From contig CAVRCJ010000011.1 in the NCBI GenBank assembly GCA_963719515.1, positions 96,001-160,000 of the forward strand: a stretch of 64,000 nucleotides of DNA, written 5' to 3'. A program made the position numbers and the translations under genes. Below the pieces are notes generated by a model. The model was not told where the DNA came from. It ran no database searches and was given only the letters and a program-made list of their open reading frames with translations. Below are positions 1 through 64,000 of the stretch, piece after piece. Positions within the stretch are counted from its first letter, which is position 1. Each line of letters starts with the position of its first letter. The DNA is from an uncultured cyanobacterium (GTDB lineage Bacteria; Cyanobacteriota; Cyanobacteriia; CAKZMO01).

Positions 1-139
1 TGCCGCAGGTGATCACGTCAACGATCTGAGCAATCGCCGCCGCTCCGCGCTCGGCGACCTGGGCTTTGACCTGCTCGACGGTCCACACTGTGGCCTGACG
101 GTCAGAAATTTTAGCGTTAATGTCGTCTAATGTGCGCAT
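1..139 (-). CDS. Homocysteine biosynthesis protein (DUF39-like), 5' part only, runs off window
   Basis: Manual translation MRTLDDINAKISDRQATVWTVEQVKAQVAERGAAAIAQIVDVITCG resembles the DUF39 N-terminus (MRT..EIN.KI....AVV.T..E......VDV.T.GT). Confidence 0.7.
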   Translation of the reverse strand, partial: MRTLDDINAKISDRQATVWTVEQVKAQVAERGAAAIAQIVDVITCG

Positions 140-156
140 TGTTTGCTCGTACTGAC

Positions 157-336
157 CTAACGCTGCGCCTGCCACCCCATCCACAGGGCTACGCCAGCAA
201 CAGGAGTAAAGATAATGGTGAGCGCCGCAGCGCCAGTGGCGGGCAGCGGCACCAAAGGGCCTCCGTATTTAATCAATGCGGCGATGGCCGCAGAGGACAG
301 CATGAGCTTAATTAGGAAGCGGATGTCTTCAGGCAT
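157..336 (-). CDS. Small hypothetical membrane protein (59 aa)
   Basis: ATG at 336 in the 157..375 ORF; two hydrophobic segments around IKYGGP; co-directional with and 17 nt upstream of the DUF39 gene. Confidence 0.6.
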   Translation of the reverse strand: MPEDIRFLIKLMLSSAAIAALIKYGGPLVPLPATGAAALTIIFTPVAGVALWMGWQAQR

Positions 337-483
337 GATGAAAGGGACCAGTAGCTGTCGCTGACCTGCCTGCACAGTATACCGGCCGGCGATCGCCTAC
401 GGGAAATTCGAGCTTTTGGCGATCGCCAAAAGCTTGCTACTCGGCCTGCGGCTCGGCTGTGTCAGCGTCTTCCTAGGGCTGAT

Positions 484-879
484 TTAGCTACTAGACAGGA
501 AGCCCCGCGCTCTACCCGTCAGGGTGAGCGTCGGGATGAGAGTCGCGCTAGCCGAAGTGCGCCCGCAAAATGATGCACAGCGGATAGTGCGCTCAGCGCT
601 GAGGCTAGCAGTTGGTATGATAGAGATAGCAAGGTGATACACCCCGCAAAGAGTGTGACGGGCCCGTAGGCAAAAGCTGCAAGTCACCCGTTCCTCAGTT
701 TGCAAATGTATCTGCGACACATAGTGCGTATCCTCCCTCGCGGAGATGAAAATTCAAAACTCTGCCGTGGGGCATCAGGCGGAGTATAAACCTATCTCAG
801 GATATGTCTCGGCAATAGCTGGGAGTCACTGAGGAAGCCCGCGCTGTACAGCTTGCTGTCAGCGTCGGGAGGATGTCAC
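484..879 (+). mobile_element. Non-autonomous IS200/IS605-family derivative, copy 1 (TTAG at 484-487, ends TCAC at 879)
   Basis: Near-identical inverted copy at 4052-4446; both ends carry AAGCCC(C)GCGCT...AGCGTCGGGA hairpins like the tnpB element at 35242-36712; no transposase or tnpB ORF. Confidence 0.85.
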
Positions 880-924
880 TAGGACGCTTGCTATACCAGC
901 AAACGCAAGCCCCAATAGAGCAAG

Positions 925-950
925 AAAAAAGCGCCCCAATATGGGACGCT
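925..950 (-). terminator. Intrinsic terminator of the DUF4278 gene
   Basis: Minus strand AGCGTCCCATATTGGGGCGCT hairpin followed by a T-run. Confidence 0.7.
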
Positions 951-1009
951 GACAGTCTGAGCATCGCTATTAGCCCACGGCCTTAGCGCTCAAAAAGGTA
1001 TGCTGCGGC

Positions 1010-1189
1010 TTAGTTTACCCGAGCACCGCGATACTGGAGGTGAACATCCGACCGCTTAGGCTGAACTGCCTGAGCCGGGTGAATTTTCCAGGTTGCACCT
1101 CGGTAGTGACCAATCGTTTCGGCAGTGTCGACTGCGTCAACTGGCGCGTCAATGGAATCGTAGGCAACGCCGCGATAGTGTAGAGACAT
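1010..1189 (-). CDS. DUF4278-domain small protein (59 aa; IF17/GifB-related YRG repeats), absent from ORF track
   Basis: MSLHYRGVAYDSIDAPVDAVDTAETIGHYRGATWKIHPAQAVQPKRSDVHLQYRGARVN: three YRG motifs; RBS AGAGG; downstream of a glutamine riboswitch. Confidence 0.85.
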   Translation of the reverse strand: MSLHYRGVAYDSIDAPVDAVDTAETIGHYRGATWKIHPAQAVQPKRSDVHLQYRGARVN

Positions 1190-1263
1190 AGTAAACCTCT
1201 AAAGTCGTTAAGTAGTGAACCGTTAGTGGAACGCCTCTTCAAAAACTGAAGCGAGGCGAAAAT

Positions 1264-1365
1264 GCGTTCCTTCAGGGCGAACCCTACTTCCGTCTTCGGG
1301 TTTTCGTTGAATCAGGCTCTTGAGATAAAGCGAGCTGATTCAAGATGAACCAGAAGATGAACGTT
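1264..1365 (-). ncRNA. Glutamine riboswitch (glnA motif, class I) with long P2 stem
   Basis: Minus strand CGTTCA-TCTTC...GAAGA-CGGAAGT-AGGG(TTCG)CCCT-GAAG-GAACG: P1 CGTTC/GAACG, E-loop strands CGGAAGTA and GAAG, P3 with UUCG loop. Confidence 0.88.
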
Positions 1366-1374
1366 TGCGTTTCT

Positions 1375-1410
1375 GTATCTATTGTTACGGAAATGCCCTG
1401 GTTTTGTCAA
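1375..1410 (-). promoter_or_regulatory. Sigma70-type promoter overlapped by an NtcA box (probable repression)
   Basis: TTGACA at 1410-1405, -10-like TAACAAT about 17 nt downstream, GTA-ACAATAGA-TAC (GTA-N8-TAC) at 1388-1375. Confidence 0.75.
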
Positions 1411-1698
1411 GGGGTAATGAATTTTTTTAGATTTAGCCTTGGGATTGAGGACGGGCGGGAAGACGGCTGCAGCAGAATACCCGCAATTTTCTGGGTGTCC
1501 TCAATCGAATGAGCAACACCGCCGCGTTCACCCAATCGCTCTCAAGGGGGCGATCGTGGGCTAAGCTAGTCTGTTGTTTGGGCGCTGTCTCAGCTGACCT
1601 GATAGAGCTAGCCAAAAAATACAGCGGATTGCAGCGATGGCGACAGCCTATTCCAGCGGCAAATCTTATAATGAGCCCGCCTTATTAGGCAATTTTCT

Positions 1699-2754
1699 AT
1701 GCAGCGATCGTTCCAGCGCATCGTCACCGGCGGCATCTTTTTTTGCCTGACCATCGTGGTGGCGGTGATTGGCTACACCCTATTTGGCTGGAGTTTGAGC
1801 GACGCCTTCTACATGGTGATTATTACCATCTTTGGCGTTGGCTACGGCGAAGTTCAGCCCCTAGATTCACCGGCTGAGCGCTTCTTCACCGTCTTGGTTA
1901 TCCTAGCGGGCTTTATTTCAGTTGCTTATATTGTTGGAGGCTTCGTTCAAATGTTGATGGAGGGGGAGATCAACCACGCCCTTGACGCTCGCCGGAAAGC
2001 CCAGGGTCTTGAGCAACTCACAGATCACGTCATTATCTGCGGATTTGGGCGTACCGGGCAGGTCTTAGCCCGGCAGCTTCAGCAAGAAAATAAGGCGTTC
2101 ATCTTACTCGACCAAGATATAGACCGCGTCAGCCGGGCTGAGGCGCTGGGCTATATGGCCCACATGGGTAACGCCACCGATGAAGACGTTCTGCAAACCG
2201 TGGGAATTGCCCGTGCCCGCACCTTAGCCACTGTGCTGCCGGATGATGCGGTGAATGTCTTTATCACCCTGACGGCACGGGAGCTAAATCCTAAGCTGAC
2301 CATCGTGGCTCGGGGCGAGCTGCCCGCTACCGAAAAGAAGCTGCGGCTGGCGGGGGCAAATCACGTCGTCCTGCCCGCTTCCATTAGCGCTCAGCGCATG
2401 GCCAACTTGATTATCCGCCCTACGGCAATCGACTTCCTAGAGCAAAACAGCGAGCGCAGCCAGCTCGACGAACTGCTCTCCCAAATCGATATTCAAATTG
2501 ACGAGCTGAGTCTTCCTTCAGACTCTCAGCTCATAGGGAATACCCTAGGAGAGCTAGAGATTCAGGGAAATCGCGGTATTTTGGTGGTGGCGGTGCGGAG
2601 CGCGGGCGGCGGCATCACCATGAACCCTGGACCGTCTTACAAAATCTGTGGCGGCGACACTCTAATTCTTATGGCCCACCGGGGGGATATTCCCCAGCTT
2701 GCCCAGCTGTATCGCCTCAAGCAGACGCTGCGCTATCGGGGTGCTCGCGCTTAG
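1699..2754 (+). CDS. Potassium channel with TrkA-N/TrkA-C (RCK) domains
   Basis: Two TM helices around a GVGYG filter; Rossmann ICGFGRTG; C-terminal RCK_C. Confidence 0.9.
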   Translation: MQRSFQRIVTGGIFFCLTIVVAVIGYTLFGWSLSDAFYMVIITIFGVGYGEVQPLDSPAERFFTVLVILAGFISVAYIVGGFVQMLMEGEINHALDARRKAQGLEQLTDHVIICGFGRTGQVLARQLQQENKAFILLDQDIDRVSRAEALGYMAHMGNATDEDVLQTVGIARARTLATVLPDDAVNVFITLTARELNPKLTIVARGELPATEKKLRLAGANHVVLPASISAQRMANLIIRPTAIDFLEQNSERSQLDELLSQIDIQIDELSLPSDSQLIGNTLGELEIQGNRGILVVAVRSAGGGITMNPGPSYKICGGDTLILMAHRGDIPQLAQLYRLKQTLRYRGARA

Positions 2755-3878
2755 TTAGGAGGGCCTTTTGCCCTCGCAGCGTTGTCAGAATTGATGATCT
2801 CCTGCAGCCAGGCGTCAACCCGTTCTCCCAACGCCGATAGAGAGTATTTTTCCTCAGCCTCCCGCCGACAGGCTGCCCGATCGACTTCCGCCACTTTGGC
2901 GATCGCCGCCACCAGTCCTTCAACGCTGTCAGGCTTCACCAGCCAGCCCGTTTTGCCATGACTCACTAGCTCTGCCGGACCGCCCCGTTCGTAGGCCAGC
3001 ACCGGTACGCCGCAGGCCAGGGCTTCTACCACCACGTTGCCAAAGGCCTCCACCCATTTGGGCGTCACCAGCAGCGCTCGGCACCGGCCCACCTCTCTTT
3101 GCAAGTCCTGCAGGCCCATAAAGCCCCGGTAGCGCATGGGAGCCTGGGGATACTGCCGCTGTAGGTCTTCCCAATACTCAGGGTCAGAGACGGTTCCAAA
3201 AATATTGAGGACGCTGCCGCATTGTGACGCCGCAGCGATCGCATCTTCCAGCCCTTTTTCCGGGGAAATGCGGCCCATCCAGGCCAGCTCGGGGCCGGGC
3301 GAGGGCTGAAAGTCATATTGGGACAGATCAAACCCGTTTTGCAGCAGGTGCAGGCGATCGCCAAACGGAAAGGTGTCAGCCTGAGTTTGGGTATAGACAC
3401 CAACGCTGCGGGGAAACTGAGCCAGGATTTGGGCGATCGCCTTGTCTATAGCATCCGTCAAAGATCCCATACTGATCCAATGAGCCACCGGACGGCTCAG
3501 CCAGGGCGTGAGATAAAGGGGCAGCCAGTCGTAGGCAAAGTTGAGCAACAGGTCGTAGTTCTGTTGCTCTTGGCGGGCGTAGTCCCACATATGGCCCAGC
3601 ACCGCGTCGGCAGGCAGGTAGATTGACGCGTCGCGGCTCTGAGTTTGGGCTGGGGTTTGTAGGGCCCCGGAAACCAAAGTGAGCGGAACGCCCTCTAGCC
3701 GTGAACCTGCAGGAGCTACGACTTGAATCCGGTGTCCGCGCTGCTGCAGGGCGCTAGCCGTATTTGCCAAAATCAGCTCGACGCCCCCTCCTAAGCCAGA
3801 GCCAAGAGGACCGACCGGAGTGGATAGAAACAGTAGATTCACAGCAGTGGAGTGCGGAACGGAAAATACGTCATGCAA
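2751..3878 (-). CDS. Glycosyltransferase family 4 (true start may be slightly downstream)
   Basis: GRISPEKG and EAFGNVVVEALACGVPV GT-B motifs. Confidence 0.9.
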   Translation of the reverse strand: MHDVFSVPHSTAVNLLFLSTPVGPLGSGLGGGVELILANTASALQQRGHRIQVVAPAGSRLEGVPLTLVSGALQTPAQTQSRDASIYLPADAVLGHMWDYARQEQQNYDLLLNFAYDWLPLYLTPWLSRPVAHWISMGSLTDAIDKAIAQILAQFPRSVGVYTQTQADTFPFGDRLHLLQNGFDLSQYDFQPSPGPELAWMGRISPEKGLEDAIAAASQCGSVLNIFGTVSDPEYWEDLQRQYPQAPMRYRGFMGLQDLQREVGRCRALLVTPKWVEAFGNVVVEALACGVPVLAYERGGPAELVSHGKTGWLVKPDSVEGLVAAIAKVAEVDRAACRREAEEKYSLSALGERVDAWLQEIINSDNAARAKGPPN

Positions 3879-4051
3879 TAAGCCTGTCTGTCAAGTAAAA
3901 CTACGCAGTATTTAGAATTCAAGGCTAGGGTCGGTAAAATTAAGCCACTTGTCAAGACAATATTAAATCCTATACGAGCCCATAAACCGCTTCCCTAAAA
4001 GCGGTTTTTCTTGAAGAGACATGCTGTCTGGACCTTGATGGGGATTAACGA

Positions 4052-4446
4052 GTGACATCCTCCCGACGCTGACAGCAAGCTGTACAGCGCGGGCTTCCTC
4101 AGTGACTCCCAGCTATTGCCGAGACATATCCTGAGATAGGTTTATACTCCGCCTGATGCCCCACGGCAGAGTTTTGAATTTTCATCTCCGCGAGGGAGGA
4201 TACGCACTATGTGTCGCAGATACATTTGCAAACTGAGGAACGGGTGACTTGCAGCTTTCGCCTACGGGCCCGTCACACTCTTTGCGGGGTGTATCACCTG
4301 CTATCTCTATCATACCAACTGCTAGCCTCAGCGCTGAGCGCACTATCGGCTGTGCATCATTTTGCGGGCGCACTTCGGCTAGCGCGACTCTCATCCCGAC
4401 GCTCACCCTGACGGGTAGAGCGCGGGGCTTCTCGTCTAGTCGCTAA
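4052..4446 (-). mobile_element. Non-autonomous IS200/IS605-family derivative, copy 2 (inverted relative to copy 1)
   Basis: Reverse complement matches 484-879 with about 6 differences, all in the left half; TTAG at left and TCAC at right. Confidence 0.85.
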
Positions 4447-4755
4447 AAATTATTAGCTGTCCTGCCCTTCATCATCCACCTCGCCCCCTACAATCCCGGG
4501 CTAGCTTGTCGGAGGTGAGGATGCCTAGCCCATGGTCTCAGCCACAAAAAGCCGGTATCAGCTGGTTTCAGCCGCTAGCCGCAGCGCTGCTTTCAGGATC
4601 TTCTGGGGCTGGCGATCGCCTTTCTTGGCGCTGACATCGGGAACTGGGTCGCGGGAGTCACCCTGAGCCTCAGCTAACCAGTCTCCCAAACCCGCTAAGA
4701 TTCAAGAGCAAGCACTGCTTCGCTCAGCCCACCACCGACACGGCCCAATTCCGCT

Positions 4756-5823
4756 ATGACCCTATTGACTTCCGCCGCTATTCTTGACGTCTTAAAGCCG
4801 GTACAGGATCCGGAGCTACGCCGCAGCCTGGTAGAGCTCAATATGATTCGCGATGTGACGGTTGAAGGCGGACAGGTAAGCTTTACCCTCGTGCTCACCA
4901 CGCCCGCCTGCCCGCTGCGGGAATTTATCGTCGAAGACTGCGAGAAGGCGGTTAAAACCTTACCTGGCGTGGAGTCAGTGGACGTGGCGGTGACGGCGGA
5001 GACGCCGCAGCAGAAATCTTTGCCCGATCGCCAGGGTATCGCTGGGGTAAAAAACATCTTGGCGGTTTCTAGCGGCAAAGGGGGAGTAGGCAAGAGCACC
5101 GTAGCGGTCAATATCGCCGTGGCCCTGGCGGACAGCGGCGCCAAGGTGGGCCTGATAGACGCCGATATTTATGGCCCCAACACGCCGACTATGCTGGGGT
5201 TAGCTGACGCTGGGGTCACTGTCCAGGATGGCTCTGACGGCCAGATTTTAGAGCCTGCTTTTAACTACGGCGTCAAGCTAGTGTCTATGGGCTTTTTGAT
5301 AGACAAAGACCAGCCCGTAATCTGGCGGGGACCGATGCTCAACGGCATCATTCGCCAGTTTCTCTACCAGGCCAACTGGGGCGAGCTGGATTACTTGATT
5401 GTCGATATGCCCCCCGGTACCGGAGACGCCCAGCTAACGATGGCCCAGGCGGTGCCCATGGCCGGGGCGGTGATTGTCACTACCCCTCAAAATGTGGCCC
5501 TGCAGGACGCTCGCCGGGGGCTAAAGATGTTTCAGCAGCTGGGGGTGTCGGTACTGGGCATTGTGGAGAATATGAGCTACTTTGTGCCCCCCGACCTGCC
5601 CGATCGCCAGTACGACATTTTTGGGTCGGGCGGCGGGCAAAAGACTTCAGAAGAGCTGGGGCTACCGCTGCTGGGCTGCATTCCGTTAGAGATGGGGCTG
5701 CGGGAAGGGGGCGATCGCGGAGTTCCTATTGTGCTAGACCAGCCTGACTCTGCGTCGGCAAAGGCGCTGAAAGCGGTAGCGCAGCAGGTCGCGGCGCGGG
5801 TATCGGTAATGGCGCTGACTTAG
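4756..5823 (+). CDS. mrp: Mrp/NBP35 Fe-S cluster carrier ATPase
   Basis: DUF59 N-terminus with TPACP, SGKGGVGKST, DADIYGP, WRGPM, DMPPGTGD. Confidence 0.95.
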   Translation: MTLLTSAAILDVLKPVQDPELRRSLVELNMIRDVTVEGGQVSFTLVLTTPACPLREFIVEDCEKAVKTLPGVESVDVAVTAETPQQKSLPDRQGIAGVKNILAVSSGKGGVGKSTVAVNIAVALADSGAKVGLIDADIYGPNTPTMLGLADAGVTVQDGSDGQILEPAFNYGVKLVSMGFLIDKDQPVIWRGPMLNGIIRQFLYQANWGELDYLIVDMPPGTGDAQLTMAQAVPMAGAVIVTTPQNVALQDARRGLKMFQQLGVSVLGIVENMSYFVPPDLPDRQYDIFGSGGGQKTSEELGLPLLGCIPLEMGLREGGDRGVPIVLDQPDSASAKALKAVAQQVAARVSVMALT

Positions 5824-5996
5824 AGACACCCCCCAAAAATCCGGCTCCTGATACTCTGCTGCGGAGATATTGGGAGCCTGGTGATCTATGCAAGGCAAAG
5901 CCACCCTCGACTTCATAGCGCTGTTGAGCGGCTGTGACGCCAAGAGCGGCGGAAAGAGACTACAGCTCGGCTGCAGCGTTGCGGCTAGTCCGAGCC

Positions 5997-7967
5997 TTAC
6001 GTGACGGCGATCGCCCCTTGAGGCTGCTCTGCCTCCTCGGACTTGATGACGGCAATCGACTCTAAGTGGATATCCCGCTGTCCTTCCGGCAGCTCCGTGT
6101 ATTCCGCCACAATCTTGCGGAACGTGTCGCCGTCGATGGTTTCCTGCTCAATGAGCACGTCAGCCAGGTGGTCCATCAGGGAGCGGTTCTCCCGGATGAT
6201 TTGGCGGGCCTGGTCGTAGCACTGAAAGGCAATGTCTCGAATGCGGCGGTCGATTTTGGTTGCCATTTCCTCTGAGTATTCCTGGTTGCGGGGCATTAAG
6301 TCCCGCCCTAAAAACACCTCATTGCTGGCAGTTTCTAGCGCAAAAGTACCCAGGTCAGACATCCCGTAGCGGGTCACCATCTTGCGGGCGCTGTCCGCCA
6401 CTTTTTGAATGTCGGACATTGCCCCGCCTGTGACTTCATCTGGGCCAAACACCTCCGCTTCAGCGGCCCGTCCGCCCAAGGCCATCGTAATTTCGTCAAG
6501 CAGGCCCGCCCGCGTCTCCAGCCCGTCGTCGACGCCCGCGCGGCGCAGGAGCGGCATCGCAAAGCCGAGGGTGCCCCCCGAGCGCGGGATGATGGTCACC
6601 TTGTCTAGAGGGTCGGTGTGGTTGAGCAGCGTCATCAGCAGCGCGTGCCCTAGCTCGTGGTAGGCAATCAGCCGCTTCTTCTTGCCGTCCAGGAGCGGAT
6701 TCATCGTCAGGCCGACAAGAATTCGGTCAATGGCGTCCTCCACCTCCAAGTGGGTGATGGCGTCTTTGCGGCGACGGGCCGTCAAGATGGCGGCCTCATT
6801 GAGCATGTTGGCTAGGTCCGCCCCTGAAAAGCCGGGGGTCCGCTGGGCTACCGCATCCAGCGACACGTCAGGCGACAGCTTTTTGTTGCGGGCATGCACC
6901 TCTAGGATGCCGAGGCGTCCCTTGTAGCTGGGCAGGTCTACCACCACCTGACGGTCGAAGCGCCCGGGGCGCAGCAGGGCCGAGTCCAGCACGTCGGGGC
7001 GGTTGGTGGCCGCAATAATAATGATGCCGGTGTTGTTCTCAAAGCCGTCCATCTCGGTGAGCAGCTGGTTGAGGGTCTGCTCTCGCTCGTCGTTGCCACC
7101 GCCGATCCCCGCGCCCCGCTGTCGGCCCACCGCATCAATCTCGTCGATAAAGACGATGCAGGGCGCACTTTCCTTGGCCTTTTTGAACAGGTCGCGGACC
7201 CGTGAAGCGCCCACCCCCACAAACATCTCCACAAACTCAGAGCCGGAGATGGAGAAGAAAGGCACCCCCGCCTCTCCAGCGATCGCCTTTGCCAGCAGGG
7301 TTTTACCCGTACCCGGAGCCCCAATTAGCAGGACGCCGTTGGGAATCTTGGCTCCCACCGCCGTAAATTTCTCGGGCTGCTTCAGAAAGCCAACCACCTC
7401 CTGCAGCTCTTCTTTCGCTTCTTCAATGCCCGCCACATCCTCAAAGTTGACGCCGGTCTTGGCCTCCATCTGGAAGCGAGCCCGCGACTTGCCAAAGTTC
7501 ATGGCTTGCCCCGAAGCATTGGCGGAGCGGCGCAGCAGCAGCATCAGGCCGCCAATGACCAAGAACGCCACCAGCAGGTTGGTCAGCAGCCAGGCGATCG
7601 CCGACGTGTCGGCAGCGGGCTGCACCTCAATCTCGATATTGCGATCGGTGGCCCGCTCAATTATCTCTTGGTTTTGGCTGCCTTCAAATAGCACCACGTC
7701 CTGGGGATCTTCTTCACCCCGCAGCTCGACGCTGGCGCTTCCCGCCGGATCGATTTCTAGCCGGGTGACGTCCCCCGAGTCGATTTTTTCTAGCAATTCG
7801 CTGTAGCTTAGCTCATCTTTTTCTTCGGCTGCGCTTTGAGCGATCGCCGGTAGCGAAAGACTTTGCAGCAGCATCCAGGTGAAGGTAATCAGACCTGCGG
7901 TAACCGAGGCGCGGCGCGGCCCAAACCGTCGGGACGTCCGTGATGAGGCGTGGCTAAACTGCGTCAT
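5997..7967 (-). CDS. ftsH: ATP-dependent zinc metalloprotease FtsH
   Basis: Walker [22 protein letters not shown], zinc motif HELGH, two N-terminal TMs. Confidence 0.95.
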
Positions 7968-8078
7968 GTTCCTGTATCTGAATCGTATGTGAGTTAATGC
8001 TAAGGCTGTAGCGGTGATACTACTTTACCCAGTGTAGCTCTCCCAATCGGGAAAAGGCCTTTACAGCCGCCGCACCCA

Positions 8079-8158
8079 ATAGCGCCCTCTGCCGCCCCTT
8101 CTCCCGATAGCGCCCTCTGCCGCTCTTTCTCCCGATAGCGCCCTCTGCCGCCCTTTCT
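8079..8158. repeat. 28-bp tandem repeat, about 3 copies, in the ftsH/glyS divergent intergenic region
   Basis: ATAGCGCCCTCTGCCGC(C/T)C(C/T)TTCTCCCG head-to-tail, no spacers. Confidence 0.9.
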
Positions 8159-8214
8159 ATAGACAGGGTTAGCAGATGGGGTTATTTTTGAGCTTGATAT
8201 TGTGACGGGGCACC

Positions 8215-10368
8215 ATGGCGACGTTTTTACTTGAGGTTGGGACGGAAGAACTTCCCGCTGAGTTCCTAGACACGGCGTTTTCCCAGTGGCGATCGCAGAT
8301 TCCAGCCAGCCTCGCCGAGGCGTTTTTGACCCCCGAGGCGATTCACATCTACGGCACCCCGAGGCGGCTGGTGCTGCTGCTGGAAGGCCTGCCCGAGCAG
8401 CAGCCCGACCGCACAGAAGAGGTCAAAGGTCCCCCGGCCCAGGCGGCCTTTAAGAACGGCAAGCCCACCAAGGCGGCAGAGGGGTTTGCCCGCTCTCGGG
8501 GGGCAACGGTGGAGGACTTAGAGGTGCGTGACACGGGCAAAGGCTCGTTTGTATTCGTCATTCAGCGGATTGCGGGCCGCAGCGCGGCGGCGGTGCTCGC
8601 CGAGCAAATTCCCGACTGGGTGCTGGGGCTTGAAGGCAAGCGGTTTATGCGCTGGGGGGACGGCGACCTGCGCTTTCCGCGCCCCATCCGCTGGCTCATG
8701 GCCCTGCTGGACGACCAGCTCTTGCCCATCACCCTAGAAAACGGCTCCGAGGTCATCCACAGCGATCGCCTGTCCTACGGCCACCGGGTGCTCTCCCCCG
8801 GCGCGATTGAGATTGCCCAGGCCGAGGGCTACTTGAGCGCCATGCGGGCCGCCCGCATTGAAGTGGACCCCGAGCGACGGCGAGAGGCGATCGCCGAGCA
8901 GACCCAGCGGGCCGCCAAGTCTGTGGGGGGAGTAGCCCGCATGTCGCCGGAGCTGCTGCAGGAGGTGGTGAATCTGGTGGAAACCCCCACCGCCGTTGTG
9001 GGCACCTTTGCCCCCGAATTCTTGGAGGTTCCCTCAGAGGTGAGCATTACGGAGATGGAGAGCCACCAGCGCTACTTCCCGGTGCTGGCGTCTGAGTCCT
9101 CGGGTACCCTGCTGCCCTACTTCATCACTATTTCCAACGGCGACCCCGACAAGGCCAAAATCATCGCGGCGGGCAACGAGCGCGTGATTCGCGCCCGGCT
9201 CTCCGACGGCAAGTTCTTTTTTGACCTCGATCGCAAGCAGACCTTGGAGGCCTACTTACCCCAGCTGGAAACGGTCACCTTCCAGCAGGACATTGGCTCA
9301 GTGCGCCAAAAAGCCGCGCGTATTGAGGCGATCGCGGAGCTGATTGGGGGCCAGCTGGGCATCGCCGAACCGGAGAAAACCCAGGTGCAGCGGGGGGCGC
9401 TGCTGTGCAAAGCGGACCTCGTGACCCAAATGGTGGGGGAGTTTCCGGAGCTGCAGGGGGTAATGGGGCAAAAGTACGCCCTGGCCAGCGGCGAGGACGA
9501 GGCCGTGGCCACCGCCATCATGGAGCATTACCTGCCTCGGGGCGCGGACGACGCCATGCCCCAAACCCTAGTGGGCCAGGTGGTGGGTCTGGCCGACCGC
9601 CTCGATACCCTGGTGAGCATCTTTAGCCTGGGCCGGGTGCCCTCGGGCTCCTCCGACCCCTTTGCTCTGCGGCGCGCCGCCAACGCCGTCGTCAGCATTA
9701 TCTGGCAGGGAAACCTGGCGCTCAACCTGCGGCAGCTGATGGCAGAGGCCATCACCAGCTTCACCCAGCACAACGCGATCAAAGCGGGCGATGCCGCCTC
9801 CCTGCAGGGACAGCTCGAAGCCTTCTTTCAGCAGCGGCTGCAGACCCTGCTGGCCGAGATGGGCATCGACTACGACCTGATCAACGCCGTGCTGGGAGAA
9901 GGCGATCCCGAGTACGCCGCCCGCGCCCTCAGCGACCTGCTCGACGGACGCGATCGCGCCCGGTTCCTGCAGCAGATTCGCCAAGATGGCATTCTGGAGA
10001 GCATCTACGAAACGGTGAACCGCGCCTCCCGGCTGGCGGCCCAGTCGGACTTTGACACCGCCCCGCTGGACCCCGCCCAGGAAATCGACAAGGCCCTGTT
10101 TCAGCAGGATTCGGAGCAGGCTTTCTACGACGCCCTGGTGACCCTAATGCCAAAGACTCAGCAGGCCCAGGCCAGCCGAGACTACGGGGCGCTGGTGGCA
10201 GCCTTGGGGGAAATTGCCCCCGTGGTGAGCCAGTTTTTCGACGGGCCGGACAGCGTTTTGGTGATGGCCGACGACCCGGCGGTGCGGCGCAACCGGCTCA
10301 CCCTGCTGGGGCTGCTGCGCAACCATGCGCGGGTGCTGGCGGATTTTGGGGCGATCGTCAAGCAGTGA
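8215..10368 (+). CDS. glyS: Glycine--tRNA ligase beta subunit
   Basis: [39 protein letters not shown]-terminal NRL.LL. Confidence 0.97.
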
Positions 10369-10669
10369 GCGTTGGCCGTTGTGTAGCAAATCTTACGGCT
10401 GGCGGCAAATTCTGACGTCGGTATTACAGTGCTAAAAGTCATAGGGTTTCCCGTTTGGTTTAATACTGGGCAATTCCCTAAGCGCTTAAATGCCTTGCTT
10501 ATCGGTGCCGCCGATTACTGGTTCAGAATTTGTGCAAGTAATAACTTATGTAAAACTAAAGCTTTATTTATGTCTTTAGACAGTCTTAAAAGCTTACTAT
10601 GCTTCGCTATATTTTAGACATGGAAGAAGTCGCGACTGTTCATCAAAATACCTTACTTTGGAGACAAGC

Positions 10670-10942
10670 ATGAACATTTTAGCCTGGGCTATATTGGGTT
10701 TAATTGCTGGTGCAATTGCTAAAGCTATCTACCCCGGTCATCAGAGTGGTGGCATTTTAGGCACATTAATTTTGGGCGTGATTGGAGCCTTTTTGGGCGG
10801 TACTCTTTTCACGCTCTTGACTACCGGCTCATTAGCCTTAACGGCGTCTAGCCTAAGTATCGGCGGCGTTTTTGTTGCTGTTTTAGGCGCGATCATCGCC
10901 CTGTTCATCTACTATGCAGCAACTAAGCGCACAACGGTGTAG
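10670..10942 (+). CDS. GlsB/YeaQ/YmgE family stress-response membrane protein
   Basis: MNILAWAILGLIAGAIAKAIYPG signature; RBS GGAG. Confidence 0.9.
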   Translation: MNILAWAILGLIAGAIAKAIYPGHQSGGILGTLILGVIGAFLGGTLFTLLTTGSLALTASSLSIGGVFVAVLGAIIALFIYYAATKRTTV

Positions 10943-10965
10943 CTAGAGATTGCCAATAGCTTAGC

Positions 10966-11007
10966 AAAGCCTTGAAGCCGCTTATTGGAGCGGCTTCAAG
11001 GCTTTTT
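10966..11007 (+). terminator. Intrinsic terminator (possibly bidirectional)
   Basis: AAAGCCTTGAAGCCGCT-loop-AGCGGCTTCAAGGCTTTTT perfect stem. Confidence 0.85.
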
Positions 11008-11050
11008 CACGTCACAATAGTTGTACCTTTAATTCTAGTAAGTTATCCGA

Positions 11051-12406
11051 ATGAAGCTTAACGTGAGCAATCGAGAACGGTGTAAAGCTCTAAAGCAAGC
11101 GCTGAGCACTTTTGTGCTAGATGCCGAAGGAGACTTGGCGATCGCTTTAGAGACATACAGTTCCCGACGTTTGAGGCAGTGGTCAGACGCAAAGCTTCAA
11201 GGCATTGATTGTTCTGGTTTAGCAATTGATATGTTTATCACCGAAGGTCAAGTTAATGGCCAATCGGTGCTAGATATTTTTGCAGCGAACCAGCCCAGAC
11301 TATCTGAGACAGATCAAGCGCTTGTTAAGGGCTGGAAGGACACTTTCAACGGTCTGTTTGTCGTTCTTCAGGTCACCCCGCAGGGCTATGAGCTCATGAA
11401 CTGGCTGACTGAAAAGCAGTATTGGGTGCAGTCTAGCGGCCTACAATCAGAGGAACGGCTGGCTCGATTGTCTCCTGGTGAGATCGTTGCCGTTCGGCTG
11501 TCGCCCGTTCCAGAAGCTGATTGGATATTTTCAGGGCCTTTGCTGCTGTTAGGAAAGCTAGGAAAACCCAAGCTAGCTGTTGCTATTGGTAACTTTAAAA
11601 ACTGGTTCCCCAACTATCTTTATGGAGATGCCCCTGACCTTTTGGAGGAGGCCTGGAAATCGGTAAAGCACTACCACGATGAGTTTGTACAGTTCTTTGA
11701 AGCAGAGCGGGTTACGCTTTCAGGGTATGAGCTCAACAAAAAGCTGAACGCGTATCAAGAATTTGCTACTCAGCGCCAGCTAGAACGCACAGGGATAGAC
11801 AGCTCTAAGTCTTTGAAAGACCTGATGGACCAGGCTGGTGTGTCACAGGAAGAGGTTTCCGAATCGGTTGAATCCCTCGGGGCGGAGGGCCGCCAGGTGA
11901 AGCGCCTACTAGAGAGTTCAAAATCGGTGAAGATGGTGATGCCGCCTCTCAAGCTTCCAGATGACCTGCGCAAGGCGGAGGCGGTTACGGTGTTTGTCCA
12001 TCCGCGCTGGGGACAGATGATGTTGAAAGACTACGGGCAGATGACTCAGCTGCTTGAAGCCGCAGACGAGGCATCGCTAGCCAAGCTAGATCTGTTCGTC
12101 CATCGGTACCTCAAAAACGAGGCCGCGACTGCCTACGTTTGGCAATCCTTGGCTGAGGAGAATCCGGAGGCGCTAGAAGCGGCGCTCAGCCGGGTTCTTG
12201 ACCGCCCAGTTTCCCTTCAAGATGACCTAGAGAAGATTTTACTCGAGTTTGGAAAGTCCCTTGAACCGAAGCTTCCAGAGGTTGCCAGTGTCCCTGTTCA
12301 CCTGCACAACCTGTTTCAAGAGGCGCTGCAGGAGGTGAACGGTAGTTCATCGAAGAAAAAGGCAAAAGGCAAGCGGAAGCAAAAAGCTGGTTTTGCGGCT
12401 CTTTAG
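11051..12406 (+). CDS. Hypothetical protein (451 aa, Lys-rich tail)
   Basis: Long open frame with normal composition; KKKAKGKRKQKAGF C-terminus; family not recognised. Confidence 0.8.
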   Translation: MKLNVSNRERCKALKQALSTFVLDAEGDLAIALETYSSRRLRQWSDAKLQGIDCSGLAIDMFITEGQVNGQSVLDIFAANQPRLSETDQALVKGWKDTFNGLFVVLQVTPQGYELMNWLTEKQYWVQSSGLQSEERLARLSPGEIVAVRLSPVPEADWIFSGPLLLLGKLGKPKLAVAIGNFKNWFPNYLYGDAPDLLEEAWKSVKHYHDEFVQFFEAERVTLSGYELNKKLNAYQEFATQRQLERTGIDSSKSLKDLMDQAGVSQEEVSESVESLGAEGRQVKRLLESSKSVKMVMPPLKLPDDLRKAEAVTVFVHPRWGQMMLKDYGQMTQLLEAADEASLAKLDLFVHRYLKNEAATAYVWQSLAEENPEALEAALSRVLDRPVSLQDDLEKILLEFGKSLEPKLPEVASVPVHLHNLFQEALQEVNGSSSKKKAKGKRKQKAGFAAL

Positions 12407-12770
12407 CAAGGTTTAAGTCGCCCTTATTGACGGAGGTTGGGCTATCTCACTTTCGCCAAATTCGGCGATCGCGGCTTGATGACTGGCAGTACTCACGCAG
12501 CACGTTGGATCTTGCTGAAGCAGAGCTCTAAGCCCTTTTTTAGGGCAGGCCCCAGGCTCACCTTGACCCCTGGTGCATCGGGGTACTCCAGCCACATCGA
12601 TGAGTCGGGAGAGAGCGAGCTCCACCCATATTGCTCTAATTGGCTTTGGCCTTTGTCGTTGAGGGTGTAGATTCTCTGCGATGTCCTCAAAACCACCAGC
12701 GCCTCTAAGCCGTAGTAGTCCGCATTGCGCTGCGTGTTGACTACTGCGTTGCCTTCGCTGTCGGACGACT

Positions 12771-13039
12771 CGAAGCCTACCAACCCACCTATCTTGACTC
12801 CCGCCTCGATCGCGAAGCCGAAGCGCCAACGGCAGACTGCAGCCCAAACTCAGCAGGCGGCCAAATCGGTGGGAGGGGTGGCCCGCACGGCACCGGAGCT
12901 GCTGCAGGAGGTGGTCAACCTGACAGAAACCACCACCGCCGTTGTGGGCACCTTCGTCCCTGACGTTAAGCAGTGAGCGCTGCTCGTTGTGTAGAAAATC
13001 TTACGGCTGGTGGCAAATTCTGACGTCGGTATTACAGTG
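12771..13039 (+). pseudogene. Mosaic relic: WD40-gene 3' end fragment + internal glyS fragment + glyS 3' end/3' UTR
   Basis: 12771-12834 aligns to 19725-19791; ~12841-12963 aligns to glyS ~8895-9018; 12964-13039 matches 10356-10431 (6 mismatches in 76 nt). Confidence 0.85.
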
Positions 13040-13198
13040 TTAACAGATATAGCAAAGGTCCTGATGCATTAGGACCTTTGCGCGTCTGGTTGCCTAGGCG
13101 ATGTCTAGCTTTAAGCCGAAAGCGTTGTCTTAAGCAACCCGGCCAGCGCAACCAATCGCCCAGCGCCCCAAGCAAGCTGCCCAAACCACCACCCCGCG

Positions 13199-13865
13199 AT
13201 GTGCCCCCAGACGATTTTGATTCTGTCGGCAAATCCTAAAGGCACCCCGGCCCTGCGCCTCGACGAGGAGGTGCGGGAAATCAAGGCGGGCCTAGAGCGA
13301 TCGCCCCACCGCGATTTGTTTCGCATTGAGCAGGCGGAGGCGGTGACGCCGCGAGACGTGCAGCGGGCGATGCTGAAGCATGAGCCGCAGAATTGTACAT
13401 TTTTGCGGCCACGGCAAGGGGGAAGACGGCATCTTGATGGAGGGCGTCGGCGGTCAGCCGCAGCTGGTGAGCGAGCGGGCGCTGTCGAAGCTGTTTGAGC
13501 TGTTTGCCGACGAGATTGACTGCGTGCTGCTCAACGCCTGCTACTCGGCGGTGCAGGCGCGGGGCATCGCTCAGCATATTGGCTCGGTGGTGGGGATGAG
13601 CAAGGCCATCGGCGATCGCGCGGCAATTGAGTATGCGGTGAGCTTTTACGATGCGCTGGGGGGTGGGCGAGATTTTGAGTTTGCCCATCGGCTGGGGTGC
13701 AATGCGATCGAGCTGATGGGGATTGACGAGGCGCTGGTGCCGGTGTTGGTTCAGAAGGGTGATGGCCTCCTTTCGTCTTCTGCGGCTGATACCGCTGGCG
13801 AAAGGTTGGGCGAAGGCTGCTCAGTCCCCCAAAATTGGGGGACTTTGACATTGGAAGCCCTCTAA
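13199..13865 (+). pseudogene. CHAT (caspase-like) protease domain, frameshifted by one extra base at ~13391
   Basis: ILILSANPKGT..LRLDEEVREI...HEPQ / IVHFCGHG...VLLNACYS; His and Cys dyad retained; CAG-A-ATT frameshift. Confidence 0.85.
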
Positions 13866-13914
13866 ATCCCCCAATCGACGACCTTCGGTCACGCTCCGCG
13901 AAGGGAGACTTTGA
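13821..13914. repeat. Cyanobacterial palindromic repeat doublet (TCCCCCAA..GGG(G/A)GACTTTGA) between CHAT and TIR
   Basis: Two related units; the second contains an extra ~25-nt segment; supplies the in-frame TAA at 13863. Confidence 0.65.
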
Positions 13915-13928
13915 CGTAGCTGACCCGC

Positions 13929-15527
13929 TTGAGCGGCCAGACTGCCCATGTCTTCGTCAGCTACAAGCGCGGCGTGGAGCCAGATGAGCGGGTGGCCAAG
14001 GCGATTTACGAGGCGCTCTCGCCTCAGCATGAGGTGTTCATTGACCAGACGATGCCGGTGGGCACCCGGTGGATGGAGCGCATCGATGCGGAGATTCAGC
14101 GATCGCACTTTATGGTGGTGCTGCTGTCAGCGCATTCGGTGCAGAGCGAGATGGTGATCCTGGAGCTGGAGAAGGCGCAGCACAACGCGAGCCATGCGGG
14201 ACGACCTAAGCTGCTGCCGGTGCGGCTGGGGTATCGGGAGCCGTTTCAGTATCCGCTGAGCGAGTATTTGAACCCGATTAACTGGGCTTTTTGGCAAGAC
14301 GAGGGGGATACGGCGCGGCTGGTGCAGGAGCTGGAGGGGGCGATCGCGGGGCAGCCGCTCACCATTGAGACCCAGGCGGCGAAAGACGAGCTGGTGACGC
14401 CGGAGCCGGACGCGGAGCCTATTGAGGCCCCGCCGCCCCCCATCGCTCAGCCCCATCAAGCTAGAGCCCATCAAGCTAGGGCCCATCAAGCTAGGGGCCA
14501 TCAAGCCAAAGCCCCAGAAAAGCTGGAGCTGCCGGAAGGCACCATGACCGTGGAGTCGCAGTTTTACGTGGCGCGGCAGGCAGACCGCATTGCCCTAGAG
14601 ACCATTGGCGAACGGGGGGTGACGCTGACGATTAAAGGGGCGCGGCAGGTGGGCAAAAGCTCGCTGTTGATTCGGGTGATGGCGGCGGCGCGGCAGGCGG
14701 GAAAGCGGGTGGCGTTTCTGGATTTCCAGATGTTTGACAAGACCACGCTGCACAGCGCCGACGCGTTTTTCTATCAGTTTTGCCTGTGGCTGAGCGATGC
14801 GCTGGAGGTGGAGGACGAGGTGGACGCCTACTGGCAGCGCCCGGAGGGCAACCGCCAGCGCTGCACCCGCTATATGCGACGGCACATTTTGCCGAAGCTG
14901 ACCGGGTCGCTGGTGCTGGCCATGGATGAGGTGGAGAGCATTTTTGATACGCCGTTTCGCACGGATTTCTTTGGCATGCTGCGCAGCTGGCACAACCAGC
15001 GGGCCAGTAGCGACTCCTGGCGCAAGATCGACCTGGCGCTGGTGACCTCTACCGAACCGTATCAGCTGATTGACGACCTGAACCAGTCGCCCTTCAACGT
15101 GGGGGAGGTGCTGGATTTGGAGGATTTCTCTATGGCCCAGGTGCTGGAGCTAAACCAGCGCCACGGCGAGACGCTGACGCCCGCTCAGGCGCAGCAGCTG
15201 ATGGGGCTGGTGAACGGCCATCCGTATTTGGTGCGCAAGGCGCTGTATCTGGTAGCGCGGGGGCGGATGACGGCGGCAGAGCTGTTTGACCAGGCGGCGC
15301 AGGAGCGCGGCCCGTTTGGCGATCACCTACGCTATCACCTGTTTCGCGTTTACGATAAGCCGGAGCTGGTGGCGGCGCTGCTAAAAATCATTCGCCAGCG
15401 CAGCTGCCCGGATGAGCGGCTGTTTTTCCGGCTGCGGGGGGCGGGGCTGGTGCGGCGCGACGGCCAGGCTATTGCGCCTCGGTGTGAGCTGTATGGGATT
15501 TATTTTCAGGAGCATTTGCGTGGGTAA
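13929..15527 (+). CDS. TIR + AAA_35 (AAA-like) P-loop NTPase; probably the C-terminal part of a CHAT-TIR-AAA_35 gene
   Basis: VFVSYKR...FIDQ...VVLLS..S..SEMVILEL TIR; Walker A GARQVGKSS; Walker B LAMDE; SPFNVG; GHPYL; same frame as the CHAT C-half. Confidence 0.85.
   Translation: MSGQTAHVFVSYKRGVEPDERVAKAIYEALSPQHEVFIDQTMPVGTRWMERIDAEIQRSHFMVVLLSAHSVQSEMVILELEKAQHNASHAGRPKLLPVRLGYREPFQYPLSEYLNPINWAFWQDEGDTARLVQELEGAIAGQPLTIETQAAKDELVTPEPDAEPIEAPPPPIAQPHQARAHQARAHQARGHQAKAPEKLELPEGTMTVESQFYVARQADRIALETIGERGVTLTIKGARQVGKSSLLIRVMAAARQAGKRVAFLDFQMFDKTTLHSADAFFYQFCLWLSDALEVEDEVDAYWQRPEGNRQRCTRYMRRHILPKLTGSLVLAMDEVESIFDTPFRTDFFGMLRSWHNQRASSDSWRKIDLALVTSTEPYQLIDDLNQSPFNVGEVLDLEDFSMAQVLELNQRHGETLTPAQAQQLMGLVNGHPYLVRKALYLVARGRMTAAELFDQAAQERGPFGDHLRYHLFRVYDKPELVAALLKIIRQRSCPDERLFFRLRGAGLVRRDGQAIAPRCELYGIYFQEHLRG
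14452..14511 (+). repeat. 15-bp in-frame tandem repeat (AHQAR-like, 4 copies) in the TIR-AAA linker
   Basis: CCCATCAAGCTAG(A/G)G units. Confidence 0.85.
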
Positions 15528-18500
15528 GCCAAACCGCAATATCTACACCCCTGGAGGCACGGTGCAGGCAGGGCAGGGCATCTATTTAGAGCGGCAGGCC
15601 GACGCGCAGCTGCTGCAGCTTTGCCAGGAGGGGGTGTTTGCCTATGTGCTGACTTCGCGGCAGATGGGCAAGTCGAGCCTGATGGTGCATACGGCGCGGC
15701 GGCTGGCGACCGAAGGGGTGGTGACCCTAATTGTGGACCTGACGGATGTGGGGGTGCAGGATGTGACGGCGGATGCCTGGTATCGGGGCTTTTTGCTGGA
15801 GATTGAGGCGAAGCTGGAGTCGCAGGAGCGGTTTTTGGATACCGATGTGTATGCCTGGTGGGAGGCGCACCACTATTTGACGGTGTCGCAAAAGCTGTCG
15901 CGGTTTTTCCGCCATGTGCTGCTGGAGGAGGTGGAGGGGCCGGTGGTGGTGTTTGTGGATGAGATTGACACGACCTTGAGCCTGGATTTTACGGACGACT
16001 TTTTTATTACGATTCGCTCGTTTTATACGGCGAGGGCGCAGGATGCGGCGTTTCAGCGGCTGTCGTTTGTGCTGATTGGGGTAGCGACGCCGGGGGATTT
16101 GATTGTGGACTCGAAGCGAACGCCGTTTAATATTGGCCAGCGGGTGGAGCTGACGGATTTTGGCTATGGGGAGGCGCTGCCGCTGGCGGCGGGGCTAGCG
16201 CTGGGGGGGACGGCTCTGGCTGGAGACGGGCCTGGAGGGACAAGCGCAGCGGGGCGGGAGCGGGAGGTTTTTGAGCGGGTGCTGCACTGGACGGGGGGGC
16301 ATCCGTATTTGACGCAGCGGTTGTGCATTGAGCTGGCGCGGTATGGAGGTGGGGGTGAGCCGACTGGTCTTACCCCCCTTAGTCCCCCCTTAGAAGGTGT
16401 GATAGAGCCTACACAAGCTGGTTTTACCCCCTCTAACTCCCCCTTAGAAGGTGTGATAGAGCCTACACAAGCTGGTTTTACCCCCTCTAACTCCCCCTTG
16501 CTAAGGGGGAGAACTGGAGGCTTCCGCGCAGCGCGTCCGCAGGATGCAGGGGAGTTAGAGGGGGTGAACCCGAACGCTGAACTCTCGGCCAAAACCGTTG
16601 ACCAAGTTGTCAGCCGCACCTTCTTTGGTGAGAAGAGCGAGCAGGACAACAATCTGCAGTTTGTGCGGGATATGCTGACTACTCGATCGCCTAACGTGCT
16701 GGAGGGGCTGGCGATTTACCGGGCGGTTTGGCGGGGGCGGCGGCCCGTGGTGGATGAGGAGCAGTCGATTGTTAAGTCGCATTTGAAGCTGTCGGGGGGG
16801 GTGAAGCGGCAGGGGCAGCGGCTGGTGGTGCGCAATGAGATTTACCGGCGGGTGTTTGATGGGCGGTGGGTGCGGGAGCATTGGCCGGAGGGGGTGTGGG
16901 AGCGGCTGAGGCCGGCGATGCCGTTGATTGCGGGGCTGACGGTGGTGGCGCTGGGGATGAGCGGGCTGGCGGCCTATGCAGTGGGGCAGCGGAACCGGGC
17001 AGAGCAGCAGACGGCACTTTTAGAAGAGGCACTACTGCGGGAAGAAGAGCAGCGGGAGTTTGCCTTGAATAAGGCAGAAGAGGCCGAGGCAAATGCGAAA
17101 CAAGCCAGGCAGAACGAAGCAGAGGCGACGCGGCAATCAACGCGGGCTGAGAAAAATTTGAAAGACGCCCAACTGGCTCAGCAGCAGGCGGAAGCGGCGA
17201 AGCTGGCGGAGCAGGGGCAGCGGCAAGAGGCTGAAACACAAACGGCTATTGCGCAAGAACAAACCACAATTGCGCAGGAGCAAACCGTTTTGGCAGAGCA
17301 GCGGCTTGAGGAAGCAGATTCTGCAACGCTCTTGGCAAAGCAACGGTTGAGTGAAGCCGATGCGGCGAAGCTGCAGGCTGAACAAGAAAGCCGCATTTCG
17401 CTGGCGCGGCAGCTTGCGGCACAATCAGAATACTCGCGACGTCAGCGACTTGATCTGTTCCCTCGAAGCATCTTGCTGGCAGTCGAATCGATGAAGCGGC
17501 TGATGGACTCATCCACATCCACCGCAGACACCCACCAAGCGCTCCATAGCCTAAAAACCTTGCCCCCCAAAGCATCCCGCATTGCCCATGAGGGGGCTGT
17601 CTATGACGTGCGGTTTAGCCCCGACGGGCGCTACCTGGCAACCGGCAGTAGGGACAATACGGCGCGGGTGTGGGACGTTGCGGCAAACCAAGAGGTGGCC
17701 CGCATTGCCCATGAGGGGTGGGTCGTTGACGTGCGGTTTAGCCCCGACGGGCGCTACCTGGCAACCGGCAGTGAAGACGGTACGGCGCGGGTGTGGGACG
17801 TTGTGGCAAACCAAGAGGTGGCCCGCATTGCCCATGAGGGGTCGGTCGTTGACGTGCGCTTTAGCCCCGACGGGCGCTACCTGGCAACCGGCAGTGAAGA
17901 CGGTACGGCGCGGGTGTGGGACGTTACGGCAAACCAAGAGGTGGCCCGCATTGCCCATGAGGGGTGGGTCGTTGACGTGCGGTTTAGCCCCGACGGGCGC
18001 TACCTGGCAACCGGCAGTTTGGACAATACGGCGCGGGTGTGGGACGTTGCGGCAAACCAAGAGGTGGCCCGCATTGCCCATGAGGGGTCGGTCTATGACG
18101 TGCGGTTTAGCCCCGACGGGCGCTACCTGGCAACCGGCAGTGAAGACGGTACGGCGCGGGTGTGGGACGTTGTGGCAAACCAAGAGGTGGCCCGCATTGC
18201 CCATGAGGGGTGGGTCGTTGACGTGCGCTTTAGCCCCGACGGGCGCTACCTGGCAACCGGCAGTGAAGACGGTACGGCGCGGGTGTGGGACGTTGCGGCA
18301 AACCAAGAGGTGGCCCGCATTGCCGAGGGGTCTGTCGTTGACGTGCGGTTTAGCCCCGACGGGCGCTACCTGGCAACCGGCAGTAGGGACAATACGGCGC
18401 GGGTGTGGGACGTTGCGGCAAACCAAGAGGTGGCCCGCATTGCCCATGAGGGGTGGGTCGTTGACGTGCGGTTTAGCCCCGACGGGCGCTACCTGGCAAC

Positions 18501-19800
18501 CGGCAGTTTGGACAATACGGCGCGGGTGTGGGACGTTGCGGCAAACCAAGAGGTGGCCCGCATTGCCCATGAGGGGTCGGTCGTTGACGTGCGCTTTAGT
18601 CCCGACGGGCGCTACCTGGCAACCGGCAGTAGGGACAGCACCGCCCGGGTGTGGGACATTGCGGCAAACCCAGAAGTCGCCCGCATTGCCCATGAGGGGT
18701 ATGTCGAAGACGTGCGCTTTAGCCCTGACGGGCGCTACCTGGCAACCGGCAGTAGGGACAATACGGCGCGGGTGTGGGACGTTGCGGCAAACCAAGAGGT
18801 GGCCCGCATTGCCCATGAGGGGTGGGTCGTTGACGTGCGGTTTAGCCCCGACGGGCGCTACCTGGCAACCGGCAGTTTGGACAATACGGCGCGGGTGTGG
18901 GACGTTGCGGCAAACCAAGAGGTGGCCCGCATTGCCCATGAGGGGTCGGTCTATGACGTGCGGTTTAGCCCCGACGGGCGCTACCTGGCAACCGGCAGTA
19001 GTGACAATACGGCGCGGGTGTGGGACATCGCGGCAAACCAAGAGGTGGCCCGCATTGCCCATGAGGGGTGGGTCGTTGACGTGCGGTTTAGCCCCGACGG
19101 GCGCTACCTGGCAACCGGCAGTAGTGACAATACGGCGCGGGTGTGGGACATCGCGGCAAACCAAGAAGTCGCCCGCATTGCCCATGAGGGGTATGTCCTT
19201 GACGTGCGGTTTAGCCCCGACGGGCGCTACCTGGCAACCGGCAGTTTGGACAATACGGCGCGGGGGTGGGACGTTGCGGCAAACCAAGAGGTGGCCCGCA
19301 TTGCCCATGAGGGGTCGGTCTATGACGTGCGCTTTAGCCCTGACGGGCGCTACCTGGCAACCGGCAGTGAGGACAACACGGCGCGGGTGTGGGACGTTGC
19401 GGCAAACCAAGAGGTGGCCCGCATTGCCCATGAGGGGAATGTCCGTGACGTGCGCTTTAGCCCCGACGGGCGCTACCTGGCAACCGGCAGTTGGGACAGC
19501 ACGGCGCGGGTGTGGGACGTTGCGGCAAACCAAGAGGTGGCCCGCATTCCGCATGATGAGAGCGTAGGAAGCGTGCAGTTTCACCCCACAAAACCCTACC
19601 TGCTCACCCGCAGCGGCAACGTCGCCGAAGTCTGGATGCTCGACCCCAACGACCTGATGGCCGAAGCCTGCCGCCGCCTCACTCGCAACCTCACCCTTGA
19701 CGAATGGCGACAGTACCTCGGCGACGAACCCTACGAGGCCACCTGCCCCGACCTCCCCCGCCTCGATCGCGAAACTGAAGCCCCAACCGCAAGTCGCTGA
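15520..19800 (+). CDS. AAA_35 NTPase - TM helix - coiled coil - WD40 repeat protein
   Basis: GTG at 15520 after CAGGAG, overlapping the upstream stop; YTPGGTV, TSRQMGKSS, VFVDEID, TPFNIG, GGHPYLTQ; TM LIAGLTVVALGMSGLAAYAV; A/E/Q-rich coil; 16+1 WD40 repeats; ACRRLTRNLT..EW..Y tail. Confidence 0.92.
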   Translation: MGKPNRNIYTPGGTVQAGQGIYLERQADAQLLQLCQEGVFAYVLTSRQMGKSSLMVHTARRLATEGVVTLIVDLTDVGVQDVTADAWYRGFLLEIEAKLESQERFLDTDVYAWWEAHHYLTVSQKLSRFFRHVLLEEVEGPVVVFVDEIDTTLSLDFTDDFFITIRSFYTARAQDAAFQRLSFVLIGVATPGDLIVDSKRTPFNIGQRVELTDFGYGEALPLAAGLALGGTALAGDGPGGTSAAGREREVFERVLHWTGGHPYLTQRLCIELARYGGGGEPTGLTPLSPPLEGVIEPTQAGFTPSNSPLEGVIEPTQAGFTPSNSPLLRGRTGGFRAARPQDAGELEGVNPNAELSAKTVDQVVSRTFFGEKSEQDNNLQFVRDMLTTRSPNVLEGLAIYRAVWRGRRPVVDEEQSIVKSHLKLSGGVKRQGQRLVVRNEIYRRVFDGRWVREHWPEGVWERLRPAMPLIAGLTVVALGMSGLAAYAVGQRNRAEQQTALLEEALLREEEQREFALNKAEEAEANAKQARQNEAEATRQSTRAEKNLKDAQLAQQQAEAAKLAEQGQRQEAETQTAIAQEQTTIAQEQTVLAEQRLEEADSATLLAKQRLSEADAAKLQAEQESRISLARQLAAQSEYSRRQRLDLFPRSILLAVESMKRLMDSSTSTADTHQALHSLKTLPPKASRIAHEGAVYDVRFSPDGRYLATGSRDNTARVWDVAANQEVARIAHEGWVVDVRFSPDGRYLATGSEDGTARVWDVVANQEVARIAHEGSVVDVRFSPDGRYLATGSEDGTARVWDVTANQEVARIAHEGWVVDVRFSPDGRYLATGSLDNTARVWDVAANQEVARIAHEGSVYDVRFSPDGRYLATGSEDGTARVWDVVANQEVARIAHEGWVVDVRFSPDGRYLATGSEDGTARVWDVAANQEVARIAEGSVVDVRFSPDGRYLATGSRDNTARVWDVAANQEVARIAHEGWVVDVRFSPDGRYLATGSLDNTARVWDVAANQEVARIAHEGSVVDVRFSPDGRYLATGSRDSTARVWDIAANPEVARIAHEGYVEDVRFSPDGRYLATGSRDNTARVWDVAANQEVARIAHEGWVVDVRFSPDGRYLATGSLDNTARVWDVAANQEVARIAHEGSVYDVRFSPDGRYLATGSSDNTARVWDIAANQEVARIAHEGWVVDVRFSPDGRYLATGSSDNTARVWDIAANQEVARIAHEGYVLDVRFSPDGRYLATGSLDNTARGWDVAANQEVARIAHEGSVYDVRFSPDGRYLATGSEDNTARVWDVAANQEVARIAHEGNVRDVRFSPDGRYLATGSWDSTARVWDVAANQEVARIPHDESVGSVQFHPTKPYLLTRSGNVAEVWMLDPNDLMAEACRRLTRNLTLDEWRQYLGDEPYEATCPDLPRLDRETEAPTASR
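16371..16570. repeat. In-frame MITE-like palindromic insertion with a 54-bp tandem duplication inside the AAA_35 domain
   Basis: GGTTTTACCCCCTCTAACTCCCC / GGGGAGTTAGAGGGGGTGAACC inverted repeats; duplicated 18-aa PLEGVIEPTQAGFTPSNS. Confidence 0.8.
17581..19545 (+). repeat. Array of 16 near-identical 123-bp WD40 coding repeats (repeat 7 lacks one codon)
   Basis: IAHEGxVxDVRFSPDGRYLATGSxDxTARVWDVAANQEVAR x16, near-identical at DNA level. Confidence 0.97.
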
Positions 19801-19884
19801 GCTATGGACGGAACCATTGGCCCACCGTACCGCCAATAGACTGTCTCATCCCGCATCACGCTGATTGGCTACGCTTCGCGATCG

Positions 19885-20025
19885 CCCGCAGCTCAAGCGC
19901 GGGCTATTGAACGCCGTCCGCTCAAGCGGACTCCTGAGGGGAGGTCGATGCTCAGAATTTGGGCCAGAAGGTGCTTCAACCCACTTGAGTGGGTGTTTTC
20001 AGCTAGCCCACGATTTGTCTGCGGG
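19885..20025. repeat. REPIN-like inverted doublet of two-hairpin REP-like units
   Basis: Reverse complement of the left unit AGTCCGCTTGAGCGGAC-N9-TAGCCCGCG..GCGGG parallels the right unit AACCCACTTGAGTGGGT-N9-TAGCCCACG..GCGGG with compensatory stem changes. Confidence 0.6.
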
Positions 20026-20166
20026 TGGAGGTGAACGCACAGCCAAGCTGCTCATGAAAGGCCCACCCCCTATTTCCCAGCAGCGTCTTTATAGTCGTGG
20101 GTGCCCTAACAGAACGCGATCGCCAAGGGCAGGGCGCGACAGCAACGCCCCACCCTCTAGCCCGTT

Positions 20167-20406
20167 TTACTCCTCAACAGCAGGCGGCGCTGGCGGCAAG
20201 ATCTTCGTCAACACCCGCATCACCTTCCCCGACCCTGCAGGCTGCGGATCGCTCCAGTCCCCCGCATCCGCATAGCCCAGCTGGTGCAACCGGTGACGAC
20301 AGGTATTCACCGCCCGCAGCGAGCCGATCGCCATCAGCAGCAGCGCATCCTCCTCCGGCAAAAACTCCGAGAAGTTGATCGGGCTGCAGTTCGCTTCATG
20401 TGTCAT
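20167..20406 (-). CDS. Small hypothetical protein (79 aa) of a recurrent cyanobacterial family (IGS..AV....H.LH.LGYA..GDWS...P)
   Basis: RBS AGGAGA 5 nt before ATG; motif recalled from cyanobacterial small proteins; function unknown. Confidence 0.75.
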   Translation of the reverse strand: MTHEANCSPINFSEFLPEEDALLLMAIGSLRAVNTCRHRLHQLGYADAGDWSDPQPAGSGKVMRVLTKILPPAPPAVEE

Positions 20407-20417
20407 GGATGTCTCCT

Positions 20418-20610
20418 AGATAATAGAGGAGAGCGCCAAACAAAGCAGCCGCCCCACGCCATGACAAAGCGGGGCGGCTACTCTAAAATCTTGAGAGCCT
20501 CCGCGCTGGTTTGTTCAGCGTTCCGGGGTTAGTCTCCTGGCGGTGTTGGTAGCACTTCCAGGGGACGCTAGGTTTTAAGGCCGATCTCTTGAGGCGTTCT
20601 CCTCGGTGGT
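20418..20610 (-). ncRNA. Candidate structured 5' leader / cis-regulatory RNA
   Basis: Long-range pairing 20604-20593 with 20437-20426 (11/12); hairpins 20445-20481 and 20530-20570. Confidence 0.5.
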
Positions 20611-20916
20611 TATAGAACAAATGGACCCAATTGCGTCCATGGGTTGGCAGTGTAGCGGGTTTTAGGCACAAACACAACCATAATTAAAGAGTTTTTTAGG
20701 GCCGCGATCGCTCCCCTAAGCGCACAAACCATAAATGCTATGCTAGACAAAATTAACGCCCCTGCTTCCCGGTCCTGTGTTTTACACCCCCCTTCCCTAG
20801 GCTAGATGCAGTTCATTCAACCCAACCCCGATGCTCCGACCAGCCGCAATCGCATCCCTTAAGAGTTTGGAGAACTGCTAGCAACCTATTCGTTTAGTTG
20901 CCGCGTCTAACCGCCT

Positions 20917-22899
20917 ATGGATAACTCCTTTGAAATTACGCTGCAGATGGTGCTGGTTACCCTCTCGGGAATCACCGCCCAGGTTTTAGGAGACTACCTC
21001 AAGCTCCCCAGCATTGTTTTCCTTCTTATGTTCGGCATCCTGCTGGGCTCAGACGGCCTCGCCCTGCTTCACCCTAGCGTGCTGGGGGTGGGGCTAGAAG
21101 TGATTGTGGCCCTCTCCGTCGCGCTGATCCTCTTTGAGGGCGGGCTCAACCTAGAGCTGCGGGATTTGGGACGCGTTTCCGGCAGCCTGCAAAACCTCGT
21201 CACCTTTGGCACCCTCATCACCCTCATCGGGGGCGGCATGGCGGCCCACTGGTTCAGCGAGTTTCCCTGGACCCTAGCCTTTTTATACGCGTCGCTGGTG
21301 GTGGTCACCGGCCCCACCGTAATTACGCCCCTGCTGAAACAGGTGCAGGTGGAGCGGCGGGTGGCCGCCATATTAGAAGGTGAGGGGGTCTTAGTAGACC
21401 CCGTGGGAGCCATCCTGGCCGTCGTCGTTCTCGACGTGATCTTGAACGGCGACGCCGATCCGCTCATGGTGGTCAGCGGCCTGCTGCTGCGCCTCGGCAT
21501 CGGCGGCGCGATTGGGGCCGTGGGGGGCTGGCTGCTGGGGCTGTTTTTGAAGCGGGCCGACTTTTTATCAGAAGACTCCAAAAACCTCGTCGTGCTGGCG
21601 GGAGTGTGGGGGCTGTTTGGCCTAGCCCAGGTGGTGCGCAGCGAGTCGGGGCTGATGACTGTGGTGATTGCGGGCATCGTGCTCCGCGCCTCGTCGCTGC
21701 CCGAAGAGAGACTGCTGCTGCGGTTTAAAGGGCAGCTGACGGTGCTGGCGGTGTCGGTGCTGTTTATTTTGCTGTCCGCAGACCTCTCAATTGCCAGCCT
21801 GTTTGCCCTGGGGTGGGGGGCGATGGCGACGGTGCTGACGCTGATGTTCGTCGTGCGCCCCATCAATATTTGGGTCTGCACCTGGAATAGCGACCTCAAC
21901 TGGCGGCAAAAGCTCTTTTTGGCCTGGGTCGCCCCCAAGGGCATCGTCTCGGCCTCGGTGGCCTCCCTATTTGCCCTGTTGCTCACCGACCGGGGCATCA
22001 GCGGCGGCGACGCCATCAAAGCGCTGGTATTTTTGACCATCATCACCACCGTTGCGGCCCAGGGCCTGACGGCGGGCTGGGTAGCCCGGTGGCTGGGCAT
22101 CACCTCCACCCAGGCCACGGGCGCTGTCATTGTGGGCTGCAACCCCATGAGCAAGCTCATTGCCCGCCTGTTCCAGGACCGAGGCGAGACGATTGTCTTG
22201 ATTGACACTGACGAGGAGGCCTGCATCCAGGCCGAGAAAGAGGGGCTCACCGCCATCGCCAGCAGTGCCCTAGAAGTAGAGGTTCTGGAGAAAGCGGGTC
22301 TCGACACGGCGGGGACGTTTTTGGCAATGACCAACAACAGCGAGGTCAACGCCGTTTTGGCCGGGCGGGCAATCGAAGAATTCAAGCCGCCTCGGGTGCT
22401 GGCGGTCACCACAGGAGACCTGAAGACCGATTTAGAGCTGGTGGAAGACAGCAGCGGCAAGCCGCCCAAGCCACCCGCCGCCAAAGTTCAGCAGGCCTTC
22501 GTGCAAAAGCTGCCCCTCAAGGCTTGGAACGGCTACCTGCAAGAGGGGGCCATCAAGCTAGGGGAAACCACCCTCAAGGAGCCCGGCTTCTTGTTCCAGC
22601 AGGCCCACCTCAAAGCGCTAACGCGGGCGGGTGAGCTGGTGCCCATCATGGTAGAGCGCGACAAGCGTCTGCAGGTCGTGCGCGCCCAAGAAGACTGGCA
22701 GTCAGGCGATCGCATCTTTTATCTCCTTCATGATCCCCGACCGAAGCTGCTGCGGCGGCTCTCAGGGGGCTCCACCCCTTCCCGGCTGGCCGTCGAGAAG
22801 CTACCCGCCGTCGAGGAAATTCCTATTCCCAAACCCGCCGGCCTAGAGGGCGACGCGACCCTACTGCCCCTGCCGCCCCAGGCGCAGCAAACCACGTAG
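20917..22899 (+). CDS. NhaP-type cation:proton antiporter with TrkA-N domain
   Basis: LFEGGL, VTGPTV, ILEGEGVLVDPVG, APKGIV motifs; C-terminal NAD-binding domain. Confidence 0.9.
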   Translation: MDNSFEITLQMVLVTLSGITAQVLGDYLKLPSIVFLLMFGILLGSDGLALLHPSVLGVGLEVIVALSVALILFEGGLNLELRDLGRVSGSLQNLVTFGTLITLIGGGMAAHWFSEFPWTLAFLYASLVVVTGPTVITPLLKQVQVERRVAAILEGEGVLVDPVGAILAVVVLDVILNGDADPLMVVSGLLLRLGIGGAIGAVGGWLLGLFLKRADFLSEDSKNLVVLAGVWGLFGLAQVVRSESGLMTVVIAGIVLRASSLPEERLLLRFKGQLTVLAVSVLFILLSADLSIASLFALGWGAMATVLTLMFVVRPINIWVCTWNSDLNWRQKLFLAWVAPKGIVSASVASLFALLLTDRGISGGDAIKALVFLTIITTVAAQGLTAGWVARWLGITSTQATGAVIVGCNPMSKLIARLFQDRGETIVLIDTDEEACIQAEKEGLTAIASSALEVEVLEKAGLDTAGTFLAMTNNSEVNAVLAGRAIEEFKPPRVLAVTTGDLKTDLELVEDSSGKPPKPPAAKVQQAFVQKLPLKAWNGYLQEGAIKLGETTLKEPGFLFQQAHLKALTRAGELVPIMVERDKRLQVVRAQEDWQSGDRIFYLLHDPRPKLLRRLSGGSTPSRLAVEKLPAVEEIPIPKPAGLEGDATLLPLPPQAQQTT

Positions 22900-22924
22900 C
22901 CTCAGCGCTGGCCCAAATGGAAAC

Positions 22925-22969
22925 CCCACCGCGCCGCCTAGACCCCACCGCGGCGCGGTGGGTTTTTTT
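22925..22969 (+). terminator. Intrinsic terminator
   Basis: CCCACCGCGCCGC...GCGGCGCGGTGGG followed by T7. Confidence 0.85.
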
Positions 22970-23235
22970 GTCGGCAATGTTGTATTACTTAACACGTCTG
23001 GCTTCGGGACGACAACCCTAAAGAAAACCCTAAAGCTTTGGTGGGACTGGGAAACCATCACTACAGTGGAGAAGGTAGAGGCCTAGCTCTACAACGGCCC
23101 TCAAGAAGTAGCGGCTCCGCCCTTGGATCGGTTTTGTTACTCGCGGCATTCTGACACCGCTGAGCCCATCCGCCCCAGGCCCAACCCCCAAAAGGCCCGC
23201 TTCAACCGACCCAACATCTGTCTCAAGAGGTCTTC

Positions 23236-24198
23236 ATGGCTAATTTTGCTCAGTGGCCGACCCATCGCTCCGGCCAGACGACAGCGGCTAGCCCAAAGCC
23301 CCCTAACCCGGCGGCAGTCCAGCAAATTCGTCGCCTGGTGTGGAAGATGGCGATCGCCACCTTTATTTTGATGGCCATTGGCAGCGCGACCCGCGTGATG
23401 AATGCTGGATTGGCCTGCCCCGATTGGCCCCTGTGCTACGGCACCTTGATCCCCACCCAGCAGATGAACCTGCAGGTATTTTTGGAGTGGATTCACCGCC
23501 TAGACGCTTCCCTCATCGGCCTGATGGCGATCGCCCTGGTGGGGCTGTCCTGGCGACAGCGGGCCGGGGTTCCCCAGTGGCTCCCCTGGGCCTCGGTGCT
23601 GGCGCTGGCGCTGGTGCTGGTTCAAGGTCTGCTGGGCGGCCTGACGGTTACCGAGCTGCTGCGCTTTGATATCGTCACGGCCCACCTGGGGACGGCGCTG
23701 CTGTTTTTCGTCACCCTGCTGACCATTGGGGTGCTGCTGATGCCTGCGTCCGAGACCCCAGCCCCGTCGTCCCGTCGTCTGGGAATTCTCAGCCTCCTCG
23801 CCGCCGCCCTGATTTACCTGCAGAGCCTCTCCGGCGGCTTAGTGGGCTCCCAGTGGGCGCTGCACCAGTGTCTGCAGCTCACCCAGCTGTGCTCGGTGGT
23901 CAATCTCCACCTGCTGGGGGTGATTCCCGCCAGCCTCGCCATCGGGGCGGTGGTGTTCTTCGGGTGGCGATCGCCCCAGGTCAAGCCCCTCGCTCAGACT
24001 GCCGGCGGGCTGCTGCTGGCGCAAATTTTTCTGGGCACCGCCACCTTTCGGCTGCACCTCCAGGTTGAGCTATTGACCATCAGCCACCAGGTGGTGGCGG
24101 CGGCGCTTCTCGGCAGCCTGGTGTGCATCGCGGCCCACAGCCTGCGATCGGCTCGCCGCCTAGACACCCCTCAAACCGATGGCCTAGCGAGCGCCTAA
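23236..24198 (+). CDS. ctaA: Heme A synthase (COX15/CtaA)
   Basis: AGLACPDWPLC, EWIHR, multiple TM His; upstream of ctaB. Confidence 0.93.
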   Translation: MANFAQWPTHRSGQTTAASPKPPNPAAVQQIRRLVWKMAIATFILMAIGSATRVMNAGLACPDWPLCYGTLIPTQQMNLQVFLEWIHRLDASLIGLMAIALVGLSWRQRAGVPQWLPWASVLALALVLVQGLLGGLTVTELLRFDIVTAHLGTALLFFVTLLTIGVLLMPASETPAPSSRRLGILSLLAAALIYLQSLSGGLVGSQWALHQCLQLTQLCSVVNLHLLGVIPASLAIGAVVFFGWRSPQVKPLAQTAGGLLLAQIFLGTATFRLHLQVELLTISHQVVAAALLGSLVCIAAHSLRSARRLDTPQTDGLASA

Positions 24199-24245
24199 GT
24201 TTTTCCCTCTATCCCGCTGAATTACCCTAAACGACGCCAATTTTT

Positions 24246-25214
24246 ATGCAAAACGTTGCGACTCCTATCCGCCACCACCAAAATCTCTGGCAGCTCCTGC
24301 AGAGCTATTGGCAGCTCACCAAGCCGCGCATCATTCTGCTGCTGCTGATCACCACCGCTGGCAGCATGTGGATTGCGGCCTCCGGAGAAGTTGACCCCGT
24401 TTTACTCCTCTCCACCATTACCGGCGGAGCCCTAGCGGCGGCCTCGGCCAACACCATCAACTGCCTGTACGACCGCGACATCGACTACGACATGGAGCGC
24501 ACCCGCCACCGCCCTCTGCCCTCAGGCCGGGTGCAGCCCAAAGACGCCCTCCTGTTTGCCATCACCCTGGCCCTCCTCTCTTTTGGCCTGATCACGGCGA
24601 CCTCCAACCTGCTCAGCGCCCTGCTGGCCATGTCGGGAATCGTCACCTACGTCCTCGTCTACACCCATTGGCTCAAGCGCCACAATAGCCAAAACATCGT
24701 CATTGGCGGTGCGGCGGGCGCAATTCCGCCTTTGGTGGGCTGGGCAGCGGTAACCGGTGAACTGAGCTGGCCCGCCTGGATTTTGTTCGCCATCGTCTTT
24801 GTCTGGACCCCGCCCCACTTTTGGGCGCTGGCCATGATGATTCGTGAGGACTACGCCAAAGTCGGCGTCCCCATGCTGCCTGTGGTGAAAGGAGAAGCGG
24901 TCACCGCAAAGCAGATTCTCATCTACACGGTGCTGCTGCTGCCGACTACGCTGCTGCTGGTGTACCCGTTTGGCGTCTTGGGCATCGTTTATGCCATCAG
25001 CGCCCTCTACCTGGGCGGCGTCTTTATTGCCAAGTCCTGGGCGCTGCTGCAAAGCCCCTGCGACTTGGGCCTAGCGCGATCGCTGTTCAAGTACTCCATT
25101 GTCTACATGATGGTGCTCAGCGCCGCCATGGCCCTAGACAGCCTGCCGGTAACCCGTGATTTGGTGGCGCAGCTCAGCGCCCACATGGGCAGCTACCTCT
25201 CAGCGGTGCTCTAA
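24246..25214 (+). CDS. ctaB: Heme o synthase (protoheme IX farnesyltransferase)
   Basis: [31 protein letters not shown]. Confidence 0.95.
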
Positions 25215-25237
25215 CCCAGAAGCAATCCCCCACGGCC

Positions 25238-26095
25238 CTAGCGGCTCCGCTCAGCGGTTCTCAGCTTTGCGGAGCGGGCGCGGGGATTGTCTGCAATCTC
25301 AGCCTCGTCCGCGATCGCGGGCTTCTTGGTCATTACGATTAGATCTGGGTTGCCTCTAAAGCCGTGCTTTACCAGCCTATCTTCCAGGCTGTGAAAGCTG
25401 ATCACGGTTAGCCGTCCGCCGGGGCGCAGCCAGCGGGGAGCCTGCTCTAGAAAGATCTCTAGACGCTCTAGCTCTTGGTTGACGGCGATCCGCAGGGCCT
25501 GAAACGTCCGGGTCGCGGGGTGAATGCGCCCGTAGCGGTAGGAGCGGGGGACGCTTTGGGCGATCGCCTCTGCCAGCTGCACCGTATCGGTGAAGGGCCG
25601 CCGCTGCACGATTTGGCGGGCGATGCGCCGCGACAGGCGCTCTTCCCCGTACTGGTAGATCAAATTGGCCAGATCGGTCTCGCCTGTGTGGTTGACGAGG
25701 TCTGAGGCCGTCTTCTCTTGGGTTTGGTCCATGCGCATGTCGAGGGGGGCAGCCTGACGGAAGCTAAACCCCCGCTCGGGGCGATCGACTTGGGGCGAGC
25801 TGACGCCCAGGTCCGCCAGGATGCCGTCGAATAGCCCCTCGGGGACGTAGTCTGCAAAGTTGCTGTGGTGAAACTCGACGCGATCGCCGTAGCCCAGCAG
25901 CCGCTCTCGGGCCGCTGTCAGCGCGATTGGGTCGTGGTCTAGCGCCACTAGGCGGGTATCGGGTGCCGCGTCTAGAATCAGCTGGCTGTGCCCGCCGCCG
26001 CCCACGGTGGCATCTAGATAGCGCCCGCCGGGGCAAATGCTTAGACTGGCGATCGCGGCGTCAGCTAAAACGGGAATATGGTGGAATAAAACCAT
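25238..26095 (-). CDS. rsmH: 16S rRNA m4C1402 methyltransferase
   Basis: [53 protein letters not shown]. Confidence 0.97.
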
Positions 26096-26250
26096 GGCTG
26101 TCTAAGCTGACGTCAGTCCCTATAATAAAGTTAACAAGTGTCATAATTGCAGCCAGCGCAGCCATTAGTCTAGCTAGCGCCTGCGCGAGCCGTCACAAGT
26201 CTCAGCCGTCACGCTTGTTGGCCATCACACCTAGAGGAAATCTGCGACCC

Positions 26251-27435
26251 ATGTCAATGATCCAAACCAAGACCGAGCCCATGGTGATCAACATGGGCCC
26301 CCACCATCCGTCCATGCACGGCGTGCTGCGCCTAATTGTGACGTTAGATGGGGAGGACGTTGTCGACTGCGAACCCGTGATTGGCTATCTCCATCGCGGC
26401 ATGGAAAAGATTGCCGAGAACCGCACCAACACGATGTTTGTGCCCTACGTGAGCCGCTGGGACTACGCAGAGGGCATGTTTAATGAGGCCGTCACGGTCA
26501 ACGCCCCCGAGAAGCTGGCAAACATCGACGTGCCCAAGCGGGCGAGCTACATCCGCGTCATTATGCTGGAGCTCAACCGCATCGCTAACCACCTGCTGTG
26601 GCTAGGCCCATTTTTAGCCGACGTCGGCGCGCAGACTCCCTTCTTCTACATTTTCCGTGAGCGGGAGATGATCTACGACCTGTGGGAAGCGGCTAGCGGC
26701 GCGCGGCTGATCAACAACAACTATTTCCGCATTGGCGGGGTGGCGGCAGATCTGCCCTACGGCTGGATCGACAAATGCGAAGATTTCTGCGACTACTTTT
26801 TGCCCAAGGTCGACGAGTACGAGAAGCTGATTACCAACAACCCCATCTTTCGCCGTCGCGTCGAGGGCCTCGGCGTCATTACCCGTGACCAGGCCATCAA
26901 CTGGGGCCTCTCTGGGCCGATGCTGAGAGCCTCCGGAGTCAAGTGGGACTTGCGCAAGGTAGACCACTACGAATGCTACGACGAGCTCGATTGGGACATT
27001 CAGTGGGACACCGTCGGCGACTGCTTCGCCCGCTACGTGGTGCGCGTGCGGGAGATGCGCGAGTCGGTGAAGATTGTTCGTCAGGCCATCAAGCAGCTGC
27101 CCGGTGGCCCCTACGAGAACCTAGAAGCCAAGCGCATGTCCAGCGGCCCCAAGTCAGAGTGGAACGATTTTGACTACCAGTTCATCGGTAAGAAAATTCC
27201 GCCCACCTTTAAGATTCCTGAGGGCGAGCACTACGTTCGCGTAGAGAGCGGCAAGGGAGAATTGGGCATCTACCTGATTGGCAGCAACGACGTCTTCCCC
27301 TGGCGCTGGAAGATTCGGGCCGCCGACTTTAATAACCTGCAGATTTTGCCGGAGCTGCTGCGCGGGGTAAAAGTGGCCGACATTATGGCCATTTTGGGCA
27401 GCATCGACATCATCATGGGCTCCGTAGATCGGTAG
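26251..27435 (+). CDS. ndhH: NAD(P)H-quinone oxidoreductase subunit H
   Basis: [14 protein letters not shown] ... DIIMGSVDR; start reset to ATG 26251. Confidence 0.97.
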
Positions 27436-27608
27436 GTTCCGCAAGCGGTAGGTTAGCGGGCAGTGGTGAGGGGCGATCGCAGCCGTCCCTCACCACCACC
27501 CGTAATCGCGCCAAACCTCACAAATTAACAACGTGCCCTAGACCTGGCCAAAACACGGATATACTACGCCATATGTAGTTCAGTATTTTGGCCAAAGCCG
27601 CATTGCCC

Positions 27609-29597
27609 ATGGACGTCCCTCGCCTCCATCCCGACACCATCGAGCAGGTCAAGCAGCGGGCCGACATCGTTGACGTTGTCTCCGAGCATGTCGTCCTCAA
27701 AAAGCAGGGCAAAGACTTTGTGGGCCTGTGCCCCTTTCACGACGACAAATCCCCCAGCTTTAGCGTCAGCCCCAGCAAGCAGTTCTACTACTGCTTTAGC
27801 TGCGGCGCGGGGGGCAACGCCATCAAGTTCCTCATGGAGCATGAGCAGCGCTCCTTTAGCGAGGTGGTGCTGGGGCTAGGACGGCGCTACGGCGTGACGG
27901 TGCAGACCCTAGAGCCGGCGCAGCGGCAGGCGTTCCAAAAGAAGCTCTCCCAAAGAGAAAAGCTCTACGAGATTTTGGCGATCGCCACCAGCTTTTATCA
28001 GCATGCCCTCCACCAGAGCGAGGGCAAAGCCGCCCTAGACTACCTCACGGGCCGCGACATCGAGGCTGCAACCCTTCAGAAATTTCAGCTGGGCTACGCC
28101 CCCGGCGGGTGGCAGACCCTTTACGGCTACTTGGTCGAGCAAAAGCGCTACCCTGTCGCTCTCGTCGAGCAGGCGGGCCTGATTGTGCCCCGTTCTGGCG
28201 GCAAGGGCTACTACGACCGGTTTCGCGATCGCCTGATGATCCCCATTGGCGACCCGCAGGGCCGGGTGATTGGCTTTGGCGGGCGCACCCTCACCGATGA
28301 GCAGCCCAAATACCTCAACTCCCCAGAAACCGAGCTGTTTGACAAAGGCCAAACTCTATTTGGCCTCGATAAGGCCCGCGCCGCCATCAGCAAAGCCGAC
28401 GCCGCCATCGTGGTGGAGGGCTACTTCGACGTCATTGCCCTACACACCGCAGGCATCACCCACGCCGTGGCCTCCCTGGGCACCGCCCTAAATCTGCAGC
28501 AGGTCAAGCAGCTCCTGCGCTATACCGAATCCAAGCAGGTGATTCTCAACTTTGACGACGACGGAGCCGGAACCAAAGCCACCGAGCGCGCCATTGAAGA
28601 AGTGACGGCCCTGGCCTATCGGGGAGACGCCCAGCTGCGGGTGCTAAATCTGCCCTCAGGGAAGGACCCAGACGAGTTTTTACGCAGCCACAGCCCAGAG
28701 GACTACCGGCAGCTAGCGGAACAGTCGCCGCTGTGGCTCGACTGGCAAATCAACCAGGCGTTTGCGGGCCGCGACCTCAACCAGGCCACCGACGTGCAGC
28801 AGGTGACCCAGCAGCTCGTGGCCTTCTTAGGGCAGGTGACCAACGCCACCACCCGCACCCACTACGGCCGCGTCTGCGCAGAGCGACTGAGCCAGGATGA
28901 CTCTAGGCTGGTGCCCCTGCTGGTGGAAAATCTGCTGGCCCAGGTGCGGCGTCAGCGGCGGCGATCGCCCACAGGGGACGAAATGCCCAAGCTCACGGTG
29001 CAGCCCACCAAAAGCCTGGACTGCGCCGAAGCGACGCTGCTGCGGATTTACATCCACGCTGGCTCCCACCGCAGCGCCATTGTGGAGTCCCTAGAGCAGC
29101 GGGATTTACAGTTTGGTCTCTCCCACCACCGGCTGCTGTGGCGCAAGATTTTGGAGCTAGAAGAGCAGTTCCCCGATCCTCAGCTCTCTGGCTTACAGCG
29201 TGACCCCCTAGCGGACGCCGCGACCCAGATGCCCTTGCTCACTCGCCTGCGGGACATCGCCGCCGAAACCGATGGTCTGCTGGATGCGGTGAGTCATCTG
29301 CTGCAGCTGGACGAAAAGACAAAGCGAGACGTGCTGCGAGCGCCGCTGGTGATCAGCCGCGCCGTAGACCGATTGGAGCGGGTGATGTGCGAAAAGCGCT
29401 GCCAGCATTTTCAGCGGCTGTGGGAGCAGACGGATTTGGGGGAAGAGCGCGAGCTAGCCCAGCACTACCAGGAACAGATCCAGTCAGAGAAGCGGCGCAT
29501 GCAGCAGCTCGATGAGCAGTACGCCGCCACCTTCGAAGATTTAGCAAAGGTGCCCTGGGTGGGGGAATACTATGCGGAGCTGGAGCGATTGTCTTAA
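27609..29597 (+). CDS. dnaG: DNA primase
   Basis: CPFH..C..C zinc finger, KYLNSPET, EGYFD TOPRIM, KDPD. Confidence 0.97.
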   Translation: MDVPRLHPDTIEQVKQRADIVDVVSEHVVLKKQGKDFVGLCPFHDDKSPSFSVSPSKQFYYCFSCGAGGNAIKFLMEHEQRSFSEVVLGLGRRYGVTVQTLEPAQRQAFQKKLSQREKLYEILAIATSFYQHALHQSEGKAALDYLTGRDIEAATLQKFQLGYAPGGWQTLYGYLVEQKRYPVALVEQAGLIVPRSGGKGYYDRFRDRLMIPIGDPQGRVIGFGGRTLTDEQPKYLNSPETELFDKGQTLFGLDKARAAISKADAAIVVEGYFDVIALHTAGITHAVASLGTALNLQQVKQLLRYTESKQVILNFDDDGAGTKATERAIEEVTALAYRGDAQLRVLNLPSGKDPDEFLRSHSPEDYRQLAEQSPLWLDWQINQAFAGRDLNQATDVQQVTQQLVAFLGQVTNATTRTHYGRVCAERLSQDDSRLVPLLVENLLAQVRRQRRRSPTGDEMPKLTVQPTKSLDCAEATLLRIYIHAGSHRSAIVESLEQRDLQFGLSHHRLLWRKILELEEQFPDPQLSGLQRDPLADAATQMPLLTRLRDIAAETDGLLDAVSHLLQLDEKTKRDVLRAPLVISRAVDRLERVMCEKRCQHFQRLWEQTDLGEERELAQHYQEQIQSEKRRMQQLDEQYAATFEDLAKVPWVGEYYAELERLS

Positions 29598-29658
29598 TGC
29601 TGGCGCCTAAGGTCAGAGCAGCGATCGCCCCCTACCGCCCCTTAATCACAAATAGCCT

Positions 29659-30111
29659 ATGGCCAGCCCTAAACGTCAACGCGCCCTTCAGCGGGGCCAA
29701 GAGGGAGAAGCTTTTGTGGCCCGCGTGCTGGAAAGCTGGGGCTGGCGCGTGCTTTGTCGCCGCTGGCACTGCCGCTGGGGAGAAATCGACTTAGTGGCTC
29801 AGGAGGGGGGCACAGCAGGCGAAGCTAGCGCCAGCCTGGTTTTTGTCGAAGTCAAAGTCCGCTCGTCTGGGGCATGGGACGACCAGGGTCTAGCGGTGAC
29901 TTGGCAAAAGCAGCAGCGGCTTCAGAGAACGGCCCAATATTTTCTGATGAGGCAAGAGGCAAAGGACAAAAGCCCATCCCCAAGCGCCGCCCTGCCCTGT
30001 CGGTTTGACGTGGCGCTGGTGCGCTGCCGACCCGCGCGGCCCAGCGATCCGGCATCCACAGCCGGATACTCGCTGCAGCAGTACATCAAAGGAGCCTTTG
30101 ACTCAGGCTAG
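29659..30111 (+). CDS. YraN family (UPF0102) nuclease-like protein
   Basis: G..GE, WGEIDLV, LVFVEVK.R, CRFDV. Confidence 0.9.
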   Translation: MASPKRQRALQRGQEGEAFVARVLESWGWRVLCRRWHCRWGEIDLVAQEGGTAGEASASLVFVEVKVRSSGAWDDQGLAVTWQKQQRLQRTAQYFLMRQEAKDKSPSPSAALPCRFDVALVRCRPARPSDPASTAGYSLQQYIKGAFDSG

Positions 30112-30150
30112 GAAATCGCTTTAACGGGGGTTTCAGCGATCGCTCTTTGC

Positions 30151-30984
30151 TTATCCCGCTGCCGCCTTAGCCGGAACTTTGGACGTCTTCACATGGGTTG
30201 CCCAGCCCAAAGCTCTAAACAAGCGGATGGTCTGCCAGGTGAGGTCGATTTCCCACCAGCGCGTCCCGGCCTGGGCTGAGGACTGGCAGGCGTGGTGATT
30301 GTTGTGCCAGCCTTCCCCAAACGTCAGCAGCGCCACCCACCAGCAGTTCGTTGAGTGATCAGGGACCTCGTGGCTGCGGTAGCCAAACATGTGGCAGACG
30401 CTATTGACGCAGCAGGTGCTGTGGAATCCAACAAACAGCCGGACGAAGATGCCCCAGACCACAAACGGGAGACCGCCCCATGCGTAAAGCAGAACGGCGA
30501 GCCCGAGCTGTAAGACGATGTATTGTTCGTGGCAAAACTGGTAGAAAGGGTCGTCACTGATGTCACGAATCTGTGACGTCATCTCTTTTCTGGAAGGCAC
30601 CTCGTGCATCAGCCAGGCAATATGGCTCCACCAGAAACCCTGGGTCGAGTCGTGGGGGTCTTGCTGCTGGTCGGTGTGGCGGTGGTGCAAGCGGTGGTAG
30701 CCAACCCAGCCAATGACGCCACCTTGCGCCGCCAAGGTGCCGCAGAGAATTAGGCTGTACTCCAGCCACTTAGGCACGCGCAGGCTGCGGTGGGTGGCAA
30801 GGCGGTGAAACCCCAGCGCGATACCGAGCCCAATGGTGATGCAGTGGAGGGCGATCGCAATGCCGACAGCGCCCCAGCTAAAGGTATTGGGTAAAAAGGC
30901 GAATAGGACACCTGCATGGAGGCCGACGGTGCTGAGAATAACGGACCAGCGTCGGCGAGGCGCGTGAAGCATACCAATGGTCAT
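30151..30984 (-). CDS. Delta-9-type (DesC-like) fatty acid desaturase
   Basis: His boxes HRLATH, HRLHH, GEGWHNNHH; WWEID. Confidence 0.92.
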   Translation of the reverse strand: MTIGMLHAPRRRWSVILSTVGLHAGVLFAFLPNTFSWGAVGIAIALHCITIGLGIALGFHRLATHRSLRVPKWLEYSLILCGTLAAQGGVIGWVGYHRLHHRHTDQQQDPHDSTQGFWWSHIAWLMHEVPSRKEMTSQIRDISDDPFYQFCHEQYIVLQLGLAVLLYAWGGLPFVVWGIFVRLFVGFHSTCCVNSVCHMFGYRSHEVPDHSTNCWWVALLTFGEGWHNNHHACQSSAQAGTRWWEIDLTWQTIRLFRALGWATHVKTSKVPAKAAAG

Positions 30985-31572
30985 GTAAACAGGATCCTAA
31001 GAATGGGCCAAAATTCAAGCTTTAGCCTAACTGACAGATTAATAGATTGGCTGTTTCAGCTTTCCGCAGCGAATCATCTACCTAAAGAATGAAGTTTTAA
31101 GCACGCGCATCTTAAGAAAAGTAAATTTAATAGCCTTCTTATTAAAGCAGTCTTTGCAGTGCTTGGCGTCTTTGATACAGAATTTCTATGCACTTCGACA
31201 AATTGCTTAGTACATTCTTGCTAGGCGCGATCGCAAGTGATTGAGCTGGATCGCGAGTGGACTGCTCTTGCCGCACCATCTGTGCAGCCTCTTGGGAAAA
31301 GACAGCGGATGGGACTGAGGTGAGGAACTCTTTGTATTCGAGGTCTATTCGCACAGTTACGAGCTAACTTACTCGCAAGGTGCGTACTGGTAAAACAGGT
31401 AAGAGCGACGGATACTTTGCACCGCTGCTTCAACCGTTAAACCGCATAGGCTACGTCAGGCGATCGCCCCGCTTCGCAAACTGCTGCAATCTCTCCCTGT
31501 AGGCGGTCAAAATTAGTGCAAGATGAGACTGTGCGATCGCACAAATTAGCCTTTGGGAGAGCAACTGAGGTG

Positions 31573-32190
31573 ATGAAACAACTACGGGCCTTGGGGCTTG
31601 CCGCCGTGCTGCTGAGCGTCCTGCTCGCTGTGGCTCGGCCCGCGATCGCGGCTGAGGCGTCTCGTGCAGCTGTGGCTGAGGCATCGCCGGGAGAGTCTGC
31701 TATAGATGAACCGGCCCCCACCAACGCCCCGCCCAGCGCAAAACCGCTGCCCGACAGCGCAGCAGTTTTGCGCCCGCCCGCGCTGCCAGAAACCGCCAGG
31801 TTGCCCAAACCCAAAACCTACTTTTTGCAGGTGATGGCGGGCAGTCCAAAGCGTCAAATCACCCTCGACCCGCCCGCGACGAAGCTCGTAGTCACAGTTG
31901 AGGCCGGAGAGGCAGCCCTACGCTGCGGCGTTGACTCTAAAGGGCCGGTCAAGGGCAATGGTCAAAAACCGGCCCCTAAGAACCGTCGCCTACAGGCCTA
32001 CAGCTGCGTCTTGGGAAAACCCCTCACCATTGAGCGAGACTCAGACAACGCCATTGGCCGCTTTTGGGTGCAAGATTTATCTGACGTCAGCGACGTTCGC
32101 CTCCGGCTAGAGAGCTATTCTGGGGGGCCAGCAGGGGCGATTAAAGATCTCCCTTTAGTCTCTCCTCGTGAACGACCGGCAGTCCGCTGA
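31573..32190 (+). CDS. Hypothetical secreted protein
   Basis: ATG 31573 after GAGGT; signal peptide MKQLRALGLAAVLLSVLLAVARPAIA; Pro/Ala linker; 3' end overlaps the convergent GH3 gene. Confidence 0.55.
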   Translation: MKQLRALGLAAVLLSVLLAVARPAIAAEASRAAVAEASPGESAIDEPAPTNAPPSAKPLPDSAAVLRPPALPETARLPKPKTYFLQVMAGSPKRQITLDPPATKLVVTVEAGEAALRCGVDSKGPVKGNGQKPAPKNRRLQAYSCVLGKPLTIERDSDNAIGRFWVQDLSDVSDVRLRLESYSGGPAGAIKDLPLVSPRERPAVR

Positions 32191-33823
32191 GCCATTCCCT
32201 ATCCTCACTGACGTGGGGAAACTTCAGCTGAGCTTCAGTGATGCCGGTTTGAACCATCTGCACTCGAAGCTGCTCGAAGCTCCCGGCGGCAAGAATGCGG
32301 AGGCGGGGGGAGGGAATTTGGTCGCGCCGCTTGATGCCGTAAAACTTCTGCACGCTTTTCATGGTCTCGTCAAACTGCTGCAAAAATTGCTGTGGATCAG
32401 ACAGCTGTGACCCTGCGGCCACCTCGACATTGACTAGATAGTGGGCCGGAATGGCGTCTTTTGACAGGGTAATGCAAAAATTTTCGAGGTCTACGTCAAG
32501 CCGCCGCTGCAGCTGCTGAATCACCTCAACCACGTGGGCCTCTGTCGTTTTCTCGGTCGATGAGGAGATCACCCTGCCCCGCCGATATCTGAACGTCATC
32601 AGGGGAGCTTGCTCAAAAAAGCCGTCAATTTCAACCACATCGCCCAAATCGTAGCGGTAGAAGCCGCTGTAATTGGTGAAGACGACTCGGTACTGCTGAC
32701 CGGACCGGACCTCGTGGGGGAGAACCGTCTTGGGGGATTCAGCCTCCCACTGCTCTACGGGGATAAACTCCACAAAAGCGCTTTCGATAGCCGGGATAAC
32801 GCTATCGGTGTCGAAGTCGTGAGAAATGCCAAGAGCACCTTCGGCGCAGGAATAGGTGCCGCCGAACACGGGCAGATCACCAAAATACTCGGAGAATTTC
32901 TCGAAGTAGAAGTCTGAGGTGCCGCCCCGGGCCGTAACCATAAACGACAGGTCAGGCCAGGCCCGCTGAGGCGTGAGTCGGCCATCCGCGCTCAGCACTT
33001 GCTGCAGCTCGGTAGCGCGCTGAGGGGCCGCCGACCATTTTTGCTCTAGACGACGCCTCAGCTCGGGTTCGAGCATTATCCAATCTGCAATCTTTCCCGT
33101 CTTGATGTCTTGAATCATGGAGTCTGCGTGGGTCTCAAGAAACTGACACAGCTGCAGCGCCAGCACCGGGAAGGTGGCCCCAATAGTGCGCAGCCGCCGG
33201 TTGCGCAGCGAAAACAGCAGGCAAACGTAATAGCGGGCTGTAGTTTCTGCGATCTGGAAGGCTTCGAAGGGGTAGGCGAAGATTTGCCGGGACAAAGCGT
33301 CCATCAGCCGCATATCGCTTGTGCTCACGGGGGCAAATTCGATTCCGCTCGGCGTTTGTCCGTGAGACTGAGTGGAGATGGGAAACAGCATCTGCCCGGG
33401 CGGTCGCTTTGCTCGGGCGGCGGCGCCAAAGACGAACCCGACTGCGGCCCGGTTAGCACGAGAGAGGTGGCGGCGCGATCGCTTAGTCACCGGGATCAAT
33501 TTCTTCTTCCCGGTGGACCCGCTGCTGATGTTGAAGTAAATCAGCGGATCGGGAACGAGAACGTTGGGTTCGCCTTCAGCCATGCGCTGGATGTAGGGCT
33601 CGAAGGTGCGGTACGGCTGCACCGGAATCCGCTCGCGGAACTGAGCCACGGTGCTGATGTCGGCTAGGCCATGGTCACGGCCAAACGCCGTGTCTTTGTG
33701 GGCCTCCAAAAGCGATCGCAAAAATTCTTCCTGTGCCGCTTCTAGATGCCCCAATTTTTTGACGAGCTTTCTCCTAGACCGCAGCGCGACGGCCGACAGC
33801 GCCGAGAACATCAAATTTTGCAA
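32141..33823 (-). CDS. GH3-family acyl-acid amido synthetase (start TTG 33823 or ATG 33811)
   Basis: SSGSTGKKKLIP, TYSCAEG, YRYDLGD adenylate-forming GH3 motifs; overlaps the cysteate synthase stop. Confidence 0.9.
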   Translation of the reverse strand: MQNLMFSALSAVALRSRRKLVKKLGHLEAAQEEFLRSLLEAHKDTAFGRDHGLADISTVAQFRERIPVQPYRTFEPYIQRMAEGEPNVLVPDPLIYFNISSGSTGKKKLIPVTKRSRRHLSRANRAAVGFVFGAAARAKRPPGQMLFPISTQSHGQTPSGIEFAPVSTSDMRLMDALSRQIFAYPFEAFQIAETTARYYVCLLFSLRNRRLRTIGATFPVLALQLCQFLETHADSMIQDIKTGKIADWIMLEPELRRRLEQKWSAAPQRATELQQVLSADGRLTPQRAWPDLSFMVTARGGTSDFYFEKFSEYFGDLPVFGGTYSCAEGALGISHDFDTDSVIPAIESAFVEFIPVEQWEAESPKTVLPHEVRSGQQYRVVFTNYSGFYRYDLGDVVEIDGFFEQAPLMTFRYRRGRVISSSTEKTTEAHVVEVIQQLQRRLDVDLENFCITLSKDAIPAHYLVNVEVAAGSQLSDPQQFLQQFDETMKSVQKFYGIKRRDQIPSPRLRILAAGSFEQLRVQMVQTGITEAQLKFPHVSEDREWLSGLPVVHEERLKGDL

Positions 33824-35133
33824 AGGTCTCTCCCCATCCGTTCTTTGACAACATCTGCTCGAATCTCGCTGGGCGAAAAGGTCAGTGAAGGCCGGAGGTG
33901 ATGCAAGCAATAGTCTTGCCTGAGCCTATCGATACCGCCACTGGTGATATTGAGCAAAACACTGTCGCCGCGCTCAATTTTTTGGGTCGCGACCGCCTGC
34001 TGAAGCGCGGCGACGGCAACCCCCGACGCCGGGCTAATGTCGATTCCCTCGAGCGCCCGGAAGAGGCGCTGAGCCAAGGCCGCTGCGTCATTTCTCACCC
34101 CATATAGGTGTCCCCTCGTGGCCTTCAGCGCGTCGTATACGCCGCCCTTGAGGGCGTAGGCCGGGCTGCGGTTGGTGAGCACTTTTGCCGCGACGCCTTC
34201 AATCTGCTTTTTTGCGGCGGCTTCACTGACGGGAGCAAGCTGGCGATCGCCCGCAGCCCAGGCGTTTACCATCGGCGCAAACGGTAGGTTCTGAGCGAGA
34301 TGCAGCGTCATCCGGCGCGTCCCAAAGCGGCCATCCTGCAGCAGGCGTAAATTGGCCTCCCAGGCGGAAATGCCCCCTGTGCCCGAGCCCACGGCTTGGA
34401 TATAGTGATCAGGGATATGCCCCAGGGTCACGGCGGCGTCAACGACGGTGAGCCCCATACCGTCGCGCCGCCCCACGTTGGCAGCCCCCCCTTCCGGGAA
34501 GTATCCGTCTAGCTGGCTGATCAGCTGCGCTAGGGCGATCGCATCGGAATAGTCGCCGCCCCCCGCCACAACAACCAGCCGTACGCAGGGGTGGAAGGGG
34601 GCTTGCGACCAGATGGCCTGTAGATTCTGCTCTGGAAGCACTAAGCACAGGGGGATCTCTAAGGCGGAGCAAAGCGTCGCAAACGCGCGGCCCGTATTGC
34701 CAGCGGAGGCCAGTACGAGGGTTCGCGGATGGTCTTTGGGGATACGGGCAAGGACAGCGGGGGCCTCTAGCTCTTTGAAGGAGCCTGTCGTGAGGGAAGC
34801 ATCGCGCTCGGGCCAGTAGCCGTTGAAGCTGATGTACAGATGCTCCAGCCCCAGATACTGCCCCAGCCGAGTACCCTTGTAGGTAATAGGCTTACCCGAA
34901 ACGTCAAGCCAGCGCTCTACGGGAAGCCAGTCGCTAAACTGAAAGACGCCGGGCAGATGAGGATTGACCGTAAGGGCAGTAGCGCGGTAGACGGCCCTTA
35001 AAAGCGCTGGCTCATGGGGAACAGTGCACTTGAGTTGAAATGGATTTGCGCTGTATTCAGCCCCGCACAGCGTACATTGAAGGGTATAGTGAGGCGGTTT
35101 AGCGTTCAAGGACTCTAATCGAACCCTGCCCAT
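33811..35133 (-). CDS. Cysteate synthase (PLP-dependent, threonine synthase-like)
   Basis: CxxC N-terminus, FNGYWPER, GSFKELEA (PLP Lys), ASAGNT, EGGAANVGRRDGMG, QAVGSGTG, DGRFG, EGIDI, LLNIT. Confidence 0.88.
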   Translation of the reverse strand: MGRVRLESLNAKPPHYTLQCTLCGAEYSANPFQLKCTVPHEPALLRAVYRATALTVNPHLPGVFQFSDWLPVERWLDVSGKPITYKGTRLGQYLGLEHLYISFNGYWPERDASLTTGSFKELEAPAVLARIPKDHPRTLVLASAGNTGRAFATLCSALEIPLCLVLPEQNLQAIWSQAPFHPCVRLVVVAGGGDYSDAIALAQLISQLDGYFPEGGAANVGRRDGMGLTVVDAAVTLGHIPDHYIQAVGSGTGGISAWEANLRLLQDGRFGTRRMTLHLAQNLPFAPMVNAWAAGDRQLAPVSEAAAKKQIEGVAAKVLTNRSPAYALKGGVYDALKATRGHLYGVRNDAAALAQRLFRALEGIDISPASGVAVAALQQAVATQKIERGDSVLLNITSGGIDRLRQDYCLHHLRPSLTFSPSEIRADVVKERMGRDLCKI

Positions 35134-35241
35134 TGTATTGACCTCATAATGTTGCTTTCCACGGCGGTTTGCAGCGAATGGCGGCGGAACGCCAGAAGCG
35201 CCTGCGATTTAGAGGGCTATCATACTAGACATAGGGCTAAT

Positions 35242-36712
35242 TTAGCTAATTCGTGAAAGCCCCGCGCTGTATGCGCAGCATCAGCGTCGGGATGCAAGCG
35301 AGCGAGTCGCAGACGAGCAATTCTAGGGAGTAACACAACCCCTCCTAAATCTTGCTATAATTGGTACATGCTTACCTTGAACTACTCCTACCGAATCTAT
35401 CCAAGCCTTGAGCAGGAAGCCCGCATGGTGACGTGGCTTGAGACCTGTCGCGGCGTCTACAATTACGCCCTGAGGGAGCGCAAGGACTGGATAAAGTCGA
35501 GAAGCTGTCAGCTCAACGCTTGCTCGCTGCAATCGGAGTACATCATTCCAGCAGACGCGTCTTACCCCAGCTACTACGCTCAAAAGCGATCGCTGACCGC
35601 TGCCAAAAAGCAGTTGCCGCATCTCAAGGACGTGCAATCCCAGGTGCTTCAGGACGTGATAGGACGGGTGGAATCGGCGTTTGCTGCCAGGAAGGAGCGA
35701 GGTCACGGTTTCCCACGCTTTAAGAAGTTTGGGCAGTATCGCTCGTTTCTCTTTCCGCAGTTCAAGGAAAACCCGGTGACGGGTAGCCAAATCAAGCTGC
35801 CAAAGCTGGGAGAGATGCGCATTGTGCTGCATCGTCCCATCCCTGATGGGTTTGCTGTGAAGACGGTGCGCATCATCAAGAAGCATTCGGGGTGGTACGC
35901 TACCCTTTGCATTCAAGCCGATGTCAACGTGCCTGATGCTGTTCCTAGTGGGGCAAGTGTTGGGATTGATGTTGGGCTTGAGTATTTCCTGTCCACTTCC
36001 AACGGTTTGCAGGTCAAGCGACCTCGCTTTTCGGGTAAGCTGCACCGCAAGCTTGAATTGACGAGCGACCCCGCGCCGTCGCACGGCGCTAGGGAACGCG
36101 CGAGTTGCTGCAACGCAGGCTGAAGAACAAGCAAAAGGGGTCGAATAACCGCGCCAAGCTGATACGGAGGATTGGACGGGTGCATGAGCAGATAGCAGCC
36201 TGTCGCCTTGACTGGCAATTCAAGCTGGCCCATAAGCTCTGTGACTATGCCCAGATGATATTTGTGGAAGACATCGACTTCCGCATCATGGCAAAAGGGA
36301 TGCTGGGTAAGCACACCCTGGATGCTGGTCTGGGGCAGTTCGTCAACCAGGTGCTGCCATGGGTGTGCTTCAAGCGTGGTGTCTACTACGGCAAGGTTGA
36401 CCCCTACCGCACCTCTCAGGAATGCCCTGATTGTGGTGCTGCGGTCAAAAAGTCGCTGAGTGATAGGGTTCATCAGTGTCATAGCTGTGGGTCGGTCAAG
36501 CCGAGAGATATAGCTGCTGCCCAAGTCATCAACGCCCGTGGTCTTTCGGGTGTTCAAATTGTCTGTGGAGCCGAGGTAGCGGGGATGTGGGAAACCATAT
36601 CTAGCCAACTGGCTGTGTTCGCGCAGCGTGCGTGTAACGCGAAGCAGGAAACTCATCGGGCGACCGATGAAGCCCGCGCTCTATCCGTAGGATGAGCGTC
36701 GGGAGTATTCAC
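35242..36712 (+). mobile_element. IS200/IS605-family tnpB-only (IS1341-like) element
   Basis: TTAG at 35242-35245, left hairpin AAGCCCCGCGCT..AGCGTCGGGA, tnpB, right hairpin GAAGCCCGCGCT..AGCGTCGGGAG ending TCAC. Confidence 0.9.
35368..36695 (+). pseudogene. tnpB: RNA-guided endonuclease TnpB, frameshifted by a 47-nt insertion (36061-36107)
   Basis: YSYRIYP, GFPRFK, GIDVG, IFVED, CPDC/CHSC, RDIAAA; removing the insert restores KLELLQRRLK; TGnTATAAT 6 nt before the ATG (leaderless). Confidence 0.92.
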
Positions 36713-36722
36713 GAGCACGCCC

Positions 36723-37253
36723 ATGACGTTGGATCAAGCTGTTCAGCTCGGTAACCCTATCCTGCGGCAGGTCGCTCGGCCCGTTGAGGCGATCGCGGTC
36801 CCCGAAACGCAGGGCCTCATTGAGCAGATGGTAGACCTGCTGCAGCGCTCAAACGGCGTCGGTATCGCCGCGCCTCAGGTCGGCGTATCCCGCCGGCTGT
36901 TAATTGTCGCCTCTCATCCCAACCCGCGCTACCCCCATGCTCCCCACATGGAGCCCACGCCCATGATCAACCCACAGATCATAGGATACCGGGGCGAACG
37001 GAAAAAAGACTGGGAAGGCTGCCTTAGCCTGCCAGACGTACGGGGTCTTGTGCCCCGCTACTCCGCTGTTGAGGTGAGCTACTGCGATCGCTACGGCCAG
37101 CGGCAGCGGCAAATCTTGACGGGCTTTGTGGCCCGCATTTTTCAGCACGAGTTTGACCATCTAGAGGGCAAGGTATTTACCGACCGTTTGGAGAGCCCCA
37201 GCGACCGGTTTACCGAAGCTGAGTATTTGACCAAAATTGCGGCCCGCGCCTAG
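36723..37253 (+). CDS. def: Peptide deformylase
   Basis: GVGIAAPQVG, EGCLS, QHEFDH. Confidence 0.96.
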   Translation: MTLDQAVQLGNPILRQVARPVEAIAVPETQGLIEQMVDLLQRSNGVGIAAPQVGVSRRLLIVASHPNPRYPHAPHMEPTPMINPQIIGYRGERKKDWEGCLSLPDVRGLVPRYSAVEVSYCDRYGQRQRQILTGFVARIFQHEFDHLEGKVFTDRLESPSDRFTEAEYLTKIAARA

Positions 37254-37280
37254 CACACCGAAGCGTACGCCGCGAAACGC

Positions 37281-38699
37281 TTAGCGCACCGTGATCAAAT
37301 AGCGGCCCTGCCCTTGGCTATCTGAGGCGTTGGCCACCGCACGATAGGTTCCGCTTTTGGGCAGTATTAGGGTCAGCGACGCGTTGACGGTGTCTGCGCC
37401 AAAGTCGTTGTTCTGGCCAATGACGCGGCCATCAGGATCCAGCAAAATCAAGTAAGGGTCAAACTCCTGACTCTCCATAGCCACCGTGACGGTCTGCCCC
37501 GCTTCCCCCTCGAAGGCGTGCTCCCGGTACAGCGAGCCATCTTGAGGCAGCACGGCAGCGCCCGGCCCTAAGACGTTTTCTTCTTGAAGTAAAAAGCTGC
37601 TGAGGGCTGACTCTCCCGCCTTCACCTGCAGCTGATAGGCTCCCGTCTGACCTGGGGCGTAAGAGTTGGCCAAAATCATATAGGTGCCCGTAATGGGCGC
37701 GGTCGCCACGAGGCGGGCATCGGTGCCCCCAGCGCTATCGTCGTCGTGGGCCAAACTTTGCCCGTTGGGCGCAACCAAAATTAGGTAGGCATCTAGCTCA
37801 CCGCTGCGCATGTCTACCGTAATGCGATCGCCCACCTGAGCTTCTAGGGTATAGACATCAAAGTAGCTTTGATCAGAATCAAGAATGTTGCTGTTGGGTG
37901 AAAGCTGACCCGAAATGGGCGAACCGTTGGCCGTAACGGGCGTAATGCCGGAAAACCGCGCCCATTCGCGAGGCGCTTGGCCGCTGCGGACCACGGTCAA
38001 AAATTCGGCGGCGGAGCCAACGGGAATGGCAAACCCAATGCCGATATTCCCCCCCTCTCGCGCCGTCGTGAAAATAGAGGTATTGACGCCGATCAACTCG
38101 CCTCGGCTGTTGAGAAGTGGCCCGCCCGAGTTGCCGGGGTTGATGGCGGCATCCGTTTGAATCAAGTTGCGATCGCGGTCGATGCGGCTGATGATGCCGA
38201 CGGTCAGCGTACCCTGAAACTGCCCGAAGGGGTTACCGATGGCATAGGCGTTCTGGCCCACGCTAATCTGAGCGTCCGCCAGGCTAATGAACGGCAAATT
38301 GCTGACGTTGCGCAGCTGAATTGCCGCGAGATCAAGCCCCGGCTCGCCAAAAGCAATCACATCGCCCTCAAACTGTCGGCCGTCTTCTAAAGAGACCATC
38401 GCAGTGCGGCTTCCTTGAACCACATGAGCATTGGTGAGCACCAGACCGTCCGCGCTTACGATGCTGCCGCTGCCTGACCCGACCTCTGCCGTCTCGACGG
38501 AAACCACCGCCGGACTAGCACGGCTGTAGACCTGAATGCGGACGGCTTCATCTGACTGGCCAGGCTGCGCTTCGGTGGACTGCGCTCTGGCGGACTGCAG
38601 TCCAAAGGGGAGACCCACCGGCACCAGCCCGCTCAAAGCCGCTAAGGCGATAGCGACACCGGCAGCAAATCCAGTAGGACGGTAAGAGGGATAAGACAT
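37281..38699 (-). CDS. Secreted trypsin-like (HtrA-type) serine protease with two PPC domains
   Basis: TNAHVV, DLAAI, GNSGGP triad; two DxYLIL.....DD/ND PPC-like repeats. Confidence 0.9.
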   Translation of the reverse strand: MSYPSYRPTGFAAGVAIALAALSGLVPVGLPFGLQSARAQSTEAQPGQSDEAVRIQVYSRASPAVVSVETAEVGSGSGSIVSADGLVLTNAHVVQGSRTAMVSLEDGRQFEGDVIAFGEPGLDLAAIQLRNVSNLPFISLADAQISVGQNAYAIGNPFGQFQGTLTVGIISRIDRDRNLIQTDAAINPGNSGGPLLNSRGELIGVNTSIFTTAREGGNIGIGFAIPVGSAAEFLTVVRSGQAPREWARFSGITPVTANGSPISGQLSPNSNILDSDQSYFDVYTLEAQVGDRITVDMRSGELDAYLILVAPNGQSLAHDDDSAGGTDARLVATAPITGTYMILANSYAPGQTGAYQLQVKAGESALSSFLLQEENVLGPGAAVLPQDGSLYREHAFEGEAGQTVTVAMESQEFDPYLILLDPDGRVIGQNNDFGADTVNASLTLILPKSGTYRAVANASDSQGQGRYLITVR

Positions 38700-38864
38700 A
38701 AGGCAATATGTGACAGCTAATTGACCGGCAGATGATCGGTCCCTGATTCTTCGTAGCGCGAGCTGGGCTACCCGGAAGCGATAGGCCGGGGGAGCGGTCC
38801 TGCGGTGCGCCCCCTGGCTTTAATGTAGCTAATTAAATAGGCTTCAGCACGCCGCCCGATGGGC

Positions 38865-39404
38865 CTAGGGGAAGTCAAACCGACAAGATTCCAGCTCACA
38901 CTTCAGGATAGCCTGCCACTCTTGGGTAACGCTTCTAGGAATGTGCAGCTGGTTGGGGCTGTCCTGCTTGGTCGGGGAGTTGGGAATGAGTAGGGTAAGG
39001 GCAGCGGGCGGGGCGGCGCTCAAGATGGAAGCCAGGGGATACTGGGCCACGGTGGGGGGCGGCGCCGCGGCGCCGAAGCGCGGCGTTTGGTCGGGGACGG
39101 GGGTAAAGACACGATTGTGCACCACAATGAGCGGCGCTTGATGGTCGATGGGAGGGATGGTTGGAAAGCCCACCAGCCTCAGGGCAGCTTGGGGGTCGCC
39201 CTCAGCCTTAAAGGCGATCAGCTGCCAGCTATAGCCTTGCTCGTCCCGCAGCGATCGCAGCGATTTATACAGCGTTTCGCCCGAGGCCAGGGTCTCCTGC
39301 ATCAGGCGGGCCTGGGCTAAGGGGGCAAAGCCTAATAGAAGGCAAAGGGCGACGGCGCTGACGCACAGCCGCCTGATCCAAAGGCTTTGGCGATGCGACA
39401 TCAA
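38865..39404 (-). CDS. DUF3122-like secreted protein
   Basis: Signal peptide; S.RSLRD....SWQLI.FK, LRLVGFP, QEWQ. Confidence 0.7.
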   Translation of the reverse strand: MMSHRQSLWIRRLCVSAVALCLLLGFAPLAQARLMQETLASGETLYKSLRSLRDEQGYSWQLIAFKAEGDPQAALRLVGFPTIPPIDHQAPLIVVHNRVFTPVPDQTPRFGAAAPPPTVAQYPLASILSAAPPAALTLLIPNSPTKQDSPNQLHIPRSVTQEWQAILKCELESCRFDFP

Positions 39405-41029
39405 AACGGCGTCTCGGCGACTAGGTGCATCCTCTGGTTCCTCTCCGGATGCCAGAATTTTAGCTCCCGGGCGTGGAGGTGGAGCCGGTCGCTGGGCTCT
39501 CCTCCGTAAAGGCGATCGCCCAAAATGGGCGCACCCAGCCCCTCCGGCGACGCGAGATGGACCCGCAGCTGATGGGTACGACCCGTCAGGGGGAAAAGTT
39601 CTAGGCGCTTGTAGTCGCTGCGGCGCTCCAAGACGGTGAACTGGGTGTGGCTCGGCTTGCCACCGTCCCAGTCGACGCGGCGCTTGGGACGGTGGTCCCG
39701 GTAGCGGCCAATGGGCAGCTGAATACTGCCCTGGTCTGGCTCAACGGCGGCGGTCACCAGCGCCTCATAGCGCTTGTCCACCCGCCGCTGTCGGAACTGC
39801 TCGCTGATCTGCCGGTGCGTCTGGGGCGATCGCGCGAAGAGCAGTATCCCAGAGGTGGCTTGGTCTAGGCGATGTACGCTGTAGACTCCCCCCGAGACTG
39901 CCGCCTGCACCTGACTGACGGCGCTGTCAGGGTGAAGCACCGAGCGACCGGGGGTCGACAGCAGGCCCGCTGGTTTGGCGATCGCGATTAGCCATTGGTC
40001 TTCGTAGAGGATACGCACCTGCCGCTCAGCCGGAGTCGGCTCAACGGGCGGCAGCCCCGACAGCAAAAATCCCATAATCGGCTGACAGCGCTCTGGGCAA
40101 GCGCCATAGAACGCTCCGGAAACTCGACTACCGTCGGCAGAGTCCCCCCACCAAAACTCCGCCATTGCCAGCGGCGTAAGTCCGTGGGTAGCCGCATAGT
40201 GGAGCAGCTTTGGGGCGCAACATTTCCCGGTGCCCGTGGGCATGGCCTGGTGCGGCACAACATCGGAGAGGGCCAACCGCTCCCCAGCAAAGTTAGTGAG
40301 GGTATAGGCCGCGTGCATTTGGGTCTGTAGCTGTCGGGAAAGCTGCTTGCGCCTGCGCTTAAGGGCTTGAACCTGAGCGTCCGCCTCAGCGATCGCCTGC
40401 TTGAGGGGAGCCAAGATGCGATCGCGCGCTCGTTTAAGGTGCCGCCGCTCGATGCCGTCACGGCGACTCTCTTCGTCTAAAGCCTCCAGAAGGCGCTGAT
40501 CCTGTACCTCCTGCCGCCGTTGTCTACGGCTTTCTTTACGCTGACGGTGGCGCTCGGCCAGAGCCGATAGCCGAGCAGAGAAAATTTGGGCTTGGACGTC
40601 GTAGGCCTGGCGGGCCGGGAGCTGGGCGAGGACGGCGAGCTCTTGTTTGATTGCCTCTAGGGCAGCGATCGCCTGAAACTCAGATAAAAGCAGCTGCTCC
40701 GAATTGGGGATAGCAGGTACCCAATCGCTCTTCCCTTCAAAAGACTGGCCCGAAAAGGCTTTAAGCACCCGGCATCCCTCAGGACTCTCGACCAGCAAAA
40801 CGCCATACATTTTACCCTGGGGCAAGTCAGATCCAGAAAGCTGCGCAGAAAGGCCGCGGGCAACCCGCTCTGCCAGCGCCGTACGAGGAAGTCTCAGCCG
40901 TGACCCGGTGCGAGGACAGCGCCCCTCGTACCAATAGGTGGCGCAGGATTCTTCGACGAGCAAGCAGCCACTGCTCTGGACGCCAAACTGCGCCAGAGCT
41001 AGTGATCTGTCCCGCTCAGCCACCACCAC
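39401..41029 (-). CDS. RluA family pseudouridine synthase with N-terminal extension
   Basis: KPAGLLS, HRLDQATSG, TGRTHQLRVH, ILGD.LYG; CCAPKLL in the N-terminal part. Confidence 0.92.
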   Translation of the reverse strand: MVVAERDRSLALAQFGVQSSGCLLVEESCATYWYEGRCPRTGSRLRLPRTALAERVARGLSAQLSGSDLPQGKMYGVLLVESPEGCRVLKAFSGQSFEGKSDWVPAIPNSEQLLLSEFQAIAALEAIKQELAVLAQLPARQAYDVQAQIFSARLSALAERHRQRKESRRQRRQEVQDQRLLEALDEESRRDGIERRHLKRARDRILAPLKQAIAEADAQVQALKRRRKQLSRQLQTQMHAAYTLTNFAGERLALSDVVPHQAMPTGTGKCCAPKLLHYAATHGLTPLAMAEFWWGDSADGSRVSGAFYGACPERCQPIMGFLLSGLPPVEPTPAERQVRILYEDQWLIAIAKPAGLLSTPGRSVLHPDSAVSQVQAAVSGGVYSVHRLDQATSGILLFARSPQTHRQISEQFRQRRVDKRYEALVTAAVEPDQGSIQLPIGRYRDHRPKRRVDWDGGKPSHTQFTVLERRSDYKRLELFPLTGRTHQLRVHLASPEGLGAPILGDRLYGGEPSDRLHLHARELKFWHPERNQRMHLVAETPF

Positions 41030-41038
41030 AGAGCAGTC

Positions 41039-41770
41039 TTAGCGAATCAGACCCGCACGCAGCGCCCGCACCGCAGCCTGGGTGCGATCGCCCACGCACA
41101 GTTTATTGAGGATGCTGCGCACGTGGGTTTTAACCGTGCCGACGGTAACGTAGAGCTCCTTAGCGATATCGGCGTTGCTGCAGCCCGCAACGATGAGTTC
41201 TAGCACCTCTAGCTCTCGCTCCGTCAACGCACAGGTTTTCATCACCTGCTCATATTCCGGCTCTAGCGCGGAGATGCTGGTGGTTTTGGTCCCCTCTTCC
41301 TCAAGGGTGACTCCCAGTCTATCCTGCTGGGCCTGCCGCAGAACAATTCGTGCGATGGAGGGGTCAATCCAGTTCTCTCCGGAATGGGTGACCTTGATGG
41401 CCTCAATTAGCTTCTCGATACTGGCGTCTTTAATACTGTAGGAATCTGCCCCAGCCGCAAACGCCGCGAGGACCTCTTCCTCGCCATCGTGCATTGTCAG
41501 CATCAGCACTCGCGTTGAGCTAGCGTCGTTCCCAGAGGTTTGACTTTGACTCTGCTTGAATCGACGCGTTACTTCGATGCCATCAATGCTGGGTAGCCCA
41601 ATATCGACGATAGCCACATCGGGCTCAACCTGCTGAAGCAGTTCTAGCCCTTGAGCGCCGGTTCTTGCTTCTCCGATAACCTCTATATTGTCCTGCTGGT
41701 GTAGAGCGGACTGTAGACCAATTCGCGTCAGGTCGTGATCTTCAATGAGCACGACGCTAATCTTTTGCAT
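41039..41770 (-). CDS. NarL/LuxR-family response regulator
   Basis: LIEDH, VDIGLP, C-terminal HTH LTERELEVL...TVKTHV. Confidence 0.93.
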   Translation of the reverse strand: MQKISVVLIEDHDLTRIGLQSALHQQDNIEVIGEARTGAQGLELLQQVEPDVAIVDIGLPSIDGIEVTRRFKQSQSQTSGNDASSTRVLMLTMHDGEEEVLAAFAAGADSYSIKDASIEKLIEAIKVTHSGENWIDPSIARIVLRQAQQDRLGVTLEEEGTKTTSISALEPEYEQVMKTCALTERELEVLELIVAGCSNADIAKELYVTVGTVKTHVRSILNKLCVGDRTQAAVRALRAGLIR

Positions 41771-42323
41771 AGCGTTACGGACCATAGCTTGGGCTTTGCA
41801 TACGTGTGTCATAAATTTAACGGTTCGGTACCGCATAAGCATCTATCAATGGAAATAGCCCTTCCCGTGATGCTGCAGCTGAAGGAACTGAGATAGCTGT
41901 AAGAGGGCTAACTGAAATTGAAGGGCTAGCGCTTTGGGTTTCGCGCGGCTCACTAGCCAAAATGGCGCTGAAGATGGCCCTAGAAGATATGCCTAATTGT
42001 CGACTACTGAACAGTTAATTATCCCCATAGCGGTTCATTTCTCTCTGAGGCTGTCGTTTTATAATGGGGCGTGACGATCAGCCTCATCTAGCTGAGTCAC
42101 ATCCTTGAATCTCAGGGTGCCTAAGGGCACAGGCGGCACGCGGAGCGATAGATATGAGCCAACAGGCGCGACCGCTTCATCGGCACTCAAGTTGTTTGTG
42201 ATTTTGGCAAAACTCTGCTGATTTCGTTAAGTCTGGGCTGATTTGTAGAGCTATGGCCAACTGTGCCAATAGGGGCACTTGAAAGCCAAATTTCTTTGAA
42301 TTGGAGCTGATAAACTAACTAAT

Positions 42324-44006
42324 ATGGTGCGTATTCTGCTGCTCGAAAATAACTCTAGCGACTTCGAGCAAGTCAAGGCTAGCTTAGCAGCTAGCCCCGT
42401 AGAGCACAGTCTTGATCAAGTGACGGCCTACGCCGATTTCCTGCACGAGCTGAGCTATCATCCTCCCCATTTAGTTTTGGCCAGCAATCAGCTGATTGCT
42501 ATCGACGATAGCTCAGTCTTAGCCCAGATTCGCCATCGCTATCCGGCGGTCCCGGTCATCATCATTGCCGGTAACCCAGACATCGCAGAAGCCGTCGATG
42601 CTATGCGGCAGGGGGCGTCCGACTATATTCCCAAAGCTCGACTCACCGAGCTGCTGCCTGCAGCCATTCACGCCCTCTGCGACGGTGAGGGCTTACGGCC
42701 AGGTCATAGGCAGCTTGCTCCTAAAGCTCCAACAGCGGGCACACAGCCCTATTCGATGCTGCAGTCTCGTCTCTCTCGTCAGGCGATTGTTGCCGCGCTA
42801 ATGCGCCAGGCGCTTGCTGGAATGGAGATTGGCCTGCTGTTCAAGAACGCGGTCAGCCAAATTTCTCGGGTGTTTGACGTTGAATATTGCGAAGTCTTTG
42901 AGCTGGTGTCTTACCATGCTGGGTTTGTGCTACGGGCGGCTCAAGGGTGGCCCGCTGAGGCCATCGACCAGACAACCCTGGGGGTTGAGGCCGATTCCCA
43001 ATCGGGGCTGACACTTCTTTCTAATCAACCCATTGTTATTCAAGACATCAGCTGCGATCCGCGCTTAACCCCTTCCAAGCTCATCTATCCCACAAGGGTG
43101 AGCAGCTTGGTTAGCGTGCTGATTTCCGGGGCAGGTCGGCAACCGTTTGGCCTGGTCAGCGTCGCCAGCCACGAAGCCGACCGATTTACGCAGGAGGATG
43201 CCCTGTTTTTGCAGTCGATCGCCAACGTGTTGGCGATCGCGACTGAGCGCAAGCGATCGGAGCAGTCGCTGCGGGCCCATGCGAGCGAATTGGCCTGCAT
43301 GACCACTGTCTTGGCAAAAACGAACGATGAGCTAGCTGAGCGCAACCGCGAGCTTAACGAATTTGCCTACGTCGCGTCTCACGATCTCAAGGCCCCCCTA
43401 AGAGCGATCGCCAATCTGTCGGAGTGGATAGAAGAAGAGCTGCAGGAGCATATGGGCCCTAAGACAGCCTACGAAATGAACCTGTTGCGAAAGCGCGTCT
43501 ACCGTATTGAAAGCCTGCTGAACGGCCTACTCCAATACTCACGGGTGGGTCGGCTCAATGTCGAACCTGAACTGGTCTCTACGGCGGCGATTCTTAGAGA
43601 TGTCGTCGACCTGTTGGACCCGCCCATAGACTTTGCGATTGTCATTGGCGGCAATATGCCCTCGTTCAGCGCTAGGCGTCTGCTCCTGCAGCAGACTTTC
43701 TCTAACCTCATGGGGAATGCGCTCAAGCACCACCATGGCTCTCAAGGGTTAATAGAGGTCGCGGTCCAAGACTGTGGTAAATTCTACGAATTTTCTGTCA
43801 CGGACGACGGCCCCGGCATTGCGCCCGAGTATCACGGCAAGATATTCACGATATTTCAAGTGCTTGAACCCAGGGACAAAACGGAAAACACAGGCGTCGG
43901 GCTTTCGATTGCCAAGAAAATCGTTGAGTCTGAGGGAGGGACAATAACCGTAGAGTCTGGTCTAGGCTCCGGAGCAACATTTCGATTCACCTGGCCTAAG
44001 AGCTAG
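42324..44006 (+). CDS. Sensor histidine kinase: degenerate REC - GAF - HisKA - HATPase
   Basis: FAYVASHDLKAPL, NLMGNALK, DDGPGI, GVGL. Confidence 0.92.
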   Translation: MVRILLLENNSSDFEQVKASLAASPVEHSLDQVTAYADFLHELSYHPPHLVLASNQLIAIDDSSVLAQIRHRYPAVPVIIIAGNPDIAEAVDAMRQGASDYIPKARLTELLPAAIHALCDGEGLRPGHRQLAPKAPTAGTQPYSMLQSRLSRQAIVAALMRQALAGMEIGLLFKNAVSQISRVFDVEYCEVFELVSYHAGFVLRAAQGWPAEAIDQTTLGVEADSQSGLTLLSNQPIVIQDISCDPRLTPSKLIYPTRVSSLVSVLISGAGRQPFGLVSVASHEADRFTQEDALFLQSIANVLAIATERKRSEQSLRAHASELACMTTVLAKTNDELAERNRELNEFAYVASHDLKAPLRAIANLSEWIEEELQEHMGPKTAYEMNLLRKRVYRIESLLNGLLQYSRVGRLNVEPELVSTAAILRDVVDLLDPPIDFAIVIGGNMPSFSARRLLLQQTFSNLMGNALKHHHGSQGLIEVAVQDCGKFYEFSVTDDGPGIAPEYHGKIFTIFQVLEPRDKTENTGVGLSIAKKIVESEGGTITVESGLGSGATFRFTWPKS

Positions 44007-44232
44007 CCCTCGGTAGCGTAAATTCTATGCTGCCACTCTTGCTGCGGCGAGGTATCGTCTTCAACACTTTAGAAAGATTTTTGCAGACATCCCTCTGTAT
44101 CCCCTGTAATATGCCCCCATGTGGAGGGCGATTGTAACGAGGTTCTTTACCATTAGAGATATCACGCCTGCGTTCTCAGCGCACGACCAGTGACAGCAGA
44201 CAATAGATACGGTCACACCGAGGTAATCCTTT

Positions 44233-44685
44233 GTGCTAAGTCCAGATGAGGTGAAGGAAAGAGAGCTTCACATCCTCCTAGTTGAGGATGATGAGGTAGA
44301 CGTCATGAAGGTGAGGCGGGCGCTCAAGCGAAACGGTTTGGAGCATCCTGTCTACGTTGCGGGCGATGGCCAGCAGGCGCTCCGCCTTCTGCGGCAGCAG
44401 GATGACAAGGGTTTGCCTGCGATTCCTCAACAGCGCCGCATCGTATTTCTCGACCTGAATATGCCGAAGATGGGGGGAATTGAGTTCCTTGAGCTGCTTC
44501 GGGCTGATCCAACGCTGTGCGATATTCCGGTGGTTGTCATGACGACCTCAGATGACGATCAAGACTTGGTCAGTGCATACGACTTCAACGTTGCGGGCTA
44601 TATACTCAAATCTGTTCCCTTCTCCGATTTCGTGGAAGCTTTGGCCATTGTCGACCAGTATTGGACCGTCAACGAGATGCCCTAA
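44233..44685 (+). CDS. Single-domain response regulator (Rcp1-like)
   Basis: LLVEDD, LDLNMP, MTTS, YILK, YW. Confidence 0.9.
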   Translation: MLSPDEVKERELHILLVEDDEVDVMKVRRALKRNGLEHPVYVAGDGQQALRLLRQQDDKGLPAIPQQRRIVFLDLNMPKMGGIEFLELLRADPTLCDIPVVVMTTSDDDQDLVSAYDFNVAGYILKSVPFSDFVEALAIVDQYWTVNEMP

Positions 44686-44765
44686 CTCTCAAGGTTGGAA
44701 AACCAATTTCGGACAGGGGCTGGAGCTGAACCGAGGCTGAATTGTTTACCGCACCGCCGCTGGTT

Positions 44766-46352
44766 ATGGAAGAGCAACTTAAAATTTTGGTCGTAGATGA
44801 CGACGAAGTGGATCGGATGACCCTTCGCCGATCGCTGCGGCAGGCCAACGTTTCGTCAGAGCTACAGGAGGCTCAGGACTACACCACGGCGGTGGTGGCC
44901 CTGCAGGAGAACGTTTATGACTGCATCTTCATCGACTACCGGCTGCCTGACAAAGACGGCATGACCCTAGTGCAAGACCTGCGTAACGCTGGCGTTACGA
45001 CACCGCTCGTCATTCTGACAGGGCAGGGAGATGATCAGACTGCGGTCGAGCTGATGAAGGCCGGCGCATCAGACTACCTATCCAAGGATCGCCTATCTGC
45101 AAAAACGCTGTCGCAAATTTTGCACAACGTTATTCGGCTACATCGGGCTGAGGTAGAAGCAGCCCAGGCCACGCAGAAGCTGCGCCAGAGCGAGGAGCGC
45201 TACCGGTTTGTCTTAGAGGGGGCGAACGACGGAATCTGGGACTGGGACTTGGGGCGAAACCGAATTTACTTCAACGAGCGCCTTTTTCAAATTGCAGGAC
45301 TGTCTCGTCAGGAGTTCGAAGGCTCGTTTGAAGAGTTCCGCGATCTGATCTATGCGGGCGATCGCGAGCGATTTGAGCGCTCGATTACAGCTCATCTAGA
45401 GCGCAGTGCCCCCTTCGACTTAGAGCTGCGGCTGCAGCGGCGTTCTACAAACGACCACCGCTACTGTATTGTTCGGGCCAAGGCGCAGCGAAACCCTCAG
45501 AGCGTGCCGGTTCGCATGGCCGGTGTCGTGATTGATATTACCGAGCGCAAGCGGGCTGAAGAGCGGCTCGCTGAGCAAAATGAGCTGCTGCGCAAGACCA
45601 TCGCGGAGCGGGACCATATTGCCTCTCAGCGAGAAGACTTTGTCTCTCGGCTAACCCACGACCTGCGAACGCCCCTAGTGGCGGCAGATCGGATGCTGAC
45701 CTTGATTAGCGACGGTACGTTTGGCGCTGTCTCCAAGGAGCTAAATCAGGCGCTAGACGTCATGATCAGCAGCAACCAGAACCTTTTGGGAATGGTCAAT
45801 ACCCTGCTAGAGGTCTATCGCTACGAAGCGGGCCGCAAAACCCTTACTTTCTCACTCTTCAGCATAGCGGCCTTGATCGACGATATCTTAAAAGAGCTGC
45901 GGCCCCTTACGGTAGAGAAAGGGCTGAGTCTGGAATTTGAGCCGGTCTGTCAGCCGGCTGGGCAGACTCTGGGCGGACCAGACGCTAGGCTTTCGGATGG
46001 CAAAATCATGATGCGGGGCGATCGCCTAGAGATTCGCCGGGTGGTGATGAACTTGATCAGCAACGCCATCAAGTTTACGGATGAGGGGCATGTGACAGTG
46101 CGTCTACATCAGGTTCACCCCGACCAGCTCACGCTAGAGGTACAGGATACTGGGTCAGGTATTGCGGAAGAGGACAGAGATCTCATCTTTGATAGATTTC
46201 GCCAAACCAAAGATCGCCGCGCCGGCAGCGGCTTAGGTCTCTATCTTTCCCGGCGGATTGTTGAAGAGCACAGCGGCACCATTACCGTGGAGTCAGTTCC
46301 TGATCAAGGAAGCTGTTTCATTGTCAAGCTGCCTTTCAGCCCCGATGCGTGA
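44766..46352 (+). CDS. Hybrid histidine kinase REC-PAS-HisKA-HATPase
   Basis: VVDDD, IDYRLP, DGIWDW PAS, LTHDLRTPL, NAIKFT, GSGLGL. Confidence 0.92.
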   Translation: MEEQLKILVVDDDEVDRMTLRRSLRQANVSSELQEAQDYTTAVVALQENVYDCIFIDYRLPDKDGMTLVQDLRNAGVTTPLVILTGQGDDQTAVELMKAGASDYLSKDRLSAKTLSQILHNVIRLHRAEVEAAQATQKLRQSEERYRFVLEGANDGIWDWDLGRNRIYFNERLFQIAGLSRQEFEGSFEEFRDLIYAGDRERFERSITAHLERSAPFDLELRLQRRSTNDHRYCIVRAKAQRNPQSVPVRMAGVVIDITERKRAEERLAEQNELLRKTIAERDHIASQREDFVSRLTHDLRTPLVAADRMLTLISDGTFGAVSKELNQALDVMISSNQNLLGMVNTLLEVYRYEAGRKTLTFSLFSIAALIDDILKELRPLTVEKGLSLEFEPVCQPAGQTLGGPDARLSDGKIMMRGDRLEIRRVVMNLISNAIKFTDEGHVTVRLHQVHPDQLTLEVQDTGSGIAEEDRDLIFDRFRQTKDRRAGSGLGLYLSRRIVEEHSGTITVESVPDQGSCFIVKLPFSPDA

Positions 46353-46508
46353 CGACGACCAGCGTGGAGGGGATCAGCATTGGGGCCGTGCGTAATCTGG
46401 CGCAGCCTGCTCCTATTTCCCCACCGACGGTGACGGTACTCTTAACTTCACTGTCGCAATCTCGCGTTTTTTCTACTGAGCTTTTCTACTGAGTTGTTAG
46501 GTAGCCCC

Positions 46509-47054
46509 ATGTCCCCCGACCCCATCGAGATTTTATCGGCTGAGGCGCTGCGACGAACAATAACGCGGCTGTCGTCGGAGATTATTGAGCAGACTAAAGA
46601 CCTGCAGACTCTGGCGCTGCTGGGCATTCATACCCGAGGGGTTCCAGTGGCGCAGCTGCTGGCGCAGCAGATTGAAATCTTAGAGCACATCAATGTGCCA
46701 GTTGGTGCCCTCGATATCACACTGTACCGGGACGACTTAAATCAGATTAAGCTGCGGACACCCGCCAAGACAAAAATCTCTTTTGACGTGTCGGGAAAGG
46801 TGCTGGTGCTCGTAGATGACGTCATTCATAAGGGGCGAACGATTCGAGCAGCGCTCAATGCAGTCACAGATTACGGCAGGCCCAAGGTCATTCGGCTCGC
46901 CGTCTTAATTGATCGAGTGGGCCACCGCGAACTGCCCATCCACCCCGACTTCATTGGAAAACAGCTGCCCACATCCAAAGAAGAGGGCATTAAAGTGAAT
47001 CTGCAGGCAGTAGACGGGCGAGACGGTGTTGAGCTAATCAAGCAAACGGAGTGA
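46509..47054 (+). CDS. pyrR: Bifunctional pyr regulator / uracil phosphoribosyltransferase
   Basis: [34 protein letters not shown]. Confidence 0.95.
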
Positions 47055-47251
47055 TAAATTGAGGAGATGAGGCGGCCGAAAGAGATCAATCTCACTTTCG
47101 GATCGCCGCTCATTCAACTCAGCCCCATTTCAGCGCCCACAACCCCTGAGCCAACAAAACCGCCGTGGTTCCCTCAAGCTTTGACCCCAATCCCGTTCCC
47201 AACAAAGTGCCGAGTTTAAGCCGCGTGTCTCAAGTGGCACCCGGCCCAAAG

Positions 47252-48286
47252 ATGCCGAGTCCTAGCTCAACCCAGGCGCGCAAGGCAGATCACATCCGCA
47301 TCTGTCTTGATGAAGACGTTCAGTTTCGGCAAACCACAGGACTAGAGCGATACCGGTTTACCCACTGCTGCCTGCCTGAACTTGACTGGTGCGACGTTGA
47401 TGTTGCGACCCAGTTCTTGGGCAAGGCTCTCCGGGCTCCCCTGCTGATCTCCTCAATGACCGGGGGCACCGAGCAGGCCCAGATGATCAATCAGCGGCTG
47501 GCGATCGCCGCTCAGCACCACGGTATTGCCATGGGCGTGGGCTCGCAGCGCGTTGCCGTTGAGAATCCTGAGGTGGCTTCTACCTTTTCAGTGCGGGACT
47601 ACGCGCCAGATATCCTGCTGCTCGCCAATCTGGGAGCGGTGCAGCTGAACTACGATTATGGTCTAGAGGAGTGCCTGCGGGTTGTAGAGTGGCTCGGCGC
47701 TGATGCCCTGATTTTACACGTCAATCCCCTGCAGGAATGTGTTCAATCCCGAGGGGACACCAACTTTTCCGGCCTTCTAGATAAAATCGCGGCGCTGTGC
47801 CGTCAGCTGGCTGTCCCAGTCGTGGTTAAGGAGGTCGGTAACGGCATCTCCGGGTCCGCTGTAGCGCGACTCATTGAAGCCGGCGTGGCGGCGGTGGATG
47901 TGGCAGGCGCTGGCGGGACCTCTTGGGCGCAAGTGGAGCGGGAGCGAGCCAAAGACGTTAAGCAGCGGCGCTTGGGGACAACGTTTGCCAACTGGGGACT
48001 CCCCACGGCGGAATGCATTGTTCAAGCTAGGGCGATCGCCCCTAGCGTGCCGCTAATCGCCTCGGGGGGATTGAGAAACGGCTTAGACGCGGCAACGGCG
48101 ATCGCCTTGGGGGCAGATTTAGCCGGTATGGCGTTTCCTTTTCTGCAGGCGGCGGCTGACTCTCCGGCTGCCCTAAATGAGCTTACCGAGGTCCTGGTTG
48201 CCGAACTTAAAACCGCGCTGTTTTGTACCGGTAGCCGGCGTCTAGAGGACTTGAGAAAGCCCGGCGTGCTCGTAGCCCTAGATTAG
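47252..48286 (+). CDS. fni: Type 2 isopentenyl-diphosphate isomerase
   Basis: [34 protein letters not shown]. Confidence 0.95.
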
Positions 48287-48346
48287 TCCGCACTCGGTAG
48301 CTTGTACGGACGGAGGTCAGAGCTGCTTATAGTGAATCAGCCTAAA

Positions 48347-48440
48347 TTGACATCCTCTCCGCCCTGAAAAGCGGGGATTCCCGACCTGCCCACTAGGTAG
48401 ACTTCCGACAGGGTCAGCTAGTGGGACTATCTACCGAGCT
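48347..48440 (-). mobile_element. Orphan IS200/IS605 right end / omegaRNA-like remnant
   Basis: Minus strand GAATCCCCGCTTTTCAGGGCGGAGAGGATGTCAA terminus, preceded by a CCCACTAG/CTAGTGGG stem. Confidence 0.7.
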
Positions 48441-48453
48441 GAATTTGGAAAGA

Positions 48454-48678
48454 CTATAAAAGAATCAGGAGAGCCGCACCGGCTAGAAGCATTGCGAGTA
48501 GCGGATTGGACTGCTTACTTTTTTTCTTATCCTTTGAGAAATCGCGGTGAAAATCGCAGCTCAAGCAGCGATATGAGCTGTCTGACTGCGCAACGATGGA
48601 AAGCTTACCGCACTTGGGGCATTGAGCCGAGGTAGAGGCCGTTGGCGTAGCTGGTGCAGGAATAGTACGAGACGTCAT
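48454..48678 (-). CDS. Small zinc-ribbon protein with C-terminal membrane anchor
   Basis: CPKC...CLSC, Lys run, hydrophobic tail; RBS GGAG. Confidence 0.7.
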   Translation of the reverse strand: MTSRTIPAPATPTASTSAQCPKCGKLSIVAQSDSSYRCLSCDFHRDFSKDKKKSKQSNPLLAMLLAGAALLILL

Positions 48679-49333
48679 ATCGAAACTCCAGGGGTAGACT
48701 GTTGCCTTGCACGCAGGATTGAACTAAGTAATTTGATCTATTAGCTGAGCAAATTTGCTATAGCGCCAATGGCCACAAAAATTTAGCTCAATCTCGCATC
48801 GAACAATACGAGTATCAAACATTACAAGAAATTAAAGATGGTCAACATCTCTAACATCCAACCTTGCGTGCTGTAGCAGATACACAGCGTTAACTTGCAC
48901 TTCTAGCCGTTAATCTTTCGATTACGTGCTTACACCCTGACATGTCTGTAAATTAGTCGCTCTCAAGACGAAAAGCAATACATAAAGTCGCAGTCTATGC
49001 GATGGGTCTATACTGCTTATTCGTCACGGGACTATATAACCACAAATAATGAAGCGATCGCCTGAAGTAGATTACACAAGCTAAGCGATTTGAATCACAG
49101 CGTTAGCGCTAGCAAGTTGGCCTGCGGCTTGTGGAAACAGCGAGCCAGCCGGCCTTCCAAATCAGGTGGATTGCGCAACGACCCCAGACATCCGTAATGG
49201 CTCTTGGAACTCTGTATCCTTTGGCAGCGTCTCCATCCGTAGGGTTGCTGAGATACAGTTAACTGAAACTCTTTAGTATTTAACGGTAAATTCCGAAGTA
49301 GATCGAAAACTCGCTCGCGGTTACCCGTCAGGC

Positions 49334-49741
49334 TGCGATCGCCTCTTGGGCGGTGCAGGCCAAGATACCCTAATTGGCGTCGGGCGAAAGACAGCGCAGC
49401 AGCAGGACGACCTCTTCGGCGGCAAGGATGGCGATTGGTTTGTCCTGGGCAGTCGCAACCACAGCTTTTATGGGGGCGCGGATAGCCACGCCGTGATTCT
49501 CGACTTCAACGCGGCTGAAGGCGATCGCATCGTTCTCCATGGCGCAGCCGAACAGTACCAACTGGGCAGCATCTCCACTAATCCCCACAGCGGCACCGGT
49601 ATTTTTACCGCTATATCACCTCAGCTTGACCTAGTTGCGGTTGTTTCGAGGCGGACCATTACGCTGAACGATATAGATTTTGTTTCAGCGCAACGGCACT
49701 ACTTCCGGCAGTGCAGATCCATCAAACCTATCGATGCCTGA
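49334..49741 (+). pseudogene. C-terminal fragment of an RTX/hemolysin-type Ca-binding protein
   Basis: DRLLGGAGQDTLIG, DDLFGGKDGDWFVLG, ILDFN..EGDRI.L; no N-terminus. Confidence 0.7.
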
Positions 49742-49778
49742 GACTTGCGGAGTCGCTTGAGGAATGCGTAGCCTACCG

Positions 49779-50696
49779 CTAATTTCGATGATTATTGCTG
49801 TAGCGAATGCGGGCACCTGCCCACTGCAGCTTCTCCTGCAGGGTTTGATAGTAGGAATGATTCTCGCGCAGAATGATGAAGTGGGCCGAGCAGTCGGCCT
49901 TGCGGATGTCCACGCGCTGACCTGGCCAAATCGAGGTAGCTAAAACACCGTCCATCCAGAGCTTTGTGGATAGGTCGTGGTCGGCCAGCGGCCAAACGCT
50001 GACAACGCAACCGGGGGGAATCACGATGGGGCGGCTAGAGAGGCTGAGGGGGCAGATCGGGGTAACGACCATAGCATCCATGCCAGAATGGACGATGGGA
50101 CCGCTAGCGGCGACGGTGTAGCAGGTTGAGCCCGTGGGTGTGGCCACAATCAGGCCATCCCCCTGGTATTGGTCGACTACCTCCCCATCAATCTCTAGCT
50201 CCAAAATTGACGTGATCATGCGGTCGGCAGAGGCTGGCTTGATGCACATTTCGTTAAGCGCCAGGAAGCGATCGCTCATGATCTCTGACTGTAGGCGATC
50301 GCCCTCAAAGGTGGCGGCCTGCAGCATCATACGGCGCTCCACCGCATAGAGATCCTGGCTCAATCGATCCCAGACCCGCTCAGAGTCTTGGAATTCGTCC
50401 ACAGGTTCAGTCAGAAAGCCTAAATGGCCGCCTGCGTTGACGGCCAAAATAGGAATACCTTCGGGGGCAAGGTGTCTCGCCGCCGCCAGCGCAGTACCGT
50501 CACCTCCCAAAACTACCGCTAAATCGATAGGGCGCGCCGAGGAGAGGAACACCGGGTAGGGATTGTCTTTGGGTCCGCTTGGCCCCATCAGCACATGAGT
50601 GCCTCGCCGCTCAAGCTGCTTGGCACAGGTTTCCGCCCACTGACGGCTCAAGGAATCAGCAGCCTTATGGGCAATAATGACCTGGTTTAGCTCCAC
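49779..50696 (-). CDS. nadK: NAD(+) kinase
   Basis: LGGDGT, GHLGFL, ALNE, GDGLIVATPTGST. Confidence 0.95.
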   Translation of the reverse strand: MELNQVIIAHKAADSLSRQWAETCAKQLERRGTHVLMGPSGPKDNPYPVFLSSARPIDLAVVLGGDGTALAAARHLAPEGIPILAVNAGGHLGFLTEPVDEFQDSERVWDRLSQDLYAVERRMMLQAATFEGDRLQSEIMSDRFLALNEMCIKPASADRMITSILELEIDGEVVDQYQGDGLIVATPTGSTCYTVAASGPIVHSGMDAMVVTPICPLSLSSRPIVIPPGCVVSVWPLADHDLSTKLWMDGVLATSIWPGQRVDIRKADCSAHFIILRENHSYYQTLQEKLQWAGARIRYSNNHRN

Positions 50697-50700
50697 GACA

Positions 50701-51006
50701 CTACCACTTCAGTAGGTTGAATTGCTCCATGTCGACCGTATTGCGGTTGCGGTAAATGGCGAGCACGATGGCAAGCCCTACCGCGGATTCGGCAGCCGCG
50801 ATGGTGATGATGAACACGCCAAACACCTGCCCTTTGATGCCCACAGGGTCAAGGTAGTTGGAGAAAGCCAACAGATTGAGGTTGACGGCGTTTAGCAGAA
50901 GCTCAATGGACATCAGCACGCGAATCGCGTTACGGCTGGTGACCAACCCATAAATGCCGATACAAAACAGCGCGGCGGCTAAGAGTAGATAGTATTCTAG
51001 CTGCAT
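50701..51006 (-). CDS. ndhE: NDH-1 subunit E (NuoK)
   Basis: [28 protein letters not shown]. Confidence 0.96.
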
Positions 51007-51081
51007 GACTCCATCTCAATTAAGCGTGATGTGAAACTGATGGGGCGTTTGAGGCCTCTTTGGGCACCTGAGAGATTCAAC

Positions 51082-51690
51082 CTAGCGCTGAACCGGCTCC
51101 GATAGGTCCTGAGGCGTCGCCGAAAATCGGGGACGCTCGGGCAGCGACAGCATCGGCTGGTCCATTGACTCTTCTGGCAATAGCTCCCGGCGGGCCAGCA
51201 CGATCGCGCCAACGAGCGCCATCAGCAGCAGCACTGAAGCCAGCTCAAAAGGCAGCAAAAAGTCGGTAAAGAGGTGTTTGCCAATCTCCACCGTAGCGCT
51301 CTCACCCGCTGCAGGAGCCAAAGAAATAGACCAGGGCGTCACTACAACCATCGTGGCCAGCAGCGCGAACAATCCCAGACAGACCATGGCGGTGGCCGCC
51401 TTGCCTAACCAGGCCCGGCCGCTGAGCTTGTACGGCTCTTCCTTAGCCACCAGCATGATCCCAAACAGGATCAAAATGTTCACCGCTCCGACGTAGATCA
51501 AAATTTGCGCCGCTGCCACAAACCCGGCGTTGAGCAGGATGTATAGGCCCGACATGCTGATGAAAACGCCGCCCAGCAAGAATGCTGAGTAGACAATATT
51601 GGCCAGCAGGACCACCCCTAGCGCCGACCCCAACATCATCGCTCCCAAAATAACGAGGGAAACGAGCTGAACCCCTTCTGCTAAATTCAC
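51082..51690 (-). CDS. ndhG: NDH-1 subunit G (NuoJ)
   Basis: AAQILIYVGA, LPFELAS. Confidence 0.96.
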   Translation of the reverse strand: MNLAEGVQLVSLVILGAMMLGSALGVVLLANIVYSAFLLGGVFISMSGLYILLNAGFVAAAQILIYVGAVNILILFGIMLVAKEEPYKLSGRAWLGKAATAMVCLGLFALLATMVVVTPWSISLAPAAGESATVEIGKHLFTDFLLPFELASVLLLMALVGAIVLARRELLPEESMDQPMLSLPERPRFSATPQDLSEPVQR

Positions 51691-51704
51691 AATTAGCGAT
51701 CTCC

Positions 51705-52328
51705 TTAGGTGGTACTCACGGTTTCTGCAGTTTGGTCGTCCTGCTCAGAATCGAGCTCCTCCAGGATTTCCTCTGGAAGCTTACCAGACCGGCGGGACCC
51801 TGCGGGCAGTCCATGGGGAGAAACAACGCCTTTGGGCAAATAGCCGAACTCGCGCAGCGGCGTCACCATCGGATCTTGAGTTACCTTGTAGGGCAAGCGG
51901 CCTAGGGCCACGCTGTCATAGTTCAGCTCGTGGCGATCGTAGGCCGCCAGCTCGTATTCCTCCGTCATTGATAGACAGTTGGTCGGGCAATACTCCACGC
52001 AGTTGCCGCAGAAAATACAGACCCCAAAGTCAATGCTGTAATGCTTGAGGTTCTTTTTCTTGGCCGCTTTGTTAAACTCCCAATCCACCACCGGGAGGTT
52101 GATAGGGCAAACTCGAACGCAGACTTCGCAGGCGATACATTTGTCGAACTCGAAGTGGATGCGACCGCGATAGCGCTCGGAGGGAATTATCTTTTCGTAT
52201 GGATATTGAACGGTGACGGGGCGGCGCTGCAGGTGGTCAAAGGTTACCGAGAGACCTTGGCCGATGTACCGGGCCGCTTCAACGGCCCCCTTGGTATAGT
52301 CGCCAACTTGCTTGAGAAAATTGAGCAT
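51705..52328 (-). CDS. ndhI: NDH-1 subunit I
   Basis: Two 4Fe-4S motifs [12 protein letters not shown] and [12 protein letters not shown]. Confidence 0.97.
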
Positions 52329-52431
52329 GGTGCTAAACGTCTGTTAGTACGACAACACAGTGGAAGAAAAGCCTGATGTCGGGCGGTGTGGAACGGGTGG
52401 AACGGGACAATCAGGGCAATGCCCTGCGCCC

Positions 52432-53550
52432 TTACCCCCCAAATGCGAACGGAAACGAAAGCTTCAGCGCTGCGGTCAACAGGAGATTGGCCAAAGCTAC
52501 CGGCAGCAGAAACTTCCAGCCCAGGTCTAAGAGCTGGTCAATGCGAACCCGGGGGACGGTCCAGCGAAGCAGAACAGCGAAGAAAACCAGCAGGTAAGCC
52601 TTGAAGACGGTCATTATAATGCCCAGCGCCCCCGTAAGCACCTGGAGCCAGGGCGTTGCCTCACTGATGCCAATCCAGCCTGCGATCGCCTCCACCGGCA
52701 CGGGGAAGCCCCAGCCTCCCAGGTAGAGTATCGATACAAACAGCGCCGACAGCACCAGGTTAACGTAAGACCCCAAATAAAACAGGCCGAACCGCATACC
52801 GGCATACTCAGTTTGGTAGCCCGCCACCAGCTCCTCCTCTGCCTCCGGGAGGTCAAACGGCAGGCGCTCGCATTCTGCTAGGGCAGCGATGACAAAAATG
52901 ACAAACCCTACGGGCTGACGCCAGACATTCCAGCTCAAGATGCCGTAGCTCGCCTGCTGCTGAACGATATCGACGGTGCTCAGCGAGTTAGACATCATGA
53001 CGACGGCCAGCGCCGCTAGCGCCAGCGGAATCTCGTAGCTGATAGACTGTGCCGCAGCCCGCAGCCCGCCCAAAAGGGAATATTTGTTGTTAGAGGAGTA
53101 TCCCGCCATCAGCAGCCCAATGGGCGCGATGCTCGACAGGGCAATCCAGAGAAAAATACCGACGCCCACATCGCTGATCAGCAAGTTCTGGCCGAACGGG
53201 ATAATCATGTAGGACAAGAACACGGGCACAACCACCAGAACCGGCCCGAGGGTATAGAGGATAGGGTCAGCTTTAGCGGGGAGAATGTCCTCTTTGACCA
53301 AAAGCTTGAGGCCGTCCGCAACGGGAATCAGCAGCCCCATAGGCCCTGCATATTCGGGTCCAATGCGCTGCTGAACGGCGGCAGACACCTTGCGCTCAAG
53401 CCAGGTGGACACCAAAACACCAACCGTTGCCCCCACTAGCACAATCAGCATCGGGAGGGGCAACCAGGCGAGTTTGGCGACGCCAGGGGGAAGACCCAGC
53501 TGAGTCAGCAGTTGGAGGAAGCTAGCCTGCAAGTCGATTCCAGTGTTCAT
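52432..53550 (-). CDS. ndhA: NDH-1 subunit A (NuoH)
   Basis: [24 protein letters not shown]. Confidence 0.97.
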
Positions 53551-53841
53551 GCTCTCGGGTAAATCAACAAGTAAAACGGGGAGCGGTGGATATCGGTGGA
53601 TATCAAATTAATGATTCTTCAAGATCCTAATGCCAGTATATCGCTGCATCGACAATCCGCAGACAATCTGCGGCGTTCATTGGCCGTGAAGGTTGCGGCG
53701 GAAGAGGCTATCTAGATGGCCTTTTAGGTGAAGGGCTATCTAGTGCTGCGGCGTAGCGTATGAGATGCTGAGGCAAGATCAAATCCCTTTAGACGCTACA
53801 ACAGCATTACGCTCACCAGATCTGTAGGACGGTCGACTGTC

Positions 53842-54696
53842 ATGCAAATCCCCCGCTTTCCTGAGTGCTACCACGCTCTCGTCGAGGATGCCTTGAGCCA
53901 CGACGACCAAACCCTGCTGCGCCAGCTGCAGCGGCACCCGGAATCAGGGCGCTGCTTCGTGGCGCTGTTCTGTCGCTATAGCCCGCTGGTCTACAGCCTG
54001 ATTCGCCACGCCACCCAATCTTCTGTCCAAGTGGACTATCTATTTGCTCAAACCTGGAAACAGATCTATCAAGATTTGCAGGACGTCAGTCCGGAGTCCT
54101 TTGGTGAAGGTAGCCCTGACGAAGGGATGGAGACGGCTGCAGAGGGCAGCGCTGGGGAGGTCAAGGCGGCCCTGAGCCCCAATACCATCAGTCCCAATAT
54201 CGCTAGCACCAGCAGCGCTAGCCCCGACAGAAGGGAGAGCAGTGGAGCAGGCACGGGCAAGGTAGGCGCAGACGGAATAGCCAATAGCGGGGGCGATCGC
54301 CGACCCCGCTTAGCCAGCGACTTTACCGGCAACGTTTCGACCCCAATGACGCTGCAAAATTGGATCATCGATATCGCGGCTCGCTATATTCGAGAAGCTC
54401 CCCCTGAAGCTGACCAAATTCGCTACTCACTGACCTACGCGCCGCCGCCGCTGTGGTGCTACCTGGAGCGATCGCTAGAGCAGCTCTCTCCGGTCCACCG
54501 GTTAGTCGTGGTGCTCCACAAGCGGTTTGGCTGGTCCTTAGAAGAAGTGGCGAGCCACTTGGCCTCAACCGGAATGGAGGTCGATACCGCAGCTGTTATA
54601 ACGTTACTGGGAGAAGGCTATGACCAAATCGACGAGTCGCTACCGCAAGATATCCGTGAGATCTACTTAGAGCCCTCAGCGGCCCGACCCCTGTAA
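53842..54696 (+). CDS. Sigma-70/ECF-like protein with a low-complexity insertion
   Basis: F.ALFCRY...Y.LIRH region-2-like; PPLWCYL...L..L region-4-like. Confidence 0.65.
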   Translation: MQIPRFPECYHALVEDALSHDDQTLLRQLQRHPESGRCFVALFCRYSPLVYSLIRHATQSSVQVDYLFAQTWKQIYQDLQDVSPESFGEGSPDEGMETAAEGSAGEVKAALSPNTISPNIASTSSASPDRRESSGAGTGKVGADGIANSGGDRRPRLASDFTGNVSTPMTLQNWIIDIAARYIREAPPEADQIRYSLTYAPPPLWCYLERSLEQLSPVHRLVVVLHKRFGWSLEEVASHLASTGMEVDTAAVITLLGEGYDQIDESLPQDIREIYLEPSAARPL

Positions 54697-54882
54697 ACCA
54701 GCGATAAACCAATCACCAAACTTGATGGGGGAGCGATCGCATTGTGCGGTGCAGCCGCCTGTTCAATAGTATCAATAGTAAAGAATAAGCCAGTGAGCAA
54801 GCTGCCGCAGGACTAGGGCGATCGCCCTAGCTAAGAACGCCTCACTGCACCAGAACTCGACTAAGGAAATCTGAATTACGCT

Positions 54883-55221
54883 ATGGCAAAGTACTTTTTC
54901 TTATCAGATGGTTGGACGGTAGGTCGGGTTTGGGAGCTCGGTGGGCTTTGGAACGAAACCGCTTGGCGACGCAAGCCTCAAATTCAGCAGCTTAATCTTC
55001 GCATTCGCGAAGCGGACGAGCAGCTGTGGCTCTATCAGGTGGAGGATGCCATCTTGATGGTGGAAGTTAAGCCGGGTGAGACGATATCTGCCGACGCTAT
55101 TGGTCAGGTGGTACTCAAGCGCCTGATGGACGCCGAGAAGGTAATAGAGCTGCTGTGCCTGAGCCAAGAGAGTCAGGGAGGTGATCTCGCGAAGGCCAAC
55201 TACTCGACCCTCCAAGTTTAG
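54883..55221 (+). CDS. Hypothetical protein
   Basis: Trp-rich MAKYFFLSDGWTVGRVWE; IGQVVLKRL; RBS-like AAGGA upstream. Confidence 0.75.
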   Translation: MAKYFFLSDGWTVGRVWELGGLWNETAWRRKPQIQQLNLRIREADEQLWLYQVEDAILMVEVKPGETISADAIGQVVLKRLMDAEKVIELLCLSQESQGGDLAKANYSTLQV

Positions 55222-55341
55222 AGAAGATGGGTTTCGCCCAGTACCCGGCGCTTTAGGAGTTTGAGAGGTGGCCGTCTGCCGAAGAGCAGCGCCACCTCTC
55301 AAGAGGACTCAGAAACTGCGCTACGCAAGGGCCTGCAGCCC

Positions 55342-57394
55342 CTAGATATTGCCGGGGGGAATGTCTGCCAGGTTGTTGTCCGGCAAATTGCTCACAGCGC
55401 GCTGAATTGAGACTAAAGCGCGGTTGTATCCCAGCACGGCATTTACCAAGTTGGCCTCAGCTTCCGTGAGGTCTGTCTGCGCCTGGATCACGTCCGACTG
55501 AATTCCCACCCCAGCCTGGAACCTCAGGCGAGCCAGCCGCAGCGACTCTTCTGCCAGCCGGACGGCTGCTTGAGCCGTCGTAATGTTTTCGAAGTTTGAC
55601 TCTAGACCAAAAAAGGCCTGCTCGACCTCAAAGCGGATAGACTCGCGGGTGTCTGCAAACGTTGTCTCTGCAATCTCGCGGTCTATGCGCTCCTGTCTCG
55701 CCCTAGCCCTTGATGCGCCGCCGTCGAAGAAAAGCCAGTCGAGCTGTGCGCCGATAGAAAACGAATCGCTGTCTCCACTGCTAAACCCCTGATCTTGGTC
55801 GACCTCGTCTATTAACTCCTGCACTTGATACTGCGCTACTAGAGAAAGCTGAGGTAGAGTGCCGGATCGCGCCACCCGCTGCTGCTGACGATCGATCTCG
55901 CGCTGTACGAGCTGCTGCTCAAGCTCAGCGCGGTTCTTATAGGCCAGCGTTAGGCTCTCTGATAGGGAAAGCTGCCACTGCCCGGCAATATTCACTGGGT
56001 CCGCCGCCGTCAGGTTAACGCCAGGGGGCAAGCTCAACAGCTCAACGAGCTGTCGCTGGTTAATCAGCTGGTTGCTAATCGAATTGCGTAACTCTTGGCG
56101 GGCATTGGCAACTTCTACTTGGGCCTGAAGCCTATCAAACCGCGTTCCTACGCCGGCGCGCTCTCGGGCCGCCGCGTCGCGAAAACTAATTAGCGCTTCG
56201 TCTAAATTGTCGCGGTTGATGCGAACGGTTTCGTCAGCTTCTTGGATGTCGTAATACGCTTGGGTAACGTTGAGCTGTATTTCTTCGGCGATGACCTCTA
56301 GCTGCAGCGCCTGGAGGCGCTGCGCCTCGCGAGCGGCTCTGATGTTGCCCTGACGCGCGCCTGAGGTAAACAGGTCGTAGCTTAAGGCGACGGTACCTGT
56401 CAACGTGCTGTTGGTCTGAGAATCACGTTCTGATTCGAAAGAGGGATTGAAGGGGTCGTCGCTGCTGTTGACGGTAGTAGACTGATTTGTCGTCGTACGA
56501 TTCAAAGCGCCGGTAGTGCTGAGGCTTGGAAACCGCTGGGCCCGAGCTTCCCTCACCTGAGCTTGAGCCCGCTCAAACTGAAGCTGGGCATTTTGTAGGT
56601 CGCGGCTGTTGCGGTAGGAAACCTGCAGCGCCTGCTCAAGGGTAACGGGAATGTTCTCGGTGACCTCCAGGGTTTCTGGATCGGTCGGAAAGAACAGCGG
56701 ATTCGCAGGGGCGCGCAAAATCTCTAGAACGGTCTGCACCGTTTGGGAGAGGTCGTCATCGGCGTCGACATCCGCCTGAGGGACGTCAGCTCATCCGCTG
56801 GGGTACGTCAGCTTCGACCTCAGGATCGCCGCTTGGGTCTGCAAGATCCGCATCATCTAGATCGAGGGGCTGGGAGAGGGGGTCATCGTCATCGAAAGCC
56901 TCGACCTCACCGGCACTGCCTTCATCTAAGAACTCTTCCACTGACTCTAGGTCGGCCTCCTCGGCGGCTTCAACCTCGTCTTCTACCCCTAACTCGTCCG
57001 GGTCATCGTTGATTAGCGGGGTAGACTCAGCGCTTGGATCTGAATTGGCGGGATTGGAACCGGGGTCAAGGGGTATACTGTCGCCGGTCGGCTCTTCGGC
57101 TTGAGCCAAGTCAAACCCTGCCAGCGGGCGATCGCCAATTCGATAGACGACGTTGACAGACTCTGGGGAGGTATCGAAGGCTGGGGAACCAGAGAGTGCA
57201 GCGCTCGGGACTGTAGCGTGAGGCGACGCATCAGCGATCCAAACGACAGGCTTTTGAGAGGGTAGCTTCAAAGCCTCAGTTGGGCTTGACTCGGGTACTG
57301 GAGGGGCATCAGACTGGGCATTTGCCAGACCAGCTGGTCCAAGTATGACCGCTGCACTGATGCCAATGGCGATAACGTTGCTATGAGCTTGCAT
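55342..57394 (-). pseudogene. tolC: TolC-family outer-membrane channel, split by a frameshift at ~56791-56797 (real or assembly error)
   Basis: Signal peptide and acidic N-terminal extension (56786-57394); OEP repeats AGVGTRFD and ARLRFQAGVG (55342-56739). Confidence 0.85.
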
Positions 57395-57799
57395 ACTGCT
57401 GTCGTCTCAACGATCTGTAAGAAGGTAACCAGTCGGCGGCTGTGGTCGTGGGTTGTAGAAACAACCTTATGCAGAATATCGGTCACAAGCGAATTTGGCA
57501 ATTTTTACAGTGCCCCATATTCGGACGGCGTGCCTCACCCTACTCGGTGATCTTCGCACTTTCGCGCTCTAGATATACTGGTCAATTTAGCGTTATAGGA
57601 CCGTGAGTAGCCGTGATTGCAATCGCAGGATTACACAAAGGGGAATCCCAGTCGTCAGCGACTCAATGACCTATTCAAACTTCAGATACTTACAAAACGA
57701 CTAGTTGCTGGGCAGGATAGTTTCTTCTCCGGCTGACGAATTAGGGCTTGAGCGGGGTAAACCTTGGGACCACTGGGCTTGATTTAGCGTGACTCAAGG

Positions 57800-59287
57800 C
57801 TATAGGTTGCCAAATCCTTTCTTTTTCTTGCTCTTCTTTTTCTTCTTGCTCCCTTTCGCACCTTGATAGCCTCGCCATCCCGGCATACCGCCGCCTGCGC
57901 CAGGCATGTCGCCGCCCATACCGGGCATCCCACCACCAAACATGCCGCCCATACCGGGCATGCCGCCACCCATGCCGGGCATCCCCATTTGCCCCTGCCC
58001 CATTTGCTGCATCAGCGATCGCATCTTCTGAAAGTCGCTGACCAGCTTGCTGACGTCGTTGATGTCATAGCCGGCCCCGCGAGCAATGCGGCTGCGGCGG
58101 CTCGGGGACCCTGACAGGAGTTCGGGGTTGCGCCGCTCCTCTAGCGTCATGGACTTAATCATCGCCTCTGCCCGCTTGAGCTGCGTTTCCCCCTGCTGAA
58201 GCTGGTCCCCCGAGATCTTGTTCATGCCAGGAATCATCTTGGCAATTCCGCCCAACGATCCCATCGTCTTGAGCAGGCGCGTTTGCTTAAGAAAATCATT
58301 GAAGTCAAACTGAGCCGACAGGATCTTCTCCTGCATCTTTTCGGCTTCCACCATGTCGACTTCTTCTTGAGCCTTTTCCACCAGGGTGAGCACGTCGCCC
58401 ATTCCCAAGATGCGAGAGGCCATACGGTCAGGGTAGAAGGGCTGCAGCGCCTCTACTTTTTCCCCCACGCCAATAAATTTGATGGGCTGCCCCGAGATGC
58501 TGCGCACGGAAAGGGCCGCCCCCCCTCGCGTGTCGCCGTCCATCTTCGTCAAAATCGCGCCCGTCACCCCAATCTCATCGTGGAACGTGCGGGTGAGGGT
58601 GGCCGCCTCCTGGCCGGTCATTGCGTCAACAACCAGCAGCGTATCGTGGGGCTGTACTGCCTTCTTGACCTTGGCCAGCTCGGCCATCATCGCTTGGTCA
58701 ATTTGCAGTCGACCCGCCGTGTCGATAATCACCGTGTCGACGCCATCGGCCTTAGCCTTCTCAACGCCCTGACGGGCAATTTCGACGGGGTCAGCGTCTG
58801 AGCCCAGCTCAAACACCGGCACGTTGATTTGCTTACCCAAAGTCACCAGCTGGTCGATGGCGGCAGGGCGATACACGTCTGTAGCCACCAGGAGCGCACT
58901 GCGGTCTTGCTTGCGCAGGTGCAGCGCCAGCTTAGCTGAGGCCGTGGTTTTTCCTGTTCCCTGCAGACCCGCCATCAGCACAATGGTGGGGCCGGGGTCA
59001 GCCTGCGCGAGGGGAACGCCCGTCTCCCCCATAACGGACATAAGCTCATCGTGGACGATTTTGATGAACTGTTGGTCGGGGCGTACCCCTGCGACCACTT
59101 CAGCGCCCTGGGCCTTGACCTTGACCTGGGCGACAAATTCTTTGACCACCTGGAGGTTGACATCTGCCTCTAGTAGGGCTCGGCGCACCTCCCGGAGCGC
59201 CTCCTGAATATTTGACTCGGAGATTTTGTCTTGACCCCGGAGGGTTTTCCAAGCGGATTCCAGCCGATCTGAAAGGGCTTCAAACAT
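57800..59287 (-). CDS. ffh: Signal recognition particle protein
   Basis: GLQGTGKTT, DTAGR, TKMDGD.RGGAALS, Met-rich M domain. Confidence 0.97.
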   Translation of the reverse strand: MFEALSDRLESAWKTLRGQDKISESNIQEALREVRRALLEADVNLQVVKEFVAQVKVKAQGAEVVAGVRPDQQFIKIVHDELMSVMGETGVPLAQADPGPTIVLMAGLQGTGKTTASAKLALHLRKQDRSALLVATDVYRPAAIDQLVTLGKQINVPVFELGSDADPVEIARQGVEKAKADGVDTVIIDTAGRLQIDQAMMAELAKVKKAVQPHDTLLVVDAMTGQEAATLTRTFHDEIGVTGAILTKMDGDTRGGAALSVRSISGQPIKFIGVGEKVEALQPFYPDRMASRILGMGDVLTLVEKAQEEVDMVEAEKMQEKILSAQFDFNDFLKQTRLLKTMGSLGGIAKMIPGMNKISGDQLQQGETQLKRAEAMIKSMTLEERRNPELLSGSPSRRSRIARGAGYDINDVSKLVSDFQKMRSLMQQMGQGQMGMPGMGGGMPGMGGMFGGGMPGMGGDMPGAGGGMPGWRGYQGAKGSKKKKKSKKKKGFGNL

Positions 59288-59502
59288 AGCGATAGCGACG
59301 GTAACGGTGGTTCATGCTGCAGACGAGAGCGGTCGTACTGCGCGCAGCGGGTTGTCTGTATCTATATCTATATTAGGGGGTGTTGTCTCGGGGATGCGGC
59401 CAGGCGGCAAATGTGTCGACTGCCGCTGCAGAGAAGCGCGATCGCAGCAGGTCACGCAGGAAGGCAAGCCTAGCTCCGAAAAAAAGGGAGAGCCACTAAA
59501 GC

Positions 59503-59553
59503 AAAAAAAAGGGAGAGCCACTAAGGACTCTCCCAACCATCAGGGTGCATCTG
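59503..59553 (-). ncRNA. Candidate ~50-nt sRNA with its own -10 element and terminator
   Basis: TATTAT (59565-59560), then CAGATGCACCCTGATGGTT-GGGAGAG..CTCTCCC-T8. Confidence 0.5.
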
Positions 59554-59639
59554 AATAACATAATAGGGTATTTGACCCATAGGGGGTCGTACCCCCTACC
59601 AAATTCTTAACAAAACTTAAAAATTGGCGGCAGCTAGCG

Positions 59640-61145
59640 TTAAGGAGACTCGACCGTCGTCGCATCGGCGATCGCGGCAGAGCCCTCTTTCGGTCCGACA
59701 AGAACGTAGGTCGTCATCAAACCTTTGCCTTTTACAGCAACATCACGCCGGGGGCTGAATCGATACTGACTTCGGAGTCGCTCGTAGGTGGCGGCGCTCA
59801 CCTGAATGGCCCCGGCAATTCCATGGGACTCCATACGGCTGGCGAGATTAACCGTATCACCCCAGAGATCGTAGATAAATTTCTTAGTGCCAATCACGCC
59901 GGCTGTCACAGGTCCAGTATTAATGCCAATGCGCAGTTCAAGCGCTTCACCCGTTTCCGCTCGCAGTCGCTTAACCTCTCGCTGCATGGCTAGGGCCAGT
60001 TCTGCGATCGCCTCAGCATGGTCTGAGCGCTCCATTGGGAGCCCGCCTACAACCATGTAGGCATCGCCAATAGTCTTAATTTTTTCTAGCCCAAAGCGCT
60101 CAGTGAGCTGGTCAAACGCCGAGAAAACGACGTTAAGCAGCTGCACTAGATCGTTGGGCGGTAGTCGCTCTGCCAGCTGAGTAAACTCGACCAGATCGGC
60201 AAACAGAACCGTGGCGTCCGCAAAGCCATCAGCGATATCCCGCTGCCCTGCTTTGAGCCGGGTAGCAATGGGGGGCGGCAAGATATTGAGCAACAGCTGC
60301 TCGGACTTACGCCGCTCTTGGTCGAGCTGCTGGTTCGTTTTCCTGAGGGCAGCGGTGCGATCCTGCACTCGCTGCTCTAGCTCGCGGGAGATATGTTTCA
60401 GCCGTCCGATTACCAGCGTCAGCCCCAGCACTGCCAGTCCAAACAAAATGACCAGCGTAATGCTGGTGCTCTTAATCCGGCGGCGGGCCTGCTGCGTAAA
60501 GTCTGCAACCGGGGTAATAATTTCCAGGACGCCCCGTACATCTCCCACTGTCCACCCTTTTTGAGGGCTGTCGGGGTGGGTGTTGTGGCACTCCACGCAG
60601 CTGGGCTGGAGCACGTCGGCAACGGCGTATCGAATCGAGCGCTCTCCCTGGAAAGTCTCAAATCGAATAAAAGGCTCGTCTGGAGACTGCTGCAGGGTTT
60701 GGAGAGCGATGCGCTCGAAATCATCGTGGGCTCCGCCGTCTTCTCTCCAGGGAAAGGGAAGGTCGCTGTAGAGCCGGACCGTGGTCATTTCAGTTTGCGT
60801 GGTCAACTGATGACTGAGGTCGATTAAAAAAGTGGCTGGAACTGGAATGGAGTGAGGTTTTTTCGTGAGGTCATGGTGAATCTCCACGCCGTCGACATCC
60901 CGCAGGGGGGCGATGATGCGATCGCTGTAGAAGGTGCGGGCCTCCTGAAGCGCTTGAACGTAGAGCCGCGAGCTTTGAGTGGCCTGAGATTCCATCAGCG
61001 TTGTGGAGAGGCGAGCCATATTCCACAGCGCGGCGATGGAACCGGCCAGCAGCAGCAGCGTCAGCAGCAGAATGGTCCGGCGGTACAGCAGCCGCGTTAG
61101 GGCTCGAACAATGGGGTTTTGCCGCAGCGAGATCGGAGATACCAT
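59640..61145 (-). CDS. Membrane class III adenylate/guanylate cyclase with a DUF3365 (Tll0287-like) heme-c sensor
   Basis: CVECH between two TMs; LFADLV.FT, KIKTIGDAYM, YDLWGDTVN.ASRMES. Confidence 0.92.
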   Translation of the reverse strand: MVSPISLRQNPIVRALTRLLYRRTILLLTLLLLAGSIAALWNMARLSTTLMESQATQSSRLYVQALQEARTFYSDRIIAPLRDVDGVEIHHDLTKKPHSIPVPATFLIDLSHQLTTQTEMTTVRLYSDLPFPWREDGGAHDDFERIALQTLQQSPDEPFIRFETFQGERSIRYAVADVLQPSCVECHNTHPDSPQKGWTVGDVRGVLEIITPVADFTQQARRRIKSTSITLVILFGLAVLGLTLVIGRLKHISRELEQRVQDRTAALRKTNQQLDQERRKSEQLLLNILPPPIATRLKAGQRDIADGFADATVLFADLVEFTQLAERLPPNDLVQLLNVVFSAFDQLTERFGLEKIKTIGDAYMVVGGLPMERSDHAEAIAELALAMQREVKRLRAETGEALELRIGINTGPVTAGVIGTKKFIYDLWGDTVNLASRMESHGIAGAIQVSAATYERLRSQYRFSPRRDVAVKGKGLMTTYVLVGPKEGSAAIADATTVESP

Positions 61146-61527
61146 GATTTAAGGGGTGCGCTAGTCACAAGCAGGGGAAACCATAGGCAAACGCAGTCGC
61201 GCGAGCAGAGGCAGGCAGTCGAATCGTCGGGGGTGACGGCTCGATGGGCGGGCCTGAACGCGGTTTGCTGGACATAGCGCTTGCTGGCGTGACGAACAGC
61301 ATGCGATAAAAGTTCCAACAATACTTATCTCTACAAGCACTGTGCCTGCAATTTAGGAAACGTTTACAAAAAAAAGGAAAAGTAGCTCGCTCCCCTCAGT
61401 CCTTCTGGCGGCTTCACAGCACAGTTGCGGATAGCCTCACTAAATAACCCAATCTGTAAGACCCAATCTGTAAGACCCAGCATCGCCAGTTTTGCCCGCT
61501 CTCACTCACCCCTTGGAACTAACCTCT

Positions 61528-63051
61528 ATGACGGATGCAGACGCCATTATTATCGGCAGCGGCATTGGCGGACTGGTAGCTGGATCCCTGCTAGCCCGCT
61601 ACGGCTGGCGTGTTCTTATTTGCGAGAGCCACAGCATTGCTGGCGGCGCAGCCCACAGCTTTTCCCGCCAGGGGTTCCACTTTGACTCAGGGCCGTCTTT
61701 CTACTGTGGGTTAGGCACCGAGCCCAAAACGGGCAGCGGCTCTCTTAACCCCCTGCGCCAGGTGCTTGACGCCCTAGAGGTCGAGCTGCCCACGGTGGCC
61801 TACGACCCCATGGGGCACTATCACTTTCCCGACGGGACGCTGCCGGTCTATGGCAATAGCGATCGCTACCGCCAGGCTGTCGCTCAGTTTACGCCCTCAG
61901 GAGCCCAAGAGCTGGCCGCTTTCGAGTCTCGTCTGCTGAAGCTTTACGACGCCCTGCGGCCTATCCCAACCCTAGCGCTGCGCGCTGACCTGAAGGCGCT
62001 GCCGCTGCTGGTGGGGCGCTACGGGGGCTCACTGCTGAAGCTACTGCCCCAGCTATCCGTTATTCAGGGCTCCGTTGGAGACATCTTGGATCAAACGGTC
62101 CAGGACCCCTGGGTACGACGACTGATCGACCTAGAGTGCTTTTTGCTTTCAGGCCTAACCGCTAGCGGCACCGTTGCCCCAGAAGTGGCATTTATGTTTG
62201 GTGAGCGTACTCACTCGGTGATCGATTACCCCCTCGGGGGCAGCGGAGCCATCGTTACCGCGCTGGTTAAAGGGCTAGAGCGCTGGGGCGGAGAGCTGCG
62301 GCTCAATAGTCCCGTCGAGCGGGTGGTGGTGGAAGCCGGCCAGGCCACAGGCGTCCTGCTGCAGGGAGGGCGTCGCCTGAGCGCCCCGGTCGTCATTTCC
62401 AACGCCACAGTGTGGGACACCTACGGTCAGCTTCTAGCGCCAGAAGACCTCCCCCCGGCCTTCCGCCAGCGATCGCTGCAGACTCCGGCGGTCCATAGCT
62501 TCATGCATCTCCACCTTGGCCTACGCGCCGAGGGCCTAGAGGGGCTAACCGGCCACCACGTCGTGGTGCACGATAGTGACCTTACCCAGCCGGGCCACAC
62601 CTGCATGATTTCCATCCCGTCGGTGTGGGACCAGAGCCTCGCGCCTGAAGGGCACCACGTCGTCCATGCCTATACCCTAGAGCCCTATGCCGGCTGGCGG
62701 CGGGACGATGACTACCCCATGCGCAAACGACAGCGGGCTGAACCGCTGTTTCGTGCCCTAGAGCGGGTGATTCCGGACGTGCGATCGCGTATTGCCTTAG
62801 AGCTGATCGGCACCCCCCTCACCCACGCCCACTACCTGCGCCGCCACCAGGGAACCTACGGACCGGCGATCGCCGCCCAGGACGGGCTGTTCCCCAATCA
62901 CCGCACCCCGGTAAGCGGCCTCTACCGTGTAGGAGACAGCACCCTACCCGGCATCGGCGTCCCCGCTGTGGCGGCGTCCGGCATTCTGTGCGCCAACACT
63001 TTGGTGTCGCCTCGGCAGACCAAAACGCTGTTAGAGGCCTTGGCGCTCTAG
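61528..63051 (+). CDS. FAD-dependent oxidoreductase, phytoene desaturase/carotenoid isomerase-like
   Basis: IIGSGIGG, FDSGPS, GTPLTH, GDST.PGIGVPAV. Confidence 0.88.
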   Translation: MTDADAIIIGSGIGGLVAGSLLARYGWRVLICESHSIAGGAAHSFSRQGFHFDSGPSFYCGLGTEPKTGSGSLNPLRQVLDALEVELPTVAYDPMGHYHFPDGTLPVYGNSDRYRQAVAQFTPSGAQELAAFESRLLKLYDALRPIPTLALRADLKALPLLVGRYGGSLLKLLPQLSVIQGSVGDILDQTVQDPWVRRLIDLECFLLSGLTASGTVAPEVAFMFGERTHSVIDYPLGGSGAIVTALVKGLERWGGELRLNSPVERVVVEAGQATGVLLQGGRRLSAPVVISNATVWDTYGQLLAPEDLPPAFRQRSLQTPAVHSFMHLHLGLRAEGLEGLTGHHVVVHDSDLTQPGHTCMISIPSVWDQSLAPEGHHVVHAYTLEPYAGWRRDDDYPMRKRQRAEPLFRALERVIPDVRSRIALELIGTPLTHAHYLRRHQGTYGPAIAAQDGLFPNHRTPVSGLYRVGDSTLPGIGVPAVAASGILCANTLVSPRQTKTLLEALAL

Positions 63052-63102
63052 CCCGCGACGCGAATTTACCCAAGCCATGGCCCAAATTGATGGCCCAAAT
63101 TT

Positions 63103-64000
63103 ATGGACAGCATCACCTCAATTCGCGGTGAGCTAGCAGCTCTTACCGCCGCCTTACTCTGGGCCCTTTCCTCTACGGTCTACGCTGGCATCGGCCGACA
63201 GATTCCGCCGCTGACGCTCAATTTACTCAAAGGGCTGGCCGCTATTGGCTTTACGCTGCTGACGCTGGCTGGCCGACAAGAGCCCCCTCAGCTGAGCGCC
63301 GCTTCGGTTGGTTTACTCGCCCTGAGTGGAGCGATCGGGATCGGCTTTGGGGATACGGCTTTTTTCGAGAGCCTAAATTGTCTAGGAGTCCGGCGGGGGC
63401 TGTTGCTAGAGGCCCTGGCCCCGCCCCTCTCGGCCCTCATCGCCTGGCTCACCCTAGGAGAACAGCTGCCGCCCGTCGCTTACCTAGGCATTTTGCTCAC
63501 CGTCGGCGGCGTCGCCTGGGTGATCGCTGAGCGCACCCTGCCTCGCCCTGACAAAGCCGCCTCTAGAGGGAGCCACAGTCCCCTAGAGCCCCTGCTAGGC
63601 CGAGGGGTCATCTGGGGCAGTCTTGCCGCCCTCGCCCAGGCCAGCGGCGCGGTGCTCTCGCGGGCCGCCCTTGCGGACACCCCCGTCTCGCCCCTCTGGA
63701 GCAGCTTAATTCGCATTGTGGCAGGCTGCGCCGTCTTGATCTTGTGGCTTGCTGCCCGCCCTCAGCCAGATCGGCTCAAGGGGCTGCCACTGCGTTTGGT
63801 GCTGCTGGTCGCGGCCACTGCCTTCGCCAGCACCTTCCTAGCCATCTGGCTGCAGCAAACGTCGCTCAAATATGCCGCCACCGGCATTGCCCAAGCCATC
63901 GGCGCAACTAGCCCCCTATTTGCCATTCCCATTGCCCTGGTGCTGGGCGATCGCGTCAGCACCAGGGCTATTCTGGGCGCTTCGATAGCCCTCATCGGTA
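63103..64000 (+). CDS. EamA/DMT family transporter, runs off window
   Basis: Manual translation MDSITSIRGELAALTAALLWA...LSGAIGIGFGDTAFF...TSPLFAIP; multi-TM. Confidence 0.85.
   Translation, partial: MDSITSIRGELAALTAALLWALSSTVYAGIGRQIPPLTLNLLKGLAAIGFTLLTLAGRQEPPQLSAASVGLLALSGAIGIGFGDTAFFESLNCLGVRRGLLLEALAPPLSALIAWLTLGEQLPPVAYLGILLTVGGVAWVIAERTLPRPDKAASRGSHSPLEPLLGRGVIWGSLAALAQASGAVLSRAALADTPVSPLWSSLIRIVAGCAVLILWLAARPQPDRLKGLPLRLVLLVAATAFASTFLAIWLQQTSLKYAATGIAQAIGATSPLFAIPIALVLGDRVSTRAILGASIALIG

Follow-up and report, generated by a model that had tools for sequence, protein, structure and literature searches.

A gene-less IS200/IS605 guide-RNA element of a cyanobacterial genome with a putatively selected RNA domain upstream of its omegaRNA scaffold

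Positions 484-879 of the 64,000-nucleotide stretch of cyanobacterial DNA analyzed here (the window) hold one of 53 copies of a protein-free IS200/IS605 mini-element (PATE) found in the same genome (G000). Judging from sequence comparison, this PATE is probably a stand-alone gene for a TnpB guide RNA that has its own promoter and, on its 5' side, an additional RNA domain under selection, which we call motif A. Guide-only PATEs that are served in trans have already been published, as the accessible text of three reports makes clear (10.1101/2023.03.14.532601; PMC7290912; PMC10691335). Hence, it is motif A, not the guide-only PATE as such, that is the new part here. A literature search that included the letters of the motif found no description of it, within a coverage that excludes most subscription papers and supplements, a possible home of motif catalogues.

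A BLAST search of the whole genome, which the first-pass annotation of the window had proposed for finding the copy number and the parent, returned 53 full-length copies of 395 to 397 nt that are 96 to 100% identical and comprise 33 distinct sequences. All of them start at TTAG, preceded by a T in 47 of the 53 (TTTAG; window positions 483-487, + strand), and all of them end in TCAC (876-879). By IS200/IS605 convention, the target motif is placed immediately outside the left end and also serves as the TnpB TAM. The flanks are unrelated, with a different right flank for every copy, and target duplication is absent. The left end (488-555, + strand), with a subterminal hairpin at 503-535, was recognized by its similarity to the left ends of longer resident elements: positions 1 to 72 of the mini-element share 94 to 96% identity with the 1487-nt tnpB elements at their left end, and positions 1 to 64 are 89 to 92% identical to the tnpA+tnpB elements. 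Likewise, the last 85 nt are 85 to 88% identical to resident tnpB elements of the 1487-nt family, and the subterminal hairpins at both ends are thus shared with a coding relative. The element itself contains no protein gene, only a 35-codon tail of tnpB without a conserved start. We regard it as very probably a PATE with an omegaRNA scaffold, in agreement with the earlier proposal of a non-autonomous IS200/IS605 mini-element.

The features named in that annotation are all in place: TTAG at 484-487, the left hairpin, TGGTATGAT at 613-621, the right hairpin at 838-869, and the terminal TCAC. Its comparison of two copies, said to be identical over the right ~200 nt and to differ in the left half, is accurate for this pair; the second copy in the window (4052-4446, - strand, with motif A at 4218-4296) differs at 489, 497, 498, 582, 631 (a 1-nt deletion), and 672 and is identical over 673-879. 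However, the genome holds 53 copies, among which the right half varies slightly, for example at 809, where T and C alternate (9 of 53 copies). The supposed frameshifting indel is real, being the deletion at 631, but it shifts no conserved ORF. Between the left end and the promoter-like box lies a spacer hairpin (556-612, + strand) that by eye resembles the spacers of other mini families. No empty donor site was found within G000, and none was identified by comparison with four genomes of the same genus, in which these intergenic regions are too diverged. The nearest downstream ORF is on the same strand in 37 of the 53 copies versus 55% of intergenic TTTAG sites (p = 0.04), and the upstream ORF is on the same strand in 31 of 53 (p = 0.05), two tests that rely on crude ORF calls and that we treat as weak.

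Nineteen longer elements in G000 pair the same left and right ends as the mini-element, so that guide-only copies outnumber paired cognate tnpB elements by 53 to 19. Sixteen of these parents carry tnpB only and measure about 1487 nt (one is 1616 nt), and three, of about 1800 nt, carry tnpB together with a match to the Y1 transposase (tnpA); the Y1 transposase matches in the genome include all three. An ORF of 391 to 414 amino acids with the three RuvC acidic motifs (D/E/D) is kept in 17 of the 19, the other two being frameshifted, and a Pfam scan of one parent tnpB returned OrfB_IS605, Cas12f1-like_TNB, and HTH_OrfB_IS605. G000 thus appears to encode a compatible, catalytically intact TnpB that shares TTAG and the right end with the mini-element, and the presence in trans of cognate TnpB and TnpA is supported. 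Of separate note, the 1487-nt tnpB elements (L038, G000:C3:50422-51908) have an open frame on the - strand at element positions 99-380, where tnpA would lie; the minis lack it.

The scaffold and right end together occupy 757-879 (+ strand), about 123 nt that are homologous to the 3' ends of the 19 resident tnpB elements, and the frame at 725-829 is identical to the TnpB C terminus at 18 of 35 residues (51%; E value, 5e-8). Its structure comprises a stem at 759-766/778-785 (ACTCTGCC / GGCGGAGT), which had been pointed out before, a second stem at 796-800/829-833, the right hairpin at 838-869, and a pseudoknot between the first hairpin loop (771-776) and the last bases before the guide (872-877), all on the + strand. 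In an alignment of ten scaffolds, from two tnpB genes and eight minis, 11 of the 22 pairs tested show double changes. In the pseudoknot, three pairs never vary, and one is changed from A-U to G-C in three sequences; four of its six pairs hold in at least nine of the ten sequences, and the two flanking pairs hold in just six and two of the ten. The covarying stems and the pseudoknot support the earlier view that the right end holds an omegaRNA scaffold. A pattern made from the scaffold matched in three named cyanobacterial records.

By analogy with published TnpB biology (accessible text of PMC10691335), the flank at 880-895 (+ strand) would form the guide of the window copy. It had been suggested that every insertion acquires a new flank-derived guide, and indeed the flank differs at all 53 sites. 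None of the 53 guides has a TTAG-adjacent match of at least 12 nt in G000, where about 0.5 would be expected by chance; at 10 nt, 3 of 53 have one (2.2 expected). The absence of targets is as expected if the only targets are emptied donor sites, and chance likewise predicts about 0.5. We consider it reasonably likely that the window element is expressed and loaded by TnpB in G000. Two further observations concern scaffolds. In all minis that were aligned together, the first scaffold stem is longer than in the two tnpB genes, and a linker resembling TATAAA is present that those genes lack. In addition, ultra-short elements of about 95 nt follow TTTAG in G050, G022, and G075 (L293, L294, L296, L298, L299, L302, and L305); they have no left hairpin and are reduced to the right hairpin and the 3' half of the type II scaffold.

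Upstream of motif A, an extended -10-like box, TGGTATGAT (613-621, + strand), would place the start of transcription near 627-628. The claim of an extended -10 promoter stands in so far as the box is present and unchanged in 52 of the 53 copies, the exception reading TATACT, which still conforms to TAnnnT. A strict sigma-70 scan, however, called no promoter on the + strand of the element, and its one site was on the - strand; the + strand call depends on an extended -10 without a -35. Boxes of the form nGnYAnnnT recur upstream of the core in the homologues, at 47 to 51 nt for types I and III and at 77 to 79 nt for type II; those in G104 and G131 were assigned by eye. The comparison drawn earlier with a tnpB element at 35 kb is apt with respect to the similar placement of the box, but that element belongs to another IS family, with a different left end and scaffold. 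It lies at 35242-36712 of the window (+ strand), is apparently frameshifted (ORFs 35368-36123 and 36105-36695), and has the left end of mini family F4.

About 200 nt of the mini body have no counterpart in the parents. When 556-745 was aligned on both strands with one tnpB-only and one tnpA+tnpB parent, it scored no better than shuffled sequence (97 to 193 of 200 shuffles scored as well). No frame is conserved in the core, which contains a stop or a frameshift in 4 of 10 homologues, and a Pfam search of four frames of the element gave no match at an E value of <0.1. The body therefore does not align as simple decayed tnpB or tnpA at the DNA or the protein level, the outcome that would have spoken against the first-pass reading. 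A decayed tnpB start at 628-660 was considered and rejected given the lack of parent similarity, of a conserved frame, and of a Pfam match; a conserved peptide in the core was rejected because its frames are broken and Pfam has no match.

Motif A (635-713, + strand), as delimited by covariance models and homologues, folds into a single long irregular hairpin of about 80 nt with four to five short helices: P1 (636-641/707-712), P2-P3 (around 646-653/694-706), P4 (657-659/683-685), and P5 (669-671/676-678), interrupted by conserved internal loops (CCCGUA / GCAA / CCCGUU). It is followed by a linker (714-756, + strand) with two small predicted hairpins and no variable column in the 53 copies; by eye, a CCUCC-loop-GGAG hairpin recurs in most homologues. 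Across 17 homologues, 94.6% of cells are paired and 12 of 21 pairs show double changes, a result that none of 500 shuffles matched; slid controls gave 33 to 50% paired. These homologues represent three lineages only, so that the pair counts overstate the number of independent events, and the alignments (A5, A8, and A9) were fitted to the covariance model. In an unfitted MAFFT alignment of ten sequences, the cells-paired score was again reached in 0 of 500 shuffles, and 4 of 14 pairs showed double changes, a count that 42 of 500 shuffles reached. The double changes are confined to P1-P3; P4 and P5 are nearly invariant, have none, and are given another register by RNAalifold. The G002 copy combines a double change in P1 with a paired double insertion in P2, and one-sided changes lead to or from G-U pairs on the + strand. 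In 13 homologues, 24 of 81 columns are invariant, largely at loop positions. Folding stability is no better than that of shuffles (+ strand z scores of -1.8 to +0.1) or of the reverse complement, and no covarying pseudoknot was detected inside motif A. No Rfam family matched the element at the gathering score, and at an E value of ≤10 the window copy and the G084 homologue gave only unrelated matches at chance level; the covariance models of self-cleaving ribozymes, HEARO, and group I and II introns did not match. We think it very likely, on this comparative evidence, that motif A is a selected RNA structure, which agrees with the first-pass suggestion of a new RNA domain in the 5' body.

Motif A is rare and patchy in its distribution. 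By BLAST, the whole element was found in 1 of 60 relatives (G002, 93%), and its first 298 nt were found in another (G004, 86%), where the match is cut by the end of the contig. A first covariance model, built from G000, G002, and G004, located the core in six further genomes, which belong to four other families; refined models added three and then another three, to a total of 15 genomes in 5 families with 23 places outside G000. We call the motif rare and patchy on the basis of tallies of 9 of 150 relatives, 2 of 57 in one family (one by chance), 5 of 101 (one by chance), and 7 of 150, from samples that overlap one another; searches of the "relatives of G022" and "class" samples, largely the same genomes, added nothing. 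The exact core pattern occurred only in G000 and G050 among 401 genomes of the phylum. Core-pattern matches in viral sequences numbered 0; a looser pattern had at least 120 there, of which 80 were examined and none was element-like beyond the pattern itself. A pattern scan of metagenomes gave two matches, both due to chance and inside coding DNA, and a plasmid collection contained no match to the body and one to the right end. Weak model matches in unrelated DNA (L218, L258, L338, and L342) were dropped before counting.

In G000, the final model has exactly 53 matches, which are the 53 minis, and the four matches that turned up once the last model was complete are gene-less minis without exception. 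At all 19 inspected places of the 23 outside G000 (4 of 8 in G084), there is no tnpB gene, an omegaRNA-type scaffold, truncated in G004, comes after motif A, and the core has a -10-like box 47 to 79 nt before it. Sixteen of the 19 have a recognizable left end; in G075, G104, and one G131 copy, it has degenerated or is absent. Motif A was found in none of the 15 tnpB loci of G022, G075, and G084 and in neither of the two G000 parents tested. The domain is joined to different scaffolds. The inner core is 75 to 87% identical between three lineages, with the upstream DNA at shuffle level (46 to 51%), and scaffold identity between types is 76% (I-III), 50% (III-II), and 48% (I-II). Type III has a core closer to type II and a scaffold closer to type I, a discordance that points to an exchange of modules. 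For the type II scaffold, neither 15 tnpB loci nor 9 scaffold-matching loci included a close tnpB parent. Of five genomes with motif A that were tested for the TnpB zinc-finger domain, three gave no match (G050, G104, and G131); these three are 85 to 99% complete and fragmented. The insertion site shared by G104 and G131 was considered as a sign of domestication and dropped, as the flanks are 99% identical.

Comparison with known systems sets motif A apart in several ways. According to the accessible text of Meers et al. (10.1101/2023.03.14.532601), the PATE-like elements of Geobacillus stearothermophilus are likewise protein-free, retain both ends, and are proposed to move by TnpA and to be served by TnpB in trans, but no internal promoter or separate 5' RNA domain is described there. 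The stand-alone omegaRNAs of OMEGA systems (PMC10691335) are also mobilized guide loci that lack both effector and transposase and reportedly function in trans with effectors that are compatible; their biological role and their biogenesis are called unknown, and the available part of that report mentions no accessory 5' domain, in contrast to the window family. The ends-only PATEs of PMC7290912, as far as its accessible portion describes them, are similarly short and non-coding and consist of a left end, the last part of tnpB, and a right end; the 271-nt example is a simple deletion product, unlike the window mini with its parentless 200 nt. For ISDra2 TnpB (PMC10097598, accessible text), the omegaRNA scaffold is of similar length (116 nt versus about 123 nt here), overlaps the C-terminal frame of tnpB, and has the same pseudoknot topology as the window scaffold, but its 5' region belongs to the tnpB coding sequence and is both disordered and dispensable, whereas the mini has a conserved non-coding fold. 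IStrons, which combine a group I intron with IS605/IS607 (PMC13565253, accessible text), also place a structured RNA 5' of the omegaRNA in one IS transcript, with competing folds; motif A differs in its size of about 80 nt, in lacking a group I match in Rfam, and in lying behind an internal promoter-like box and not at the 5' junction.

In the reading that we favor, drawn largely from published biology, TnpA from the ~1800-nt elements would move the mini as single-stranded DNA to TTAG sites, the -10 box would drive an untranslated RNA of ~250 nt that reads through TCAC into the flank, and TnpB from the 1487-nt family would bind the scaffold in trans. TnpB might then cut the empty site left by excision, with recombination restoring the element, as in the model of Meers et al. 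(accessible text of 10.1101/2023.03.14.532601). Motif A may mature or protect the 5' end of the guide until TnpB loads and trims it, a function in guide maturation or stability that we propose tentatively. Given that motif A seems to be selected as RNA and accompanies only gene-less copies, it may help a guide that lacks an mRNA context to mature or survive, a job that would be needed only because no translated tnpB mRNA carries such a guide at its tail. TnpB can trim its own RNA (PMC10278001) and the 5' region is dispensable for ISDra2 TnpB, so that, as far as the accessible text of these reports goes, a leader is not obviously needed. An undescribed self-cleaving ribozyme, which would be one particular form of such a maturation function and would free the guide RNA from a primary or read-through transcript, might explain the small size, the short helices, and the many invariant internal-loop positions, as well as a stability too ordinary for a simple blocking hairpin and a fixed place 5' of the guide. 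A different compact fold occupies the same slot in a second mini family; ribozymes replace one another in this manner in other mobile elements. On the other hand, no Rfam ribozyme matches even at an E value of ≤10, no covarying pseudoknot is found inside motif A, and TnpB can process its own 5' end (accessible text of PMC10278001); we judge a ribozyme to be unlikely. Two words, ACCCG..AGGC and GCAAGUCC, are by eye shared with a twister-sister sequence (PMC6101554), but this candidate was rejected for want of the L1 3' strand (the C-A cleavage strand), a P1 partner, and an Rfam match. Alternatively, motif A might form the sensing half of a switch, in which 691-699 invades the scaffold stem at 828-836 and keeps the guide inactive until the fold changes in response to a ligand, a protein, or TnpB. 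The two segments had been annotated as a clear pairing and are complementary as described (TTCCTCAGT at 691-699 and ACTGAGGAA at 828-836), but every homologue uses 691-699 as the 3' strand of its local P2-P3 helix, and only in one lineage does the long-range helix reach significance. There, in G000 and G002, the match is a perfect 9-bp complement (reached by 0 to 1 and 2 to 3 of 500 shuffles, respectively; a 9-bp complement arises somewhere in 5.5% of shuffled bodies), and the forced fold, which excludes the scaffold stem at 796-800/829-833, is just 1.2 and 5.2 kcal/mol above the minimum. Its mean predicted probability is 0.17 over 51 of the 53 copies and exceeds 0.1 in 22, in 8 of 12 homologues the right hairpin begins 4 to 10 nt after the best partner of the arm, and a cis-inhibitory complementary region is described for AmaTnpB mRNA (accessible text of PMC10278001). 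Against this, the pairing is not significant in any type II or III homologue (22 to 364 of 500 shuffles), is 2.5 to 14.5 kcal/mol uphill in type II, and has its best partner elsewhere in the three held-out homologues that could be scored; moreover, the UUUCC of the arm is already constrained by local GGAG pairing and will match any purine tract. We therefore treat 691-699/828-836 as a possible lineage-specific alternative fold, not as conserved architecture, and a switch as improbable.

It is also conceivable that the PATE carries motif A as an independent cargo RNA with a regulatory or protein-binding function, and that guiding TnpB is a side role or one that many hosts have lost. Between lineages, the core is more strongly conserved than the scaffold, it persists with decayed or unrecognizable ends (G610, G075, G104, and G131), and it occurs in the three genomes in which the TnpB domain was not found. 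Yet motif A is never away from an omegaRNA scaffold at the 19 inspected outside places, the scaffold pseudoknot is kept with compensation, and the genomes without a TnpB match are fragmented, repeats often being unassembled in such cases; we hold cargo to be decidedly unlikely. Finally, the element might be an ordinary internally deleted IS, its body being decayed or captured DNA kept by recent descent or a fold of single-stranded DNA used in transposition. High copy number needs only ends and TnpA, the folding z scores are unremarkable, and the 53 copies are too young to show selection, the 79-nt core having 8 variable columns, a level that is not below that of the spacer. This explanation is very improbable in our view, in light of a body (556-745) without similarity to either kind of parent, a Pfam match, or a conserved frame, a core that is conserved while flanking parts are at shuffle level, and compensatory changes that include the paired double insertion in G002, with one-sided changes involving G-U pairs on the + strand. 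Returning to a selected 5' domain on a guide-RNA gene, the family offers a direct handle on the role and biogenesis of stand-alone omegaRNAs, with 53 natural guides, a putative cognate TnpB, and an 80-nt domain specific to gene-less copies among the elements tested. Should motif A prove to be a ribozyme or a switch, it would add an RNA class and make guide-only transposons evolved RNA genes, not just deletion debris, and it could improve the expression of TnpB guides in trans. If motif A has no measurable effect, what remains is a thoroughly documented PATE.

Other gene-less families in G000 have the same layout, namely, F2 (six copies, TTAA), F3 (two full copies and one partial), and F4 (18 copies by BLAST). 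F3 and F4 carry a different fold, motif B, between the -10 box and the scaffold, which is shared with minis of G096 and G111 (G000:C3:734706-735158 [L040], C4:102376 [L036], and C1:7544 [L037]; L277, L278, and L284). It consists of two near-invariant blocks of 17 to 18 nt around a variable hairpin, in a region about 71% identical overall; five sequences contain no double changes, leaving its structure without covariation support, and no Rfam family matched, hatchet included. A hatchet ribozyme was rejected for motif B, since nine letters are shared with the hatchet of PMC6101554 but the conserved UGGG segment (PMC6561176, accessible text) is lacking. A more general proposal would be that gene-less guide transposons of cyanobacteria have an interchangeable slot between promoter and omegaRNA for compact catalytic or sensing RNAs and that motifs A and B might represent a new ribozyme or switch class that matures or gates a guide for TnpB in trans, which we consider unlikely. 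F2 shares a 28-nt 5' word with the window family (1 of 500 shuffles), and model R2 finds no motif A in F2.

Several minor observations remain. By eye, F2 (L033, G000:C10:332120-332545; L034, C7:44747-45174) resembles the window family in the layout of the outer stem, not in the inner core, and its scaffold gives a weak RAGATH-18 score (E value, 0.71). Gene-less minis with a -10 box and unrelated 5' bodies of their own occur at L025:1480-1915 (G008) and L084:1-470. At G000:C3:734219-735158, an F4 mini and an F1 mini point the same way, separated by about 90 nt, such that read-through from F4 would enter the left end of F1. Within the window, a glutamine (glnA) riboswitch (RF01739, 49 bits) is predicted at 1261-1365 on the - strand, upstream of a short frame that ends near the right flank of the element, and about 17 repeats of 123 nt (17453-19730) lie inside an ORF of 1462 codons (15412-19800).

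Follow-up and report, generated by a model that had tools for sequence, protein, structure and literature searches.

A cyanobacterial pair of AAA_35 STAND ATPases, one carrying TIR and the other a WD40 propeller, as a candidate split receptor

In the window, a 64,000-nt stretch of contig CAVRCJ010000011.1 from an uncultured cyanobacterium, we analyzed two genes that overlap by 8 nt and each encode an AAA_35 ATPase with Walker A and Walker B motifs, as the original prediction had described (Table 1). Pfam profile search and reading of the frames give gene A a CHAT-TIR-AAA_35 architecture. Gene B (GTG 15520 to 19800) combines AAA_35, a predicted transmembrane helix, a putative coiled coil called from the composition of the stalk, and 16 near-identical WD40 repeats. 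The pair is flanked by glyS on one side and a probable cation/proton antiporter gene on the other.

Table 1 Features of the AAA_35 gene pair, in window coordinates.
Feature	Position	Strand	Basis
Gene A, CHAT (short caspase-like protease domain), frame-broken	13199..13772	+	Pfam, orthologue comparison, custom profile
CHAT-TIR linker, stops at 13863 and 13917	13773..13928	+	Frame reading, genome comparison
Gene A, TIR (aa 8-126, Glu79) and AAA_35 'A-type' STAND ATPase (aa 201-528)	13929..15527	+	Pfam, open frame
Gene B, 'B-type' AAA_35 STAND ATPase at the N terminus, starting at GTG	15520..16902	+	Pfam, 100 bits
In-frame insertion of ~80 aa in the helical domain of the B ATPase	16345..16584	+	Dispersed repeat DNA
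Single predicted transmembrane helix, immediately after the B ATPase	16912..16986	+	Hydropathy
Q/E/A-rich helical stalk, ~200 aa	16987..17568	+	Composition
16 near-identical 41-aa WD40 repeats, then one degenerate blade	17569..19533	+	Pfam, repeat alignment
C-terminal tail of gene B	19666..19800	+	Only two cysteines after the ATPase

The TIR-AAA_35 part of gene A is an uninterrupted frame from TTG 13929, which lacks an evident ribosome-binding site at the normal distance, to 15527. In it Pfam recovered TIR_2 (72.6 bits) and AAA_35 (366.9 bits); the Walker A motif reads GARQVGKS, the Walker B motif AMDEVE, and the TIR Glu codon lies at ~14163. The CHAT domain starts at ATG 13199 and is shifted at ~13388, where the assembly holds one base more than two orthologues and one related-strain contig, and the linker is interrupted by stops in frame at 13863-65 and 13917-19. 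With 22.1 bits, the downstream CHAT piece falls below the Pfam cut-off of 24, and a profile built from intact relatives gave 69.5 and 152.3 bits across the two CHAT frames. Despite the break, the His (~13410) and Cys (~13539) of HFCGHG/LNACY are still present. The catalytic residues originally noted in gene A are in place, and they are conserved in relatives: the TIR Glu is kept in 71/72 close relatives, and the CHAT His and Cys in 32/33 and 33/33. Because the one-base frameshift and the two stops cut CHAT off from TIR-AAA_35, the locus as assembled cannot yield a CHAT-TIR-AAA fusion protein, and in this genome CHAT is detached and probably dead. TIR-A and B are open frames.

Assemblies typically err by single-base indels, and the extra base at 13388 is missing from one related-strain contig (depth 3.7), so the lesions might be artifacts and the full CHAT-TIR-AAA protein might be made in this genome. 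We consider this very improbable: a single indel would leave unexplained both the two stops in frame and the linker with its repeat, a ~40-nt segment (13867-13908) that matches two further sites in the genome, and in this genome each of the four AAA_35 pairs is frame-broken versus 2/61 conserved genes. No related contig among the matches listed spans the linker. The breaks of this genome's pairs sit in CHAT or ATPase regions, not in propellers, and 4/4 broken pairs fits the rapid turnover described for this operon type in the accessible text of PMC9218822.

Gene B carries Walker A TSRQMGKS and Walker B FVDEID, and the insertion in its ATPase consists of DNA with 44 blastn matches, self counted. 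Its one hydrophobic stretch (aa 465-489; best 19-residue hydropathy 1.86) and its WD40 array agree with the original description, as does the composition of the coiled coil, and the two tail cysteines might possibly form a disulfide. DNA identity among the 16 repeats is 92%, and the variation falls mainly on four codons, at repeat positions 9, 11, 27, and 29, where pN is 0.50 versus 0.0125 at the other 29. Synonymous differences at these four codons are nearly as frequent (0.43 vs 0.50 non-synonymous), which falls short of a formal demonstration of positive selection. The pattern resembles that of the fungal NWD/HET-E sensors, which have near-identical WD40 repeats with few hypervariable sites.

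The structural analysis placed the ATPase within the STAND class. An AF2 model of the AAA_35 family ATPase (pLDDT 94.7) is closest in PDB to the archaeal ATPases PAB2304 (2qen) and SSO1545 (2fna), with Z 20.7 and ~300 aligned residues at an rmsd of ~4, followed by NLR and CED-4 cores. We take 2qen and 2fna to be members of the MNS clade of STAND proteins. The model has the STAND layout of a P-loop domain followed by helical GxP and winged-helix domains, and the GxP Gly/Pro is conserved in AAA_35 relatives; as modelled, the fold of the pair is that of an MNS-type STAND. Sequence searches of PDB with the A and B profiles returned Walker-A-level matches only. An 'Npun2340/2341 family' was reportedly defined by Leipe et al. 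in 2004. The accessible part of PMC8195603 names it as an MNS-clade STAND group, and the supplement rows labelled MNS-Npun2340 have architectures different from that of the pair.

Operon conservation across genomes had been set beforehand as one test of the proposed two-component sensor/effector pair, and the pair proved conserved, with B no more than 300 nt downstream of A in 52/66 evaluable close metagenomic loci. Among 60 cyanobacterial A genes, B lies within 300 nt downstream in 32 and within 3 kb in 8 more, and 16 have no B within the retrieved stretch. The A-type and B-type ATPases form two clades, each fully supported, and the Walker A Lys is kept in 62/63 A-type and 46/46 B-type proteins. 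In gene A's own subclade, TIR is found on 72/80 A genes, and 35/80 close relatives encode an intact CHAT-TIR-A. Distances between A and B partners correlate (Mantel rho 0.77, 0/2000 permutations), which co-inheritance of the operon alone can explain. Natural fusions join the two subunits as B-CHAT-TIR-A (L130) and B-TIR-A (P0089), and B also occurs in tandem, as B-B or B-B-B proteins. When the A and B ATPase domains were predicted as a complex with ATP/Mg, the score was 0.02 and the mark 0.32, values that we take to weigh neither for nor against an A-B interface.

We then considered on which side of the membrane the propeller would lie. A hydrophobic helix (hydropathy of at least 1.67) precedes the extracytoplasmic CHASE2 domain in 7/7 B-type relatives and occupies the same slot in 24/25 WD40-type B proteins, whereas none (at most 1.38) stands ahead of the cytoplasmic GAF, FHA, or kinase domains (0/11). 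Since the helix tracks extracytoplasmic partners, the propeller is probably periplasmic; this placement outside the cytoplasm, raised originally for the transmembrane segment, is strongly inferred from the relatives. A cysteine pair also lies within the last 100 aa of 37/45 complete WD40-type B proteins, with no significant association between membrane helix and cysteine tail (35/6 vs 2/2, p = 0.14). Alternatively, the helix might not really cross the membrane, and the propeller would then detect phage proteins in the cytoplasm as the NLR-type sensor of an Avs-like system divided between two genes. In favor of this, gene B's helix is only moderately hydrophobic, the charge bias around B-type helices is weak (positive-inside direction 20/38, ties 9, reverse 9), and characterized bacterial STANDs sense phage proteins inside the cell, according to the accessible text of PMC12803255. 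The distribution of the helix over CHASE2 and cytoplasmic partners, together with the cysteine pairs, argues against it, and we judge it improbable.

The partner domains are diverse and suggest another alternative. Heads other than immune effectors are frequent on cyanobacterial A genes, which weighs against an immune reading: among 56 N-terminal segments we found TIR (15), CHAT (7), kinase (7), cyclase (5), and HTH (3), some segments carrying two domains and 29 matching nothing. A-type heads thus include Ser/Thr kinases, class III cyclases, and HTH or LuxR domains, and B-type sensor domains among relatives include CHASE2, GAF, PAS, FHA, TPR, and kinase. The pair might then be a general transmembrane signalling module, two-component-like, in which the STAND pair replaces kinase and receiver, B reads a cue from the environment or the envelope, and A has interchangeable outputs, with TIR and CHAT regulatory rather than lethal. 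Such a module would account for one ATPase pair bearing kinase, cyclase, HTH, GAF, and CHASE2 modules, and it agrees with the names that source databases give to some homologues (WD40/ABC substrate-binding fusions), with the presence of the family in 30/41 genomes, often in several copies, and with the absence of defence-island enrichment. We nevertheless regard it as rather unlikely, since TIR dominates gene A's subclade with its catalytic Glu retained, and the recently amplified, hypervariable propellers and frequent breakage suit an arms race better than housekeeping sensing.

In the surroundings of the pairs, defence-type matches were found for 8/137 ORFs (25 loci) versus 3/35 control ORFs of the window, i.e., no defence-gene enrichment. 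The neighbouring matches are mostly to generic domains. PADLOC, a check named with the original prediction, and NCBIfam gave partial-domain matches only, with no match at system level. Neither 50,697 phage records nor the viral-contig scan contained a match to the pair.

The architecture itself is not new. It matches the printed description of the Npun_R6612/WRAP operon of Nostoc, in which a STAND-WD40 gene is coupled to a TIR(+caspase)-STAND gene and innate immunity was proposed (Pereira & Lupas 2022, PMC9218822, citing Dunin-Horkawicz 2014); Npun_R6612 (WRAP) of Nostoc punctiforme is further treated in Afanasieva 2019 (PMC6805158). The original prediction, which knew of no characterized system, thus stands in part: a literature search, mostly without full texts, found no functional or experimental study of the pair, but both architecture and immunity hypothesis were already in print. 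As far as the accessible texts describe it, the likeness covers a STAND ATPase with a recently amplified WD40 array at its C terminus (gene B), a coupled second STAND gene with an N-terminal TIR (gene A), an optional caspase domain N-terminal to TIR (the broken CHAT here), and frequent disrupted copies (4/4 in this genome). Our locus differs in blade consensus, in having 16 repeats instead of 14, and in where the breaks fall (CHAT rather than the propeller). A membrane helix or extracytoplasmic sensor is absent from the accessible accounts in PMC9218822 and PMC6805158, as are the kinase, cyclase, HTH, CHASE2, and GAF variants, and the 2014 paper may have either. Nostoc proteins with WRAP-type blades and the lead-in strand are B-type AAA_35 proteins, e.g., P0051, whose ATPase is 60% identical to that of gene B, and the top PDB match for Nostoc B-type blades is 2ymu. 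Npun_R6612 itself (ACC84870.1) is not among the matches listed or the cluster members.

Two other systems share parts of this logic. The nSTAND2 system likewise comprises two genes in one operon, each with a STAND module, and was proposed to form a hetero-multimer (Kaur et al. 2021, PMC8195603, accessible part); one of its two STANDs is inactive and carries a GT4 or HEPN fusion, whereas the partners here are TIR/CHAT and TM-WD40. We rejected identity with nSTAND2, as both subunits have the Walker A Lys and no GT4 or HEPN is among the Pfam matches. Avs/bNACHT NLRs follow the same effector-STAND-repeat sensor logic (Lee et al., PMC12803255; PMC13581612); in the accessible texts they are single-chain and cytoplasmic, whereas the pair splits sensor and effector over two ATPase subunits. 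Its ATPase is AAA_35, with no NACHT or NB-ARC in Pfam, and its sensor probably lies beyond the membrane. Fungal NWD/HET-E receptors, too, have effector, NTPase, and repeat sensor on a single chain.

Building on the anatomy, the conserved pairing and catalytic residues, and the fold, we favor the reading of the pair as a split STAND receptor, with B as sensor and A as output, most likely in a non-self (immunity/cell-death) response; we give it slightly better than even chances. The B ATPase would be cytoplasmic, with one helix through the membrane and the long stalk holding the WD40 double propeller, a product of recent amplification, in the periplasm; the binding face may consist of the four variable positions on each blade. 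A would be the output subunit, with the same ATPase fold plus TIR and, in intact copies, the caspase-like CHAT protease. We infer that an outside ligand would cluster B, that clustered B would bind A and assemble a B/A ATPase hetero-oligomer inside, and that TIR and CHAT, so brought together, would cause NAD+ cleavage or signal production, and proteolysis, with immunity or cell death as the most likely outcome.

More tentatively, and with the balance somewhat against it, the AAA_35 pair might be a transmembrane NLR, a heteromeric STAND switch whose membrane-anchored subunit reads non-self in the periplasm by its hypervariable propeller and fires TIR/caspase-like effectors on the partner subunit in the cytoplasm, as the immune branch of a 'STAND two-component' class. 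If so, the pair would combine Toll-like sensing outside the cytoplasm with an NLR core, and the class would be widespread, with swappable sensors (WD40, TPR, CHASE2, GAF) and outputs (TIR, CHAT, kinase, cyclase, HTH). Periplasmic sensing with two-subunit ATPase signalling would be a different mode of bacterial pattern recognition, with phage tails in transit, predators, injected effectors, or non-kin filaments as possible targets. As the locus is a partly decayed copy of an already described operon, what is valuable here is the family rather than this copy, and many intact natural copies make the pair directly testable. Beyond the accessible earlier accounts, our analysis adds the MNS-type fold, the probable periplasmic propeller, the natural A-B fusions, and the finding that the same core also links sensors (GAF or CHASE2) with kinase, cyclase, and HTH domains.

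The junction of the two genes varies among relatives: a related contig has 12 extra bases there, an ATG among them, L012 has a gap of ~170 nt between A and B instead of an overlap, and a pair on an Abditibacteriota plasmid overlaps by the same 8 nt as at our locus.

Domain scores, reading frames and a hydrophobic helix bore out the original prediction of two AAA_35 genes overlapping by 8 nt: gene A, an effector gene with CHAT, TIR and a C-terminal AAA_35 STAND ATPase, and gene B, with an N-terminal AAA_35, a TM helix, a stalk and WD40 repeats. To judge by homologues, the window (C11:96001-160000) belongs to a cyanobacterium. The pair is of an operon kind already known from comparative genomics, and the window copy is partly decayed. 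In the passages available of Pereira & Lupas 2022 (PMC9218822), the WRAP propeller makes up the C-terminal portion of Npun_R6612, a Nostoc punctiforme STAND ATPase whose gene is coupled with that of a second STAND ATPase bearing an N-terminal TIR, the same architecture as here. That architecture, which the prediction did not know as experimentally characterised, is thus described, and we found no functional test of the AAA_35 pair in the literature searched. Nostoc B-type proteins (P0051) are 60% identical to the window B ATPase, have 2ymu as top PDB match and share its lead-in strand; judged from these relatives, the window pair very likely belongs to the Npun_R6612/WRAP kind. The portions seen of Kaur 2021 (PMC8195603) name an MNS 'Npun2340/2341' family and give no definition; nSTAND2 in the same source is also two-gene, yet a different system. 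The main-text portions seen of Lee et al. (PMC12803255, PMC13581612) hold no passage on such a pair. The texts examined, as far as these were available, showed neither an extracytoplasmic topology nor A-B fusions nor the wide range of interchangeable sensors and outputs.

Coordinates of the AAA_35 pair, its surroundings and related loci (plain numbers, window; C3, C10 and C11, contigs of the same genome)
Feature	Position	Strand	Remarks
ORF, 451 aa	11051-12406		GC below surroundings
glyS remnant	12845-13052		internal piece (82% identical to 8899-9017) fused to the 3' end of glyS plus the DNA that follows it (89% identical to 10356-10444)
Dispersed repeat	13045-13150		~100 nt; ~40 blastn matches in the genome, many in genus relatives
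Short CHAT domain	start 13199		frame change near 13388; stops 13863 and 13917 before TIR
TIR-AAA_35 open frame	TTG 13929 to 15527		TIR_2 72.6 bits, AAA_35 366.9 bits
15-nt tandem repeat in TIR-ATPase linker	14446-14510		HQARA x4; one unit fewer in locus L012 and one contig of sequencing run X2
Gene B	GTG 15520 to 19800		AAA_35 100 bits; 200-aa helical stalk; 16 WD40 repeats
Dispersed repeat DNA in B ATPase	16345-16584		in-frame; internal 54-nt duplication, frame kept
Single hydrophobic helix of B	aa 465-489		hydropathy 1.86
TnpB/Cas12f-like ORF piece	35368-36123		PADLOC matches
TIR-A/B-TPR pair	C10:327852-334869	(-)	frameshifted
A/B pair, short B	C3:52755-55614	(-)	frameshifted
A/B pair, then GAF-like ORF	C3:99275-103336	(+)	frameshifted
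TIR or CHAT-TIR + P-loop ATPase	C11:225185-229821; C10 ~847000-849000		two loci, different ATPase type
B-CHAT-TIR-A fusion	L130:2-3568		single chain

The CHAT of the window copy is probably dead, although its His and Cys are still present despite the break. The extra base at the frame change is missing in two same-genus orthologues and in one contig, of low depth, from a related strain, and in the related locus L016 CHAT runs continuously in frame into the TIR start. The CHAT-TIR linker holds a ~40-nt segment matching two other places in the genome, and no clear ribosome-binding site was found at the TTG start. All four AAA_35 pairs of this genome, window pair included, carry a frame break, compared with 2/61 conserved genes tested the same way, which favours, short of proof, real decay over assembly noise.

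In gene B, the AAA_35 domain holds an 80-aa insertion derived from repeat DNA. The WD40 repeats share 92% DNA identity, and their amino-acid variation centres on four codons (pN 0.50 vs 0.0125 at the other 29); pS at these four is 0.43, and so there is no formal proof of positive selection. Variable hotspot sites are described for highly repetitive prokaryotic WD40 proteins in the part seen of Hu 2017 (PMC5587647).

Comparison of CHASE2 with GAF, FHA and kinase tails served as an internal control for B topology. CHASE2 is a known extracytoplasmic domain, and in 7/7 proteins the segment linking it to the B ATPase contains a helix with hydropathy of 1.67 or more, whereas ahead of GAF, FHA or kinase domains no helix exceeds 1.38 (0/11). 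The window helix follows the CHASE2 pattern, in line with the suggestion that the propeller may lie outside the cytoplasm, and 24/25 WD40-type B proteins of the window subclade have the helix. Charge asymmetry around the helix is weak, and its correlation with a cysteine tail is not significant.

AAA_35 occurred in 30/41 genomes searched and 0/14 controls. Among the 60 of ~100 strong matches listed, with better assemblies preferred, the ATPases formed two fully supported clades with ~20% identity between them: A, a C-terminal domain usually in the upstream gene, and B, an N-terminal domain usually in the downstream one. In these cyanobacterial cases B lay within 300 nt 3' of A in 32/60; a further 8 had it within 3 kb, 4 had it at another place in the fetched stretch, and 16 had none there. 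In the best 80 of 435 metagenomic loci of the window subclade, some near-duplicates, A genes carried TIR in 72/80 and CHAT+TIR in one frame in 35/80, and B followed within 300 nt in 52/66 with enough downstream DNA. Abditibacteriota (TIR-A then B-GAF, again with an 8-nt overlap) and Chloroflexota (B-WD40 then kinase-A-LuxR) supply the closest plasmid relatives (61%); atlas clusters add Acidobacteriota and Thermodesulfobacteriota. Other proteins (P0089, P0039, P0001) comprise a single-chain B-TIR-A, three B domains with CHASE2, and tandem B-B.

The A-domain model (pLDDT 94.7) best matched the archaeal ATPases PAB2304 and SSO1545 (Z 20.7), followed by plant NLR and CED-4 cores. Walker A Lys is kept in 62/63 A and 46/46 B; all 46 B have the Walker B Glu, against 38/63 A, and a position ahead of the TPFN motif holds Arg in 32/46 B and Gln in 53/63 A, an asymmetry that would suit a heteromer. 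Conservation of the TIR Glu (71/72) and of the CHAT His (32/33) and Cys (33/33) in subclade loci indicates that the effectors of intact copies are probably active enzymes.

We slightly favour a model in which B, anchored in the membrane, would act as sensor and A would be the subunit that delivers the output: a ligand would cluster B, which would assemble with A and switch on TIR and CHAT, with a non-self response as the likeliest role. Pairing, fusions and catalytic residues support the predicted sensor/effector reading, and A-B functional coupling is supported by the natural fusions and by the correlation between partner distances (rho 0.77), for which co-inheritance could be an alternative source. 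Defence genes are not enriched near AAA_35 pairs (8/137 ORFs at 25 loci vs 3/35 window ORFs), which speaks against a non-self role and for the main rival, general signalling. The rival also draws on varied B tails (WD40, TPR, GAF, CHASE2, FHA, CHAT, kinase) and on the 56 cyanobacterial A heads (15 TIR, 7 CHAT, 7 kinase, 5 cyclase, 3 HTH, some with two; 29 matched nothing); we consider it rather unlikely. That the pair is a transmembrane two-subunit bacterial NLR is a tentative proposal.

In six loci (L107, L110, L114, L120, L127, L135) the A gene has a long N-terminal region that ends in CHAT-TIR, preceded by a kinase in L127; the fetched flanks held no B gene, and these A genes may use partners encoded elsewhere. 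In the window, the 451-aa ORF had no match in Pfam, NCBIfam or PADLOC. The glyS remnant, a short way upstream of the CHAT gene, resembles a duplicate that has undergone deletion and borders the 10369-12844 block, and the TnpB/Cas12f-like piece is probably an IS200/605-type element.

What the first reader, a model, noticed from the sequence alone, without database searches (positions are those of the whole stretch)
17581..19545. Homogenised WD40 array with variation concentrated at four codons per repeat
Seen: 16 x 123-bp repeats are almost identical even at synonymous sites, yet four positions switch among dissimilar residues: HEG[A/W/S/Y/N], V[Y/V/E/L/R]DV, GS[R/E/L/S/W] and D[N/G/S]. Variants recur in reshuffled combinations (WVV with E-G, L-N or S-N; SVY with E-G, S-N or E-N). 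Established: three of these positions correspond roughly to the top-face ligand-binding residues of WD40 propellers, and the pattern resembles fungal HET-E/D. Inference: recombination shuffles a binding-specificity code. The changes are not adenine-restricted and no reverse transcriptase is present, so this is not a DGR.
Basis: partly seen in the sequence, partly recalled or inferred. Interest (0 to 1): 0.75.

Follow-up and report, generated by a model that had tools for sequence, protein, structure and literature searches.

The report
Shuffled WD40 sensor of cyanobacterial receptor
A cyanobacterial receptor-like ATPase gene ends in 16 near-identical WD40 repeats that differ mainly at four residues predicted to face a binding partner; the repeats are likely reshuffled by recombination under diversifying selection, as in fungal self/non-self receptors, which makes this a new example of an already described kind of gene.

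Summary
The array is real: 16 repeats (15 of 123 bp, one of 120), 93% alike, varying mainly at codons 7, 9, 25 and 27. It ends a STAND ATPase (AAA_35)-transmembrane-WD40 gene coupled to an upstream TIR-STAND gene and a broken CHAT protease: the WRAP/Npun_R6612-type operon. The four codons show about five times the synonymous rate (18 changes on 10 sites against 11 on 31; p 2e-5). Pairs 7/9 and 25/27 each stay linked but recombine against each other. Three sites are the known WD40 top-face hotspots; all four match the places selected in fungal HET-E. Positions 7, 9 and 25 vary in most of 25 homogenised homologues. Related sediment strains carry new codon combinations. No reverse transcriptase or template was found. 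One predicted membrane helix (100 of 105 proteins) suggests the sensor lies outside the cytoplasm. Ligand, activity and repeat order are untested; the locus looks partly decayed. Operon, hotspot diversity and such bacterial receptors are in print, and this scan found the pattern in other genomes. New member of a known kind.

The parts
13187..13399 (+). N-terminal piece of a CHAT (caspase-like) domain; frame breaks near 13388
   Evidence: tblastn of the fused CHAT-TIR-STAND of G036 matches this piece in one frame and the rest in another; a contig of run X1 has one base fewer at 13388
13380..13865 (+). C-terminal piece of CHAT with HFxGHG and LNACYS motifs (catalytic His/Cys assignment recalled)
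   Evidence: Pfam CHAT E 1e-4, under the curated cut-off; PADLOC chat model E 2e-13
13866..13928 (+). Linker in frame with both CHAT and TIR, with two stop codons and a short dispersed repeat; likely a broken CHAT-TIR-STAND fusion
   Evidence: Three-frame translation; one 712-column alignment at 50.7% to the G036 fusion across it, and two other genomic copies of the 40-bp repeat
13929..15527 (+). TIR_2 + AAA_35 STAND ATPase (STAND-A), Walker A GARQVGKS; TTG start uncertain
   Evidence: Pfam TIR_2 E 5e-20, AAA_35 E 1e-109
15520..19800 (+). Receptor gene, 1426 aa: STAND-B, one membrane helix, Ala/Glu/Gln-rich linker, WD40 array, cap; GTG start overlaps the stop of the TIR-STAND gene
   Evidence: ORF, Pfam, alignment with homologues
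15520..16890 (+). STAND-B (AAA_35), Walker A TSRQMGKS with Thr for the first Gly; in-frame insert of short dispersed repeats at about 16330-16590
   Evidence: AAA_35 E 1e-28; Thr in 54 of 54 paired downstream STANDs; repeat copies elsewhere in genome
16927..16983 (+). Predicted single transmembrane helix
   Evidence: 19-residue hydropathy 1.86; one such segment in 100 of 105 proteins
17576..19556 (+). 16 homogenised WD40 repeats; variable codons 7, 9, 25, 27 (repeat 1: 17596-98, 17602-04, 17650-52, 17656-58); repeat 7 lacks the His codon
19543..19800 (+). Degenerate 17th blade and helical cap with two cysteines
   Evidence: Translation; three strands plus helices in model; Cys pair in the tail of 67 of 105 proteins

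Best explanation
The 16 repeats are the WD40 propeller end of a STAND ATPase gene coupled to a TIR-STAND gene, and they likely act as a fast-changing non-self sensor: recombination between repeats likely keeps the scaffold uniform and reshuffles half-repeat modules, while diversifying selection likely maintains different residues at four positions predicted to lie on the binding face. Shown: architecture, gene coupling, the excess of amino-acid changes at the four codons, linkage within and incompatibility between the two codon pairs, the same pattern across the family, new combinations in related strains. Inferred: a single membrane helix puts the propellers outside the cytoplasm (periplasm or thylakoid lumen) and STAND-B inside; ligand binding would cluster STAND-B, recruit STAND-A and switch on TIR (NAD cleavage or signalling) and, in intact alleles, the CHAT protease, stopping growth or killing the cell. 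Mechanism of change: RecA-type unequal exchange and gene conversion plus point mutation, with no dedicated mutator. This allele may be partly decayed.
For: Selection: 18 minimum non-synonymous changes on 10 sites against 11 synonymous on 30.7 sites, binomial p 2e-5, post-hoc-corrected p 5e-4; the other 37 codons are under purifying selection, 5 changes on 82 sites. Same four sites fixed in advance: ratio above 1 in 4 of 5 distinct homogenised arrays from 106 loci, p<0.05 in 3 of 5. Recombination: codon pairs 7-9 and 25-27 are each compatible, all four cross-pairs incompatible; repeats 4, 8 and 11 are identical, and difference does not rise steadily with distance. Family: among 25 of 101 homologues with at least 75% blade identity, positions 9, 7, 25, 6 and 27 are among the four most variable in 23, 20, 20, 18 and 8. 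P0079 and P0092, with an identical membrane linker and tail, have 14 blades each with a shared block shifted by two. Strains: contigs of runs X1 and X2 carry Y-V-V and Y-V-N, absent from the window. Structure: pLDDT 95, best Foldseek hit WRAP 2YMU. Pairing: two STANDs in 63 of 80 related loci, TIR in 41 of 80. Topology: one helix in 100 of 105; more K/R on the STAND side in 63 of 102 against 15; extracellular solute-binding domain fused behind the WD40 in 2 of 2 homologues tested. Mobility: G004 holds the module at 96-97% identity while glyS is 78%.
Against: No ligand, activity or expression data. Positions 7, 9 and 25 are also the most variable in 60 diverged arrays, so concentration there is partly plain tolerance. 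One of five control arrays shows no excess (ratio 0.8). The position-permutation recombination test gave p 0.066. Position 27 is among the top four in only 8 of 25 homologues. This protein's own helix has two Arg on each side, so its orientation rests on the family. No curated defence model passes for the pair: PADLOC and NCBIfam give weak TIR or CHAT hits only. CHAT was hit in 0 of 80 related loci. 17 blades is unusual (crude mode 13-14), and one blade lacks its His. No close orthologue with a complete array was found, so order polymorphism at this locus was not seen directly.
Confidence: 0.7

Rival explanations
1. Recent one-off amplification of one blade followed by drift at structurally tolerant loop positions and decay (amplification-differentiation-decay cycle of Pereira and Lupas), without ongoing shuffling or selection for diversity.
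For: Same positions vary most in old arrays too. The locus has a frameshift, linker stops, a lost His and 17 blades. Other AAA_35 pairs of this genome show broken frames against 3 of 112 ordinary genes. PMC9218822 describes many disrupted WRAP propellers.
Against: Relaxed constraint cannot give five times the synonymous rate. Two- and three-base codon alleles recur in crossed combinations. The other 37 codons are under purifying selection.
Confidence: 0.12
2. The same evolutionary process, but the receptor senses an environmental or cell-envelope signal or mediates kin recognition between filaments rather than defence against phage or other invaders.
For: Paralogous AAA_35 pairs in this genome carry other partners (TPR-like repeats; a pair with N-terminal extensions that look like DNA-binding domains and one next to GAF-like genes, judged by eye). 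Some homologues fuse a solute-binding domain. No curated defence hit.
Against: TIR and CHAT partners, horizontal transfer and diversifying selection fit conflict better than a fixed signal.
Confidence: 0.12
3. The crossed combinations and the count of 16 are assembly or polishing chimeras of a shorter or differently ordered array.
For: No reads span the array. Exact internal repeats up to 225 bp. PMC12222747 reports that short-read assemblies fail on such arrays. The 3-base loss and V31G could be errors.
Against: The array is internal to a 499-kb contig and in frame throughout; background frame splits are 3 of 112. Independent metagenome contigs hold the same blade, two of them without a mismatch over about 60 bases. 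The same pattern occurs on a single 6.1-Mb contig (L020). Chimerism could alter order, not create the alleles.
Confidence: 0.05
4. A diversity-generating retroelement mutates these codons.
For: First and second codon positions vary more than third at codons 9 and 27; DGRs target STAND sensors in multicellular bacteria (PMC10907252).
Against: No PF00078 match in the genome (0 of 1, 100% complete by markers, 21 contigs). No template-like copy outside the array; the only other hit is 67 bp at 78%. 18 of 22 consensus adenines are invariant.
Confidence: 0.01

Closest known systems
WRAP / Npun_R6612 operon of Nostoc punctiforme (PDB 2YMU; PMC9218822 passages and sections 12 and 18; PMC6805158 passages; Dunin-Horkawicz 2014 seen only as cited there)
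   Same: STAND ATPase with a recently homogenised WD40 array, coupled to an upstream TIR-STAND gene that may carry a caspase domain; frequent disruption; proposed innate immunity. 2YMU is the best PDB hit by sequence (E 6e-102) and by fold; homologue P0026 matches 2YMU at E 4e-275.
   Different: Different blade lineage (41 residues, HEG-x-V-x-DV), 16+1 blades against 14. WRAP varies mostly at one position (W/R at site 9); here four sites vary. Those papers read the arrays as single amplifications; the passages I saw do not report crossed modules, per-codon selection or a membrane helix.
Podospora HNWD receptors HET-E/HET-D (PMC1805685, PMC12222747, PMC13449251; passages, plus section 12 of the last)
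   Same: High internal conservation, four hypervariable codons at the d-a loop and b-c turn, repeat shuffling, STAND ATPase plus death-type effector.
   Different: NACHT not AAA_35; effector fused in one cytosolic chain; many paralogues exchange repeats there, whereas this blade occurs once in this genome; ligand HET-C known there, none here.
Highly repetitive prokaryotic WD40 proteins (Hu et al. 2017, PMC5587647, passages)
   Same: Internal identity above 0.7, low dS, high diversity at the predicted hotspot sites.
   Different: A statistical class pooled over proteins; no per-locus selection or recombination test in the passages seen.
Avs / bacterial STAND phage sensors (PMC13581612, passages) and DGR-diversified STAND sensors (PMC10907252, passages)
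   Same: STAND plus C-terminal sensor plus TIR or protease effectors; WD40 sensors and predicted periplasmic sensors both occur.
   Different: Tested Avs sensors are mostly TPR-like and bind conserved phage folds; DGR systems use reverse transcription on C-type lectin domains.

Membership tests
WRAP/Npun_R6612-type two-gene STAND operon | STAND ATPase with C-terminal highly repetitive WD40 propeller | tested here: met
   AAA_35 plus 16 WD40; 93% repeat identity; 2YMU best hit
WRAP/Npun_R6612-type two-gene STAND operon | Coupled upstream STAND gene with N-terminal TIR | tested here: met
   TIR_2-AAA_35 at 13929-15527 overlapping the next start; co-transcription itself not measured
WRAP/Npun_R6612-type two-gene STAND operon | Optional N-terminal caspase-like domain on the TIR protein | tested here: inconclusive
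   CHAT present and collinear with an intact fusion, but broken in this assembly
WRAP/Npun_R6612-type two-gene STAND operon | STAND domain of the same clade as Npun_R6612 | tested here: inconclusive
   Full-length Npun_R6612 not fetched; homologues of this gene carry WRAP-like blades (P0026 to 2YMU E 4e-275)
Fungal HNWD (HET-E/D) | HET effector and NACHT domain in one chain | tested here: not met
   N-terminal 686 residues give AAA_35 only
Fungal HNWD (HET-E/D) | Four codons under diversifying selection in d-a loop and b-c turn | tested here: met
   matched by structural place, HET-E sequence itself not aligned
Fungal HNWD (HET-E/D) | Repeat number and order polymorphism between strains | tested here: inconclusive
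   New combinations in short contigs; shifted block in P0079/P0092; no second full allele of this locus
Fungal HNWD (HET-E/D) | Allele-specific recognition that triggers cell death | not testable with these tools
   needs experiments
Diversity-generating retroelement | Reverse transcriptase and template repeat | tested here: not met
Avs / curated anti-phage STAND systems | Match to curated models or shown phage protection | tested here: not met
   no Avs model hit in PADLOC 2.0 or NCBIfam; protection not testable here

The most novel reading that the evidence does not exclude
This family is a membrane-spanning bacterial NLR-like receptor: a recombination-shuffled WD40 code displayed outside the cytoplasm reads foreign or non-kin surface molecules and signals through a pair of STAND ATPases to TIR and protease effectors, a HET-E-like allorecognition or surveillance system for filamentous bacteria, with whole sensor ends also being swapped as cassettes.
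Probability: 0.3. Interest if true: 0.7.

Novelty: new member of a known kind. Interest (0 to 1): 0.3.

Why it matters
It is a clean bacterial case of the fungal HET-E way of making receptor diversity, at the same four structural positions, without reverse transcription. The operon type, the hotspot diversity and the existence of such bacterial receptors are published, so the locus adds a worked example: per-codon selection, crossed modules, population variants and evidence for a membrane helix. The open and testable question is family-wide: what these likely extracytoplasmic propellers bind and whether the four-residue code sets specificity. This allele, with a broken CHAT part and a damaged blade, is not the best one to test.

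Tried and rejected
Single-sequence AlphaFold model of 782 residues: pLDDT 79 but no Foldseek match under E 0.001; wrong fold, discarded for the alignment-based model. Model coordinates could not be read, so face assignment rests on strand positions and the published rule. Complex prediction of STAND-A with STAND-B: no answer, score 0.00 in two runs, no controls; not used. No RNA holder listed. Search for a full second allele: 40 relatives, 16 family genomes, 80 genome loci, metagenome scan with 6 distant loci; none had this blade above about 77% identity, and the G004 contig ends before the array. Apparent Met at codon 25: rejected, because the per-contig mismatch counts fit Arg or Ser codons with one position left out of the table. 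A fourth difference in the X3 Tyr-bearing contig is unlisted, so that contig was not counted; the Y-V-N contig has depth 3.9. A joint skipping 747 bases in X1 is in repeat phase and reads as another blade variant, not a deletion. A cap-motif pattern matched nothing and was replaced. One search used a wrong frame for one query and was redone. Paper searches listed no study of per-codon selection or membrane topology in AAA_35-WD40 pairs; Dunin-Horkawicz 2014 and Leipe 2004 were not read, and no supplements were opened, so either may already cover these points.
Full report
Observation. Tandem Repeats Finder gives an array at 17576-19556, period 123, 16.1 copies. Cut in frame, the 16 units are 93.1% alike on average. 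Fifteen are 123 bp; unit 7 lacks the codon for the conserved His. Amino-acid variation is concentrated at codon 7 (A, W, S, Y, N), 9 (Y, V, E, L, R), 25 (R, E, L, S, W) and 27 (N, G, S). Smaller variation occurs at 34 and 35, with single changes at 31 and 38. Units 4, 8 and 11 are identical; there are 13 four-site types. A degenerate 17th blade and a cap with two cysteines follow.

Gene context. The array ends a 1426-residue gene (15520-19800): AAA_35 STAND ATPase, one hydrophobic segment, a long Ala/Glu/Gln-rich linker, the WD40 array and the cap. Its start overlaps the stop of a TIR_2-AAA_35 gene (13929-15527). Upstream lies a CHAT protease domain. The intact CHAT-TIR-STAND fusion of G036 aligns across this whole stretch at 51%. 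Here it is broken by a frameshift near 13388 and by two stops in the linker, which holds a short dispersed repeat. A contig of run X1 lacks the extra base. The genome is a cyanobacterium; a same-genus record is titled Elainellaceae. Two STAND matches occur in 63 of 80 related loci and TIR in 41 of 80, across many phyla; CHAT was hit in none of the 80. In 54 pairs from 81 loci, the upstream STAND has Gly at the start of Walker A in 48, and the downstream one has Thr in all 54 while keeping GKS. Whether the downstream STAND is active cannot be told from this.

Selection. A tree-free minimum count gives 18 non-synonymous changes on 10 sites at the four codons, 5 on 82 sites elsewhere, and 11 synonymous changes on 30.7 sites. 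The four codons thus run at about five times the synonymous rate (p 2e-5; 5e-4 when corrected for choosing the top four), and the rest at about one fifth of it. With the same four sites fixed in advance, 5 distinct homogenised arrays among 106 loci gave ratios 5.1, 3.6, 2.0, 1.8 and 0.8, three of them with p under 0.05. Caveat: these positions are also the most variable in 60 diverged arrays, so location alone proves little; the excess over synonymous change is the evidence.

Recombination. Codons 7 and 9 are mutually compatible, as are 25 and 27, but all four cross-pairs fail the compatibility test. That is what exchange between half-repeat modules would leave, and alleles that differ by two or three bases make recurrent mutation unlikely. 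A permutation test on single positions was weaker (p 0.066). Difference between units does not rise steadily with distance. In homologues P0079 and P0092, which share an identical membrane linker and tail, a block of blades is shifted by two places with 14 kept; one has a blade in three identical copies, which could also be an assembly effect. Contigs from four sediment runs of one study hold the same blade; X1 has Y-V-V and X2 has Y-V-N at codons 7-9, neither found in the window. They are too short to give order.

Structure. An alignment-based model of the last ten blades has pLDDT 95, with strands at 8-13, 19-24, 28-33 and 38-44 of each unit; its best PDB match is WRAP, 2YMU. Position 7 precedes strand a, 9 is at its start, and 25 and 27 are in the b-c turn. 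By the rule in PMC3419727 (passages), 7, 9 and 25 are hotspots R1-2, R1 and D-1. PMC1805685 (passages) finds selection in HET-E at the same two pairs of places.

Family. Of the best 120 of 3584 homologues, 101 had six or more scorable blades and 25 had at least 75% blade identity. In those 25, positions 9, 7, 25, 6 and 27 were among the four most variable in 23, 20, 20, 18 and 8. The pattern is therefore a family trait, with position 6 often varying in place of 27.

Topology. One hydrophobic segment lies between STAND and WD40 in 100 of 105 proteins scored. Basic residues are more numerous on the STAND side in 63 of 102 and on the other side in 15, and a Cys pair lies in the tail of 67 of 105. 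Both homologues tested carry an extracellular solute-binding domain behind the WD40; source names suggest this for 5 of 120. I infer that the propellers face the periplasm or thylakoid lumen. This protein's own flanks are tied at two Arg each. I had noted the helix before, but an earlier scan note (e1-8313099) prompted the outside-facing reading.

Turnover. G004 holds the two STAND genes at 96-97% identity while glyS is 78%, which points to recent transfer between species. In G002 an orphan 3' end of this gene type (86% identity) sits directly behind a different WD40 gene. Other AAA_35 pairs in this genome show broken frames, whereas 3 of 112 ordinary genes tested do (112 of 169 queried passed the filters). 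Decay is therefore more likely than general assembly error, though single errors remain possible.

Not a DGR. No reverse transcriptase match in the genome and no template copy of the blade.

Mechanism. Most likely (0.7) a non-self sensor whose scaffold is homogenised and whose binding face is diversified by recombination and selection. Binding would cluster the membrane STAND, recruit the TIR-STAND and trigger TIR and protease effectors. Everything from ligand binding onward is inference from STAND biology.

What is known. PMC9218822 (passages, sections 12 and 18) describes this operon for Npun_R6612, including the optional caspase domain, the excess of non-synonymous changes and frequent disruption. 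PMC5587647 (passages) notes diversity at hotspot sites in highly repetitive WD40 proteins. PMC13449251 (passages, section 12) concludes that hypervariable homogenised NLRs also occur in bacteria. Earlier notes of this scan report the pattern in other cyanobacteria and protists. The locus meets the tested features of the WRAP-type operon, works like HET-E without being an HNWD, and is not a DGR. Verdict: new member of a known kind, interest 0.3.

Noticed in passing
window 12845-13052: Remnant copies of two glyS pieces (8899-9017 at 82%, 10356-10444 at 89%) just upstream of CHAT; G002 and G003 also hold second copies of the glyS 3' end. The glyS 3' end may be an integration site; the 451-residue ORF at 11051-12406 between the copies has no Pfam match.
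   Followed up: partly
L017:316-544 and 1570-1633 (G002:C157): Two orphan 3' ends of this receptor type, one right behind a WRAP-like WD40 gene, one after small genes that look like a nucleotidyltransferase/HEPN toxin-antitoxin pair (judged by eye, not tested). Suggests serial replacement of sensor ends.
   Followed up: partly
L016:7604-9044 (G009:C6): Stand-alone WD40 gene of the same blade lineage (about 74% DNA identity) with an N-terminal hydrophobic segment and no STAND; by eye it varies at the same positions.
   Followed up: no
window 15515-15530; L002; run X1: The junction between the two STAND genes differs among close relatives: overlapping GTG here, a 12-base insert giving an ATG in X1, a longer repeat-like insert in G004.
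   Followed up: partly
window 16330-16590 and 14452-14514: In-frame inserts of short dispersed or tandem repeats inside both STAND genes; parts of the first have about 20 other copies in the genome; one 15-bp unit of the second is missing in X2.
   Followed up: partly
G000 C10:327854-334869, C3:52757-55614, C3:99275-103334: Three more AAA_35 gene pairs: TIR-STAND plus STAND with TPR-like repeats, and two with other N-terminal extensions, one next to GAF-like genes (labels by eye); several frames are broken.
   Followed up: partly
P0009, P0010, P0012, P0015, P0103: Homologues with an ABC-type solute-binding domain fused after the WD40 array (Pfam SBP_bac_5 confirmed for P0009 and P0103).
   Followed up: partly

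Follow-up and report, generated by a model that had tools for sequence, protein, structure and literature searches.

Enzymes of the GH3 family adenylate a carboxylic acid and transfer the acyl group to an amine. The closest precedent for the locus described here is the OlsH/OlsI system, an already published GH3-dependent bacterial amino-lipid route: OlsH of Singulisphaera acidiphila was proposed to join a fatty acid to ornithine with ATP, yielding N-acyl-ornithine; it showed no acylation of Glu, Gln or Gly, and it led to the prediction, made without examples, that other bacterial GH3s acylate different amino acids (PMC12493201). Plant GH3s (AtGH3.5, AtGH3.6, VvGH3-1) use aspartate as an amine, and cysteate is its sulfonate analogue; in AtGH3.6 the aspartate side chain is bound by Arg117, Lys160 and Ser455 (PMC12369477). 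Cysteate, made from phosphoserine and sulfite, serves as a lipid precursor in the capnine pathway of Bacteroidota, which comprises cysteate synthase, the CFAT SulA/CapB and ketocapnine reductase; the known cysteate acyltransferases carry a lysine (Lys281/Lys280) 30 residues past the Schiff-base lysine (PMC9304779, PMC13692747). The same cysteate synthase family feeds the coenzyme M route of Methanosarcinales, together with ComDE. Cysteate biosynthesis in cyanobacteria has been called unknown (PMC11193023).

The window, a 64,000-nucleotide stretch from an uncultured cyanobacterium, contains a cysteate synthase gene followed by an intact GH3 gene (Table 1). The TGA of the former (33811-33813) and the ATG of the latter have one base in common, bearing out the overlap noted in a previous sequence-only reading of this DNA, and the GH3 gene is accordingly predicted to be translationally coupled to the cysteate synthase gene. 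A scan for promoters and terminators gave signal at chance level. The sequence-only reading had also placed a desaturase about 1.2 kb downstream on the same strand, with a secreted ORF in between. The desaturase indeed starts 1157 nt past the GH3 stop and the ORF is present, but the reading left unmentioned that this ORF lies on the opposite strand, convergent with GH3 and sharing 50 nt with its 3' end, which means that GH3 and the desaturase do not form a simple operon. The ORF had no Pfam or NCBIfam match, its best Atlas score (0.78) is uninformative, and of the loci compared, only that of G403, a genome of the same genus, has a homologue next to the pair.

Table 1 Features at the cysteate synthase-GH3 locus (positions in the window)
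Feature	Position	Strand	Remarks
Cysteate synthase ORF (PLP fold type II)	33811..35133	-	440 aa
TGATG stop/start overlap, cysteate synthase/GH3	33809..33813	-	1 nt; read from sequence
GH3-family acyl-acid amido synthetase ORF	32141..33811	-	556 aa from overlap ATG; intact
Signal-peptide-like ORF with Pro/Ala-rich linker, no family	31516..32190	+	outside unit
DesC-like membrane fatty acid desaturase	30151..30984	-	277 aa; Pfam PF00487 (FA_desaturase); outside unit

The suggestion that the desaturase belongs to the pathway did not survive comparison with other genomes. Its homologue was found at none of the 28 other cyanobacterial cysteate synthase loci; in G403 an NRPS and a distance of 8.6 kb separate the orthologue from GH3, and the best matches in G417, G412 and G158 are each on a contig other than that of GH3. 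The protein, which we take to be of the DesC/delta-9 type from its size and His boxes, is one of four paralogues (the other three at 48, 46 and 36%). Its position near the pair is genus-level synteny only, and we regard it as a bystander and exclude it from the pathway.

The product of the first gene scores 491.1 bits against the TIGR03844 cysteate synthase model (cut-off 324.9) and aligns with the solved cysteate synthase 9k3c at full length and without gaps (residues 13-429, E=7e-127). Threonine synthase models fall far under their cut-offs (thrC, 31 versus 167.1 bits; PRK08197, 73 versus 303), and two other thrC matches above cut-off are encoded elsewhere in the genome, ruling out a threonine synthase and agreeing with the earlier assignment. 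Residues C20, C23 and C36 of an N-terminal Cys cluster and K120, presumably the PLP lysine, are invariant in a 13-sequence alignment. By the curated model the protein is a cysteate synthase, with a predicted activity of converting phosphoserine and sulfite to L-cysteate. Highly improbable, in our estimate, is that the enzyme has drifted to another nucleophile or to a homoserine-phosphate substrate and supplies some other substituted amino acid for acylation by GH3. Graham reportedly traced the family to threonine synthase in 2009, G074 carries a threonine-synthase-like paralogue convergent with GH3, and the protein shares only 36-54% identity with archaeal members; the margin over the TIGR03844 cut-off, the ungapped match to 9k3c and the sulfonate-type neighbours at related loci (TauD-like, CuyB-like) argue against such drift. 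The coenzyme M route can be ruled out, as the sulfopyruvate decarboxylase ComD (TIGR03845) had no match in this genome, which is 100% complete by markers; GH3, moreover, was present at none of 74 archaeal or Nitrospirota cysteate synthase loci.

Adjacency of the two genes is not peculiar to this genome. GH3 lies within 2 kb at 17 of the 28 other cyanobacterial cysteate synthase loci and directly downstream at 12, confirming this part of the co-occurrence proposed earlier. These 12 relatives belong to at least four families, with intergenic gaps of 6-305 nt, and the genes flanking the pair are unrelated from lineage to lineage. Such pairing exceeds chance, because just 24 of the 401 genomes sampled from the phylum have the close GH3 clade. 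Cysteate synthase is carried by 4/401 sampled cyanobacterial genomes and by 17/401 in one order, and 4 of the 24 close-clade GH3 genomes in the sample have it, most being without. Among the best 120 database matches for each protein, 41 agree exactly in the length of their longest contig, against 0.64 expected after jittering, which serves as a proxy for co-location and does not come from read DNA. All these counts are among kin and overstate independence. A metagenome scan returned 80 cysteate synthase loci (36-54% identity), many of them short, and GH3 at none.

Phylogenetic analysis, by quick trees without bootstrap, placed 12 cysteate-synthase-adjacent GH3s in a subclade of 13 rows (SH-aLRT 99); the remaining member, from G346, has a frameshifted C-terminus and is the only one whose genome lacks a cysteate synthase match. 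The cysteate synthases of the adjacent GH3s also form a subclade (98), with groupings that broadly match the GH3 tree. In AU tests, each with one long row omitted, a single clade was rejected for the linked GH3s (p-AU 4e-58) and for the linked cysteate synthases (p-AU 6e-5), and was not rejected for all cyanobacterial cysteate synthases (p-AU 0.65). The trees thus do not show that cysteate synthase was recruited to GH3 more than once independently, and the link may be old inheritance.

GH3 is not nearby at 11 of the 28 loci, one of them uninformative owing to a contig end, indicating that cysteate has other uses. Genus g216 provides six genomes in which the genes after cysteate synthase are TauD-like and methyltransferase genes and GH3 is not nearby; a PLP decarboxylase is present in the five of these loci that are of sufficient length. 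A decarboxylase 54-57% identical to those beside GH3-less cysteate synthases lies behind GH3 in G248, and an Asp/Glu-family racemase separates cysteate synthase from GH3 in G250 and G632; the best model for the G250 racemase is the cysteate racemase CuyB (124 bits, under the cut-off of 190). Neither enzyme has a close homologue in this genome, so the amine here is expected to be L-cysteate. The g216 loci, the single origin compatible with the AU test and the detection of cysteate in cyanobacteria with an unknown role (PMC11193023) would all suit genes that merely travel together, with GH3 using another amine and cysteate serving as an osmolyte or as a precursor of taurine. We consider this very unlikely in view of the one-base overlap, the conservation of the pair across families with changing flanks, and the lack of a close decarboxylase or racemase homologue in this genome.

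The GH3 protein has the Pfam GH3 N, middle and C domains (266, 83 and 69 bits), and its best sequence matches are plant GH3 structures (profile E=4e-57), to which its predicted model (pLDDT 89) is also most similar by Foldseek (TM 0.83-0.89 for the top matches). Residues 96-104, 320-324 and 383-391 align with the three nucleotide-binding motifs of the family as listed in PMC12493201, and K530 near the C-terminus is invariant in 120 homologues. Unlike the plant enzymes, with which it shares fold and motifs at about 22-24% identity, it has lipid-enzyme neighbours in its family and one of the three aspartate side-chain ligands, Lys160, replaced by Gln/Asn. Mapped by hand in a distant alignment, Arg117, Lys160 and Ser455 correspond to Lys103, Gln148 and Thr419; position 103, on the same mapping, is Lys in 12/12 adjacent GH3s, Lys/Arg in 18/27 unlinked ones and in 1/5 other linked ones. 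The hand-mapped residues of this anionic-amino-acid pocket are thus not specific to cysteate-synthase-linked GH3s. Like OlsH, the protein is a bacterial GH3 with all three motifs and a predicted N-acyl amino acid product formed with ATP, but it reaches only 111.8 bits with the OlsH model NF052613 (cut-off 620). OlsH is partnered by an alpha/beta-hydrolase O-acyltransferase or an N-methyltransferase, the GH3 here by a predicted maker of an anionic sulfonated amine; no such O-acyltransferase (OlsI) was found among the genes around the pair in the window or among those scanned around adjacent-pair loci.

Neighbours of GH3 genes include an OlsC-like hydroxylase, a fatty acid hydroxylase, an Mpo1-like protein, a PlsC-like acyltransferase, a GDSL lipase and, often, an MFS transporter. 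Across genomes, the close GH3 clade co-occurs with an SPT-like oxoamine synthase in all 41 genomes found (24/24 in the sample, where the synthase occurs in 28 genomes overall, and 17/17 further ones). This association and the OlsH route were both missed in the sequence-only reading. The greater similarity to plant GH3s than to OlsH, and the adjoining MFS transporters, would fit conjugation of cysteate to an aromatic or short acid, as with auxin and benzoates in plants, giving a signal, storage or export form. The lipid-enzyme neighbours and the 41/41 association with the synthase make this distinctly unlikely.

The synthase belongs to a ceramide-type gene set, present in this genome away from the pair, that resembles the Caulobacter Spt-bCerS-CerR pathway (PMC11087976) in combining, often in a cluster, an SPT-like synthase, a large GNAT-type protein and an NAD-dependent reductase, the latter two being putative counterparts of bCerS and CerR. 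It differs in the additional GH3, Rieske, hydroxylase and MFS genes and in that all SPT models stay under cut-off (172.7/640, 167.2/500 and 112.9/670 bits). Among 46 genomes with the synthase, 45 have the GNAT, 44 the fatty acid hydroxylase and 43 the MFS protein, compared with 0/8 control genomes chosen for lacking the synthase. We dropped the hydroxylase and the MFS protein as GH3-specific partners, as both track the synthase instead of GH3. The GNAT, whose gene is coupled to the reductase gene in this genome, is GNAT-like by Atlas features (0.99) and had no PDB match. The Rieske oxygenase, best matched by SdmA (245 of 600 bits), is absent from 8/40 genomes with GH3 and synthase and present in 5/6 with the synthase only; it is thus not required for GH3, and was dropped as an obligatory maker of the carboxyl group. 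Co-occurrence of GH3 with the SPT-like/GNAT/reductase set changes the candidate acyl substrate. We found no measured product of this gene set.

A Bacteroidota-type sulfonolipid, with cysteate condensed by the oxoamine synthase and GH3 confined to fatty acid activation or long-chain-base acylation, draws on these same genes: synthase, acyltransferase and reductase are all present here, the synthase accompanies 18/18 linked pairs and the GNAT 16/17 relatives besides this genome, and in G662 the genes for the synthase, GNAT, reductase and Rieske oxygenase adjoin the pair. PMC9386255 also describes co-occurrence of the Rhodobacteria SPT with an acyl-activating enzyme. However, at the position of the cysteate-acyltransferase lysine, mapped by spacing and motif rather than by structure, all 29 cyanobacterial synthases have Ile, Val or Cys (Ile in this genome), with no difference between the 5 genomes that have cysteate synthase and the 24 that lack it, which suggests that cysteate probably goes to GH3 and not to capnine. 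In addition, 24 of the 28 synthase genomes in the sample lack cysteate synthase, cysteate synthase stands by GH3 at 18 loci and by the oxoamine synthase at one, and a racemase or decarboxylase would take away the condensing enzyme's substrate. We therefore judge a capnine route unlikely.

On balance we favour, with some reserve, the view that the two genes extend a cyanobacterial lipid pathway and that GH3 uses cysteate to amidate a lipid carboxylate. This agrees with the earlier proposal of a cysteate amide formed by a non-capnine route, which remains the best reading of a pair now seen to be conserved. GH3 would use ATP to adenylate a carboxylic acid and then acylate cysteate at its amino group; the resulting N-acyl-cysteate amide would keep the cysteate carboxyl, in contrast to the decarboxylative C-C bond formation of capnine synthesis. 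The acid may be a lipid tied to the SPT-like/GNAT/reductase/hydroxylase set. By analogy with OlsH, a free or hydroxy fatty acid is our tentative first candidate; somewhat more doubtful is a carboxyl-bearing product of the ceramide-type pathway, with cysteate as its head group. In other lineages the amine might instead be D-cysteate, where a racemase separates the two genes, or taurine, where a decarboxylase follows GH3, and GH3 paralogues without cysteate synthase might use an ordinary amino acid. Speculatively, SPT-like/GNAT cyanobacteria may make a ceramide-type lipid with a free carboxyl, to which different GH3 paralogues, as interchangeable ligases, would attach head groups; the head added by the cassette would be a sulfonate, with L-cysteate, D-cysteate or taurine depending on the lineage.

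Together, the pair and the ceramide-type gene set point to an undescribed sulfonated amino-lipid; our literature search found no paper joining cysteate synthase and GH3. As two soluble enzymes, the pair should lend itself readily to assay, and the sulfonate tag (m/z 80) offers a handle for finding the lipid product. If GH3 paralogues do act as head-group ligases, the product would define a class of sulfonated sphingolipid-amides that contain no phosphorus and arise without capnine, and GH3 would be the first of its family to act on a complex lipid. The pair would be a candidate source of cyanobacterial cysteate, in the few percent of genomes that have the gene, and its product, made through neither capnine nor sulfoquinovose, a second cyanobacterial sulfolipid besides SQDG. 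GH3 enzymes occur widely in bacteria, and here genome context suggests the amine of one of them.

Cysteate synthesis is the established function of the cysteate synthase family, and GH3 enzymes adenylate an acid and then form an amide. The PLP enzyme of the window scored 491 bits against TIGR03844 (cut-off 325) and matched the solved cysteate synthase 9k3c (E=7e-127). Threonine synthase was rejected as its identity, because the enzyme passed TIGR03844 and reached 31 bits against the thrC model (cut-off 167); two other genes of the window genome passed the thrC cut-off. That genome (5.28 Mb, 21 contigs, 100% complete by markers), whose closest named relatives are labelled Elainellaceae cyanobacteria, gave no ComD match. 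The window GH3 protein has all three GH3 domains and the three nucleotide motifs given by PMC12493201, and its confident predicted structure (pLDDT 89) matches plant GH3 structures at TM 0.83–0.89. The cyanobacterial GH3 clade to which it belongs gave a full-length alignment to plant GH3s (profile E=4e-57), far better than to the model of OlsH, a GH3 amino-lipid enzyme.

The cysteate synthase, GH3 and desaturase ORFs lie where the sequence-only reading had placed them, and the stop of the first indeed overlaps the start of the second, one base being common to both. The GC contents of the pair (0.60 and 0.58) are similar to those of neighbouring core genes. Just upstream of the cysteate synthase lies an IS605/TnpB-family gene whose two frames (251 and 196 aa) overlap; it was not seen at the corresponding place in the same-genus genome G403. 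A second GH3 gene of the window genome, at C1:9605-11284, encodes a protein with 54% identity to the window GH3 and has no cysteate synthase beside it.

Cysteate synthase proved rare, occurring in 4 of 401 genomes across the phylum, 11 of 61 relatives, 7 of 17 genomes of the window genome's own order and 17 of 401 of another order. The regions around 28 further cyanobacterial copies were inspected, and 17 had a GH3 gene within about 2 kb, so the link between the two genes is not unique to the window genome; in 12 loci GH3 is directly downstream on the same strand, with gaps of 6–305 nt. The pair was read at locus L003 of Vasconcelosia minhoensis LEGE 07310, a cultured carrier. Of the 11 loci with no GH3 nearby, six belong to genus g216; in two the cysteate synthase sits beside an NRPS, in two it stands alone, and in the last the contig stops 495 nt downstream of it. 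No GH3 was present at any of 74 archaeal or Nitrospirota cysteate synthase loci or at 80 metagenome loci. As a proxy for co-location, 41 of the best 120 protein matches per gene shared the same size of longest contig (jittered mean 0.64); by this proxy the figures were 36 of 53 GH3 matches at ranks 1–60 (contigs of at least 3.1 kb) and 4 of 43 at ranks 61–120. Cysteate synthase and GH3 are a real, conserved two-gene unit.

Positions and arrangement of the features described (C, contigs of the window genome; L, loci read in other genomes, G; g, genera)
Feature	Location	Strand	Arrangement
Cysteate synthase	window 33811-35133	-	
GH3	window 32141-33811	-	
Opposite-strand ORF	window 31516-32190	+	
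Desaturase	window 30151-30984	-	
IS605/TnpB-family gene	window 35368-36695	+	
SPT-like synthase, Rieske, MFS, OlsC-like genes	C3:21665-26929		
GNAT, reductase	C6:387392-389514		
Fatty acid hydroxylase	C3:450041-450520		
TauE/SafE exporter	L001:4342-5133 (G403)		two genes upstream of cysteate synthase
C-A-T-TE NRPS	L243:2318-6604 (G403)		downstream of pair
Linked GH3	G632		racemase between cysteate synthase and GH3
Linked GH3	G250		racemase and methyltransferase between
Linked GH3	G248		DedA between, PLP decarboxylase behind
Linked GH3	G532		GH3 upstream, two hydroxylase genes between
Linked GH3	G662		GH3 convergent with cysteate synthase
GH3 with frameshift	L247:5200-5400 (G346)		poly-A run near C-terminus
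PlsC-like acyltransferase, GH3	L258:5171-7800 (G328); L261; L271 (genus g4)		acyltransferase directly upstream
Threonine-synthase-like PLP enzyme, GH3	L267:5093-8006 (G074)		convergent
Cysteate synthase, genus g216	L223:3610-10250 (G575); L222; L224-L226; L229		TauD-like dioxygenase and methyltransferase follow
Cysteate synthase, NRPS	L235:1-13251 (G661); L236 (G536)		divergent from PhyH
Cysteate synthase, P450	L232:169-8131 (G666)		divergent

The DesC-like desaturase does not belong to this unit, and its proposed link to the pair failed. A 224-aa ORF on the opposite strand, which shares 50 nt with the 3' end of GH3, cuts it off from the pair; none of the 28 loci held a homologue, and in G403 the orthologue is 8.6 kb from GH3. 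The G403 locus also carries a TauE/SafE sulfite exporter and a stand-alone NRPS, both absent from the window; TauE had no match anywhere in the window genome.

A quick tree was built from 51 GH3 rows, among them 12 directly adjacent GH3s but not that of G404, which is cut by a contig end. In it the 12 formed one subclade with the GH3 of G346 (SH-aLRT 99), and the five other linked GH3s were scattered. The G346 GH3 carries a frameshift, which may reflect decay or sequencing error, and that genome had no match to cysteate synthase. Adjacent cysteate synthases likewise formed a clade (98), nested in a larger cyanobacterial clade to which the g216 type also belongs; a second cyanobacterial clade took in the five remaining linked copies. 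AU tests rejected monophyly of the linked GH3s and of the linked cysteate synthases, and did not reject monophyly of all cyanobacterial cysteate synthases. Together, these groupings show long co-inheritance of the adjacent pair and are compatible with one or several origins of the wider link.

GH3-less loci point to other uses of cysteate synthase. In genus g216 the cysteate synthase and the genes that follow it converge on a PLP decarboxylase and small methyltransferases, one or two in number; this arrangement resembles a pathway for making taurine and its N-methylated form, possibly an osmolyte. In G661 and G536 the cysteate synthase diverges from PhyH, from SbnA-like and SbnB-like genes for diaminopropionate, and from an ABC exporter and an NRPS, which makes a peptide with cysteic acid and diaminopropionate a candidate product. 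At the G666 locus it diverges from a P450, a hexapeptide acyltransferase and a DevBC-type exporter, along with a member of the same decarboxylase family; the G666 genome has neither a close GH3 nor an SPT-like synthase.

We also examined 26 loci where GH3 occurs with no cysteate synthase. Many of these hold an SPT-like oxoamine synthase, Rieske oxygenase, MFS transporter, OlsC-like hydroxylase, fatty acid hydroxylase, amidohydrolase, PlsC-like acyltransferase or Mpo1-like protein (Mpo1 has a role in yeast); at locus L237 GH3 and the SPT-like cassette were seen directly together. In the 401-genome sample, all 24 genomes with a close-clade GH3 were among the 28 with the SPT-like synthase; the limit for a close GH3 was E below 1e-160, and a further 27 genomes whose GH3s are all distant were left uncounted. 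Among 25 further genomes picked for cysteate synthase, 17 of 17 with a close GH3 had the synthase too. The 46 genomes with the synthase had GNAT in 45, fatty acid hydroxylase in 44 and MFS in 43 (controls, 0 of 8 for each). The window genome holds the synthase, Rieske, MFS, OlsC-like, GNAT, reductase and hydroxylase genes outside the window, on C3 and C6, and lacks close homologues of the racemase, decarboxylase, Mpo1 and amidohydrolase. Among 13 adjacent-pair genomes, nine have a second close GH3 and four (G443, G461, G406 and G416) have none. All these genomes are kin, and the counts overstate independence. From its genes, the set may make a ceramide-type lipid; the synthase scores under every SPT cut-off, and GNAT, which resembles GNAT clusters in Atlas, has neither a curated nor a PDB match.

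Two further GH3 arrangements were observed. In genus g4, G328 included, GH3 is directly preceded by a PlsC-like acyltransferase, which recalls an acyloxyacyl amino-lipid pair. The threonine-synthase-like enzyme of G074 (175 bits with the thrC model and 101 with that of cysteate synthase) is possibly another amine-making partner of GH3.

In the literature searched, outside which most subscription journals lie, nothing was found on cysteate synthase paired with GH3, and its only link to cyanobacteria was a reference-list mention; proteins from cyanobacteria might appear in the supplementary GH3 list of PMC12493201 and the supplementary CFAT (cysteate acyltransferase) list of PMC13692747. PMC8895605 reports no sphingolipids and a sole, BioF-like oxoamine synthase in Nostoc punctiforme, and refers to ceramides from two further cyanobacteria. 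PMC12971839 notes that cerilipin involves an ATP-dependent taurine transferase for which no gene is known.

Known cysteate acyltransferases carry a lysine 30 residues past the Schiff-base lysine (PMC9304779 and PMC13692747). At this position the cyanobacterial SPT-like synthases have Ile, Val or Cys in 29 of 29 sequences, alike with and without cysteate synthase in the genome, and by this one testable marker the unit does not belong to the capnine pathway. The absent lysine, the physical linkage of cysteate synthase with GH3, and the loci where a racemase or decarboxylase joins them favour cysteate as the amine used by GH3; D-cysteate and taurine variants of the product would follow the same scheme. 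Of the three aspartate side-chain ligands of AtGH3.6 (PMC12369477), two have basic or hydroxyl counterparts in the GH3 pocket, but unlinked GH3s often share these. The adjacent subclade has its own residues around 160–169, 213 and 220, and its specific stretch aligns with AtGH3.6 Leu175-Thr176, contacts of the amino-acid carboxyl.

The acid would be a lipid. OlsH offers a precedent for a free fatty acid; the window GH3 would act in a similar way, yet it is not an OlsH (112 bits, cut-off 620). Another candidate, suggested by co-occurrence, is a product of the ceramide-type set that bears a carboxyl. SdmA, a Rieske oxygenase, converts a methyl to a carboxyl group; the Rieske oxygenase that could make the lipid carboxyl was lacking from 8 of 40 genomes with both GH3 and the synthase. 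That the organisms build a ceramide-type lipid with a free carboxyl, on which GH3 paralogues act as head-group ligases and the cysteate cassette adds a sulfonate head, is a rather unlikely proposal. On balance, we lean towards the conserved pair making a sulfonated N-acyl amino-lipid, GH3 joining a lipid acid to cysteate by an amide bond. Such a product may have a role under phosphate limitation, and the pair would attach to a larger putative lipid pathway.
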